Shown in pieces: positions 1 through 64,000 of a stretch of DNA of 64,000 nt. Each line of letters starts with the position of its first letter. Position 1 is the stretch's first letter. The stretch covers positions 7,823 to 71,822 of IMG/VR virus record IMGVR_UViG_3300045125_000101. One strand, 5' to 3'. Under the pieces are notes generated by a model, which saw nothing but the letters and a program-made list of their open reading frames with translations, had not been told where the DNA came from and did not search any database. Origin of the DNA: a virus. Both the position numbers and the translations under genes were made by a program.

Positions 1-91
1 TGCTCAACGTGCCAGTTTCAACGCCGATGATAAAATCGATGTGATTCATACCTAGTAGAATGGATACTTTTTTAAAAAAGCAAGCAGAAAA

Positions 92-329
92 TCACTTATT
101 ACTCACCGTGGCGATTTCTTCGCTGCGGACAAAGTAGCACTTGAGGGTGTCGCTGTTCCAGCCCGTGAACACAAACGCCTTGCCGTCGTATCGCAGCACC
201 TTCTTGGTCAGCTTGGCCACGTCGTCCCAGCCATTCGGCACGTCGAGCGTCAGATACTCACAGGTTGACCTCGGGGCGGTTGGAATAGACGACGCTGATT
301 TCGTTGGGCGAGATGGTGGCGGTTTCCAT
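92..329 (-). CDS. hypothetical protein (one frameshift)
   Basis: METATISPNE...YLTLDVPNGWDDVAKLTKKVLRYDGKAFVFTGWNSD, read on the minus strand; GC-rich codon usage like neighbouring genes. Confidence 0.55.
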
Positions 330-334
330 ACTGC

Positions 335-529
335 TTACTCTGACAGGTTTTTATGAAAAGTCAAGCTGCTTGTAGGTCTTTTTACAAGTCGTTGAATAGC
401 AAAGAAATGTCTACGAAGTTCAGGATCAATCGGTGTGCCATGCATTTCTTCAGCATTCCATTCAAGAATCGCACTCAAAGCACATACTTGATGATGCGAA
501 AGTTCAAGCTTGTACTTTTTATTTTTCAT
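335..529 (-). CDS. hypothetical protein
   Basis: ORF 335..562; likely start at MKNKKYKL (529). Confidence 0.55.
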   Translation of the reverse strand: MKNKKYKLELSHHQVCALSAILEWNAEEMHGTPIDPELRRHFFAIQRLVKRPTSSLTFHKNLSE

Positions 530-535
530 TGAAAT

Positions 536-580
536 ATATTGTGCGTGAGTTGGTGTGCGCACCCCACCGTGTGAAACTTA
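536..580 (-). repeat. 45-bp post-stop repeat element, copy 1 (putative pseudoknot)
   Basis: Identical to 913-957; degenerate copy at 11507-11547. Confidence 0.9.
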
Positions 581-872
581 GTCTACTCCGGCGTCCTTGA
601 AGTAACGACCCGCACGGTCATAGATGACAGTCCAGTCGTACTCCACGCTTTGCGGCACAGAGACCGCTGAAATGTGGAAAGTTCTCCGCTCGACCGATGG
701 CGATATTGAGTGCCGTTTCGGCATTGAACGAGTCGCCACGGCTAGTGGCGCACAGGCTATAGCCAAGTCCGACAGTATTGTCCTCGCGCTTAGTGGCGAC
801 GACCACGCCGACCTTTTCACGCCGCCGATTGCGGACATACTGAAAGATAGTGTTGTTAGGAGGATTGCTCAT
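578..872 (-). CDS. hypothetical protein (frameshift near 720)
   Basis: MSNPPNNTIFQYVRN... joined to ...VEYDWTVIYDRAGRYFKDAGVD; own upstream promoter. Confidence 0.6.
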
Positions 873-912
873 AGTATTAATGATGATGTTGGTTTTTATA
901 GAAAAGTCAAGA

Positions 913-957
913 ATATTGTGCGTGAGTTGGTGTGCGCACCCCACCGTGTGAAACTTA
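913..957 (-). repeat. 45-bp post-stop repeat element, copy 2
   Basis: Identical to 536-580. Confidence 0.9.
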
Positions 958-1317
958 CCGAAGGTAAGCGGGACCGTGCTCCGTGAACTTGTCGAGCACA
1001 TTCGGATCCTTCTTCACGTTGCCACGCACGCCATTGGCCACAGGAGCCTTCCACGTACCCTTGAGCAGGTCGCCGCTGGCAATGTCATAGAAGCAATAGA
1101 CCGAGTCAGCTTCGAGCTTATTGGTGAGGCGGCTGACCTGAAACGTCGCCAGCTTGGCATAACGCTTGCCGATGCTTTCCACCATCACGATGGGAGCCTC
1201 GGCGTGCGTGAAGTTCATACGGGTCCAGTAGTCGCTGATCTTCTTGTTGACGCCACGGATGAAATCCGTCAGCGGAATGTCGTTCTTCAGAGCTTGGATG
1301 GCGGTTTCTTTATTCAT
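955..1317 (-). CDS. hypothetical protein
   Basis: Intact ORF MNKETAIQ...PAYLR. Confidence 0.7.
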   Translation of the reverse strand: MNKETAIQALKNDIPLTDFIRGVNKKISDYWTRMNFTHAEAPIVMVESIGKRYAKLATFQVSRLTNKLEADSVYCFYDIASGDLLKGTWKAPVANGVRGNVKKDPNVLDKFTEHGPAYLR

Positions 1318-1507
1318 CGTCAATAAACCTTGTACAGATTTTGTGGGTCAATTTTCGCTGAGTGGTGCCCTGAACAGGATGCTGGTCACAGCTCGAGTTG
1401 TCTGTCCATCACCACACAGAAAAGACGGCACGCCGAAAAATAGTTCCGCCCGCGTGTTTGTTTTACCGTTCATATAGGTGATTTCCATAAAAATGTCAAG
1501 TACAGAG

Positions 1508-1890
1508 TTACCAGTCAAACATAACTGCCTTGCCATTATACCAGCCAATATTTCCAGTATGCAAGTCAGGGAAGATGCCATACTTAAGATACTTGTTGAG
1601 TTTGCGTCTAAGAACTTCCAAAGCAAACCTCAAGTTCTTCTTTCTACAAGTGGCTGAATAACATACTCCTTGCTGAAGAAAATATGTAGGAACGCTGAAA
1701 CTGCATTGGCGTGCGATGTTCAAGAATGAACGCAGGACGCTTGATGACAACGCCAAGTTTCTTGTTGTAGAAACCGTTGACCTTGCGGCTTTGCAGGCTA
1801 TGGGCTTCCACCCCTTGACCATGCTGCCCTTTCAGCAGCAGGTCAAGAACATCCTCGTAATACCAGCGGACACTGGCGTTCAGTTTTTCA
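1508..1890 (-). CDS. small kinase/phosphotransferase-fold protein (frameshifted)
   Basis: VVIKR (VAIK-like), DLHTGN catalytic loop and MFDW (DFG-like); pieces in ORFs 1644..1898 and 1508..1822. Confidence 0.5.
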
Positions 1891-1891
1891 T

Positions 1892-2197
1892 TTACCAATT
1901 GACCGTGGACGGAGCAGCCACTTCCAGAGTGGCCACAGGCGCATCCGCCACAGGCGTCTTGACCGTGGCATACACCAGTTCCTTGCGGCCTCGCCGACTC
2001 TTGGCAGGGTCACGCAGACCAGCCTGCACCACCTCGCCAGCCTCGATGGCCTTCTGAATTCGGCTGTAGATGGTGATGGGCTTGACCTTGTAGGACGTAG
2101 CCTTGCGCAGGTCACGCAAGGTGAAAGTGTCGGGGAAGGTCAGGTTGAAGCCATACTTGATGCGCTTGGCCTTGATGACGGTGCTGGTGTTGCTCAT
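1892..2197 (-). CDS. winged-helix-like DNA-binding protein
   Basis: FTLRDL...TIYSRIQKAIEAGEV...SRRGRKELVY, a wHTH-like pattern with a basic wing. Confidence 0.55.
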   Translation of the reverse strand: MSNTSTVIKAKRIKYGFNLTFPDTFTLRDLRKATSYKVKPITIYSRIQKAIEAGEVVQAGLRDPAKSRRGRKELVYATVKTPVADAPVATLEVAAPSTVNW

Positions 2198-2242
2198 ATG
2201 TTGTGTATGTTGGTTGAAGAAAATAAAAAGTCAAGTCCAGAC

Positions 2243-2434
2243 TTATCGGACCGACTGCTTGGCCTCAAAGGCAACCGCCGCCTCGTTGGCCTTGCGGATG
2301 ATTTCGTTGATGTACTTGGCGCGACCCTCGTAGTCATTCTTCTTGAAGTTCAAGAACGTGTGGTCATCGCCGAGGTTGCGAAGCTCAGAGGCGAGATAAC
2401 CAGCGAGGTAAGGATAGTTAGTGGTGTTGCTCAT
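2243..2434 (-). CDS. hypothetical protein
   Basis: ORF with own promoter and CACGATG start. Confidence 0.7.
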   Translation of the reverse strand: MSNTTNYPYLAGYLASELRNLGDDHTFLNFKKNDYEGRAKYINEIIRKANEAAVAFEAKQSVR

Positions 2435-2473
2435 CGTGCTGTTACTATGATTGATTTTTATAGAAAGTCAAGG

Positions 2474-2818
2474 TCAAACCGCCACCGCCGACTTGGCGGT
2501 GACGATGGCGTCCAGCTTGGCGGCGTCACTCATCTTGATGACCTGACCCGCGTACTTGGGCATCTTCTTGAACACGAAGCTCATCTGCTTGTCACTCAGG
2601 CGACCATACTTGAGTTGAGCCTGAGCCAACGAGGACAGGAACTGGGCATCCACGCCCGTGAAGCCGATGCCGTTGTCGTGGCTGGTGGTCTGGCTGACCT
2701 GCTCGTCCGCCGTCTGGTTCTCCTGATAGATGCGGACCAGCGCCTTCACCGCCCACACAGGATCGGTGGCGAGCTTGGTCTTGACGAAGCTGAGGGTGTC
2801 TTTCTTGGTGGCGTTCAT
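2474..2818 (-). CDS. hypothetical phage protein
   Basis: ORF with own promoter; start MNATKK. Confidence 0.7.
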   Translation of the reverse strand: MNATKKDTLSFVKTKLATDPVWAVKALVRIYQENQTADEQVSQTTSHDNGIGFTGVDAQFLSSLAQAQLKYGRLSDKQMSFVFKKMPKYAGQVIKMSDAAKLDAIVTAKSAVAV

Positions 2819-2862
2819 CGTGAGCATACTATGGCACACGATTTATAAAAAATCAAGAACTA

Positions 2863-3498
2863 TCAGCCATAGCTGTCTAACTTCTTGATAATCACTTCAT
2901 TGCGATTTTTTGAACCTTTCCAATCCTTTTCAGAACACTTGCTTGGAAAAGCACAGACATCATAAATTGAACAGCCTTTGCAAAGCTCTGATAAATAACG
3001 ATTTGGATAAATGCAGGTTGTCTTGCTTACTTCTGCTAGGTTGAATTCACCAGCGCCGCCGCCGAAATAATCGGGGTTGCCAGACCAAGGATACACTACC
3101 CGTGAAGGGTCAAGGCTGGTCTCGTCGGCTGCTGACCCTGACGCTGGCATCGCCGCTGATGCCCTTTCCTTTGGCTTACGCCCACGTTTCTTCTTGGGGG
3201 TATGGGTGGCCTTGCCTTTGACCTCAAGCCTCGGCAAATCGCCTCCATTGGCTTCTACCAGCGACCTTACGTCCTCTGCCGTGAAGCCGTTTTGTAGGTA
3301 CTTCTTGGCTTGTTGCGTAACATATTCTGCCACAAGCTTTTCTTCGCTGCCATATTTCTTTACTACGTCAGCAAACCTGGCCTTGTCTGCAAATGTCTCA
3401 TTACCAGTAAGGTTACAACGCCAATAGAAATAGTTTCCATTTGCGCTGGTTTCAATGCCAGACGGTAGTTTCTTGCGTGGTTGTGCTTTACGAGGCAT
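2863..3498 (-). CDS. hypothetical protein with Cys-rich C-terminus
   Basis: Intact 211-aa ORF; CxYP...CxGCxxxxxCxxxxxC. Confidence 0.75.
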   Translation of the reverse strand: MPRKAQPRKKLPSGIETSANGNYFYWRCNLTGNETFADKARFADVVKKYGSEEKLVAEYVTQQAKKYLQNGFTAEDVRSLVEANGGDLPRLEVKGKATHTPKKKRGRKPKERASAAMPASGSAADETSLDPSRVVYPWSGNPDYFGGGAGEFNLAEVSKTTCIYPNRYLSELCKGCSIYDVCAFPSKCSEKDWKGSKNRNEVIIKKLDSYG

Positions 3499-3535
3499 AA
3501 GCCAAATAAACCATACTATGACCTAAAGGTCAAGA

Positions 3536-4150
3536 TTAAACTTCAAACTCAGACCAATGCTTTTTTGACAAAGTATGACAAGCCCACTTACCGTGATAAT
3601 CATTTGGGCCAACATTTTCCATCATAACGGTTTCTGGCAAGAAACTAAATGGACGATTGCCTACTTTGCTGAAAAACTGTGCTTCGCGACCAAACTCACG
3701 CTTATTAAACTTTTCTACCTTTCCATAGCCTGGATAGCCAGAAATGCAATGATTTGTGCCGTGAAGTTCTGCAAACTGACCACCTAACGGAATAAACAAA
3801 ATACTATCTTGTTCAAACTCTTCACCTAAACGCTTCATTACTGAAAGCAAGTTTCCTTTATTTTCAACATCAGCAATGAAAAAGTATTTTCATCCACTTC
3901 TCTTGCTTCAGGAGTGCCAAAGTTTTCAATGTATGCTCCCTTGATTGCAGTTACGCTGTACCTACCTAAGCTATGAATCTTAGACAGCAACGATGCATTG
4001 CGTTGCATATTTTGGCGATAGGTGTATTTTTTCTCCCTTGCCACAGTCGGGGGCATACCTAAAAGCAGACATAGTGCCACAATCGTGCTTTTCCATGTAT
4101 TGCCAAAGCCTTGACAGTCCAGATTCATTTAAGATTTGAGTAAGCTTCAT
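3536..4150 (-). CDS. conserved large-phage hypothetical protein (frameshifted)
   Basis: MKLTQILNESGLSRL...SAFR...GAYIEN...V-E..F...LGEEFEQDSILF; three ORF fragments join. Confidence 0.65.
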
Positions 4151-4231
4151 ATGCAATAAATAGTTGATGGGTTGTGCTTTATTTGGCCCAATGATGTAGG
4201 TTTTGTCAAAATCGCACCTACGTGTCAAAAA

Positions 4232-4480
4232 TCAAGCCTCCCGCAGGATTTCGGAGGCGTAGGCGTAGAGGGTATTTTGCAGCACCGTGCGCTGCGTGGC
4301 GGTCCACTCGTTGATATGGCGAGTGGTCGTGGTGCTATGACCAGCGGTCTTGTAGACGCCCCACTTGTCGCCGATGGGCAGGTCAAACGAGACGGCAACA
4401 GGGGTCTCGTAGCTGAAGAGCACGGTGCCCTTGCGGGTCACAAGCTCGTGGCAGTTGCTGTTGATTTGGCGGAGTTTCAT
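4232..4480 (-). CDS. hypothetical protein
   Basis: MKLRQINSN...LFSYETPVA; own promoter. Confidence 0.7.
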   Translation of the reverse strand: MKLRQINSNCHELVTRKGTVLFSYETPVAVSFDLPIGDKWGVYKTAGHSTTTTRHINEWTATQRTVLQNTLYAYASEILREA

Positions 4481-5003
4481 CGTGCGTAATAGACTGACAG
4501 CTAAAATAAAAAAAGTCAAGGAAGAATTGGTACTTCGCGAAACAAGTGAAACTCACAGGTTCACCTTCAGAATCAGTCATTATGATCTTATGCCTTCACG
4601 CTCAACTTCAAGGTTTTGATCTCTAGGACTTGAAAGCCATACTCGTCACGATGTTCTTCCCAAGATACAGACATTACTTCATTGGTAGGTTCATTACCAC
4701 ACATGCTATGCTGATATGAGGCAAACATATCCATTATGCTGGATAAGTCTGACAACATCGGCGGAATTGATGAGATCAAGAGCCTCTTGGAGTTTGATTT
4801 TCATTAGTAGTATGTTGGACCATAATCAAGAAAATCAAGGTTTATTTGGCGAAAGTGATGCTAAACAAGCCAGAGCGAACAATCTTCCAGCCCTTGCGCT
4901 GATAGCTTTCAGCAAGCTTGATGCCAGCAATAGTGTCAGTACGAATAGTGATGTGTTTCATACGATGCTTAGACTACCTAAGAAATAAAATAAGTCAAGA
5001 AAA

Positions 5004-5081
5004 TTGTTTGCAATGGCGCGAGCTTTCACGCGCTATTATGGCACAGGGCCATCCTCTCCTTGTCTTTGAGTTCATTGCGAA
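5004..5081 (-). ncRNA. cloverleaf tRNA-like RNA with non-canonical loops
   Basis: Stems GCAATG/CATTGC, CTC/GAG, ATGGC/GCCAT and GCGCG/CGCGC in tRNA order and spacing. Confidence 0.55.
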
Positions 5082-5089
5082 AAAGAACT

Positions 5090-5145
5090 GTTGGTCAAGC
5101 GATGGCATTGAACCATCTTTAATAGACTATTCTATCTCAACCAAC
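5090..5145 (-). ncRNA. 56-nt mini tRNA-like RNA (closing stem, one hairpin, T-arm)
   Basis: GTTGGTTGAG/CTTGACCAAC, ATAGA/TCTAT, GATGG-TTCAATG-CCATC. Confidence 0.5.
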
Positions 5146-5186
5146 AAGAATGAGTATGACTTTTTTATCTAAAAGTCAAGAAAGTA

Positions 5187-5263
5187 TTTGCTCATCCGAT
5201 TCGAACGGATTTTTGTGCAATGCACTATGACCAATCGCCTTGGTACCTCAAGGTTTGAGCAAA
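5187..5263 (-). ncRNA. 77-nt tRNA-like RNA without a recognisable anticodon arm
   Basis: TTTGCTC/GAGCAAA acceptor stem, CCTTG/CAAGG hairpin, perfect T-arm ATCCG-TTCGAAT-CGGAT. Confidence 0.6.
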
Positions 5264-5267
5264 AAAT

Positions 5268-5347
5268 TGGAGCGATGTGAGCCGAACACGCGGCCCGCTT
5301 CTGACGGGAATGTCAGTATGCTTATCGTACATCTACATCAACACCGC
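5268..5347 (-). tRNA. atypical tRNA-Gly(TCC)-like
   Basis: GCGGTGT/ACATCGC, discriminator U, CCA; anticodon stem CTGAC/GTCAG with 6-nt loop ATTCCC; T-stem truncated. Confidence 0.55.
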
Positions 5348-5365
5348 ATAAAAAGAACAAAAATT

Positions 5366-5456
5366 GGTTCATCAAAGCGAGGGAGCCGATCCCTAATCAC
5401 GCTGACCTATGGTTAATTACTCCTTCGGTCACGAGTTCCGCACTAACTTTGATGAA
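5366..5456 (-). ncRNA. 91-nt RNA with a 10-bp terminal stem ending in CCA
   Basis: TTCATCAAAG/CTTTGATGAA+CCA; internal TGACC/GGTCA and AGGGA/TCCCT stems. Confidence 0.6.
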
Positions 5457-5494
5457 AAAGAGAATGACTATTTTTAATTAAAAGTCAAGAAAAT

Positions 5495-5568
5495 TGGTAC
5501 CACCACGGGGAATCGAACCCCGATTTTCGCCGTGAAAGGGCGCTTTCTAACCGTTAGAAGATGGCGGC
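5495..5568 (-). tRNA. tRNA-Glu(TTC)
   Basis: Full cloverleaf, loop CTTTCAC, TTCGATT T-loop, encoded CCA. Confidence 0.95.
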
Positions 5569-5579
5569 ATATCTGAAAA

Positions 5580-5654
5580 TGGAGCCGAGTATCGGACTTG
5601 AACCGATAACCTACTGTTTACAAAACAGTTGCACCGCCATTGTGCTAACTCGGC
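5580..5654 (-). tRNA. tRNA-Thr(TGT)
   Basis: Full cloverleaf, loop TTTGTAA, TTCAAGT T-loop, CCA. Confidence 0.95.
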
Positions 5655-5706
5655 ATCTTAAAAGAACAAGAAGTATGACTTAACTTAAAGAAGAGTCAAG
5701 AAAAAT

Positions 5707-5783
5707 TGGTGGGTCCGGTGGGGTACGATCCCACAGTATTTCGATTAAAAGTCGAAGGCTTTATCCGTTTAAGCTACAGACCC
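5707..5783 (-). tRNA. tRNA-Lys(TTT)
   Basis: Full cloverleaf, loop CTTTTAA, CCA; atypical T-loop ATCGTAC. Confidence 0.92.
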
Positions 5784-5826
5784 ATTAAAAAGAACAAGAA
5801 TAACTATGGACTAAAATTAAGAAATG

Positions 5827-6371
5827 TCAATACTTTTTTGAGTTTTGTGAACCTTTTGTAGTTTCCACCTTTTGGAGATAGACCGCATTTAATCAGAGCT
5901 TGTCTAATTGTTGGCTCGGATTTAATCGCATCAATAGCAGCGGCATCGTCCACTTTATTGCACGATTTTTATTTCTTCCTCTCCAAGTAGGAGTAATACT
6001 ATGGCAGTTCGGGCAAAGAGCAACTAAATTCTGTCGTGAATTATCTTGATGATTTCCGTTGATATGGTCAATCTCAAAAGTCAATAAAGTTCCAAACCAT
6101 TCACTAACTCCACATTTACCACATTTATTTTTTGGTCAAATATTATTTTTTCTCTACGAGCATCACCACCTAATTTTTCAAATGGAGTTTCAGTTAAATA
6201 CTTGACTCTGTTTTCTTCTTTATTTTGGTATCGTCTCGCCGTTCCCTCTGCTTGTTTTCTTCGATATTCATTCCAAGCAGTTGGGTCACTTTTAAGATTT
6301 TCAAGCCACTTTCTGGCGGCTTCTCTTTGCTTTTGTTTTGTTTCTTCTGTTTGTGGTCTTCCTGTTTTCAT
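5827..6371 (-). mobile_element. free-standing HNH homing endonuclease inside the tRNA cluster (frameshifted)
   Basis: EIDHINGNHQDNSRQNLVALCPNCHS HNH motif; NUMOD3-like N-terminus (QTEETKQKQRE). Confidence 0.85.
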
Positions 6372-6436
6372 ACTTGAACCTAGTTTTAAGTTTCAAGTAT
6401 AAATATAAACAATTTCAACAAAACATCAATATTTTT

Positions 6437-6622
6437 TCAAAACTGAATGCATTCTTGCCACTTGAAGTTTGGCATACCATCGCTGCCATAAACATACACA
6501 GCGTGACCATTAAGCAATGCTTCATTACGCATAGCTCTCTTGCCAAGCTCATATCCAATCACGACACAAAAGAACATATTTGCCAATATAACAAGAACGG
6601 TCAATAACTTGTCTGTTTTCAT
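6437..6622 (-). CDS. small membrane protein
   Basis: MKTDKLLTVLVILANMFFCVVIG hydrophobic segment. Confidence 0.6.
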   Translation of the reverse strand: MKTDKLLTVLVILANMFFCVVIGYELGKRAMRNEALLNGHAVYVYGSDGMPNFKWQECIQF

Positions 6623-6627
6623 AAAAA

Positions 6628-6703
6628 TGGTGGGCCGGAAGGGATTCGAACCCCTAACCAAAGGATTATGAGTCCTCTGCTCTGACCGTTGAGCTACCAG
6701 CCC
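6628..6703 (-). tRNA. tRNA-Ile2/Met(CAT)
   Basis: Full cloverleaf GGGCTGG...ACCA, loop CTCATAA; body resembles lysidine-type Ile2 tRNAs. Confidence 0.92.
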
Positions 6704-6861
6704 AATAAATTATTCGCCGTAGATGTATGACTTATAAACTTTATCGTCAAGTTCAAAAGTCATAATATCTGCGCCATTGAAGCCTTCTTCAATGTCAAGA
6801 AACTTAACCTTCTTGACGCTGATCTTGATGCCGTCAACAAGAACAAATCCAGTACGTTTCT

Positions 6862-7053
6862 TCACTTTGCTGGCCTCCACATAAAAATCTCATTCTTGTC
6901 AAATGACTTGCCAGCAAGCCAGTTTTCAAAACTGACTACACTATCCTCATCAATGCCCTTGAGATACTCTTTGAGAGTGTTCTCAGATAGAATCTGCTCA
7001 GAGTTGAGTTCAAGATTCTTGGGCACAATCGTGATGGTCTGATACGTCTTCAT
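6862..7053 (-). CDS. hypothetical protein
   Basis: MKTYQTIT...; own promoter. Confidence 0.6.
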   Translation of the reverse strand: MKTYQTITIVPKNLELNSEQILSENTLKEYLKGIDEDSVVSFENWLAGKSFDKNEIFMWRPAK

Positions 7054-7085
7054 TGTGCAATCAGTATGATGATGGAATAAAAAAG

Positions 7086-7283
7086 TCAAATAATATCGTC
7101 AATATCTGAGCCACGGCACTTTAGTTCAAACATAGCATCGTCAGCTTGATTGAAAATGCTGTTGATGCGATTAACAACATCGCTGGGAGAAATATATCTG
7201 TCAATGTTGTCCAACTCAACAAGATACTCTTGAATGCGAGCCTTGATGTCCAAAGCTTGCTTGATTTCTTCGTAGGTCTTCAT
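7086..7283 (-). CDS. hypothetical protein
   Basis: MKTYEEIKQ...; abuts the upstream gene. Confidence 0.6.
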   Translation of the reverse strand: MKTYEEIKQALDIKARIQEYLVELDNIDRYISPSDVVNRINSIFNQADDAMFELKCRGSDIDDII

Positions 7284-7284
7284 T

Positions 7285-7482
7285 TTAGTTGACGCAAACG
7301 GCGTTGACCTTGAAGTCATTACCGTCGTTTTCAAATGTCTTGCCATCGAAATAGCCATAGCAAGGCTCATACTTGACTTTGGAAAATCTATTGCCCTCAT
7401 CATCAGCGGCATAAATCATTTCCGCGTTGGGATACTTCTTCTGGATTTCCTGCAACTGGGCGATATAGTTACTGAGTTTCAT
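7285..7482 (-). CDS. hypothetical protein
   Basis: MKLSNYIAQLQ...YAADDEGN; own promoter. Confidence 0.7.
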   Translation of the reverse strand: MKLSNYIAQLQEIQKKYPNAEMIYAADDEGNRFSKVKYEPCYGYFDGKTFENDGNDFKVNAVCVN

Positions 7483-7546
7483 GGTGTATGAGTATGCTTA
7501 GATTCTATAGAAAGTCAAGCTGAAAGTGGCTTTTTTTCAATAAAAG

Positions 7547-7625
7547 TGGCGCTCTTGGCGGGACTCGAACCCACATTAATCCAGTTATGCGCGTTCTGTT
7601 TAGAAGACAGAGCCAATACAAGAGC
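7547..7625 (-). tRNA. D-armless tRNA-Arg(TCT) with long variable region
   Basis: GCTCTTG/CAAGAGC+G+CCA; TCTGT-CTTCTAA-ACAGA; GTGGG-TTCGAGT-CCCGC; only 7 nt between acceptor and anticodon stems. Confidence 0.75.
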
Positions 7626-7671
7626 GTGATGTTGAAAATAAGTATGCTGGATACTTAGATAAAGTCAAGCA

Positions 7672-8139
7672 TTACCAGCTTGACTGATAAGTAAAATCAA
7701 ACTTCTCAAACTTGGGCGACAGCACCTTATCAAGCACATTGATGGTATGCTCCAAGTCCTTTTTGTACCAACTGTCGATTTCTGTGCTGCCGAAGAAGAA
7801 CCCAGAAGTGGGCGTCAGAATGTCTGATGCACCGTCAGCGTCGCCAGCCTCCAGCTTGACCAAAGCAGCACGGCACTCGTTTCGCAGTTCAGCCAGCTTA
7901 TCACGGCTGACGTAATAGCGGGCGCAGTTGTCCTCGCCGCTCTGGACGTTCTGGACAAACCAGTTGTGGATGGCGTTGGCCTTGCGCCAGTAGCCCACCG
8001 TGACGTTGACCGTCATTGAACGTTCAGCGTCACTTTCGTCGAGGTTAAGAAGGCCAAGGATATTGCCAAAGTCCTTGTCCTTGTCGTGGTCGTAGCCCGA
8101 GACGAAACGCTCGGCGTTGAGAAACATGTCAAGTCCCAT
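7672..8139 (-). CDS. conserved phage hypothetical protein
   Basis: MGLDM...VGYWRKANAIHNWFVQNVQ pattern; intact ORF. Confidence 0.85.
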   Translation of the reverse strand: MGLDMFLNAERFVSGYDHDKDKDFGNILGLLNLDESDAERSMTVNVTVGYWRKANAIHNWFVQNVQSGEDNCARYYVSRDKLAELRNECRAALVKLEAGDADGASDILTPTSGFFFGSTEIDSWYKKDLEHTINVLDKVLSPKFEKFDFTYQSSW

Positions 8140-8558
8140 AATGCTTAAGAGAGTAGCAGATGATTAAATAAAGTCAAGGTTTTTTCACCCTTTTTTCTGT
8201 CACCAACTTTGGCGCAGGCATTGGCTGCGTTGGAGCAGGAGATGGCAGAACAGGATGATTTACCTTGAGCAAGTTGCCGTTGTAAATCTGGAGTTTCATA
8301 GGAAGAAAGAAGAACCAACACATAAATATTCTATCTTCCTACAAAGTCAATATTTTTGCAAAAAAATCTTAAAGATTTTTGATTTCTAAATCTTCTTGAT
8401 GTTGTCGTAATCGATCTCAAACGAATCTTCAAGATAAGAAGAGTCGCTTGGCGAGATCAGCATCGTGAGTGAGTTTAATGGCTTCTGCTTCGCTGTCTGC
8501 TTGTATCAGCACATAGCCATACTCACGCCAGGTGACAGGAACCTTATAAGTATTCATA

Positions 8559-8879
8559 TCAAGCAGAGATGTTGTCAATAGCCGTCTTGGCAAAAGAAAG
8601 CTTGGACTCATAATCGCCAGTAAACTTCTTGCCCTTATAAACATACAATGCAAAATGAGTAGCGTGCTTGAGCGGCAGATTGCAGGCATACTTGTGCTTG
8701 CAATACCTGCTTGTCTTGACATTCTTATAAAACTGCTTGCGATTACGGTTGCGACCAAACGGACGCACAATCAGTCCAGTTCCATTAAGCAGACGGCGAG
8801 CAAAACTCAGAAAGTTATTGCCCTGCTCGTCGTTGGAGATAAAGCCGACAAAGTTGTCGGAGTATGTGGTGTTATTCAT
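8559..8879 (-). CDS. hypothetical protein
   Basis: Intact ORF with own promoter. Confidence 0.65.
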   Translation of the reverse strand: MNNTTYSDNFVGFISNDEQGNNFLSFARRLLNGTGLIVRPFGRNRNRKQFYKNVKTSRYCKHKYACNLPLKHATHFALYVYKGKKFTGDYESKLSFAKTAIDNISA

Positions 8880-8921
8880 TATGATAGTAGTATGCTGAAG
8901 ATTTTATAGAAAGTCAAGCTC

Positions 8922-9305
8922 TCAGTTGAAAACGTCATCCATCGCATTGATTTGGATGTTGCCATCAGGGCTCGTCCAACTCAACTGCTCGCACTTGCGC
9001 TTGGCCTTGCCAACGCTGACCACATCGTCATAGATATAGTCCATAAAGCTACGTAGGATGCGACGCAGCGTGGCGTGGTTGGTGTTGGCGGGGATTTGCG
9101 TGCAATAGCTGCCGTCTTCAACCTCAACCCAGTCGTGCCCGTCGTGACGATACACATCAAACCGCAGCAGGTTCACGTCGTCAGGGTTTTCGGGGTCATA
9201 GTCCCCGTCAAAACCCTCGTGGAGGTTGACCCAGTCGATCCGCACATTGCCTCGGATGATCGTGGGCAGCTTATGTTCATTGATTGAGAAACTATCGTTC
9301 TTCAT
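8922..9305 (-). CDS. hypothetical protein
   Basis: Intact ORF, own promoter, CACGATG start. Confidence 0.75.
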   Translation of the reverse strand: MKNDSFSINEHKLPTIIRGNVRIDWVNLHEGFDGDYDPENPDDVNLLRFDVYRHDGHDWVEVEDGSYCTQIPANTNHATLRRILRSFMDYIYDDVVSVGKAKRKCEQLSWTSPDGNIQINAMDDVFN

Positions 9306-9343
9306 CGTGAATATACTCTACCAGGTTTCTATAAAAAGTCAAG

Positions 9344-9378
9344 AAAAAACCCCTTGGGGGGTTGTCCAAGGGGTTGAT
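9344..9378 (-). terminator. Rho-independent terminator after the tRNA
   Basis: AACCCCTTGG/CCAAGGGGTT hairpin followed by a T-run on the minus strand. Confidence 0.75.
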
Positions 9379-9452
9379 TGGGAGCAGGGAACCGAATTGA
9401 ACGATTGTCTCTTCATTATGAGCGAAGCGTGCTACCTTTACACCACCCTGCC
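9379..9452 (-). tRNA. tRNA with CAT anticodon (Met-like, atypical body)
   Basis: GGCAGGG/CCCTGCT, loop CTCATAA, TTCAATT T-loop, discriminator C, CCA. Confidence 0.85.
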
Positions 9453-9737
9453 GTAAAATTGTTTATTCCACTATCTATGATTTTCCATTCAACCACAGCC
9501 ATCGATTTTTGTCAAGCGGAATCTATTTTTTGTCGCTTGTTTTCTTACCCACCATTACTTTACCTGCTTCTGTTTTTATCTTTGTACCGTCGCTTGTATT
9601 ATTCTGGCGGCGCGAAAGTGCGCACCGATGGTTCATCAAAGGGTTGCTTTTCTATCCTATGTTATTTAAAGAACACTAACCACTATACCGATATATATTC
9701 AATAGTCAATAGAAAACTTCAAGATTTTTTACTTTTT

Positions 9738-10097
9738 TTAAGCGACCTTGAGTTCTACCTCGACGCTCTTCTTGCCCACAGACAGCATCCAGCGTTCTGG
9801 ATGCTTTGCCAGCGGCGTGAAATAATCCTTGGGCGTGGGAATGAACCCGCAGTCCTCTTGAACGTGCTGCTCGGCGATCATCTTGACGGGGATGCTCTGG
9901 CCCGCCGAGTTGGTCACGGCGTGCCCGAACTTCTCTACCGCCCATTGAATGCCTGCGCTGTGATGGCGCAAGGCACGATAGGTCCAATCGCCCGTATATG
10001 CCTTGGTTTCGTCGAACCAGTCGTGGATGGCGACATAATCCTGCCACTTGCCGCCCCACTTCTTGACCGTAGATTCAGCGTGCTTGAGAGGAGTCAT
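9738..10097 (-). CDS. DUF6915-like protein
   Basis: PLKHAES..KKWGG..DY.AIHDWFDETKA...RALRHH..GI...EQHV.EDCG. Confidence 0.7.
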   Translation of the reverse strand: MTPLKHAESTVKKWGGKWQDYVAIHDWFDETKAYTGDWTYRALRHHSAGIQWAVEKFGHAVTNSAGQSIPVKMIAEQHVQEDCGFIPTPKDYFTPLAKHPERWMLSVGKKSVEVELKVA

Positions 10098-10109
10098 ACA
10101 AGTAATGTA

Positions 10110-10442
10110 TCAGGACTTTTCGTTTTCGTCAATAACCAAATCATCGCTGTCATAGTCGCCATCAACGCGAGAAGTATACCATTCTTGCGACGACGCCTTC
10201 TTGTTCACCAGGTCGTAGGTGATTTCGTCGCCATATTCGCTGCCATCACCCGCGCCGCTATATTCATACACTTCCCACGCCCAACTTTCAACCTCGCCCG
10301 CAATGGCAGAATTATAATCGGGGTAAGTGCTGATATACAGACAGCCCTCGTCATTGCCGCCGCTGAAGTTCAGCATAATCTGCTTGATGCCAGCAGCAAC
10401 AGCCTTGTCGTAGATTTCCTTCTTGAGTGGTTGGATTTCCAT
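10110..10442 (-). CDS. DUF6878-like acidic protein
   Basis: GI..I...FSGGNDEG pattern; adjacent to the DUF6915-like gene. Confidence 0.5.
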   Translation of the reverse strand: MEIQPLKKEIYDKAVAAGIKQIMLNFSGGNDEGCLYISTYPDYNSAIAGEVESWAWEVYEYSGAGDGSEYGDEITYDLVNKKASSQEWYTSRVDGDYDSDDLVIDENEKS

Positions 10443-10500
10443 AGTTTTTTAAGTTAGAATAGTAGAGTAGCAGTTTTTATAAAAAAGTCAAGGTCTTTCT

Positions 10501-10740
10501 TCAATACCTGACCTTGGCAGTTTCAACGTTGATATTCTTCCAGCCGTATGAATCAACCTTGATAAGAATGTATTCAAGAGTATTATCATACCCAATAGAG
10601 TCTGTAATATACTCATATGCTCTTACATAATCTTTTTCAAGGTCTGTGATTGTCTTACTCTCATCATCGTGAGTATAAAAGAAGTTCATATCAAAACGCG
10701 AATCAGATTCGTCTTTGATGTTCAGATGATAAATCTTCAT
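10501..10740 (-). CDS. hypothetical protein
   Basis: Intact ORF overlapping the upstream stop. Confidence 0.6.
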   Translation of the reverse strand: MKIYHLNIKDESDSRFDMNFFYTHDDESKTITDLEKDYVRAYEYITDSIGYDNTLEYILIKVDSYGWKNINVETAKVRY

Positions 10741-11006
10741 ACCAGTTCCTTCATAAACGGATGATATTTTATCTTATGCCGATAATATGTAGTGCTGGCA
10801 ACTTTACCTTGTGCAGTATGATCAGCAGTCCAATATTCGTCCTTGTATTTGATAAGTGCGTGCGTTGCCTTGCCAAGTCGATTTAGAGATTCAAGAATAG
10901 TGTTCTTGATATTCTCAGCATCAGTTGAAGCAAACTCATACTTTTCTGTATGAATAGGCGTTTGAGCACTATCAATAATAAGGATTTTAACGGTGTTTTG
11001 TACCAT
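10737..11006 (-). CDS. hypothetical protein
   Basis: Intact ORF. Confidence 0.6.
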   Translation of the reverse strand: MVQNTVKILIIDSAQTPIHTEKYEFASTDAENIKNTILESLNRLGKATHALIKYKDEYWTADHTAQGKVASTTYYRHKIKYHPFMKELV

Positions 11007-11013
11007 ATTTTAA

Positions 11014-11202
11014 TCAGTTCTTCTTGAATAGGCGGAGACCTTGATCTCCATATCCCTTGAACGAGCCCTTGTTGTCGTATGTGCGATTGTCATTTACACG
11101 GCTTACAACATTGCCTTTGGCGTCGCTATAAACCTTGGTATTGCCCTGCTGTTGAGTAAACCCAACAACCTGTCCCTTTTCGTTTTTGATATAGTCTGGC
11201 AT
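11014..11202 (-). CDS. hypothetical protein with beta-hairpin repeats
   Basis: NEKGQVVG / DAKGNVVS / DNKGSFKG repeats. Confidence 0.65.
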   Translation of the reverse strand: MPDYIKNEKGQVVGFTQQQGNTKVYSDAKGNVVSRVNDNRTYDNKGSFKGYGDQGLRLFKKN

Positions 11203-11206
11203 AAAA

Positions 11207-11464
11207 TCAAATCACATCACAATACTTCCAAACGTCGTCGGGAATCTCGTCCCGCACTTCCGTATCAAGTTCGTAAATCTTCTTCATTGCGCCGATGCGG
11301 TCGCCAGCGTGTATGAGATTAGCAATCTTGAGAAGGTCAAGATAGTCACTTGTCTGAACCTTCATCATAGCCACATCGCCAAGCCACAGCTTGTGGCAGC
11401 GATTGAACCGATTGATGGCAACTTCGTAAACCTTGGCAGAGGCAGTTTCGTCAGTTAGTTTCAT
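11207..11464 (-). CDS. hypothetical protein
   Basis: Own promoter, CACGATG start. Confidence 0.7.
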   Translation of the reverse strand: MKLTDETASAKVYEVAINRFNRCHKLWLGDVAMMKVQTSDYLDLLKIANLIHAGDRIGAMKKIYELDTEVRDEIPDDVWKYCDVI

Positions 11465-11506
11465 CGTGGAATACTCTAAACGAGGTTAATAAAAAGTCCA
11501 GAAAAA

Positions 11507-11547
11507 GTGAGCGTGAACTGGTATGCGCTCCCCACCGTGTGAAATCA
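11507..11547 (-). repeat. post-stop repeat element, copy 3 (degenerate)
   Basis: TTTCACACGGTGGGGAGCGCATACCAGTTCACGCTCAC directly after a TGA stop. Confidence 0.8.
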
Positions 11548-11760
11548 AACCGCCGTCGCCAGACGCACGGGACGACCAACAGCGTCGTCGAAGACATAGT
11601 TGACAGGCTCGTCGGCTTGCGCCGCACGGCTGTCTGTCGGCACCCACCAGCGAGACAGCAACTCGCGCCCAGCCTTTTCTGCCTCGGTCTGAGTGGCGAA
11701 ACGCAGAGCATTCGTCGCCCACTTGCCATCGACGCAAACTTCAGTTTTCCAAGATTTCAT
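11545..11760 (-). CDS. hypothetical protein
   Basis: MKSWKTEVCVDGKWATNALRFAT...; own promoter. Confidence 0.7.
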   Translation of the reverse strand: MKSWKTEVCVDGKWATNALRFATQTEAEKAGRELLSRWWVPTDSRAAQADEPVNYVFDDAVGRPVRLATAV

Positions 11761-11790
11761 AATGGTATGTTGGCAGTTTTTATAGAAAAG

Positions 11791-12072
11791 TCAAGTCAAG
11801 AATGAATGCCCACCAGTGCCGAGCGACTCAGGAAACTCGTCGTCGTCATAGCTCTCGACGGTCGTAGGATACGACCCATTCTTCTTCTGATACGCTCTGA
11901 AGAAGGTGGACAAGTCGCAGTCCTCTTCAAGGAAGAGGCGAGTGCCGCGCTTGTTCTTGTAGGAATAGCCGCTGATGTCGTCAACAGTCAGACCAACATC
12001 CTTGAGGTCAGACGGAGTAACCTCCAGCCAACCGTGACCTGGATCATTGTGCTTAATAAACGTAGCGTTCAT
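11791..12072 (-). CDS. hypothetical phage protein
   Basis: DPGHGWL...SY......LFLEEDCD. Confidence 0.75.
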   Translation of the reverse strand: MNATFIKHNDPGHGWLEVTPSDLKDVGLTVDDISGYSYKNKRGTRLFLEEDCDLSTFFRAYQKKNGSYPTTVESYDDDEFPESLGTGGHSFLT

Positions 12073-12274
12073 TGAGTAGAAGTGTGTTGAAAAATTAAAG
12101 AAAGTCGAGATTATTCGGAGGCCAAAATGCTGATTATCTCTGTCCCCCGCTCAAACAAGTTTCGTTCAACAAGGTCAGGGTCAGCGCCATTTAGTTCCGA
12201 TGGAGTGAATATGACAATGGCATAGCCAGCGTCACGCAGTTCATCGATGCTGCATTCGTACATTGTTTTCATAA

Positions 12275-12520
12275 TTAGATTTTCTTCTCCCAACCAAATC
12301 CAGCACACACATAAGTTTCGCTGTCAATCGTCACTTCATCATCCACGCTCATGGAGCGCAGACGCTTGCCAGAAATCCATTCAGAGCCATCCACATGATT
12401 GCATTGACGAAACACAACCTCCAGCGCGTCCAGCACATCAGTACCAGAAGGAATGAGTTCCGAAGGAAACTCAAACGTGTCAGTCGAACGAAACGCCTTG
12501 TAAGCAACGTTGATCTTCAT
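12275..12520 (-). CDS. YodL-like hypothetical protein
   Basis: N......RSMSVDD.V......Y.CAGFGW pattern. Confidence 0.5.
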   Translation of the reverse strand: MKINVAYKAFRSTDTFEFPSELIPSGTDVLDALEVVFRQCNHVDGSEWISGKRLRSMSVDDEVTIDSETYVCAGFGWEKKI

Positions 12521-12612
12521 CGTGCAGATATCCTGAATTGAAAATTAAAGAAAGTCGAGAAGAAAAGCGGTGCAGGCCGGATACCACTCACAACCTGCAC
12601 CGCCCCAGTGAT

Positions 12613-14004
12613 TTACACCAAAGTCAGGCTTTCGGCAAGGTCACCATCGTTCAGCGTGTCGAGGCAGTTCAGCTTGTGCTGCACACGATGGCAGATGTTT
12701 TCCTCAATGCACTTGGCAGCATACACGATGCGTTGATAGCTCTTGGTCTTGCCTTCCAGTCGCCATACACGACCCAGCGCCTGGCGCATATTGTAAGCAG
12801 ACCAGTTCGGGCTGATGATGCTGGCACGAGGATACTTGCCGTTGAGGTCGTGCAAGCTGACGCCAGTTCCACCAGCAGCAATGTTTACAACCAGCACTCG
12901 CTTGTTGTCAGCTTGAAATGCATTGATGTCATCAACACGCTGCTTGTCAGTTTGACCGCCAACAATAAACCCAACATTGTTCTTGAACTTGCTGATTTTG
13001 TTCAGTCGCTTTACAATGGCATCCACCGTATCAGCAAAGTTGACAAACAGCACAATGCTCTTGCCTTCGTCGTAAAGATCTTCTGCCATCTCTACAAAAA
13101 GAGGAACCTTGCACAACTCAGCCTTGCGACGAGCTTCCATCATAACAGCAAAGATATGCTCAGAATAGTTTTCTGAACGTTCTTCAAGCTTGGCCAGTTC
13201 AGATTCCATATCGTCATACACGGCCTGGATCTTGCTTTCATTGGCTCCAAGATCATATGCCTCGGCGACAATATGAGATTCCGGAAACTGCTTGCCAAAG
13301 TCCTGTACCTTCATACGGCTGGCGCACTTGGTAGTATCAAACAGATACTCGTTCAAACGCAGCATAGCTTCGCGAGCTTCAGCAGTAGCAAGGTTGAAAG
13401 TCATAGCACCATAACGTGCCATAAGTTCAGCACCGTGCACACGGCAAAAATCGCGAAAGTTGTAGAGTGCGTGCAGATTGGTAAGAAAACCAAACGCCTT
13501 CATTTCAAGGGGCGAGGTCGCAACCGTAGCAGAAGAAACCAGCACCTTGTAGCCTTGAACCTTGAGTGCAACCATCATCCAGCTATTGCTAGTGTCGGTA
13601 CCCTTGCACTTGTGTCCTTCGTCTACCACAATCAGCGTGTTGGGTTCGAAGTTGAAATATGGCATTTCACGCTTGGCATTTTCATTGAACGGCTGAACAG
13701 GATCCTGAAGCTTCTTCCACTTCATGTATTTGGTATTGCCACGGCAAAGCTTCTCATAGTTGATGAGAGTAACCGCCTTGAGCTTGAAGCTGGCAAGGAT
13801 CTTTTGCCATTGATGAATAACACTCTTGGGACAGATAACAGCGAAGGGACGGTTCAGTTCGCGAATAACCGCAGCAGCGGCATATGTCTTGCCTGTGCCC
13901 GTCTCACTCATATCCACGGCGTGACCGTTGAGATAAAGTGAATCTACGAGACGCTGTACGTGCTTGAATTGAGGCTCAAGCAAACCTGTGGTATCGATTT
14001 GCAT
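12613..14004 (-). CDS. superfamily 2 DEXH helicase
   Basis: Walker A ETGTGKT, DEGH, SAT, GGTGVSL, QALGRVWR; intact 463 aa. Confidence 0.93.
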   Translation of the reverse strand: MQIDTTGLLEPQFKHVQRLVDSLYLNGHAVDMSETGTGKTYAAAAVIRELNRPFAVICPKSVIHQWQKILASFKLKAVTLINYEKLCRGNTKYMKWKKLQDPVQPFNENAKREMPYFNFEPNTLIVVDEGHKCKGTDTSNSWMMVALKVQGYKVLVSSATVATSPLEMKAFGFLTNLHALYNFRDFCRVHGAELMARYGAMTFNLATAEAREAMLRLNEYLFDTTKCASRMKVQDFGKQFPESHIVAEAYDLGANESKIQAVYDDMESELAKLEERSENYSEHIFAVMMEARRKAELCKVPLFVEMAEDLYDEGKSIVLFVNFADTVDAIVKRLNKISKFKNNVGFIVGGQTDKQRVDDINAFQADNKRVLVVNIAAGGTGVSLHDLNGKYPRASIISPNWSAYNMRQALGRVWRLEGKTKSYQRIVYAAKCIEENICHRVQHKLNCLDTLNDGDLAESLTLV

Positions 14005-14040
14005 ATTTGTACTATGCTACACTTTTTATCTAAAGTAAAG

Positions 14041-14295
14041 TCAATAAATCCAGATTTGCACAAAGTATTGATCATTATGGCTATATATCATATATTCGCC
14101 ATCATAACCATCCTCGTCATAAACAGGGCTGAAAAACAGAATCTTGCCAGTTTTGGCACTTTGAATAACAACGCCAGCCCAGCCTTTGACAGCAGATGTA
14201 TTGCCCACTTTGATGAGTTTGCTGTTTAGAGTAGAACCTTTGTTGCCCTTCCATTCAAACGAAGTAGAGCAGTAAACTGGAATATCTATCATCAT
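14041..14295 (-). CDS. hypothetical protein
   Basis: Intact ORF with own promoter. Confidence 0.6.
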   Translation of the reverse strand: MMIDIPVYCSTSFEWKGNKGSTLNSKLIKVGNTSAVKGWAGVVIQSAKTGKILFFSPVYDEDGYDGEYMIYSHNDQYFVQIWIY

Positions 14296-14352
14296 TGTGC
14301 AGTCAGTATTTCAGATTTTTATAGAAAGTCCAGCAAAAAGTGCGTGTATTTT

Positions 14353-14365
14353 TATCAAGCACTTA
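14353..14365. promoter_or_regulatory. IHF-consensus site
   Basis: TATCAAGCACTTA matches WATCAANNNNTTR. Confidence 0.55.
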
Positions 14366-14412
14366 CGAAAGTTTGACGGCTTGATTTTTTTAATAAGCCC
14401 GGTAGACTGATT

Positions 14413-14500
14413 GCATAGTCGAGAGTAGGAGAAAATTCCGAAGAGACTAGTTGCGGAGATGAGCCTCCTAGAATGTGGGACCGACGCCTACGCAGATGCA
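14413..14500 (+). ncRNA. putative structured ncRNA, copy 1
   Basis: Promoter TTGATT-N16-TAGACT (14381-14408); no ORF; shares motifs with 15190-15280. Confidence 0.5.
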
Positions 14501-14566
14501 TAAAAGTGTTGAGAATCATTCTCTAGTGCTTTGCTGCTTTACTTTTTATAAAAAATCATTCAGTAT

Positions 14567-15106
14567 ATGTCCATTATGGAGACCATCACCATCAAGCCCG
14601 ACCACTTGCGGGACTTCACGGGCTGCGTCCTGAGCACCCGTGAGTACAACGGGTACCACGACAGCGACTTTTATGCCACGGTCTGGGACGAGGAGGCGGG
14701 CTGCGTGCGTGAGATCGAAGACGGCACCACGCGGGCATATGCCCCGAGCAAGTATCACCGGGCCGACGCCAGCGACGAGGTTCGGGCCAAGGCTCGCGCC
14801 TGGTATGCCTCCAGTCCCGACATCCGCAAGGGTGCCAAGGTTCGTCTGGAACGTGCGTTCTCTGCCATCCGAGTGGGTGACACGGTCGAGGTCGTGGCTG
14901 GTCGCAAGATTGCCAAGGGAACGGTTGGCGAGGTTGTCTGGGTTGGTCGTGACAACTTCAACCCCAAGGCGTTTCGGGTTGGTCTGCGGCTCGCCTTTGG
15001 CGGTTTGCGGGTGTTTACGGCAATGGGCAACGTGGAGAAGCGCAACTACAACCCGCCGACCGAGGCGGAAATCGACGCCGAGGTTGCTCGCTGCAATCCT
15101 TATTGA
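14567..15106 (+). CDS. hypothetical protein with a KOW/SH3-like segment
   Basis: Intact 179 aa, GC-rich; GDTVEVVAGRKIAKGTVGEV; own promoter and terminator. Confidence 0.8.
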   Translation: MSIMETITIKPDHLRDFTGCVLSTREYNGYHDSDFYATVWDEEAGCVREIEDGTTRAYAPSKYHRADASDEVRAKARAWYASSPDIRKGAKVRLERAFSAIRVGDTVEVVAGRKIAKGTVGEVVWVGRDNFNPKAFRVGLRLAFGGLRVFTAMGNVEKRNYNPPTEAEIDAEVARCNPY

Positions 15107-15129
15107 GGTTCAACGAGTTATGAAAATCA

Positions 15130-15154
15130 AGCGAGGCCACAAACCTCGCTTTTT
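15130..15154 (+). terminator. Rho-independent terminator
   Basis: AGCGAGG-ccacaaa-CCTCGCT followed by a T-run. Confidence 0.8.
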
Positions 15155-15189
15155 GCTCGACTTTTTATAATAACCTGTCATTCTTTAGA

Positions 15190-15280
15190 CACTCAAGGGA
15201 CAGTGCCAGAAGTGCCCTCCCGAAGAAGTGACCGATCAAACGGAACGAATAGGGGACCGGAGGCTACGCGGATATATCCA
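15190..15280 (+). ncRNA. putative structured ncRNA, copy 2
   Basis: Promoter TCGACT-N16-CATTCT (15157-15184); no ORF; shares motifs with 14413-14500. Confidence 0.5.
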
Positions 15281-15359
15281 AAATTTTGACTACCCCTGAC
15301 TCAAATAGTATAGCATAGTTTTATAAAAAGTTCAAGGAAAAAATAAATCAAATAATCCT

Positions 15360-15517
15360 GTAAGGTATTGTAAATCAAATACCTTTGTGGTTATTAAAGT
15401 GTTGACTATCAAGCAGTTACTACTTTTGTAAGTACCTGATAATCAACAACTTATAACCATCTGATAACCAACCACTTACATTATCAACTACTTATGTAAT
15501 TGTGTAAGTGCTTGATA
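15360..15517. promoter_or_regulatory. cluster of IHF-consensus sites in both orientations
   Basis: Exact WATCAANNNNTTR at 15407, 15441, 15482 and (reverse) 15505; near-matches at 15373, 15429(rev) and 15466. Confidence 0.65.
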
Positions 15518-15518
15518 A

Positions 15519-15980
15519 TCAGAATTCTGCATCCTGTTGAGCAGCAACAGGTACCGCAGGCTTCTTGAGCTTTGCCATAGCTTTTGCCGCTGTAGCAGCA
15601 AAGTCAGCATCACTCATAACACTATCACTGGCAACATCTTCTGTAGATGTAGCAACAGCATTATCACTCTTTTTCTTGCTGCCAATAAAGTTGATGCGTT
15701 CGCATACAACGCTAAAAGCAGTGCGCTTGATATTATCACTACCAGTATATTCACGACTCTTTAGTCTTCCGACCACAGATAGTGAATTGCCCTTCTTAAC
15801 ATACTTGCTAACAAACTCACTTTGTTTGTCCCAAGTATCTACATCAATATATAGCACCTCTTCATCGTTCAGAGGATTATTGACGGCCAGTCTTACAGTG
15901 GTAATGTTCTTACCAGTTTGTGTTGTTCTAGTAACAGGGTCTGCTACAGCATTGCCTGCTAGGATGATTACGTTTAACAT
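15519..15980 (-). CDS. ssb: single-stranded DNA-binding protein
   Basis: Bacterial-type SSB OB-fold (N.VIL.GN...DP...LAVN...KG..L.V.GRL..R.Y); acidic tail DAEF. Confidence 0.93.
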   Translation of the reverse strand: MLNVIILAGNAVADPVTRTTQTGKNITTVRLAVNNPLNDEEVLYIDVDTWDKQSEFVSKYVKKGNSLSVVGRLKSREYTGSDNIKRTAFSVVCERINFIGSKKKSDNAVATSTEDVASDSVMSDADFAATAAKAMAKLKKPAVPVAAQQDAEF

Positions 15981-16319
15981 ATTAGTATAGAATTGATATA
16001 CCTTTATTGATATATCAGCTACTACTATACAGGTATTTACCTAAGTGTCAATATATAAGAAATAATAGTAGGGGGGGGGGTACCTAAATTTTTAAATCTT
16101 TATATATGATTTATCGCACGATAATCGTCTGATATATCTCCTATATCGTCCGAATTAATCTAGGTGGGGGTACCTAAAAATTGATATAATCGTCGTATAT
16201 CATTAGAGCTAAAAGCAATAGCGCCAAACCTGTAAACACAAAAATCATATAGGGGGGTACCTAAATTTATATATTAGATATATTAGCCAAAACATCATTG
16301 ATTTAGAATATACTAAAAC

Positions 16320-16352
16320 AAAAACCCCCACTGTGTTTAGTAGTGGGGGTAG
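16320..16352 (-). terminator. Rho-independent terminator
   Basis: ACCCCCACT/AGTGGGGGT hairpin with a T-run on the minus strand. Confidence 0.7.
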
Positions 16353-16377
16353 CTAAATTTATACTTCTATATATGTG

Positions 16378-16623
16378 TTATGTGCTGTGTTCTACTGGAG
16401 TTGTGCCGCCAGTACCACTGCTGCTATTATCATCACCATTGCCAAAAGATGGTGTTATATTTGTAGTTTGACCATTGTTGCTATTTGAATTGTTCTGCTT
16501 TTCTGCATTCTTCTTTTGAAAATACACAAAAGCAAAAACACCTGCTACTGCTAAACCGCCTAATATGAATGCTGCTGTCATATGATTGTTGTTTGTTGAT
16601 TGTTGAATAAGTTGTTGATACAT
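16378..16623 (-). CDS. small membrane protein with low-complexity tail
   Basis: TM segment AAFILGGLAVAGVFAFVYF. Confidence 0.6.
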   Translation of the reverse strand: MYQQLIQQSTNNNHMTAAFILGGLAVAGVFAFVYFQKKNAEKQNNSNSNNGQTTNITPSFGNGDDNSSSGTGGTTPVEHST

Positions 16624-16734
16624 TATATAAATATAATCTAACTTTTCTTATCGTTATTCAAAATCAACCTTACAACATAAATCATTAGAATAGTTGAGCA
16701 GGCAATGCTTGCTATTTCTACTAATGTTTTAGGC

Positions 16735-16968
16735 TCAAGATGCGCCAGAATTGTTGTCATATTCATTATTATCAATAGCAGGAATATCTTTAGTATTATT
16801 GCTCTTGGCTTCTGTAGATGCACCATCATATTTGCTCATTGGCGTCATGAAATAATGCACACTACGACGCAATGAAGATGGCAACTTAGGCTCAACACAC
16901 TTATGCACATACATTCTATATGTCTTGATTGCTCGTGCACTTCTAGCAACTAACTTTACATCTGCCAT
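16735..16968 (-). CDS. hypothetical protein
   Basis: Intact ORF. Confidence 0.5.
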   Translation of the reverse strand: MADVKLVARSARAIKTYRMYVHKCVEPKLPSSLRRSVHYFMTPMSKYDGASTEAKSNNTKDIPAIDNNEYDNNSGAS

Positions 16969-17615
16969 AGTGCGATGCTTATAATCACTGGATTATCAAT
17001 ATTGCCCTTTAGTTTGAACCGAATCAGCTTATCTTTGGGCATATTGCCAATAGGATTAGCATTGCTGCCGCGAGTATTATTGTTGTTGTTTTTGTCGATT
17101 TTTGCCATATAAAATATATAAGATTAATATATACAAGCGTTCTATTTTGTCAAGTCCATTCTATAGGCGGTTTATCGCATATAGATTTTTTCTTTATTAT
17201 AGCGTTCTTTATTTTAGTATATTTAGCCTTGACAAATGAAGCAAATGCTCCTAAGCCAACGCCAACTAATATTGTAAAAAGTATTGTTTCGTGCATAAAA
17301 AATATATATTATATAGTGGGGTACCTAAAATTATTGTTATTGACATATATATGGAATTCTGGTAAAATAAAGTGCTTTGTGCGTTGCGTGGGGGAATACA
17401 TTCTATCCCACATCGCCCCATTCTGCCCCACTTAATATAATCATCTTTAGTTTTTATACAGCATCTAATATCCATATATACCCATTGCTTTTCAATACTC
17501 TACCACCTAAACTTTATATCTTAGTATAAATAACCAGTTTTTATAATACCGCTATATATATCAAGATACGTTATTTATACTATTATAGCCTACTTTGTTA
17601 TACTCATATATCATA

Positions 17616-17840
17616 TTAGATTTTTCTTTTCATATACCATTCTGTTAGTGCATCCATATACTCTTTACGTTTTGAATATTCAGGCAAACTATTATATTCA
17701 TTTATCATAGCTGCCAGTCCATACTTGTTGAATGTAGTTGTAGCTGCTTTTTCAGCATATATATTTTTGTCGTTAGATGCTTCAGATATGTTATTATCTT
17801 TAGCTTCGTTATTATCTTTATTATTGTTATTTTGATTCAT
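17616..17840 (-). CDS. hypothetical protein
   Basis: Intact ORF, Asn-rich N-terminus. Confidence 0.5.
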   Translation of the reverse strand: MNQNNNNKDNNEAKDNNISEASNDKNIYAEKAATTTFNKYGLAAMINEYNSLPEYSKRKEYMDALTEWYMKRKI

Positions 17841-17874
17841 ATATATGCTGCTAGTTTTTATGTTTGCTTAACTT

Positions 17875-18123
17875 CTATATACTTTGGGTTTTTGCCGTCA
17901 TATACAACCGTTGTAATAGATCCATCTTTGTATATATATCTTCTATTAGGTGTATTAGCTTGTTATTGTTATTGTTTAATACATCCATATCAGATAAAGT
18001 TGGCTGCTCTATCTGTTCTTCTATATTAGTATTATCCACAAAACTATCTAAAGTAACATCTTTATCTTTAGATAGTTGTTTCTTGGATAGTTGTTGCTTG
18101 CTCTTTTTAGGCATATATAACAT
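17875..18123 (-). CDS. hypothetical protein
   Basis: Intact ORF. Confidence 0.5.
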   Translation of the reverse strand: MLYMPKKSKQQLSKKQLSKDKDVTLDSFVDNTNIEEQIEQPTLSDMDVLNNNNNKLIHLIEDIYTKMDLLQRLYMTAKTQSI

Positions 18124-18145
18124 TTAGTTGATATATATATATATA

Positions 18146-18570
18146 TCAACTTAATACCAATACCAGAAATGCTATTAACGCAAATGCTCCTGCGATTATA
18201 ATAACTGTATTTAGACCATCATTGTTTGCTTTTGGTACAACCGTGTTTGGATGATTAGATGCTTCTTCTATCTGTTCTGCTTCTGTATATTTTGAATATA
18301 GTTCTTCTTTGTTTGGCAGTGATGTTACTACTGTATTATCTGCGGCGTTTACTGTTGTTATATATGTAGTTGCTTCTGATACAGTGTATGTATCATTGCT
18401 TTTATTTATTTCATCTAATGTAAAAACCGCGCCGCCATTATAGTTTGAAGGTGGCAATACTGTTTCTTTTGTCTTTAGCTTTAGTTTTTTTGATTTAGAT
18501 TTGGATGGCAGTTGTATCTTGCGACCATTCTTTTTGGCTTTTTGTTGCTGTTATTGTTGTTGTTTTTCAT
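18146..18570 (-). CDS. C-terminally anchored membrane protein (frameshifted)
   Basis: Basic N-terminus; C-terminal TM segment VIIIAGAFALIAFLVLVLS. Confidence 0.5.
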
Positions 18571-18668
18571 AAGTTTTTGTATATATGGTTATTCAATCTT
18601 ATACATATTATATATATGAATATAGTATGGTATATATAATAAGTGTATATAGGGGTACCTAAATTTTT

Positions 18669-18875
18669 TTATTTGTTCAAATATTCTGCGCGTTTTTGCA
18701 GCATCTTTTCTGCTACTTCCCAACTATATTCAACAGCGTGGTCTATAGACAATCCTTTGCTCAAATATCCAACCAATGCTTGAGCAGCATAATAATCTGC
18801 AAGCGTCATGCCTGTGCTAATGATATTTTCCTTTTCTATATAAAAAGGAAGTGCAGGAATATTGCCATATTTCAT
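18669..18875 (-). CDS. phage hypothetical protein
   Basis: PALP...GMTL.DYYAAQAL.G...A..M pattern. Confidence 0.7.
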   Translation of the reverse strand: MKYGNIPALPFYIEKENIISTGMTLADYYAAQALVGYLSKGLSIDHAVEYSWEVAEKMLQKRAEYLNK

Positions 18876-18932
18876 AATCTAATGTGCCGTGATATTAAGC
18901 ATATTAGATGTTTTGGTCAAGTTATAATAAAC

Positions 18933-20325
18933 TTATAGACCAAAGCGGCCTTTTAGGGCGTTATAGTTTTGCAATACTTCGGATGCTGATAATGCTCTGT
19001 TGTATAACAATGTATTGGAAATATTTCCTTTAAAATATCTATGTGAACCATAAGCTGGGCTTCCAAGAGGAATGTTGAATTGGCGGTTGCTAAAAAAGTT
19101 CTATTTGCACTAACCTCCAATCTTCCGTCTAAATATATATATATGGTAGTGCCATCGTAAGAGCACGCTATATTTGAATAGTTGAATAACAATGCTTTCT
19201 GCACAACGCCTACCACTTCGCCTCCTCCCCATATATGCAATACAATAGAATATGTAACGAAGTTTGATCGTGATATTAATATTTCAAAAAGCTGATAAGT
19301 GGTACCGGCTCCTATTCTGCCAATCGAATAGTATCCATCGTTAATCATATCTGTTGGATAAACCCAAGTGCTTAAAGTTCTAGCACCTGTACCAGATATA
19401 CCGACATTATTTGTTCCAACGATAAAATCGTTTGTGCCGTCAAAAACTATACTACCTCCATTAGCACTACTGAATGTTGGCCCATTGGTTAATGTACCGT
19501 CGTATCCATTGCCGCTTAAATCAAAAATAGTATTACTTCCACTAACATAACTTTCTCTGTTTCCTGCATCAAGACACATTACTAATCCATTTGTAACCAA
19601 TCTTGGCGGAACAGAGTTTGTTGCTCGTATTGTATCAAATCTGCCTTTGGTTGCATTATAATTTTCTAATATTTCAGCGGCGGATAATGCTCGGTTGTAT
19701 ACTCGTGCAACTGGTATAACACCGTCTATAACGTTGCCAGATACGGCGGGGCTATCCCACCTTCTGGCTATTCGTATTGCTCCCCCAGAAGTGGCAGTGC
19801 CAGTATATGAAGTGGAGGAAAAAGATTTCCATCAACATATAATTTTATTGTGGCACCGTCATAAGTTCCGCAATAATGATACCATATCCCAGCAGAAGGG
19901 GCGTGTGGACCAGCCGCTCTCCAAGCACCATTGAAAAAAGCGGCGTAAATTCCTTTATTTGCAGTACCTTCTACGTGAGTAGTTAAAGAAAAATTTAAGT
20001 TAGAGCCATTAAATACATTGGTTATTAGTGCAGAGACGGTAAGATTTGCTCCGGGCACGGTTGTAAATTTTACCCAACACTCCGCTGTCCAATTTGATAT
20101 ACTGGATATAGTTTGAGTTTCACCGTATTGAACACTTGTCCGACTAAAGGTCAATGTTCCTTTGTTGTCTGTGCTATATGACGGAGCACCAACTAATGAC
20201 GCACTATTATTATTCCCGCTCAAATCAAACCAAGTATTGCTGCCACTAACAATACTTTTACTATTAGCAGCATCCAAATACAATACCAAACCATTTTTTA
20301 CAACATCGCCAATATATGCACTCAT
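18933..20325 (-). CDS. LamG/concanavalin A-like protein with two tandem domains (frameshifted)
   Basis: VKNGLVLYLDAAN..S....W.DLSGN, then ..EILENYNATKGRFD linker into VTNGLVMCLDAGN; ends QNYNALKGRFGL. Confidence 0.8.
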
Positions 20326-20999
20326 AGTCCAAATCTTCCTTTGGTTGCGTTGTAGTTTTGTAATACTTCGGATGCTGATAGTCCTTTACCAGAATATATT
20401 CTACACAACGGTATAAAACCATTAAAAGGTCCATTATTATATTGAGTATCGTAGCCAAAAACAACTTTATTATTAACACTAATGCTGGTTGTAAACGCCC
20501 TAGAGTCTCTCAATATAGTATTGTTATACAAATAACTAGTGCCCGATATTCTCGTCCAAACAATATGATACCATTGATTTGTTGAAATAGAAGCGGCTGA
20601 CTCAGTAAATAAAGAAGTTGTATAAACGCCAAGAGACCCGCCGATAGCAATATAAAGAATTGCACCCGAGTTCCCTGTAAAATACGACTGGGCCAAAAAT
20701 ATAGTAGGGTCTGCGGAGATCGAGCGTGGGTATATCCACGCTTCTACCGCAAAATCCCCAGTTCCAAAATCAAATACGTTGTTGTCTTGAACAACAATGT
20801 GGTCGTTTGAACCGTCAAACACAATACTTCCTCCAAAAGAAGATGTATATGTTGGACCATTAGTTAATGTTCCATTATTTGCATATCCACTAATATCAGC
20901 CCAAGTAGTTCCACTACCAGCATAACTCTTTCTATTAGCCGCATCAAGGCATAATACCATTCCATTCTTTACTACACTTGGTCCGTATGAATATCCCAT
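20322..20999 (-). CDS. LamG/concanavalin A-like protein
   Basis: Intact; VKNGMVLCLDAAN...FDGSND...WYHIV...LQNYNATKGRFGL. Confidence 0.88.
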   Translation of the reverse strand: MGYSYGPSVVKNGMVLCLDAANRKSYAGSGTTWADISGYANNGTLTNGPTYTSSFGGSIVFDGSNDHIVVQDNNVFDFGTGDFAVEAWIYPRSISADPTIFLAQSYFTGNSGAILYIAIGGSLGVYTTSLFTESAASISTNQWYHIVWTRISGTSYLYNNTILRDSRAFTTSISVNNKVVFGYDTQYNNGPFNGFIPLCRIYSGKGLSASEVLQNYNATKGRFGL

Positions 21000-21028
21000 A
21001 TACAAATAAGTATATGGTATATATACTT

Positions 21029-22263
21029 TCAACTTATTATATCAAGGTTGTTATATTTCTTGAACAATACAGGTTCTGGACGGCAGTTCATCCATTTATC
21101 AAGCAGTGTGCTATATACTTGTCTAAAATCTGTGCTAAACTCAACATCTTGATTTTTTTGCAGTTTTAGGCTTGGTGCATTGCCATATATTCCACCTTTT
21201 ATGTTTGAACCTAATACAAATAATGGAGCAGCAGTGCCGTGGTCTGTACCAGCACTATCATTTTCATTTGGTCTGCGGCCAAACTCGCTAAAAGTCATTG
21301 TAGTTACTTGATTATCAAGTTTATGACCTTCTAAATCTTTTTGAAAAGCAAATAGTGCTTCTGATAGTTGTTGCAATAAGTTGCCGTGATTTAGCAACTG
21401 ATTGCTGTGTGTATCAAAGCCGCCAATAGATACAAAATATACTCGCGTTGGTAATCCTGCTTGTATAAGAGCAGCAACATTGCGTAATGAAGATGCCAGA
21501 TTGCTGTTGGGATATTTATAGTAAGGCTTATAGGCATCCAGTTTTTGTTGTACTTTGCGTTCTGTTACTAATGTGTTCATTAGCGTTTGCTTTAGAAAAG
21601 TACCATTATCATCGCCGTTCATTGCTTCAGAGTATGAACTTTCAAGCAACTTTCTTGTATCATCATTATCACGACGATTTATTCTATTTACAAAACCAAA
21701 AGTAGAATGCGGCTTTTTTCCGCCGAATGATTGCGGCGTGTTGCCTGTCATATGTATAGCAACAGGGTCGTGATTATCAGATGGCATACCAGAGCAGGCA
21801 TTATCAAGAAAACGTCCTATCCAGCCTGTAGATGATGTTCTATCACTATCCATTGCTGTTTCCCATATTTCTGTGGAACGAAAATGACTGCGATTTGGAT
21901 TTGGATAGCCAACATTTTGAACAATGCCAAGTTTGCCGCCAAGATATAAATCATTCATCTTGGTCATTGATGGATGCAGTCCGTGAGTGCTGTTTAGTGC
22001 TATAACATCTTTTTTCTTGATGGCAATCTTTGGACGAAGATTATAATAGTTGCTGTCTTCATATGGCACCAATGTATTCAAACCATCATTACCACCCGCC
22101 AGTTGAACAAGCACAAGTATGCTTTTGTCTTTTTCTGGCTTTGGCTGAGATGCCATTGCTGAACGCACCAAAAACTCTGGAGCAAACTGACCAAAGAAAG
22201 CAGACCAATGCCTGCGGACGACAACTTGATAAACTCTTTGCGTGTATGGGGTAGATTTTTCAT
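21029..22263 (-). CDS. DUF1501 family protein with Tat-like signal (frameshift near 22190)
   Basis: TRKEFIK leader; LVLVQLAGGNDGLNT, NPNRSHFRS, GGFDTH, FSEFGR, GTDHG motifs. Confidence 0.9.
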
Positions 22264-22267
22264 AGTA

Positions 22268-23776
22268 TTAGCATAGTTGATATTCGGGTGATTGCAGTAT
22301 GGTTACTACTGCACGCTTTAGCCTAAAGGTAGGTATATTGCGTTCTTTTTCAGGGTGGGGTACCTCAAAATGTTTTTATGTTATTTACAAGTTGCTGCGA
22401 CGGCTTTGGCAAAAATCTATTGCATAATACATTTGCCGCAGTAGTGCTGTCTAACTTGGATAGTTCAGATAATGAACTTTCATTGAAAGTAAATGATATA
22501 TTGCCAATCTGCGTTGGCATCATTGAGCAATCTCTTTTCATCTGCGTTCAATACTTTTTCATCCAACACTGCAAACAAGTTTTCCACGGTCTGGCGACGT
22601 GCTTGTATAGTACTTGAGTTTATCCAGTTCTTGCCGCCAACCCATCCACGCACATTAGGTGGATAAAATGGCATCTGTCCCATACTTCTCAATGGCTGAG
22701 TAACCAATCTTTGTAGTGGTGATACTTTGATGCCAGTATCCTGAACAACGCCGCAATAAAACTGAATAGGACTCTTGATATAGTTATGCTTATACTGTTT
22801 GCTATAAAACATATTGCTGCCAAAGAATATGCCAAGCAATGCTCGCAAACTATAGTTCTTGCTGCTCCATTCTTTGGCAATAGCATCAAGATATTCAACG
22901 CCAACTTCATTGTCGGTAAGATAAAACTTTATCATTTCTTGCGGCAAAAATCTGCCTGCTGCTGGCTGACGATATGCTATATCAATAACATCATCGCCGC
23001 TAAATCTACCAGATGTTTCAAATATGCTCTTTATTCCAGCGTCGTGCTGTGGAGCACTTAGATAAAATCTTTGGTTCTTTGCTCTATATCCTGTAAATGC
23101 TTTGGCCGACTCTTTGATGTCTTTTTCGTTATAGTTGCCTTCGCCAAGCACAAATAGTTCAAATAGTTCTCTGGCAAAGTTTTCATTCGGAGCACGCTTT
23201 TCGTTTCTGTTCAAATCAAGATATTGTATCATTGCTGGTGAGCGTGATATAAACTTGGTAAGATTTGGTGCTGTATTATATGCGTGCCTTGCCAGTATAT
23301 CAAAATGTTGATGAACAGTTACTGGGTCTCTTACTTTGTCTGCTCCAATAACATATACATCACTCAAAAACAAGTTCCATTTATAAAACGCACTATTTTC
23401 TATATACTGATGCGTCTTGTATCCAACGTATAGCAAGGTCATTTATGCCATTGCGTTGTTTGTTTTGCAGTTCTCTGCGTAGTTTATTACGTTCTTCAAC
23501 ATCAGCACCACGCATAGATGCTTGCAGTTTTCTTTCTTCTTCTTCAAACTTGGCTACTGACTCTGGTTTGTTTATGCCACGGCTTGGTGCATCAAGCGGA
23601 AATAACTTGTTTAGTGTTCCGCCCAATCCGTCACTTACTGCCTGCTTTACTTTATCTTCTGTAGCAGACCAGCCAGCTCTATTCAGTAGATGCCTTGCGT
23701 TTTCTGCGTTCCATTCAGAAACTGGCAACGGCTTCCACGCATCTTCTATCTTTAGCCCGTTGATAATATTACTCAT
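22268..23776 (-). CDS. DUF1800 family protein (frameshifted)
   Basis: ARHLLNRAG, PAMIQYLD, APNENFARELFELF.LG.GNY.E.DIKE.A.AFTG, PPNVRGW; ends SPEYQLC. Confidence 0.9.
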
Positions 23777-23829
23777 ACAATATATAAGTATATATCAACG
23801 GAACCAAAGATAAATCATTTACAATACAT

Positions 23830-24009
23830 TTACGTTTTTGTATTATCTTCTTTGCTCTTGTCTTTCATCTTGCGAATATCAAGTGAAAGAACCAGCAGCA
23901 GCATAAAGTTGCCTGCTGTAATCTGCCACGCATTTCCGACCAAAACGCCAAGACCAGCAACGGTCAAGGCAAATAAACAAAGCAGGGCTTCAATAATAGT
24001 GTATCTCAT
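23830..24009 (-). CDS. small membrane protein
   Basis: Two hydrophobic segments. Confidence 0.5.
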   Translation of the reverse strand: MRYTIIEALLCLFALTVAGLGVLVGNAWQITAGNFMLLLVLSLDIRKMKDKSKEDNTKT

Positions 24010-24042
24010 AGTGTTTGTAATATACAATAGTATCTGAAAATG

Positions 24043-24766
24043 TCAAATATTTTCTGAAATATATGCATTTTCAAACTTATGATGCTTACAACCAATAACT
24101 TCCAACTCTTTTCTATACCCTTTATATTTAAACTTAACATCTCCGTTATCAGAATAATCCAAAATGTCCGAGAGAAATATAAAAGAAACATTATTTTCAA
24201 AAAAATGGTGTCCAATGTTCAAATCTGAAATTTTTTCGTATTTCAAATACTTACACATGCATCTATGCAACGCTTTCGGTCCTGTAAGATTGATAGTCGC
24301 TACAAACTCGTTTGATTTTATATATTCAGTTAGCTCTTTGCATATTTGTTTCTCAAAATCATAAAACAAAAAATTATTTGGGGCCGATGCCATTGTCATA
24401 AAACGTGGTTCGTTTGTTTTTCTGGTCACAAAGAATATTGTACCATGAGTTTTTATTATATCAAAGAAATTTGGAACTTTATTTACGATATCTATGGGAG
24501 GCAGGTCCGCATCAAACCACATTCCTCCTTCCAAGTATAATTTTCTTATTCTGTATAAGTCTGCTCTACCAGCGCCAGTATTCAAACGATTAAAAGCATT
24601 TTAGTGTTTCGTCGTCGGCATTGTCGATAATCCAATTTACCATGTCGGCATCGTCAAAATATTCAAACTCAAATAAAGGATTTGCATTTTTCCAAGCATT
24701 TATATTTGCTTTGAGCTTGGGAGGACAATTTTCCAACTTTGGTTTATGACTGGTAAATAATTTCAT
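24043..24766 (-). CDS. GT32/OCH1-like glycosyltransferase (DXD) (frameshifted)
   Basis: W...NP...F.YFDD; GA.RADLYR...LY.EGG..FDAD; TGP motif. Confidence 0.8.
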
Positions 24767-25615
24767 TTATTTTCTGAGATGCATAAGTCTATGGCATCCT
24801 TGACTTTATCAACGGATATTTCCTTACTGCACTCAAAGTTCTTGTTTCTTGGACAATATAACCAACCGCTTTTTATTCCTTTTACATTATCTATGCTTGG
24901 GTCATTCAAGCAACCGTGACAAACATCCTTGTTTATTACTCTATAACAATTTTTTACAAACTCGTTGTCTTCGTCTGTGCAGCCAGAAATCATTACCACT
25001 TTCTTGCTCAATGCCCAAGCAAGCCAAGACAGTCCGCTGCTTATGCCAACAAAGAATGAGCAGTTTCGCAGTTGTTCTATTCTATATTCTATAGGATAGT
25101 TTCCTGTTTCATTTCTTGCTCCAACGGGCATTCTGTTCCATCGCCCATGTATGCCAAACACTTCGTCCTTATCTATGCAATATACATCATAACCCTTGTC
25201 TTTGATATACTTTACAATCTTATCCCAGCCATTGCCGTTGTTCCAATACTTTAGTTGCGATGTTGATTGTATGGCAATGCATACATACTTCTTTTTCTTG
25301 TTGAAACTATACTTGTTGCTTTTGGTTATGCTGGGAATAATTTCAGTATATTCAAGTCCAAGTTGCTCGCACATTTGCTTTTGAATAGGTCCGCGTCTAA
25401 AAGTAAAATTGTATATCTTTTGTAGTTGTTGCATTTTCAACTTTGTGATTTATATCCACAAAATATACATTTGGGTTATTGCTTTGTAGTATAGCGTGCC
25501 ATTTGGTTCTAACATACACTGTTCCGCCGTGCTTTTTTTGATATACATCAGCATATGGCGAAAATGCTATATTATCCCCTAATGCCTGCGTTATAAAATT
25601 TATTATAGTAACCAT
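24763..25615 (-). CDS. AAH/TibC-like O-heptosyltransferase (GT9-related) (frameshifted)
   Basis: ALGDNIA; STSQLKYWN; FVGISSGLSWLAWAL; C-terminal CHGC...CP...FEC metal-binding motif. Confidence 0.82.
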
Positions 25616-25668
25616 ATATATTTGTATTGATATATATCTATTTTGTCAATGTTATAATATTTATAGAT

Positions 25669-26438
25669 ATGTCCAATTTTGAGCAAACATTCTTAAAGCA
25701 CAGAGCACTACTCAAAGAGCACTTTATGCTCAACGAAAATGCTGAGTATGAAGGCAAGTTAGACAAGATGATAGAGCATTTGAAAGACAAGAAGAAAGTG
25801 TTGTTCTTGACTACCAGCACTCGCTGGTCTGGTGACAAGCAAAAACCAAAAAGCACGGTGCTGGCTGAACATATTGCCGAAGAAGTTGGAAAAAATGTTG
25901 AACTGATTGATGTTGGTGCCTTGACAATATATTGCTGTGAAGGTAATGTTAGCAAGAATGAAGGAAATAACTGCGGGATAAAGGACTCTGCTCTAAAAGA
26001 TAAAGAAAAAATCCAACTGGCAACCATCGTTGCTGGGCTTCATACAACAACAAAAATGATGAACTATGGAAAATATCTAAGTCGCTCTTCGAGGCTGACA
26101 GTATTGTGTTTTTTGTTAGTGTTCGTTGGGGTCAAACTAATAGCGTATATCAAAAGCTCATAGAACGACTAACTTGGCTGGAAAACAGACACAGCACTTT
26201 GAATGAAGACAATATCATCAAAGACAAAGAAACTGGTCTTGTATTGATTGGTCAAAACTGGAATGGCGAGAATGTACTTGATACTCAAAAGCAAGTACTA
26301 AAATTTTTTGGCTTCAAAGTACCAGACGTTCTTAGCTTCAACTGGCAATATTTAAACAATCCAAAAGACGAATCACAAAGCAGCTACAAAAAAGCCCCTT
26401 CTGCATTTGAAGAGGCGTTTGATGTAAAACTAAAATAA
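25669..26438 (+). CDS. flavodoxin-fold NAD(P)H-dependent FMN reductase / iron-sulfur flavoprotein-like (frameshifted)
   Basis: LFLTTS.R..KS..LA; C.G......C; HRCW; EADSIVFF.S.RWG; LIERL. Confidence 0.7.
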
Positions 26439-26545
26439 TATATCAGGGAATACGATGTCTGATATATCCTATGCCACGTTCAATGGCATACAAGAACTTG
26501 TTGATTAAGCGGCGTATATATGCCCATACTTTGGTACGAAAGATA

Positions 26546-27004
26546 TTACTTGTTATACCATCTGTTTCTTTCTATTTCATCTTTACGTTGCCATTCAAGT
26601 GTTTGCTGCTTACGTTCTGCATTTGCTGTCTTATCCCACTTGAATAGTTCTATCTTATCCAACTTACCGTGAGTAAAATATGCAATATACTCAACCCAAT
26701 AATCATATTCTTCTCTTTCAAACCAAGTATAAAAATATACTTTGCCGTGTTGACCATCAAGTTCTTCTTTATATGGCTCTTGGCGGTCAATATATCCACC
26801 CATAAAAGATTCAGAGTCTTCTATCCATTCGGTCTTTCTATATTTTTCTACAAACAATCTGCCACCCTGAATATAATAATTGGCCATTACGTTGTCTAAA
26901 TCTTTTGTTTGAAAAGATTCAGCAGACATATCAATGCCAAGAGCATCAATCTCTGCGTTGGTTGGTAGCTTGTCTGCTACATTAATATAATCAAACATTC
27001 CCAT
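26546..27004 (-). CDS. phage hypothetical protein
   Basis: MGMFDYI...FQTKDL...Y pattern. Confidence 0.75.
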   Translation of the reverse strand: MGMFDYINVADKLPTNAEIDALGIDMSAESFQTKDLDNVMANYYIQGGRLFVEKYRKTEWIEDSESFMGGYIDRQEPYKEELDGQHGKVYFYTWFEREEYDYWVEYIAYFTHGKLDKIELFKWDKTANAERKQQTLEWQRKDEIERNRWYNK

Positions 27005-27205
27005 AAGTTTCCTTGTATTATTATTTATATATAACTATATGTCAAGTTAATATTTAAAGGTTGCATTGTGTCAACGGTCTGCCCGCAAAGTGAAAATGAG
27101 TAATGCCAATAGGCTCTAATGTGACATTTTTTAATGAACCATCATATATTTGATTTCTAACCACAAACTGGCAATAGTTTTCAAACTGAGAAAGGTGTAT
27201 ACAAA

Positions 27206-38137: not shown

Positions 38138-38547
38138 AACAGTTCTATATTCTGATGTATATTGCCAATCACTTCTACTCTGTATTTATTGCTCAAAATG
38201 TCTTCATCAAAGTCATCGCTGCGAATATGCTCATATGATACAGCAAATCTGCCATTCCAAAGATACACTACTTGACCAATCTCCTCATTGCCTTCTGTGA
38301 ATGAATAATCAATCTTGCCATCTTTGACAACAGGACGAGTAAAGCAGCGTTTTACTTTTACAATATCGCCTTCGTAGATGTCTTTGCCATTTTTGTCGTT
38401 TAGACCAGTATATTGCTCAACGACATAGTTGCCATCATAGCAAGGACGTAATATACCATCATCACCAAACACTTCCAAAATAGATGGTGAAGTCCATTCC
38501 TTGTGTGTGTTGTTCCAACATCTAAACTTTAGTTCGCGTCTATTCAT
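38134..38547 (-). CDS. YopX family protein
   Basis: KFRCW...EQYTGL.DKNG..IYEGDIV...EVIGNIH.N.ELL. Confidence 0.9.
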   Translation of the reverse strand: MNRRELKFRCWNNTHKEWTSPSILEVFGDDGILRPCYDGNYVVEQYTGLNDKNGKDIYEGDIVKVKRCFTRPVVKDGKIDYSFTEGNEEIGQVVYLWNGRFAVSYEHIRSDDFDEDILSNKYRVEVIGNIHQNIELL

Positions 38548-38956
38548 AAAATATTACCTATAAATCGGAGCATTATATGGATTGCCATTCTTCTCAAAAT
38601 ATTCAGCACGATAAATAGCATCCAGCCTGTTTATGACTGATTGGCTTGCCATTATGCTGATTGGCCAATGGACTGATTCTATTTTTATAGAAACCAGTTC
38701 TTTTTTCATCAGCATCAAGATTCAACTCGTTCTGCTGCCATTTTCCATTTTCATCATATTGGCCAGATTCAGAACCTATTTGAGAAGCATTACAGTTCTC
38801 ACAATGATATGGACCACATTGAACCATCGCCAACGCCAACATCAACCCAATCAGCTTCCATAGGAAACTGGCAATATGGACAAGGCATTGTAGAAGTATC
38901 GTATGGACTGCTCATAATGGTTCCATACTATGACTGGTTTATAGAATAGTCAATAA

Positions 38957-38983
38957 AAAGCCCCAACTTTTTTGTTGGGGTTT
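38957..38983 (-). terminator. Rho-independent terminator
   Basis: CCCCAAC/GTTGGGG hairpin with an A-run on the left. Confidence 0.7.
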
Positions 38984-39062
38984 CTGACCAAATAAGTTGT
39001 GATTATATATTTTTATAATTCCGCCGCAATAAGTTTGTCCAGCGATTTATTAGTTGGTATTC

Positions 39063-39269
39063 CTAATCCTTCTCATAATCGCTTTCTTCGTCGTTCCAAA
39101 TAAATGTAAGTAGAACATATTCAGCCAATCCTTCGTCAAAGTAAATGTGCATTTCACGGTCTTTGTCATTATACCATTCGTTGTCTTCACTTATCCAATG
39201 GAACCCAAGATTTTGCAACTTTTTGTATTTGTTCTGGGGTATAGCGTGATTTAGAAGATGTTTCTTCAA
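39063..39269 (-). CDS. hypothetical protein
   Basis: Intact ORF. Confidence 0.55.
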   Translation of the reverse strand: MKKHLLNHAIPQNKYKKLQNLGFHWISEDNEWYNDKDREMHIYFDEGLAEYVLLTFIWNDEESDYEKD

Positions 39270-39484
39270 ACTTCGTTAGGTCTTTGCTTTTGCCACAAAA
39301 GAAGTTGTTCGGTATCAAGGTCTTTCAGAAATACATCTCCATTTGATACAGTCAGCACTTCTGCTCGTCTTTTGGTCTTGAGAGCATCATTATCATTCCA
39401 CCTACACTTTATCTCCACGCTTGAATGATGTGTAGTTTCTTCAATAACTTCTCTTATCAATGCTTTTAGTTCTGATTTTTTCAT
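39266..39484 (-). CDS. hypothetical protein
   Basis: MKKSELKALIREVIEE start after a TATTTATA motif. Confidence 0.65.
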   Translation of the reverse strand: MKKSELKALIREVIEETTHHSSVEIKCRWNDNDALKTKRRAEVLTVSNGDVFLKDLDTEQLLLWQKQRPNEV

Positions 39485-39552
39485 ATTTGTTGTTTTCAGG
39501 ATTTTATATAAATATAAGCCAAGAACCGCTATTCTATCCAAAGGATGGATTT

Positions 39553-40449
39553 TTAGTCAGCACGAAAACAGTTTGAGGGGTCCAGTGCGAGGATAGTTAG
39601 GAACGCCAAGACCCGTTGTATTCATATACATAAAGGTAATGCTCTTTCCTTCCCAATCCTTCTTGTTCTTTAGACGCTCAACACCCTGTTCATATGTTCG
39701 AGTGAATGTAGCATCAAATACCTTGTCATTCCATTTGATTGCTTGGCGGTCTTGGCAGTATTAGCCCAGTTTTCCGCTGCCCTCAATAAGTTTGACAATG
39801 ACACCTTCATCCGAATTTTCAGGCTTGTATTTCAAAAGAAAACGGCTTCGCTTATTTTTCATATGGCGAATGAGGAATACAGAATAATAGCACCCTCTTC
39901 ACCATCATCAAGATATGTGTTATACACCTTGTCAAGTTCTTCCTGTGAATATACCATAGTATCATTCACTTTGCGATAATACTTGCTGTATTTGGGAAGA
40001 GGTTCATCAATCTGCTTCTTACGAACAGTATACTTGTTACACGGGTCTGTCGCAGGGCCAATATAGTACCCATCGTATACATAGAAACAAACCATCTCTT
40101 CGCTCTTCTTGAGGTCTTCGGAAGAAATGTTCTTTGTCTTGCGAACAAGTTTGACCAATTCATTCAGTTTCTGGCGATAATCATATGAATAGAGTTCTCC
40201 GTCCAAAACAGCCGAGGGGTAATCCTCAAAGAATTTTTCCAAGTCCTTGTTGATATGTGGGACCCTTCTCACATTCCTCTCCTTTTCTGGAAGTCAGTAT
40301 CACATCGCTTTACCATCATATGTAGCGACACAGCGACAGTTATGAACCAATATATTATTGGCGAAAAAGTTGTGATTATCTTCCACTTCCAAATCATATC
40401 TGTCTTCCGAACTGATTTTTGTGATTTTAGTTATTCTTGCAGTTTTCAT
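39553..40449 (-). CDS. lig: split-intein C-half (37 aa) fused to the ATP-dependent DNA ligase C-part (frameshifted)
   Basis: MKTARIT...YDLEVEDNHNFFANNILVHN|CRC; ligase LDGELY, EG.I., KRS..L.K.K motifs. Confidence 0.88.
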
Positions 40450-41339
40450 TTATGATTTTTTTATTTTTTCAAATTTTTTATTTATATCGCATTCCCACAA
40501 TACTACCACTTTATACCCAAAACTTTCAATCTGTTTTTTTCTTGCTTTGTCAAACTTTCTTATGTCCTTGGCCGACATCGGCCCCGAATATCTTTCAATA
40601 ATGTCTGTTGATTTATATATTTTTGGATTAGCGTGCCACTTATCACCATTTATTTCAAATACAAGTTTTTTGTCTTCTATTATGATGTCTGGGTATAGGA
40701 GAATATTCAGTTTGAGTTATTTTGTTGTATTTTTTGAACCTTTGGTCCGAGCATTCACTTTCGTATTTTACTCCTATTTCATCAAGGTATTTTTCTATTT
40801 TTATATGTATTTTACTTCGTCTGCCGGTTTTATTTTTTACATATGACTCAAGAAAACATACATTGGACACCCTATATTTCTAATCATCAGTATCCTTTGA
40901 TATTTTCTTTATCTCGTCAAGTTGAAAAACATTTTTTTACTCCATATTTCTTTTTTACTGTCCTATTTCTTTTTTTATACCAAGTTGAATTTTTACCATT
41001 ACATGATTGACGCCATATTTTTTAGAGTGGTCATTTTTCTTTTTTTCTTTCGATAGAAGATAATGCCGCCCTCTCTTTCAATCTCAACGTTGGTATATTG
41101 TATTCTTTACATAGTGAAAATATATGACTTGCGTCGGTTTTTATATTTTTTGGTTGAAAAATATTTGTACAAATATGATAAATGCTATGATTTTCTTTTA
41201 TAACCAACTCTTCTAGAAAATCTTTAGTCAGTATGCTCCGAATATATTTTCTACGAGTGTGGTTATTAGAATGAAGATTTAGTATATCGTCATTTAGTTT
41301 TGATTTATTGAATATTTCAAGTAGTTGTCCCATATCCAT
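40450..41339 (-). mobile_element. free-standing EDxHD/Vsr-like homing endonuclease between the split-intein halves (frameshifted)
   Basis: PDIII...EINGDKWHANP...GYKVVVLWE.D; stop TAA directly abuts the IntC ATG. Confidence 0.85.
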
Positions 41340-41370
41340 AAATATAAGACAGCCCAAGAAAAATGGAGAA

Positions 41371-42067
41371 TTATTGAATATTTTTTAGCATAACAACATC
41401 GTCGGGAGTCAACTCATCAACACGACGCCAGCACTGTAAACGAGGCAAATACACTTTATGACATCCAGTAAGTTTGATTTTATCTCCAGAAGAAGTTTCA
41501 ACTTCGTACCAAACGACATCGTTTGTTCCGTGATTTTTCATAAAATGAAGAACCTTTTTATATTCTTGTTTTTTGGTTTTGTGTTATAAGACAGCACTTC
41601 GCAGTCAATCTGTTTATTCACAATATCACCGATTGTGATAGGTCCAAGATTAGTTTGTATAATACAATCACTGGCCAAACAGCCATTATACTTGTTCTGA
41701 ACAAGAACTCCTTCATCCCAATCCATCTTGTCTCGGTAATCATCATAGTTCTTGGCAAGCATCAGGTTCAACATAACTGCAGTAGCAAGAGTCAATCTTG
41801 CTTGACGTCAGTTGTATAACCAAGTTTGACCTTCTTGTCCCATTTTGCTTTGTGCCTCACGAAACGGCCTGTTCTATCAGCAGTTGTGGCATTGGCTCGG
41901 CCAACATTCTTGGCCTCACACATAGTCGCGCTCGCTTTGAACTTTCTTGCCATCCTGTCTGGCCCGATATAACACGAAACTTGATTGCGTCAATCTGAAC
42001 AGTCCATTTGCCACGTTTGAACAGCACCAGTAGAAGTACGAGAGAACAATGTCGGGAGGTTTTTCAT
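41371..42067 (-). CDS. lig: ATP-dependent DNA ligase N-part fused to the split-intein N-half (frameshifted)
   Basis: KNVGRAN.TT.EQA, MLAK, QNKYNG|CLASD...LTGCH.V...; ends LKNIQ-stop. Confidence 0.88.
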
Positions 42068-43264
42068 ATTATGCTTATAGCGTGACTGCTTTTTATAGAA
42101 TGTCAAGACAATATCTTGAAGCTCTTAAACACACCATTTTCGTGAACAAGTTCATCCCAGTTACCCATACTATCACGATAGATGATGTAAGCGGTTTGGA
42201 TATCTGTTATTCACTTCCTCCACAACATTTTCGGCATCGTTTGTGACGCTAATGCCACCATCGTCAATATCAATGATATGAACAATCTCGTTAGAGACTT
42301 TATAGATTTCGTAACTCATAATGCTTATACTATGACTACTTTTTATAGAATGTCAATTCCACAACACGCGGATCTCTGCGGATTTTTTTATGAAATGCAA
42401 TACCTTTTACGAGATTTCCATTGTCTAATATTCGCAATTACAACCTCTTGTCCAGCAGGCACTTCTTCTTGTGTGATAATCCCTTTTTCCAAGGAGGTGA
42501 TTTATCCTAAAGGAATCTGGGCGGTAGTAGTAAAAGTTTTCATTTTTAGTTTTAATGTCACCACATTTATAGTGAAATCCATTTTTTTGGATGAATACAT
42601 CAGAATAATCAAACCCAAGTTGTTCAAAAATGATTTTCATAATTCAAGAAGTTTTTGCTATTGAACAATTCTGCACTCAACAGTTCCCATTCAGCATTTT
42701 CTTCAAAGATGAGTTTATCCGCTTCTTCTTCACTATCAACAATCTTGGCATATCTATGCATAAACTCGGTAGTAACAAGATAATTTACACCACGTAGATT
42801 GATATATGTATTCTTGCCATCATTCATAATGGTCGGAACAAAATCTGGATATTGCTTGGCCCAACGAAGGCGAGCTTCAAACATGTCTTTCTCCTACGAG
42901 AAAGCATAGATATTGCCAAAACCTTCTTGAAGGAAGTAGTGCAGTGGGTCTTTCATAATTTAGACGAACACTCTAGCAGTATTTTATAGAAAGTCAAGAA
43001 CTATTCCTTGGGAGAGATAGATAATCTCAAAAGTTCCGCTGACTTTTTCTTGTAACTCCATTTTGGTCAACAAATTGAATAGTGTTTGGACCACGCCAAG
43101 TAATTTTGCCTGTAGTATACATTTCTGGAAATACACCTACAGTTATAACGAACCATAAACTGATGATATCTTTCGTCGTTTGGCTTATCAAGATTGCAAC
43201 CAGACAATAGAATGATAGCAGACAATAGGAGTAATTTTTTCATTTTAAAACAAATCGGCGTTTT

Positions 43265-44087
43265 TTATTTTTAGCTCTTTGTCGGTTCTGGTTTTGGCCA
43301 AGATTGCATATTCTTCACTTATATCGATTCCAATATAATCTCTATTATTTTTTACTGCCATTTTGGTAGTAGTGCCGCTTCCAACGAACGGGTCGAGTAC
43401 AATATCTCCTTCATTAGACCAAGTAAGGATGTGGTCTTCAACAAGTTTTCTGGAAATATTGCAGGATGTGAATGCGCCTCTTTGTCTTTGGTCGCAAATC
43501 CTCCACCAACAACGTATTCCCAGATATTGTTTCTTGGAGAAAACTGAGGAACTGGTTTGATATCATTCACAATTTTAAGGTCATTATTCTTATCTCGTTT
43601 CGTATTTTTTCCCCAATTAGTAACGCCTGCCCATTTGTTTTCTTTGTCGCAAAGAAGCTTGGCGGTCTTGGGTTTTCCTTTTGATAACACAAACATATAC
43701 TCAAATATCTGAGTATATCTGTTACCATCCTTTCTTGCCGGAAAGGACGATGTATTTTCTTATATATCATGGTGTCGTGGAGAAGCAGTCCGCGTCCATA
43801 AACTTCAATGATTGCCTGAAACTATTTCCGGTTTCTCCGCCATCAATGACGGCATCTCCAACAACCCACACAAGTACGCCACCTTTTTTAGTACTCTTAC
43901 TACTTGCGGTACAAGATTGGCCGAAGTCGAACGAGTAACCATTGTATTCGTCTTTAATTCCTACATTTGATTTGTACGAACGAATATCGTCATATGGAGG
44001 AGTAACAATCAAGTCAATCAGCTCATCATCTATTTCCTTCAATATATCTACGTTGTTTCCACAAATAATGTTATTTTTATGTTTCAT
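43265..44087 (-). CDS. beta-class N4C/N6A DNA methyltransferase (frameshifted)
   Basis: PPY catalytic motif near the N-terminus; HPAIFPE; VLDPFVGSGTT SAM motif; YIGIDIS.EY. Confidence 0.9.
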
Positions 44088-44194
44088 TCGGCAAGTATGA
44101 ACCATTCGTTATTTTTGTAAAGTACTGGCTTATCTTGAGATATAAAATTTAATATAGTATCCGCCGACTATCAACTGTCGGCGTTTTTTTTTAA

Positions 44195-44833
44195 AACAAT
44201 ATCTAATGTAAACGCTTTTTCATTCAGTTACATAAGTCTTTTGTTTGTTTTATCACCATCAACGAATTCACCAACCAATCGCCTATCTTCTCTAATAAAG
44301 GTCTTTTATTAAGCGACGGTGCATAATATCCATTTGCATATTTGAATGCCAATTATCTTTTTTAGGAACATCACGCAAGAATATATACTTATATCATTTC
44401 CATTTGGCTCACAGGAAACGAGTAAATAGTGCTTTCACGCGAAAATTCCCCACCACGCCAGGTCGCGTTTTTGGCCACCCTTGACTTCAAGTTTTGTATT
44501 CTTCGTTTGTGGTCGTATTTGTAAACAGCAAATCCACATCGTTGTCGAATTTTCCGACTCTAACTTTTATAAAGTTCCAAGTTGGGGGTCCGTGTGTGAA
44601 ATAATTTCGCTATCATTGCACAGATTGCACTTGAAATAATTTCGCTTTTTTGTTTCTCCGATAAACGGAATTCAAATCTGGATTCTAAACTATTTACGAA
44701 TTCAGTAATTCTTTAAAAGAAATTTGTATTGCTGGAGAAAGCGACGCGAGAATTAATTCTCGAAACGAGTTTTTTGGGTCAATATCTTTGATATTTTTCC
44801 TACATATACGTAGTTGTTTTTTGATTTTGCCAT
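44195..44833 (-). CDS. PD-(D/E)XK nuclease, putative restriction endonuclease (heavily frameshifted)
   Basis: DNDVDLLF-(x9)-KLEVK-GGQNATWRGGEFS in the joined frames; directly upstream of the MTase. Confidence 0.5.
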
Positions 44834-45138
44834 TGTATTATTATGATAAATTTTTATAAAATGTCAAGACTTAATTCCTGCGACCAATTATCATTCTTTA
44901 ATTGTTCGTCCAGATATTCTTTTTAGTTCTTTGACGTTTTCTTTTTGCTAAGAATAACTTCATCACCATATGGTCTGCCAGTTTAATGACTTGCCAAATA
45001 CATTTTTGACGATAACGCCAAGATGTTTCTGCGATATATCCCCGCTGCCAAAATGAAAACATGCGAGATGTCTTCTTCGTGGTACTTTTTCAAAGTGAAG
45101 TTCGTGAGTATGACACTCGCTAGCAACATGTAGTCTCG

Positions 45139-45441
45139 TCATCTTTTTTCACGCAGTTGTTTCTTCCTCTTCACCCTTTTCTTCTCTGGATATAAAGCAG
45201 TAAATCCCTTCGCGCCTTTGATTTTATCAAAATAACTCCATTGACTCCAGAAGTTTTCAGTCAATGTGCCAAGTTCAGCATTATATGGCACAATCTCAAA
45301 TGCCATGTCTCCCTGCCCGTCTCGTGGATTTTCGTCAAAGTAATCCAGGAATTCGGCACTCAGGCTTGTTTGAGTTTTCCTTATACCCATTTTGCGAGCT
45401 TCTTCGCCACTTTTGCCTGCCAGTTCAGGGAACTTGCTCAA
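45139..45441 (-). CDS. hypothetical protein (may extend upstream)
   Basis: ORF track. Confidence 0.45.
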   Translation of the reverse strand: MSKFPELAGKSGEEARKMGIRKTQTSLSAEFLDYFDENPRDGQGDMAFEIVPYNAELGTLTENFWSQWSYFDKIKGAKGFTALYPEKKRVKRKKQLREKR

Positions 45442-46008
45442 GTCAATCGATTATAATCTTCACGGCCACAGTGCGCGACAAATGATCCACCATTATCATT
45501 AGTCGTAGTTTCACATAATGTCTTATATATCGGTCGTTATAGCAGTTAGTGTCAGATATATCAGACGTTAGTTTGAATCTTCGTCATCATTATCTCTCGT
45601 CCTCGTCCGCATCTTCATCCTCAGCGTCGGCATCGTCTTCAACCAAAGATATTCAAACCAGTTTTCATTGTCTATGGTCTCCTTTCACGCTGAATGCCAT
45701 TCTCAGCTAAACCATCTGCCAAAATAGAAAGTTTGCTGTCGTATGGAACAATCTCAAGTTGACCATCATTATCCTTCGCAGAAAGATTCTCTGTATTTTC
45801 AACAATCCATTGCGTCACATAATCTTTGTCCAAGTTTTCAAGTTCAGGAAAGTTGTCTGTATCAACGATATACTTGTCATAACTCAAAAAGTCTTGAAAG
45901 ACTCGCAGTTATTGGATTTTCATTTTCATAATATTTTGATGTATTCTGTATATACCATACACATTTTTTCATAGTTGTCAACCCACTATTTGTACTATTT
46001 ATAATATT

Positions 46009-46666
46009 ATGGAAAATGTATCTTGGATAATGGACTCTATCAAAACTGGTGCTCCTGCTCTTGTAGGATTTCTTGTAAAATACTTATGGGATTACTATAC
46101 TGCCAGAAAGCAGTTGAAGCAGGAAAGAATACGCAAACTTGAAGATTTGAAGGCTATGCTTGAAGAAAGCAAAAATCTGTTTGTGATGCAGAACAAACTA
46201 TTGCGTAGATTATGTAATGATGTATGCGAACGTACAAAATGTGAAGCAGAATATAACTCAAACGGCTATGAACATTTTCTTACTCAACTATGATGTTATG
46301 ACTGAAGATGAAAGGGACACTCACTCAGTCATACGTGGCACAACAATGAACAGCATCAATATTGTAAATCAAGAGTTGGAAAAATGGATACAAGAAGACA
46401 AAGAGTTCAAAATCAATAGCGTCAAAGAACTACGCACTATTGATTTTGGAACAAAGTTTGCCAAACAACTAAATCAACTTGAACTACATTTGAATTTGTG
46501 GCGAGACAAGTATAATGTATGGATGAACAACGAAAAGCATTGCGTTGTATATCTTGATGACGAAGAAAGACACGGTGTTGGATTTCCAACTGGCATAGAA
46601 GATATGGTAAATGAAGCTCTTGGACTATTAAGCAATAAACTAAAACAAATATACGTTAGGTGTTAG
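46009..46666 (+). CDS. membrane-anchored hypothetical protein (frameshifted)
   Basis: N-terminal TM, coiled coil, C-terminal LELHL.LW..KY...VYL.DEE.HGVGFP; TATTTATA upstream. Confidence 0.7.
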
Positions 46667-47588
46667 TAGTTATTCATTTCACTTTCGTTGATGGAAATAG
46701 TATCAACGTCTTTTAGATTTACGTGATGCATACTATCGTATATATTTACAGCACCATCTTCAACAACCAATATAATGATTGCTGTTTGTATCTAAAAGCA
46801 TAGTTTGTGCTACAGTGGGTTTTTGAACTTACGCTTATAGTAATCTGTGATTGGTATCCTTGATATATTCCGCCGCCTTTTTGCTTGCACAAGAATATGC
46901 GGCACCTTGTGCCTATGAATGACCAACGATTTGATTTATATTCTTGATAGGATGCAAAAGAGTCCCAATCAACCCAGTTTATTCCACCGTGGCGTTGATA
47001 GCCACCGTCCGTCAGCCTGCGGAAAATAGCATAGAACCTTCTCCTTTTTTGCCTCGTTCTATATCTTCGGCGACGGCTTCAGGCAGCCACTTCATCCAAC
47101 AAACTCAAGAGAGTTTTCTCGTTTAGGAATCAAATAGCATCTGCCCAAACATCCCAGATAGGTTTGGTCAAGCCAGCGTGCGCTAAGCAAAAATCCATCT
47201 GAAATATGATATATAACTTTGAACCTACTTTTATCTTCTTCAGAAAGTATCTTGTTTATTTGAATATTTTTACTATTGCTTTATATCCACTACAGCGAAA
47301 GTGCGAATATTGTCTTGATAAATGTATGAAGTGTCGTGATTGCCAGTTAATGCAACGATTTTTCATTGTATACTTTACCACGCAGCCATTCAGCAGTATC
47401 AATAGCCTCATAGTCGCCATCACCCCAAGCATCAAAATAGTCGCCCAATAAGATACACTTATCGTGAGGCACCTTATCTAATAGGTATTGTGCTCTACGA
47501 TATCTATGATGTATGTCGCTTAAGTACCAAATACGATTACTTTTTTCTCGCTCATAAAAATACTATAGGGGGGTACCTAAAATTTGTT

Positions 47589-47873
47589 TCAGAACGTTTC
47601 TTTTTTATATATTCGCTGTTGATAAAATCTTTCTGGCTTCATCGCCGCTTTCTTTTGATTGCAGCTATGACAGCATACGGCAAAGTTAGAATGGACTGTG
47701 TCGGGGTCACCTCCACCTGAAGAAGCTTGGGCATATAATGGTCTACCGTGGCTTGTTCTCCACGCTTGATAGATTTCATCTTTAGATTTGTTTTTACCGC
47801 AGTAAGAACAAATCAAACGGCCACTTGATTTTTTATTTCTTGTTTTAGAAAAGCGGCGCGGGCTCTGTTCCAT
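47589..47873 (-). CDS. HNH endonuclease (frameshifted)
   Basis: CSYCG...DH..P...GG....N...C..CNQKK. Confidence 0.75.
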   Translation of the reverse strand: MEQSPRRFSKTRNKKSSGRLICSYCGKNKSKDEIYQAWRTSHGRPLYAQASSGGGDPDTVHSNFAVCCHSCNQKKAAMKPERFYQQRIYKKETF

Positions 47874-47973
47874 CGCTTGCTCTCCATACTGGAATATACT
47901 TTGTTTAGTAGTACAAGATGCGCATAACTTTTTATATGCACATCCCTTCCATATGGAGAGTAGGCTTCATACT

Positions 47974-48234
47974 TTATTCAGTATGATATTCAGTGCCATC
48001 ATATTTGTCGTGTACATCACAAAGCAGTTGTTTCTTTTTTGGCGGCGGGGCTGGCGTGGTTGCCTCCCAAGCAATCTTGATGCTGTCCATATGCTTTTCA
48101 GGCATATAGACCATACGTATGCCATTTACAGCAAACATATGCACAAAATCTTCTATGCTCATTTTTTTATAACTCTCAATATCTCCATTACCACCCGCAT
48201 TGATAATGGCATTTCCCATCATCATAAAAGTCAT
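47974..48234 (-). CDS. hypothetical protein
   Basis: Intact ORF. Confidence 0.5.
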   Translation of the reverse strand: MTFMMMGNAIINAGGNGDIESYKKMSIEDFVHMFAVNGIRMVYMPEKHMDSIKIAWEATTPAPPPKKKQLLCDVHDKYDGTEYHTE

Positions 48235-48274
48235 CGCGGCATAGTTGTTTTCTAATATCGTTGTTCATAAGTTC

Positions 48275-48619
48275 TTAGCTCCAGAAAAATCCTCTGTTTT
48301 CTACAATCCAAACCAGCCACTTTGTATCAAGGTCTTCAAGTTCTTTTTCAAGACGATTTACTTCACCATACTTTTCTTCATATGTAGCAGCGTCCTTGAC
48401 TGATGTATGGTTGGTTGGGTATGCTTCTTCAATCTTCTTTTCAAGTTGCTTGCGGTCAAACTTGATATAATCATAGCATTTATTTAGTTCAACTTCAAAC
48501 TTGGCGTGGATTTCACTTGAGTTGGCAAAATCAACGTGCTCAAAGCACTTTTCCTGCTCTACAAAATGCAATACCATCGCAAAGTTTCGTGCGGAATAAG
48601 CCACACTTTGTCTGTCCAA
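48275..48619 (-). CDS. hypothetical protein (may extend upstream)
   Basis: NFAMVLHFVE...WIVENR..FWS. Confidence 0.6.
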   Translation of the reverse strand: MDRQSVAYSARNFAMVLHFVEQEKCFEHVDFANSSEIHAKFEVELNKCYDYIKFDRKQLEKKIEEAYPTNHTSVKDAATYEEKYGEVNRLEKELEDLDTKWLVWIVENRGFFWS

Positions 48620-49013
48620 GTGCGTGGAATATCCTTACTTCTACAATCTTGCTTTGACATACACGACATTCAACATTGTCATAAAACCAACGACCGTTGG
48701 TCATATGCGATACGTGGCAACACTTTGTTTCGGCTAGCAATATTGAACAGGATACTTCTTTTTGAGATATGTATTTACTTCACTATTTTCCAATAGAACT
48801 TCGTGATAATCGCCTGTGTGCGGAATATAATACCAGAAATAAAACATATGCCGCTTGGAATATGGCAATTTCTTATAATCTTCTAGTGTTTCGCAGTATA
48901 GATACTTATAAAGCAAACTATCCGCGCTTTCAAAAAATCTACAATCTTGTCTTTTAGTGTGGGCGTATATTTGCCTTCTGGCATTTTGATTGCCTGTGTT
49001 CGTTGTTCAAAGT

Positions 49014-49870
49014 TCATAAGTCATTTACTCTGTAAGGATTGATAAAGTTGATGTTGCGGTCTTTATTAGACTCTACAAGTTTGTTATAGTTGTATCGTCC
49101 AGATAAATGAGCAGCGTATATATTTTTAGCACGAATATCTTGACAAAAATTATATGCTTCGTCAAGTGTAAAATGTGTAGGGTCGTCTCTATCTTCTGCA
49201 TTCAAGAAGGTGCAATCCATTATAATATCTTTTACATCCATCAAATCCAGTAGTATCGTTGATTTGATAAGCATCAAGAGCAATACGCAAATAGATTAGC
49301 ACGATAACTTTCATTGAGGTCAGCACTCTTCATTCCTTTGCTAATAAGAAAAGGAATGTCTAATCCTTGATACTCTTTTCTCAAGCGAGTACGGTTTTCA
49401 TAAATCACATAACCAAGTGTGCTTTTGTTCTTTTGATGCTGCATATTGAATGCACGCAAAAATTGCTTGTTGCCAAGGTCAAGTTCAAAGCCAGCCTCAA
49501 TAGGCACAAACTTCAAGTCATAACGCAACCAGTTGCCAGCACGAAGCTTGCAGAACTGAATAAGGTCATTCATCAAGTAGTTGTCAGCAGGATAATATAC
49601 CGTAAGAGGTTTGTTATTATCCATTGTATCTGTATTGCAGCTCATACCTCTGCCTGCATTGCGACAGCCAATAATAGATGGCAAGCCAAGAGTATGATCG
49701 CCGTGGTCGTGAGAAATAAAGATTTTATCAATCCCAGCAAGATGATTGCCAATGCTTGTAGCAGCACCTTCGCCGCAATCAAACATTAGACTGCGTGTCT
49801 TATCATAGCACCAGTTGCTATAAAGTGCCTTGCTAAAGAGAAATGTTGAGACCGTTATTCACAATCTCAA
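49014..49870 (-). CDS. rnz: RNase Z-like metallo-beta-lactamase nuclease (frameshifted)
   Basis: FDCGEG, IFISHDHGDH, DCTFL...H......HLS.RY. Confidence 0.75.
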
Positions 49871-49916
49871 CATTGACTAGTTTTTATAGAATGTCAAGAA
49901 GTTATTGTATTAACTT

Positions 49917-50640
49917 ATTTTTAATGCCTGTATTGCTGCAATTCTTAATCTGTTATTATAAAGCGGAGAATATACAAAGAAACTATCCGGCCAATGGTAT
50001 TCCAGTAGTCCAACTTGCTGTGGAAGATGCTGGTGGATTTGTCCAACCAGTGTTATTAGTTGGAGAATTAAGGTCCGCAGAACTTGAGCCCGCAGAAGTA
50101 AGATATACTCTTCTATATTCCAATTGAACTTGTTGGTTTGCCGAGCCTGAATTTAATAATGTGAATTTTATTCCATAAAATCCATTATAGTTTGAGCCCG
50201 ATGCACTTGATGAAAATTCGGGAGAAATGGTTTGTATTTTCGTGAAAATATGCTCTATACATACTTGAACCAGAAAACGCAGTAAGATATAAACGATGAT
50301 ACGTGTTAAATGAGTCTCCGAATGAAACATAAGAAGAGTTGCTAGGGTCTCGACCTTGTTCCGGAACCAGTCACGCTTGCCATACCTATAAAATTAGTAC
50401 CAGACACACCAGGCATATTACTTCCGCTGTCTTTTAATCCTATATAAATTTTATCAGAGTCACTGTTTATGGATTTATACTTTCTGTTGCTATGGATGCA
50501 GAATCCGATGCAGTACTTACCAATCTAAACAACATACCAATACGCATCTCTGTCCACTGCCCAAAATTAAATGGTCTGTAAAATGCTTCTCTTGGTTCCA
50601 AGAGTAAATTATTCTCGCTTTGATACATTATTTTAGCCAT
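49917..50640 (-). CDS. probable virion structural/fibre protein (frameshifted)
   Basis: Ser/Thr/Gly-rich beta-type composition; co-oriented with the Pro/Thr-rich gene. Confidence 0.45.
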
Positions 50641-50661
50641 AAGATTTATTTTTGAGTGTTA

Positions 50662-51480
50662 TTAAGTATTTTCATCATCATACCATCCACTGCCGCTCAA
50701 AGTATTATATTACCGAGGGAATATCCTTCAAAATCGTCACTGCCCGTTTGATAAAATGAAGATGTTATATAATCCAAATCCTGCCCAGTTTGACCCAGAG
50801 TTAAGAATGGATACGTGTTACCAAGAGAATATGATTCAAAATCGTCAAATGAAGATGATGGCAATTCTACGGGAGTAGATGAGGGGGTGGGGGTTAGTGG
50901 GGGTGTTGGAGTAGTTGTACTGGTAACTGTTGGCGTTACGGTCGCAGTTGCCGTTGGGGTCGGAGATGGCGTGGCACTTATCGATGGAGTAATAGATGGC
51001 GTTACCGTTGGCGTCGGGGTCGCTGTTGAAGTTATGGTTGGTGTTATGGTCGCAGTTACTGTCGGGGTCGGAGATGGTGTTGTGCTTATCGACGGAGTAA
51101 TAGATGGTGTTATACTGGGGCTAAGGTGACGGTGTTGGAGTCGGAGAACGACCTATCAATTCCTCCGTTTTCAACGACTTGTATGCCAAAAACTTCCAAC
51201 CAGTTCCATTATTTCCAGTGCCCTGTTTTATCCATAGTTCATATGGTTGTGAAAATACTATTTCGTCATTTTTTATAGTAGGAAACCATACTTCGTTTTG
51301 ATATGCTAAAGTAAAGCTGCGTTTTCTAACGTCTATACGTTGATGTACACCATCTTTTATCAAATAAAATCTGTCATTGCCTTCACGATAAAAATATGCC
51401 AGAAAAGCAGAAATGACTTTTTCTGGATTAGCAAGCATCCAACTCAACTTTGTCGTGTCAAAGGCAGAAATCTCATACAT
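50662..51480 (-). CDS. Pro/Thr-rich linker protein (frameshifted)
   Basis: (TPSITPSIS.TPSPTPT.TAT)x2 linker; twin DDFE.YS.G repeats at the C-terminus. Confidence 0.7.
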
Positions 51481-53064
51481 ATAACAAATATTAGAGCACT
51501 TGACCTTTTGAGTTATTATATTATTGTCGGTGGTACGGTGGTGCCAAGTTTTCTATCTCTTTGATGACTTCATTCAATACTTTGCGAGCGGCTGTTGACG
51601 ATAGTATCATATTTCTTCATTTTCTTCACTTTGACGCCAAGCATCTTATCAAACTTTTCTTGCTTGTTTATATACCTGAAATATCTTGTCTTTTTCAACA
51701 TTATAATCAGATATTTCATTTTCTACCTTTTTCTTCCATTCATTCAGCAAATATATCTTTTGCTCTTGCGTACATTTTCACGATCATAAAGAGGTTGCTG
51801 TTCTGTATAACATTGTGCCTCTAAAGTTATTGGTTGTTTTCTTGATTTGACTGTTTTGTACCTGTATCTTGATGTCGTTTAGTTCTTCTTCAGATAGCGT
51901 TCTATTGTTTCCAGATGCAGCAGACTCTTCTGCTTCAGATATTTTGAATGTTTTCTTGCAAACTAAATGGATTATTGGGACATATAAAAGTAGCAGTTAT
52001 AGCACAATAGTTCCAAGTTTTCAAATAGTTTGTTTTTGCGATTGCCATCTATATAGTTCAGCAATAATGGCATTGCACTATCAGATATTCTTGCGTAACA
52101 AAAACTGCACTTATTGCATTTTTCTTGTATGCGATTTGAGCGAACCAGTCTTACTTTGAGCTCATTTGTGCTATAGTTTGGAAACTTGTTTTCTAATATA
52201 CCATTCAGTGGATATTTGCCACTATCTTCATTCTTGATTGGCTTGCTTAATGCCTTTTGTTCGCCATATTGGCAACTCTGCCATATAAGTTATACATCTT
52301 GGCATATTTTCTATATGTCATAAACGAAACGCCCAACTTGCGAGCGCATTCGGCTTCGTCTTTGATATACTTTGAGCCGCCAGAACTTCGCTTTCTAACA
52401 GCATTCTTTTGGTCGTCCTTTTAGTAGCATAAGTTATATAACCTTTTTATTGTTTGTTTTTGATACTATAGTGTCTGTTGGATTTAGCACCGCAACAAAG
52501 TCGCCAAGTTCCTGCTTTAGCAATGAAACTTTCTTTCTTTGTCCATACAAAACATATAGTTGTCTTGTCTGTGATAATAACATTCTTTGAATACTTTTGT
52601 GCCTATGCCCTTTTACGTTTACGTATATAGCGTTTGATTATAATCATTCGGCGAAAGATGCTTTCCCAATCTTCTGTAGTTGTAACGCTTGTTTTCTTGT
52701 CATTTTTACTGCTCTGAACACTGCGCATCTATGGCCAGATCCTGACCCGTCTGTGCTTTGAAGTTCTTTCTCTAAATCTTCCGCCAGTTCATATTGTGCG
52801 GCGTTATTTGAACAAACATATGCGTTGACTAGCTTTTCTCCCTTTACTTTACCTTTCTTCACAATCAGCAACGCGCCAATATTAAAGTCACTCCGTCTTT
52901 TTCATTTCTTGTCTCAATGGCTCTGTGTGCCTAGCCCAAGTAATTGAGCATTTTCAGTATCAAATGCGTCCGTGTCCAAGCTTACATTCTGGCTCCAGTC
53001 TCGGACCTTCGACGCAATAAGACACCTGTTTTTGTTTTTGAACTCATGTTATTCATATAAATAT

Positions 53065-54730
53065 TAGTTAAAGTCAGTCTCTCATTGATACATCTCACAT
53101 TTATTGTATCAAGGGCTTGTAGTTTCAGTTTTATTTTCTTCGCACACTTCTTCTTCGACCGTGTTGGCGACAAATACTATTTTGGTAAGGTTCTTGTTTA
53201 CCACCTTCGCGCCATACTCTATCAAGCGCCTGTCGCAAATCGACCGCAGATGGCGTTGGAGATAATAACGCTATGCGGGATAGTTTCCAGTCAAAGTCGT
53301 GTAAGAAAGTCCGGCACCACCGGCCTTGACGTTGATTATAATAATCCTCTTCTTGTCCGCTTGAAATGCTGCGATATTATTATCTCTTTCTTCGCCCTTG
53401 TTTTCTCCCCAACAACACAATTGGTATCAAGTCTTTGATAATGTCGCACAGTTTCACTGAAGTTTACAAACACAGTAACGCTCATACCGTTTTCAATGGC
53501 ATCCTCAGCCATCTTCCAACGAATAACGGAACTTTGATAAGTTCCGCCTGCTGTCTGGCGTCGTAACATAGGATTAGTCATTGCATTTAGTTTGTACTCT
53601 CTTGGTATTCTTACACACTGCCTTGAGGTATGCCAGCTCTTTATCCATCTCCTCGTATATCTTCTTTAGTTCCTTTCAGACTGCTCGTCTATGTTGTATG
53701 CTTCTAGCCAGCAACATCGCAGTCAGGAAAGCCTTTGATGTCTTCACGGCTGTATTCTAACACCTCGCTCCAAAAACAAATCGGCGTGCAGTTTTCGCAG
53801 ACATGTCCTTGTTGCGCTCAAACTCCCAACCAAATCTGTCCTTGTTTCGCGACCCGTGCTCACGCAAAAATGCCGTCCATTTGCCACTCTTGCATATTTT
53901 CTCCTCCCCGTGATAAGTCCTACAGTTTTTAGCTCCTATGGGATTTATGGCGTTGGTGGCACAGACAGCATAGTATCTTATATCCCTGCTTCTGGCAAAG
54001 CTATGATGGCGATTTCAGAGTTGATAGTGCCGTGTCCTTTAGTCTGTGGCTTTCTATCAAATATGATTAGGAGTGTATCTTTTTTGGCACGTTCCATTGG
54101 AAAGTATTCCACGGCTGTTGGTTTTGGCTGATCGGTGTCCAATGACACCAATCTTCTTTATACTTGCCAGTTTTTACAGACTCATAGTTGAGTATAAACT
54201 CTGCTTACCATTCCATAATGTTTGGTATGACTTTTTGCCACGATGATATAACCGCCTTTGGACATACCACCAGCAATCTTTCATACCAAGTTCTCTTGCC
54301 ACACCAACCGCAGCATATGTCTTACCTGCACCAGTATCACTGCCATCAGTGCTGCTCCGTGTGCCATTGATGTTGCACACACACTTGCTAATGAGGAACT
54401 CTGAAACTCTCTTAGCCCTGCTGTTTGCTTGACTTGATAATCTTCTGATTGCTCTTTGTAGGGAATGATCAATCTTTTTAGCAGGATTATCTTGCCCAAA
54501 ATCTTGCCTAAAATCAGATTTATGTTTGCCATTCATATAATGCCCATTGGACCAAGTTTATTTTTACCTATGCTATATCCTTGTGCCTTCAACTTTAGTT
54601 TGCTATTGTTCCAAAATACAAAAAATCCTTCAAGATAATCTTGAGGTATGACCCACCAGCGAACCCATTTGAACCAAACTTGGTATATGTCTTAGTGGGC
54701 TCTGACCAGTTTATGAATAGTTTTTTATCA
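53065..54730 (-). CDS. second SF2 DEXH helicase (heavily frameshifted)
   Basis: SDTGAGKTYAA...VVCPKAVI; QALGRV; paralog of 12613..14004. Confidence 0.8.
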
Positions 54731-55310
54731 GTTCCTATGAACGTCTTTGCTGCGAACAAATCTTTCCGCTTCAAAGATATTACACTTTACAGGAGTAGAG
54801 TCTTTGCTGATAACGCCACGTTGAAATATTGTTCCATCATTTCCATAAAATGCTCTACCAGTTGGTTCATCTGCGGAATGCCCCACGCTTTCTGCTCTGT
54901 TCATATATTCTGGCCTGCTCAACTTGAACTGACGTTCACACATGTTGTTCCATATACTTGATGGTATTTGGAATGCTTTCAAACAGCATTACGGGATTTT
55001 TTTCCGTTCTGGCATTGTACTATCTACGATATAATATTTTGCCATATAACCTTTATTGATTGTTTTTAACCTAACTTCAAATCGCCAGTAATCTTAATAA
55101 GATGACTAACGTCGTTCTTTAGCCAAATGTCGCCATTAGCATCAACGTCGATGAGATTTAAATCCACTGCCTGTTGAACAGTGATTGGATTCGCCTTGTA
55201 TACGATTTGTCCGGTATACATAATGTTTATATATTGTTGTATATATATAAGTAACCTTGATGCCATTATGATACTGCATAATGTCTTGTCAACATATATT
55301 TATATACAAG

Positions 55311-55709
55311 ATGAAGCTAAAGAAACTATTAGAACAACAAGGCGTTGATATAGAAAATAAAGTGGCGGCATTTGAACGCACCCTACAATCATTATATCCA
55401 GAGTTGGATAAAGTAGGTATGTATTATGACCGTAGTAATGGCAGCTTTGTTTTCTTAGTGATTTATATGTAAAAGAGAACATAGAGGAACTGGAGTAGGC
55501 ACAAAAGTAATGAATAGCATTACAAAGTTGTCACTGACACAAGTTGCCTATTGTGCTAATACCAGAACCAGATGACGAAGATGTTTCGCCAAAGAAGTTG
55601 ATGGATTTTTATAAGAAGTTCGGATTTATAATAAACAAAGGCAAGCGTATGGATTATACATTTAGATATGCCATTTGCACTAACAATGTATAGAACGCCA
55701 AGAAGTTGA
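55311..55709 (+). CDS. GNAT-fold acetyltransferase-like protein (frameshifted)
   Basis: RGTGVGTKVM acetyl-CoA loop; L..FYKKFGF. Confidence 0.65.
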
Positions 55710-55982
55710 TTACTTCTTTGTATTCAATCTACCATACTCGGCCAGTTTGCTGTTTATGTACTTCTCGATAGTCTTGTCTGCTACTTCAACAACTTCTCCA
55801 CTCTTGTTGGTCTTATATTTTGTATTCCATTCTTGCAGGCTCTTTTTGACGTGATTATATGTTTCGCCAGAAGTTTCTTTTATATCCTGTATAGCATTCA
55901 CCATATTATCATTACTTGTTTCAGCAATGTTATGTCTATATAACACATATCCAATAGCACGCAGCGGCACCAACCAATCCAA
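55710..55982 (-). CDS. hypothetical protein
   Basis: ORF track. Confidence 0.45.
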   Translation of the reverse strand: MDWLVPLRAIGYVLYRHNIAETSNDNMVNAIQDIKETSGETYNHVKKSLQEWNTKYKTNKSGEVVEVADKTIEKYINSKLAEYGRLNTKK

Positions 55983-56835
55983 CGGTCAATACCATCCAAG
56001 GTTGAATATACATTATTGCTATGGCTGCAAACGCCAATACAAATGATATAACTGCCAATCCACTTTTACCAACGGAGAATATACTGCACCGGCCATTGCT
56101 ATTGCTGCGTCCTATACCACACCATTATCATAATCTCACGTTTGGTCTTTTCAAGTTTTTCCGCACTTTCTGGTCTTTCTTTTTCGGCAGCTAATGCTGT
56201 TTGCAGATGTGTCAATGCGTCAGTGTTGGCTTGATCTAGTTTTTCTGTGCTATTGTTATTTCCTGTCTTGCACGCAGTTTCTCCTTGATGATCTTCTTCT
56301 TCTTGTTGCAATTTCATTTACTTTCTTTGGCCTCTTCTGTGTCTTTTACCAGTACTCCTCTTTCTGCCAGCAATTTCATTGTTTTCTTCTTGTAGTCGTT
56401 TAGATTTCATCCTTGTTTTGCAGTTCGAATGCATCAATATACTTCTTTCAACTTTTTGGGACCGTTCAATACTGTCATCCATTGTCGGCGGCTTGCCAAG
56501 TGCGGCCAGACCAAGTCCAGTTTGATTTTTTGAATATTCAAATGCTCCTGCTTTTGGAAAAAATGCGTATGCTTGATTGATAGAATACAACGAGTTTGCT
56601 GCACTCTGCATTTGATTATTTTGAGAAGTTATAACAGCATCTTTGGCTTTAGATATACGTTCTTCTAGCGATCAATCAAATCCTTGTCAAACTTTGCTTT
56701 TGCTTCATTTAGTTGTGCTTCTGCTTGTGCTTTTTGACATATTTATCTTCCAAATCTTTTTGTGTCATTGCCACATAAGACTGACAACCTGACAGCATCA
56801 CTAATATCGCAACCAATATAACATTTGCTTTCATA

Positions 56836-57021
56836 TTATTCTATAGTCAAGTCGCCTTGGAACTTTACGCCCAATACTTTTTCTACAAGTTTTAGCGCAG
56901 CATTTTGATTACCAGCACTTACAAGCTCATCAAACTGCTGCTTTTCAGCATCACTCGCCCGTTCAAAAAACTTGAATACTTCCATTATGCCAGCATTGTT
57001 GGCATATATAGCTTCTTTCAT
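56836..57021 (-). CDS. phage hypothetical protein
   Basis: EA.Y.NN.GIMEVFKF...LVEKVLGVK. Confidence 0.6.
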   Translation of the reverse strand: MKEAIYANNAGIMEVFKFFERASDAEKQQFDELVSAGNQNAALKLVEKVLGVKFQGDLTIE

Positions 57022-57029
57022 CTGCTGGT

Positions 57030-58023
57030 GTTTCTTTTATTACCGTGTACATCAGTATCAAATGCCTTTATTGTCCAGCGACCAGACATATCGCTAGTAA
57101 TACCGGCACGAGGTTCTTTTATCTTTGAACCTCCTTCGTTTATTGCTTCTTGTATAAGAACGCAATAATGGTCGATTGGGTCATAGTTTACCATTTTTCT
57201 TGTATGCCCGCTTGTATTTGGCTGGCGAAGTGATTGATTGGGTCTGCCATATTAGTAACCTGCGGAGTTTTACCATATGACACGGTATTCTTGTTGTTGA
57301 TTACTCTTGTTCTGGTGCAGCCATGCGTTGATGACAATGGCTTGGAACGCTAGCACCAAGGTCGGAACTCTTTAGCGGAGTCGTTGACCATCCAACTAGA
57401 TCGACTGGTGCAGCCAGTGTTAGCTACAGCAACCGTAGGAGCACCCATATCGCCGTAGCATTCTTCAAGACCAGCAGCCTTGAGTTTGCTATAATACTTT
57501 GGGTCTTCTGTAGATGGTCCATGGCAATCTTTTTTGCTAGTGCTTCATCTTGAGTATGTTCTTTTTCAACTGACATACCCATTTCTAGTTCTTTAGGGTC
57601 ATACGTTTTCCATAAGTTTTCCTTGTTTGTCTGATTTAAAATACATATCCAAGTCGCTATAATACTTTGGGATTGGTTTCTAAGTTTTTGATTACCATTG
57701 GACGAGCAACATCCTTTGCTTGGATATTCCATATGCTTCATCTCCCAACGCAATCCTGCCATAATCTCATCTGGGTCAAATCTGCATCTTTCAAATCATC
57801 TTTTGTAATAGTATCATATAATGAACTACCTATTACGGTATTGCCCTGCATATATATGTATATATCTGCGGCTGGCTGGATAATCATTTAAGACGGCGTG
57901 ATGTTTGGATTGCTTGAAAATGTACCAGCCCAGTTGGTTGGAGCAACACGCACCACCTGCCATTGCTCCGCCGCCATATCCCGCCGATTGTCCTACAAAA
58001 TATTCTTTGATGGATTCATTCAC
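57030..58023 (-). CDS. protein with two DUF5661-like units (frameshifted)
   Basis: ELEMGMSVEKEH...AKKIAMDHL.EDP.YYSKL and EIMAGLRWEMKH...NPKYYSDL. Confidence 0.6.
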
Positions 58024-59034
58024 AAAACTTGTCTATTTTTGGGTTATTCATCCTAGTAAAACTTTCTTGGTTGGCTGTTGCTTGTTCTTTATAACCCATT
58101 TTTCCTTTGAGCATATTCAATGCTGCTCTTGGGTCTCATTTCCACAAAGTTTGACGCCAAGTATGCCGTGTTCATTACAGAACTTTCTTCTGAAGCGCCT
58201 TGTACATCATTCAGGATCATAATCCGATAATGGCTGGCTCTTCTGATGAGCGATTTCTTCAGCAGATTGTGTGATGTCATGATAATGATACTTCATCCTT
58301 TGCCTTGCCAGTTGGGCGAAGCATTGATGTATTTAGCATTGGCCAACATTCAAATTACATATATATGGTCTTATATAAATATAAGCCAAAACACTATTTG
58401 CGTGTTTTTATATCAAAACAGTACGTCTAATAATACAATAACCAGCAGTATCAAAAACATAAACGCCGCAACATTTTGGATTGCGTGTTTTAGTTTTTTT
58501 ATCATTTATAGCCGCCAAGCCCCAACTTCTGTTTTTCTGGTGTAAGTATATTTTTTATAAAATGTTTGGTGATTCTACCAGACATCATATTTGCCTCATC
58601 CTCAATATCCGCCATCTCCTGATATGGTTCATTTAGTTCGCCATTTATATCCTGCTTCATATGCGTTAGTTCGTGAGCTATAGTTCTGCAAAAATCTACA
58701 AGATGTCTGCCGCCAGCAATACTTAGTTACTGTCTTGTCTGTTGGACTATATGCTCCTGTAGTAATAGGTTCATTTGGATTTGCTCCAAGTAATCTAATA
58801 GTAATAGGTGTATTGCCCAAGCCAAGTTGCTCAACAGCATACTTTACATACTTGGCAATAAGAACCTGATTGTCTTTGTCTATTGCCGGACATCCTTTAC
58901 TAATACTAATTTGGCGTTCATATATACAATATAAGTATAATAAAGGTACATACAGATTATATACATATTGACACTTTTTTAGGTGCCCCTAAAATAGGTG
59001 ACCTAAATCAAATTATGCAAAAAACACAATATCT

Positions 59035-60060
59035 ATCATATCAGGACGTTTTTCTAAAGCCCCAACATTCAAAATATCATTCTCGCTCAGAAGCAGATGT
59101 ATCTGTTGAGTTTGGTCCAAAAAAGTTCAAGCTGCCAGTTACGCTCTAGCTAATATGAAATGCACCATTGATGCCAAGATGGCAAAATGATAGAGTGAAA
59201 ATGATTACTTTTATGTGATGCATCGCTTCAACGCAAGCCACAACGACACTCCTAATACTGGATAATATCAACTTTATTGAGAAGGCTAACGAGGAAAACT
59301 GGAAGAATATCAGCATCAGCCTTTGGCGTTAAGGCAAGAAGATGGTGGACCTTGTTGAATATTGCATCAAGAAGAATCTTCGCATTGATTATATCACCAT
59401 CGATATTGCTCACGCACATAGCATACGTGAATGAGAGAAATGCTAGCGTATATCATACGAATGTATCGTAGTGATATTTGTGCCCTTGAAAAGCTGTTTA
59501 TTATCGCGGGCAATGTTGCCACTCCTGCTGCTGTTGTTGATTTGGAAAACTGGGGAGCAGACAGCGTCAAGGTCGGCATTGCGGCGGGAAAAGCGTGTCG
59601 GACTTTTAACGAAACCGGCTTTGGGATTCCTATGTTTTCTGCCATAATGGAATGTGCTACATCTGCAAGAAAACCTATTATAGCGGATGGCGGGATTTCT
59701 GAGTGTGGTGATTTTGCCAAGGCCATTCGAGCCGGTGCAACCATAGTTATGGCGGGTGGAATGTTTGTGTGTAGTTCTGACTCACCCGCGGAGACAGTAT
59801 ATAAATATTTTAATACGGGCGAAGTCAAGGATGATTTAGTCACTCCTATAATAAAAAAGAAGGTATATAAAAAATATTTTGGGTCGGCGTCTCAGTTTAA
59901 CAAAAATAGCGATAAACACGTAGAAGGAACGTTGATTGAAATGGAATGCGACGGAGTGAGTTACGAAAAATAAACTGCGTTATATACAAGGACACTTGCA
60001 GAGTTCCGTTTCTTATGCCGGTGGAGACCTACGCACTGCCAGTTGGGGAGTGAAAAATAA
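59035..60060 (+). CDS. guaC: GMP reductase, GuaC type (frameshifted)
   Basis: Y.DVFL.P, NMKC, MHRF, IDIAHAH, AGNV.TP, KVGI..G.AC.T...TGFG, IIADGGI, YFGSAS, HVEG. Confidence 0.9.
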
Positions 60061-60106
60061 TAAAAAACTTTAATGTTTTCTATGCGACTCCTATATTTAT
60101 AGGAAT

Positions 60107-61135
60107 ATGGGAGTTTCATATGAAAAATATAATAATTATAAATAATAAGATTTTTGCTTGAGTATTGTCGAGGAAAATCTAAAAATGCACCATCGTATAT
60201 ATTTATTGGACGACGGTGAAAAAAATAATTAAAGCCGATATTGCACAATGCGATATAAAAATAAAATGCAATGGAGACGGAAGTTTATATCCAATAAAAT
60301 CAATCACTTCTGCACATTTGAATAAAGAGTATTTTGGATTCAAATGGAGAGGAATTCTACAAAAATCCCTTTAAAGGAAAATCTCACAAAAAATCTTTTA
60401 AAGAAAATCTTAGTTTACAAAGAAAAGGTATATGGGGAATTGGAGAAAAAACCCAAACTTTGGAAAATCAAACTATCAACGTTGGTTAGAAAAATATGGA
60501 AAAAGAAAAAGCCGATGAACTAGAAGCCCAACGAGCATCAAAAATGTCTATCGCAATGTCCGGTAAAAATAATCCATTTTTTGGAAAGACCCACAACGTT
60601 GACACGCAAAACATAATCACGAAAAAAATAAAAAACTGGAGAAATACCCTGTCGGAAGAATATTTGAAATCTCAATCAGAAAAAATATCAAAGTCGCAGA
60701 AAAAATTACAACAAAGTAATCCCGAAGAATATAAAAAAACAAGGCTAGAGGTGGTAAAGCATCAATGTTGGCACAAATGAAAACTTGAAACCCAACAAAA
60801 TAGAGTCTATTGTACAAACCGAACTAAACAAACGAGGACTATCATTCAAATTCGGAATTATATTAGGAAATAAGCAGTTTGATTTTGGAAATAAAAAACA
60901 TAAAATATTAATAGAAGTTCAAGGGGATTATTGGCACGCAAATCCAAAATTATTTGGAAATGGAGAAAATAAACGTCCAATAAATGAAATACAATCCATA
61001 AAAATAGAAAAAGACAAAGAAAAAGTTATTTTCTGTAAAAAGCACGGGTTTATTCTATACGAGATTTGGGAATCTGATATTCTGAACGGAAATTTTGCTG
61101 TGTTAGACGAAATACAGAGTAGCATCAAACACTAA
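60107..61135 (+). mobile_element. NUMOD3 + EDxHD/Vsr-like homing endonuclease (frameshifted)
   Basis: GKNNPFFGKTH repeats; IEVQGDYWHANP...EIWE.D. Confidence 0.85.
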
Positions 61136-61193
61136 AGCAACTTACGAAGAAAATCCAAGTGATTTGTTCCTTCGTACTTACTCAAATAATAAC

Positions 61194-61220
61194 AAAACGC
61201 CGCTATTACAGCGGCGTTTT
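61194..61220. terminator. bidirectional terminator between convergent genes
   Basis: AAAACGCCGCT-attac-AGCGGCGTTTT. Confidence 0.8.
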
Positions 61221-61509
61221 CTTTTTCAGTACTTCAGATAGTTCCAGATATTTTCCATCGCGGAACAATTCTAAATAATCTATACACTTGTCATCAACGC
61301 TCATCGTCTTCTACATAGAGCGTCTTTTTGCTTGGGTTTATTCTTACCTTTTTTCTTGGGACGAAATTTTTCAAACTTTTCAGTTTCAATCTCGTCTAAT
61401 TCTTCTATATCAACGTTTGAGTAATCTTCTTTGTATCTATAATTATTTTTGCTCATATTAGTGTGCAATAAACTTTACAAGTATAAATATATAGAAAAAA
61501 ACAAAAACG

Positions 61510-61896
61510 TTATGCCTTTGATAATGTTATTTTAGAAGCGGGATACATGTTTCCATTTCTATCAATGACACATAATCCTTTTGTACCGTTTTCTGTATAT
61601 TCGCGCACCTCTCCAACAAACTGGCTTAGGTGAATTTTTACAAATTCAATCTTCAATACGGGGCTAATATCATTTTCACCATAAAACTTGTCAATTGTAG
61701 TTGGCTGCTTCAGCGTAAACTTTAGTGAAGAACTATCCACATTATCTACTTTGGTGGCAGATTTTACAAGCAATGTCTTTGATGTTGGATGAACGGTACC
61801 AGAGTCATCAACGACGCATATTCCTTTCATACCACTTTCTTCAAACTCATATACTTCACCGTGAAAGTTTCCCATATAAACTTCAACTGGTTCCAT
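61510..61896 (-). CDS. hypothetical protein with an internal duplication
   Basis: GEVYE..E.G.KG.CVVD..G..P.SK motif occurs twice. Confidence 0.7.
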   Translation of the reverse strand: MEPVEVYMGNFHGEVYEFEESGMKGICVVDDSGTVHPTSKTLLVKSATKVDNVDSSSLKFTLKQPTTIDKFYGENDISPVLKIEFVKIHLSQFVGEVREYTENGTKGLCVIDRNGNMYPASKITLSKA

Positions 61897-61969
61897 TTTT
61901 ACATTTCCAACATTATTGTCGGCAAAAACTTTTTGACGGTAGTTGCTTTTCTTAGTGTAAATCTTTGGT

Positions 61970-62423
61970 GTGCGGGATTGATTGCTTCAGTCACTTTTTT
62001 ATCGGTAGAACCAAATCCACCTTCTCCTCGTTGCTGTATTATCCAATCCATTACTTTCAACAAAATCTACAGTATTATAAAACTCAAATATAATCTGAGC
62101 AATCTTATCGCCAATAATAACATTATAATCTTCTTGACCAAGATTAATAAGAATAACTCCTATCTCTCCACGATAATCTTCGTCAATGACACCGGCCATA
62201 ACATCTATGCCTTTTTTGTAGGCCAATCCACTGCGTGGAGCAATTCTGCCATACATTCCAGAAGGAATAGAACATGAGATAGTCCAGTTTTGAACAACTT
62301 TCTTTCACCTGGCTTCAGTACATGAAACTCTGTGGTATACAGGTCATATCCTGCCGCACCTGTGCTACCGCGTGTTGGTACAACGGCTTTATTGTCTAAT
62401 TTTGTAATAGATACTTTTTTCAT
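61970..62423 (-). CDS. dut: trimeric dUTPase (frameshifted)
   Basis: [32 protein letters not shown]. Confidence 0.93.
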
Positions 62424-62777
62424 AAGATTTTAATATACACTAACTACCAAATCTGTGTGTGTCAACCCGTAATCACCTTTCCATCCTTCTTCACTCAATC
62501 CAAATATTATATGCTCTTCATGTGCCCTCTACACGATACACAATCATATTCGGATGTTCTTCTGAAGTTACTTTCTTGTATTTAACAAACTTAGCTATGT
62601 CTGGTTCCAATAAAATTCATCAAACATCTTGGTTATTTGTTCTAGCGGAGTTTTTCGCACAATAACCACTCCACGACCATTGCCGCCCATGCCGCGCACA
62701 TAATCAATAACAAATATAAATAAGTTTCTAGGATTCATAGTTAAATTTATCAAACATATACTTTTCAGTCTTATATA

Positions 62778-63335
62778 TTATTTCTTTAGACTTATCAGAT
62801 ATAACACGATTATATTCTTGTTGGTTTTTACTTTTACCATTCTTATATCTGTGTCTATGATAGACAGCAAATGTTGAAATCTTTTTTCTGTGAATTCTTC
62901 TTCCGCATTTATCAATGCCGTATGCAAATCATCAAAAAGATTTTCTGTTTTTCCAATAAAATTCATCTTTATATTTGAGCTATATATCGGGTCGTCTCCT
63001 ATATATCGTGCTACAAGTTTAGAATAATGCCCCATCCAAAACGGACCATAATCTTGTATCCAAGTATCAAAGTCTGGGCATTCTCTTTCCATAAAACTAA
63101 ATCTATCTTTTTGCTCCATTGCCAAAAAGATGGCCACCAAGTGTATGGGTGCCTTACAAAGCAAAAATTATATGTATTTTCACTTTCAGTCATTTGATGT
63201 AGAAACAAATGTCCATTTTGTGGAGATTTATACCGGCTTTTACTAATTTTAAACGATGAAGTATGGCTTGAACCATAGAACCTCCACATTTTGGAATATG
63301 AATAAAACTGGATTTATTTAGAAGAATATTGCTCA
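62778..63335 (-). CDS. sulfotransferase family 2-like protein (frameshifted)
   Basis: FIHIPKCGGS (5'-PSB loop), FVRHP, FIGKTENL..D. Confidence 0.7.
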
Positions 63336-63552
63336 TAATGTAATAAGAGACGGTGTAACGTCTCGCAATTCTCCATTCGTCTTCAATCTAAAAATACCAA
63401 GCATCATTTCTGTATTTGGTTCATATCCATCGGTTATGATATTACCAAGATTTTGTATAATGTTCATATTTTCCATAGGATTATTAGCAAAAAAGTCCTT
63501 TTGCGAGAAATACAACAGCATATTATTATTGTTTTGTTCTATATAGCTGTGG

Positions 63553-64000
63553 TTATAAATACGAGTGTAAATCTATGTTTGTATTTGGCTGTTCTTTGGC
63601 AATATATCTTTCTGCCAATACCCAGTTGTCAATATAAACGTGCGTGGCAAATGGTTCAATATGGTATAAATAGTTTTCGTCTGTGACATCTGTCATCACA
63701 AATCCTATATCCAACTTCTTTGGCATAATAGGATGTTGATATTCATTATTCTGAATCCAACTTTGCCACTTTCTCATATAATATCTGGCAGAACGATTTC
63801 GTATAGCGTGAAACTTGGGGTCTTCTGTTTTCTTTTCTACACCATCTTGAAACTGACCGCCTCTGCAAGTAAAATGATATACAAGAGCATCCCAAGATTG
63901 AATCATATCGCAGCCATTTAATATCATACGCTGAAATATATCAGAATCTTCATAGTATGAGTGCAATGCTTCATCGTGCATTCCTATGTCTGTAAGATTC
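63553..64000 (-). CDS. GT2 glycosyltransferase, C-terminal part (runs off the window)
   Basis: IG.HDE....YEDSD...R....G........VYH. Confidence 0.7.
   Translation of the reverse strand, partial: NLTDIGMHDEALHSYYEDSDIFQRMILNGCDMIQSWDALVYHFTCRGGQFQDGVEKKTEDPKFHAIRNRSARYYMRKWQSWIQNNEYQHPIMPKKLDIGFVMTDVTDENYLYHIEPFATHVYIDNWVLAERYIAKEQPNTNIDLHSYL

Follow-up and report, generated by a model that had tools for sequence, protein, structure and literature searches.

The minus-strand locus at 42067 to 39553 of the window (the whole 64,000-nt stretch of viral DNA analyzed, from IMG/VR record IMGVR_UViG_3300045125_000101) is best explained as the ATP-dependent DNA ligase gene of an uncultured phage, fractured in motif I by a mobile cassette of an intein N-half (IntN), an endonuclease gene and an intein C-half (IntC); we assign this reading a probability of about 0.88. 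On the minus strand, the ligase N-extein (41682..42067) covers the N-terminal domain and the start of the nucleotidyltransferase domain and closes with the motif I residues K-Y-N-G. The IntN (41371..41681) then begins with a Cys1 codon at 41681-41679 and ends with ...MLKNIQ and a TAA at 41373-41371. A 37-nt spacer (41334..41370), which contains the 5′ arm and loop of a hairpin, separates this stop from the endonuclease gene (40450..41333 as printed), whose ATG at 41333 was taken from relatives and whose printed TAA lies at 40452-40450; the gene consists of a DUF7487 N-terminal region and a Vsr-like/EDxHD catalytic domain. The 37-aa IntC (40339..40449) starts with an ATG at 40449-40447 and ends with ...NNILVHN, and the ligase C-extein (39553..40338) opens with the Cys+1 codon (40338-40336) followed by R-C-V-A-T, encodes the remainder of the adenylation domain and the OB domain, and stops with a TAA at 39555-39553. 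The KYNG↓CLASD junction (the arrow marks the splice point), the IntN TAA, the VHN↓C end of the IntC and the ligase stop all lie on the minus strand where a sequence-only reading of this DNA had placed them.

That reading had proposed a fractured gene with a split intein in motif I, and the proposal was borne out by two independent contigs, L002 (18.3 kb, ENA) and L003 (6.9 kb, JGI), which carry the same three genes intact, with products of 226 aa (N-half), 301 aa (endonuclease) and 296 aa (IntC-ligase), and by intein-free alleles that mark the insertion site. In L002 and L003, a 37-nt spacer separates the IntN from the endonuclease, which is read in a different frame; the last 23 nt of the endonuclease gene also belong to the IntC gene, whose frame differs from that of the endonuclease.

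Compared with three or four intact alleles, from which these events are absent, the 2.5-kb window locus contains about 22 private indel events, and every gene is broken, none being open as printed. About 8 events fall in the N-extein, about 7 in the C-extein and 6 in the endonuclease, which is spread over at least three frames; the IntN is thrown out of frame at about 41581, where an A5 run has lost one nucleotide (A4). Thus, the features named by the sequence-only reading are present, but the window has no uninterrupted frame for any of these genes, and the indels had been read through silently. Near the endonuclease end, the window has an A7 run (40456-40462) versus A8 in L002 and L003; with A8, the endonuclease stop would move to 40429-40427, and the gene would share 23 nt with the IntC gene, which is read in a different frame. 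The endonuclease TAA does abut the IntC ATG as printed, with no overlap, but the two genes overlap by 23-62 nt in intact relatives, and the abutment noted earlier is probably a homopolymer miscount. An alternative genetic code was considered for the broken frames and rejected, since comparison with relatives whose genes are intact under table 11 shows the breaks to be indels. For the intein and DUF559 families, the raw window fragments produced only sub-threshold Pfam matches, and intact relatives were required. The sequence quality of the window is poor, so that any ORF-level reading of its record has to be guided by a relative.

Should the indels be real, the ligase, intein and endonuclease would all be dead relics in the window's phage, an alternative that survives better than any other yet is improbable. 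Some 22 frame-breaking indels per 2.5 kb fit such decay, and homing endonuclease genes do decay after fixation. The neighboring genes on both sides, however, are likewise split across frames relative to their intact homologues in L003, and long ORFs are few, the longest within the 64-kb window being 467 aa; because a phage genome made up wholly of pseudogenes is implausible, the breaks at the locus point elsewhere. Many of the indels lie in homopolymers, and a 7-nt insertion at 42004-41998 resembles a join of the two allele types of L002 and L003, and thus fits a consensus of mixed strains. Furthermore, with indels set aside, dN/dS was 0.07 for the IntN, 0.06 for the endonuclease, 0 for the IntC and 0.09-0.18 for the exteins. 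These substitution patterns indicate that all parts are under strong purifying selection, unlike a relic. The frameshifts of the window would therefore be assembly errors rather than biology.

The insertion point is KYNG↓C-R, between the G and the x of motif I, K-x-(D/N)-G-x-R, of which the ligase here has the N-for-D variant and whose lysine is presumably the adenylated residue. The spliced product would read KYNG-C-R-C, where intein-free alleles read KYNG-V/A-R-C. The window N-extein has homologues in 226-aa N-halves and in the N-part of intact ligases of 380 aa. PF01068 (DNA_ligase_A_M) matched the window C-extein fragment at 5.7e-10 and the intact protein P0002 at 7e-18; the OB-domain family PF14743 matched P0002 at 7e-4, under the curated cut-off, and the C-part of P0122 at 1.2e-12. 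In a comparison with PDB 6IMJ (E 7e-15), the KRNGVR segment of the solved ligase aligned with KYNGVR of an intein-free relative.

Both intein halves retain the residues of splicing. The IntN is 103 aa long in intact relatives, one residue more than the roughly 102 aa first estimated. Its Cys1 follows the N-extein as KYNG↓C-L-A-S-D in the window, L002 and L003, the nucleophile is kept in 21 N-half clusters, and the block B motif T-x-x-H occurs as L-T-G-C-H-K-V in the window and in P0086. The Pfam family Intein_splicing matched the window IntN fragment at 4e-5 and intact P0086 at 1.3e-9 (residues 138-222); the IntN has 95.8% nucleotide identity to that of L003 and, in sequence searches, matched the PDB inteins DnaE, NrdJ-1 and DnaX. 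Similarly, the window IntC, which ends with ...LVHN↓C-R-C and is identical in amino acid sequence to the IntC of P0002, matched Intein_splicing at 2.4e-8 and the C-terminal blocks of the DnaX, NrdJ-1 and gp41-1 inteins in the PDB. A stop after the IntN and a start before the IntC, and hence separate products, were found in the window, L002, L003, L005, L006 and the P0015 contig. From the intact residues and dN/dS values of 0-0.07, we infer that the halves associate and trans-splice.

The ligase halves might instead work unspliced, with the intein halves forming a non-covalent bridge between them. A precedent exists in nrdA of phage Aeh1 (cited in PMC2677866 and PMC3045599), a fractured, intein-less gene whose product assembles without splicing. 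We regard this arrangement as very improbable here, since Cys1, T-x-x-H, the terminal H-N and Cys+1 are all kept, and since Cys+1 is restricted to intein-bearing alleles, cysteine occupying the motif I x position in 0 of 98 intein-free relatives. Moreover, an unspliced intein would separate the adenylated lysine from the motif I arginine within the active site. Trans-splicing of a fractured ligase is thus the preferred reading.

The same arrangement is widespread. All six loci inspected have the order N-half, endonuclease, IntC-C-half; five have a separate DUF7487 gene between the halves, with the overlaps of 23-62 nt, and the sixth, P0122, has endonuclease and IntC joined in a single reading frame. 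This fusion lineage comprises 5 contigs, of which the 3 examined came from separate assemblies. The same insertion site was found in at least 66 C-half and at least 21 N-half protein clusters: 66 of 84 C-half clusters start with a 34-48-aa IntC ending with xHN↓C-R, and 21 N-half clusters have a K-x-D/N-G↓C end followed by a 100-128-aa IntN. A contiguous intein with a nested endonuclease domain, split in a noisy contig by stops that are sequencing errors, is scarcely credible: the window is full of indels, a change from A6 to A5 just before the IntN stop (41385-41390) would join the IntN and the endonuclease ORF into one frame, and the P0122 lineage does have an endonuclease-IntC fusion, but the A6 run and TAA recur in both independent intact contigs, which excludes a lone homopolymer error fusing the IntN to the endonuclease frame, the different frames, 37-nt spacer and endonuclease end frame of L002 and L003 do not suit a single ORF, dozens of N-half and C-half ORFs are separate, and the endonuclease relatives stand alone at about 300 aa. 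With the IntN stop context the same in the window, L002 and L003, polishing would not yield the one continuous ORF against which the sequence-only reading had set its proposal.

Public assemblies already hold N-halves 97% identical to that of L003 and an IntC identical to that of the window, so the earlier claim of a new natural split-intein pair was overstated. Among deposited phages, blastn with the locus and tblastn with an N-terminal fragment of the endonuclease gave no match, and a related-locus search of IMG/VR with a 137-aa ligase fragment returned no relative. The tblastn search with the ligase gave only matches of about 30-36%, beginning after the IntC, and that with the IntN gave inteins of other genes, e.g., UvsW, NrdA and PhoH; the ligase intein was therefore seen in no phage of the deposited collection. 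Separately, 20 sequencing runs, mostly labeled lake water, contained about 0.11 of the sampled words, which is no evidence of habitat or strain.

The endonuclease is about 300 aa long, and its N-terminal DUF7487 region contains three K-Y-G-V-x-N repeats. It had been described as an independent gene of the EDxHD type, and the separate genes of L002 and L003 together with the predicted fold agree with this. Its relatives number 6,521 representatives; among the best 150 listed, most are about 300 aa and aligned end to end, and are therefore stand-alone proteins. An AF2 model (pLDDT 94.8) had Vsr (1cw0) and I-Bth0305I (3r3p) as the top two Foldseek matches, with probability 1.00 and, for 3r3p, a TM score of 0.76 by target, whereas sequence and profile searches against the PDB stayed below significance (overall E 0.05-0.3; Vsr E 0.05-0.16, 3r3p E 0.32). 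The model thus supports membership in the Vsr-like/EDxHD family. Conserved residues are D215, E226, H233, D261 and W279; across 50 relatives, neither D215 nor H233 varies, E226 and D261 occur in at least 90%, and the D of E-I-Y-G-D-x-W-H is a consensus residue. Endonuclease residues align with D51, H69 and D97 of Vsr, and the window frames retain P-D-I-I-I-E-D, F-E-I-N-G-D-K-W-H and F-D-K-A-R.

Comparison with L002 and L003, together with alleles lacking the cassette, gave a clean view of its mobility. Nucleotide identity between the window and L002/L003 was 95-98% in the element versus 70-77% in the exteins, and dS was 0.10-0.25 in the element versus 0.93-2.36 in the exteins. The element is thus far less diverged than the exteins, and homing is indicated. 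Phages with ligase genes about 25-30% different from each other carry almost the same cassette. Supportively, the exteins of the intein-free allele L013 are nearer to those of the window (78%) than are the exteins of intein-bearing L003 (73%). These rates make the cassette more recent than the gene that hosts it, and the pattern suggests that the endonuclease may cleave the intein-free ligase allele site-specifically.

A promoter-like motif, CTTGACATTCTATAAAAA, lies on the minus strand at 42090..42107 and precedes the ligase start by about 23 nt. The motif occurs in 18 copies in the window versus 0.35 expected, almost all of them on the minus strand, and L002 and L003 also have it conserved ahead of the ligase. 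As the copy at 42090..42107 is the only one from there to the ligase stop, the three genes are probably co-transcribed from it. The N-half (about 226 aa, N-extein plus IntN) and the C-half (about 296 aa, IntC plus C-extein) would be translated separately; the C-half start falls within the endonuclease gene or at its end, which suggests translational coupling. At the endonuclease start, an 11-bp hairpin (z about -2) includes the endonuclease AUG in its 3′ arm (41337-41327); in L005, this position is taken by a hairpin whose sequence is unrelated (z -3.9), and L006 has none there. Such a hairpin might damp endonuclease translation. The intein halves, with their catalytic residues and purifying selection, would then associate and trans-splice to give a ligase of about 382 aa with a K-Y-N-G-C-R active site. 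Lying within the motif I codons, the mobile cassette of IntN, free-standing Vsr-like (EDxHD) endonuclease gene and IntC would be copied as a whole into intein-free alleles of co-infecting phages after these had been cut by the endonuclease.

An essential phage replication/repair enzyme would accordingly depend on trans-splicing, with a selfish cassette seated in its active-site motif, and the locus adds one more very clear case. The ligase split inteins form a large, uncharacterized family of dozens of clusters that could supply orthogonal pairs for protein engineering; a literature search for a characterized ligase split intein found none, and a paper on large aquatic phages (PMC12619734) does not mention inteins. 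More speculatively, and with the odds against it, the motif I site may hold live stages of one process, namely, the empty site, the homing fractured form and the sister lineage with an endonuclease-IntC fusion, in co-occurring uncultured phages, and may offer a trans-splicing G↓C-R pair that is possibly fast and orthogonal. If so, it would become directly testable how split inteins and nested endonuclease domains arose. Fast splicing of the ligase pair is pure conjecture.

Among known systems, the split inteins gp41-1, NrdJ-1 and cyanobacterial DnaE (6QAZ, 8UBS and 1ZD7) have the same class 1 HINT signature and split point as the intein here, as well as an IntC of about 35-40 aa with an HN end and Cys+1, and matched at E 1e-4 to 1e-5; the similarity is distant only, the host genes are other ones, and the junction here is G↓C-R. 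The best solved match of the ligase, 6IMJ (419 aa), belongs to viral/phage ATP-dependent ligases with an extra N-terminal domain and shares the N-terminal, adenylation (motif I K-x-N-G-x-R) and OB domains, but identity is only about 25-30% and 6IMJ has no intein. I-Bth0305I (3R3P; PMC3239194), the prototype EDxHD homing endonuclease, shares with the modeled endonuclease an N-terminal DNA-binding region, a C-terminal Vsr-fold nuclease and the conserved E, D, H and D residues; it is, however, encoded in a group I intron of recA and has NUMOD-2 motifs, whereas the gene here encodes a DUF7487 region and lies between intein halves.

The closest counterpart is the set of fractured genes described by Dassa, London, Stoddard, Schueler-Furman and Pietrokovski in 2009 (PMC2677866), to which the sequence-only reading had already likened the locus, rightly in view of the shared plan of an N-part with IntN, a free-standing endonuclease gene and an IntC with the C-part, all on one strand. 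Both sets are of phage origin and have hairpins upstream of endonuclease genes, and a Vsr-like endonuclease, found here, occurs in half of the 2009 loci. Their IntN of 88-105 aa and IntC of 33-54 aa span the 103 and 37 aa found here, and their endonuclease genes overlap the IntC gene at the 3′ end by 6-69 bp, the intact relatives here by 23-62 nt. DNA ligase was listed in 2009 among eight host enzymes, so the novelty claimed earlier for the locus was likewise too strong. The single DNA ligase locus of that study, from Lake Gatun, is described there as Felix 01-like, with a 5′-3′ exonuclease gene downstream, and, compared by description, has a neighborhood like that of L005 and unlike that of the window. 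The fractured ligase arrangement was thus first described in 2009, and the window locus is a well-supported new example of it rather than a new kind.

The window belongs to a linear IMG/VR virus record of 138 kb with an estimated completeness of 64%, and the pieces of the locus were read from its three-frame translation and ORF list. The ligase, intein and endonuclease locus as a whole ran on the minus strand from 42067 to 39553. The ligase N-terminal region ran from the ATG at 42067 to ...VQNKYNG and was followed by the N-terminal half of a HINT intein (IntN), which began with Cys (codon 41681-41679) and ended ...MLKNIQ before a TAA at 41373-41371. Nuclease reading-frame pieces, with a C terminus resembling Vsr/DUF559, lay between this stop and a TAA at 40452-40450. 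Directly 3′ of the latter, the ATG at 40449 opened the C-terminal intein half (IntC; 37 residues, ending ...LVHN), and the ligase C-extein continued from C-R-C-V-A-T to the TAA at 39555-39553. Pfam searches of the raw window fragments matched Intein_splicing on both intein halves (4e-5 and 2.4e-8) and DNA_ligase_A_M (5.7e-10), and DUF559 weakly. Thus, the anatomy described in the sequence-only reading was present.

None of these genes was open in the window, as ligase, IntN, endonuclease and C-extein changed frame every 50-250 bases. The IntC-ligase frame, with two TGA codons read through (P0001), was searched against the protein collection and returned 84 C-half clusters. The best match, P0002, was 74% identical overall, and its IntC was identical to that of the window. 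Its two contigs, L002 (18.3 kb, ENA) and L003 (6.9 kb, JGI), each carried three clean genes: a 226-aa N-half (N-extein plus 103-aa IntN), a 301-aa endonuclease (Pfam DUF7487) and a 296-aa C-half (IntC plus C-extein). Seven indel events, mostly in A- or C-runs, separated the cassette (IntN, endonuclease and IntC) of the window from that of L003, and about 15 separated its exteins from three intact alleles; all were private to the window. Across the whole 64 kb, the longest ORF was 467 aa and about eight stop-free frames reached 250 aa. Flanking genes whose L003 homologues are intact, such as those of 85, 211 and 240 aa, were likewise distributed among two or three frames (e.g., 44893-45133, 46021-46633 and 48278-49017). 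With indels set aside, dN/dS values of 0.07 (IntN), 0.06 (endonuclease), 0 (IntC) and 0.09-0.18 (exteins) showed strong purifying selection on substitutions in all parts of the locus. It is therefore unlikely that the broken frames reflect a locus-specific pseudogene in the source phage; judged from these alignments, they are very probably assembly errors. Furthermore, a 7-nt insertion at 42004-41998 (minus strand) in the ligase N-extein resembles a junction between W-Q-M of L003 type and W-T-V-Q-I-D of L002 type, as would arise if mixed strains had been merged into one consensus record. ORF-level reading anywhere in the record hence requires an intact relative as a guide. At 43245-44105 (minus strand), three successive ORF pieces resembled by eye one frameshifted DNA methyltransferase, with a P-P-Y motif and a later tail ...G-I-D-I-S-E-E-Y...; Pfam gave no match at E<=0.01 on the separate fragments.

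The stops that split the intein could likewise be sequencing errors within a contiguous intein, as an A6 run lay immediately 5′ of the IntN stop and an A5 would join IntN in frame to the endonuclease ORF. Given this run and the broken frames, the window alone cannot separate the two arrangements. In a three-way DNA alignment, however, the IntN stop context including A6 was identical in the window, L002 and L003, the IntN and endonuclease frames differed and lay 37 nt apart, and ATG 41333 of the window was the counterpart of the endonuclease start, so that the intact relatives contradict a contiguous intein. This result indicated that the split is real and that a separate endonuclease gene follows the IntN stop, as had been claimed; the N-half ending at that stop also held, but IntN measured 103 aa in the intact relatives rather than the proposed length of about 102 aa. 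The apparent abutting of the endonuclease TAA and the IntC ATG was most likely a homopolymer miscount. The A-run at 40456-40462 was A7 in the window versus A8 in L002 and L003; in both contigs the endonuclease and IntC genes overlap by 23 nt in different frames, as they would in the window with A8.

A search with the intact N-half detected other N-halves, 217-250 aa long, together with many ligases of about 380 aa that had no interruption. Intein-free alleles read K-Y-N-G-V/A-R-C-V-A-T, whereas intein-bearing alleles read K-Y-N-G, then the intein, then C-R-C-V-A-T. The intein therefore separates the G of motif I from the x, with Cys+1 in place of x; this x was Cys in 0 of 98 intein-free relatives. 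The solved structure that best matched an intein-free allele, PDB 6IMJ, aligned K-R-N-G-V-R with K-Y-N-G-V-R, showing that N in place of D is usual in motif I of such ligases. Both comparisons confirmed the proposed insertion in the active-site motif.

The endonuclease had 6,521 representative relatives in a full HMMER scan, 997 of them at E<=1e-10. Most of the best 150 of the 6,521 were about 300 aa and aligned end to end, indicating that they are stand-alone proteins. In an alignment of 50 relatives, D215 and H233 were invariant and E226, D261 and W279 were kept in at least 90%; pairwise alignment matched the conserved residues to the catalytic residues of Vsr. By sequence alone, the endonuclease had no significant match to Vsr or I-Bth0305I, and the two best PDB folds for its AlphaFold model (pLDDT 94.8) were Vsr (1cw0) and the I-Bth0305I catalytic domain (3r3p, TM 0.76 by target). 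The conserved residues and predicted fold support its assignment to the EDxHD/Vsr-like homing endonuclease family as defined in PMC3239194. The N-terminal two-thirds were helical with three K-Y-G-V-x-N repeats (DUF7487) and presumably bind DNA. Elsewhere, a 125-aa ORF at 60758-61132 (plus strand) resembled the Vsr-like catalytic domain of this endonuclease (37% across its residues 221-289 at E 8e-6; Pfam DUF559 0.0018) and may be another nuclease or a homing endonuclease gene remnant.

Between the window and L003, nucleotide identity was 95-98% in the cassette (dS 0.10-0.25) versus 70-77% in the exteins (dS 0.93-2.36), and the three-way alignment placed the high-identity tract from about 20 nt before to about 25 nt past the cassette. 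The window exteins were 78% identical to intein-free L013 versus 73% to intein-bearing L003, while L002 and L003 were identical from the cassette onward and 26% different in the N-extein. This pattern is what recent homing with short co-conversion tracts would be expected to leave. A convergent GIY-YIG gene (L014:1328-1999, minus strand) followed the intein-free ligase allele of L014, and a PhoH gene in L005 had LAGLIDADG/Hom_end matches (L005:8668-8840) that indicate a classical intein; the phages of both contigs are rich in selfish nuclease elements.

The promoter-like motif CTTGACWTTCTATAAAAA had 18 copies in the window versus 0.35 expected, mostly on the minus strand (e.g., 2455-2472, 42090-42107, 42340-42357 and 49881-49898). 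It stood in front of many minus-strand genes, was conserved in L002, L003 and L004, and is probably a promoter of phage early or middle genes. One copy preceded the ligase start by 23 nt and the locus itself held none, which suggests that N-half, endonuclease and C-half would share one transcript. An 11-bp hairpin (z about -2) included the endonuclease AUG in its 3′ arm, faintly recalling those described by Dassa et al.; in L005 the corresponding AUG was covered by a hairpin with another sequence (z -3.9), and L006 had none there.

L002, L003, L005, L006 and the P0015 contig shared the order N-half, DUF7487 gene, IntC-ligase, and their overlaps measured 23-62 nt. The sixth lineage examined, P0122, had a 222-aa N-half followed directly by one 596-aa protein that joins the endonuclease in frame to IntC and the ligase C-half. 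Five contigs had this arrangement, and the three examined (fusion gene at L015:2501-4291, L016:2501-4291 and L017:1027-2817) each came from a separate assembly. This lineage may represent a step between fractured genes and inteins that have an endonuclease nested within them. A release-factor gene (PCRF/RF-1) was present on the same contigs. An IntC of 34-48 aa ending xHN before C-R began 66 of the 84 C-half clusters, and 21 N-half clusters ended in K-x-D/N-G, then C, with 100-128 aa of intein. In tblastn searches of the INPHARED collection, no deposited phage had this intein in its ligase. In P0082 and P0085, IntC halves 64-69% identical to that of the window preceded RNA-ligase-type proteins (PF09414, 2e-23) with the junction ...VHN then C-T; related split inteins therefore invaded another nucleotidyltransferase gene too.

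No characterisation of a ligase split intein came up in a literature search, and both intein halves had only distant similarity to the solved DnaE, NrdJ-1, gp41-1 and DnaX inteins. Use of the two halves as a fast-splicing pair is conjectural. The same arrangement was reported by Dassa et al. 2009 for 26 loci and eight types of enzyme that include DNA ligase, which bears out the likeness drawn by the sequence-only reading. Endonuclease and IntC genes overlap in 15 of their loci, in the same manner as in L002 and L003, and their one ligase locus, from Lake Gatun, has a 5′-3′ exonuclease gene downstream like L005, compared by description only. The locus is genuinely a fractured ligase that carries a split intein and an EDxHD endonuclease gene; the window, from a poorly assembled record, is a further case of a kind of system already known since Dassa et al. 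2009.
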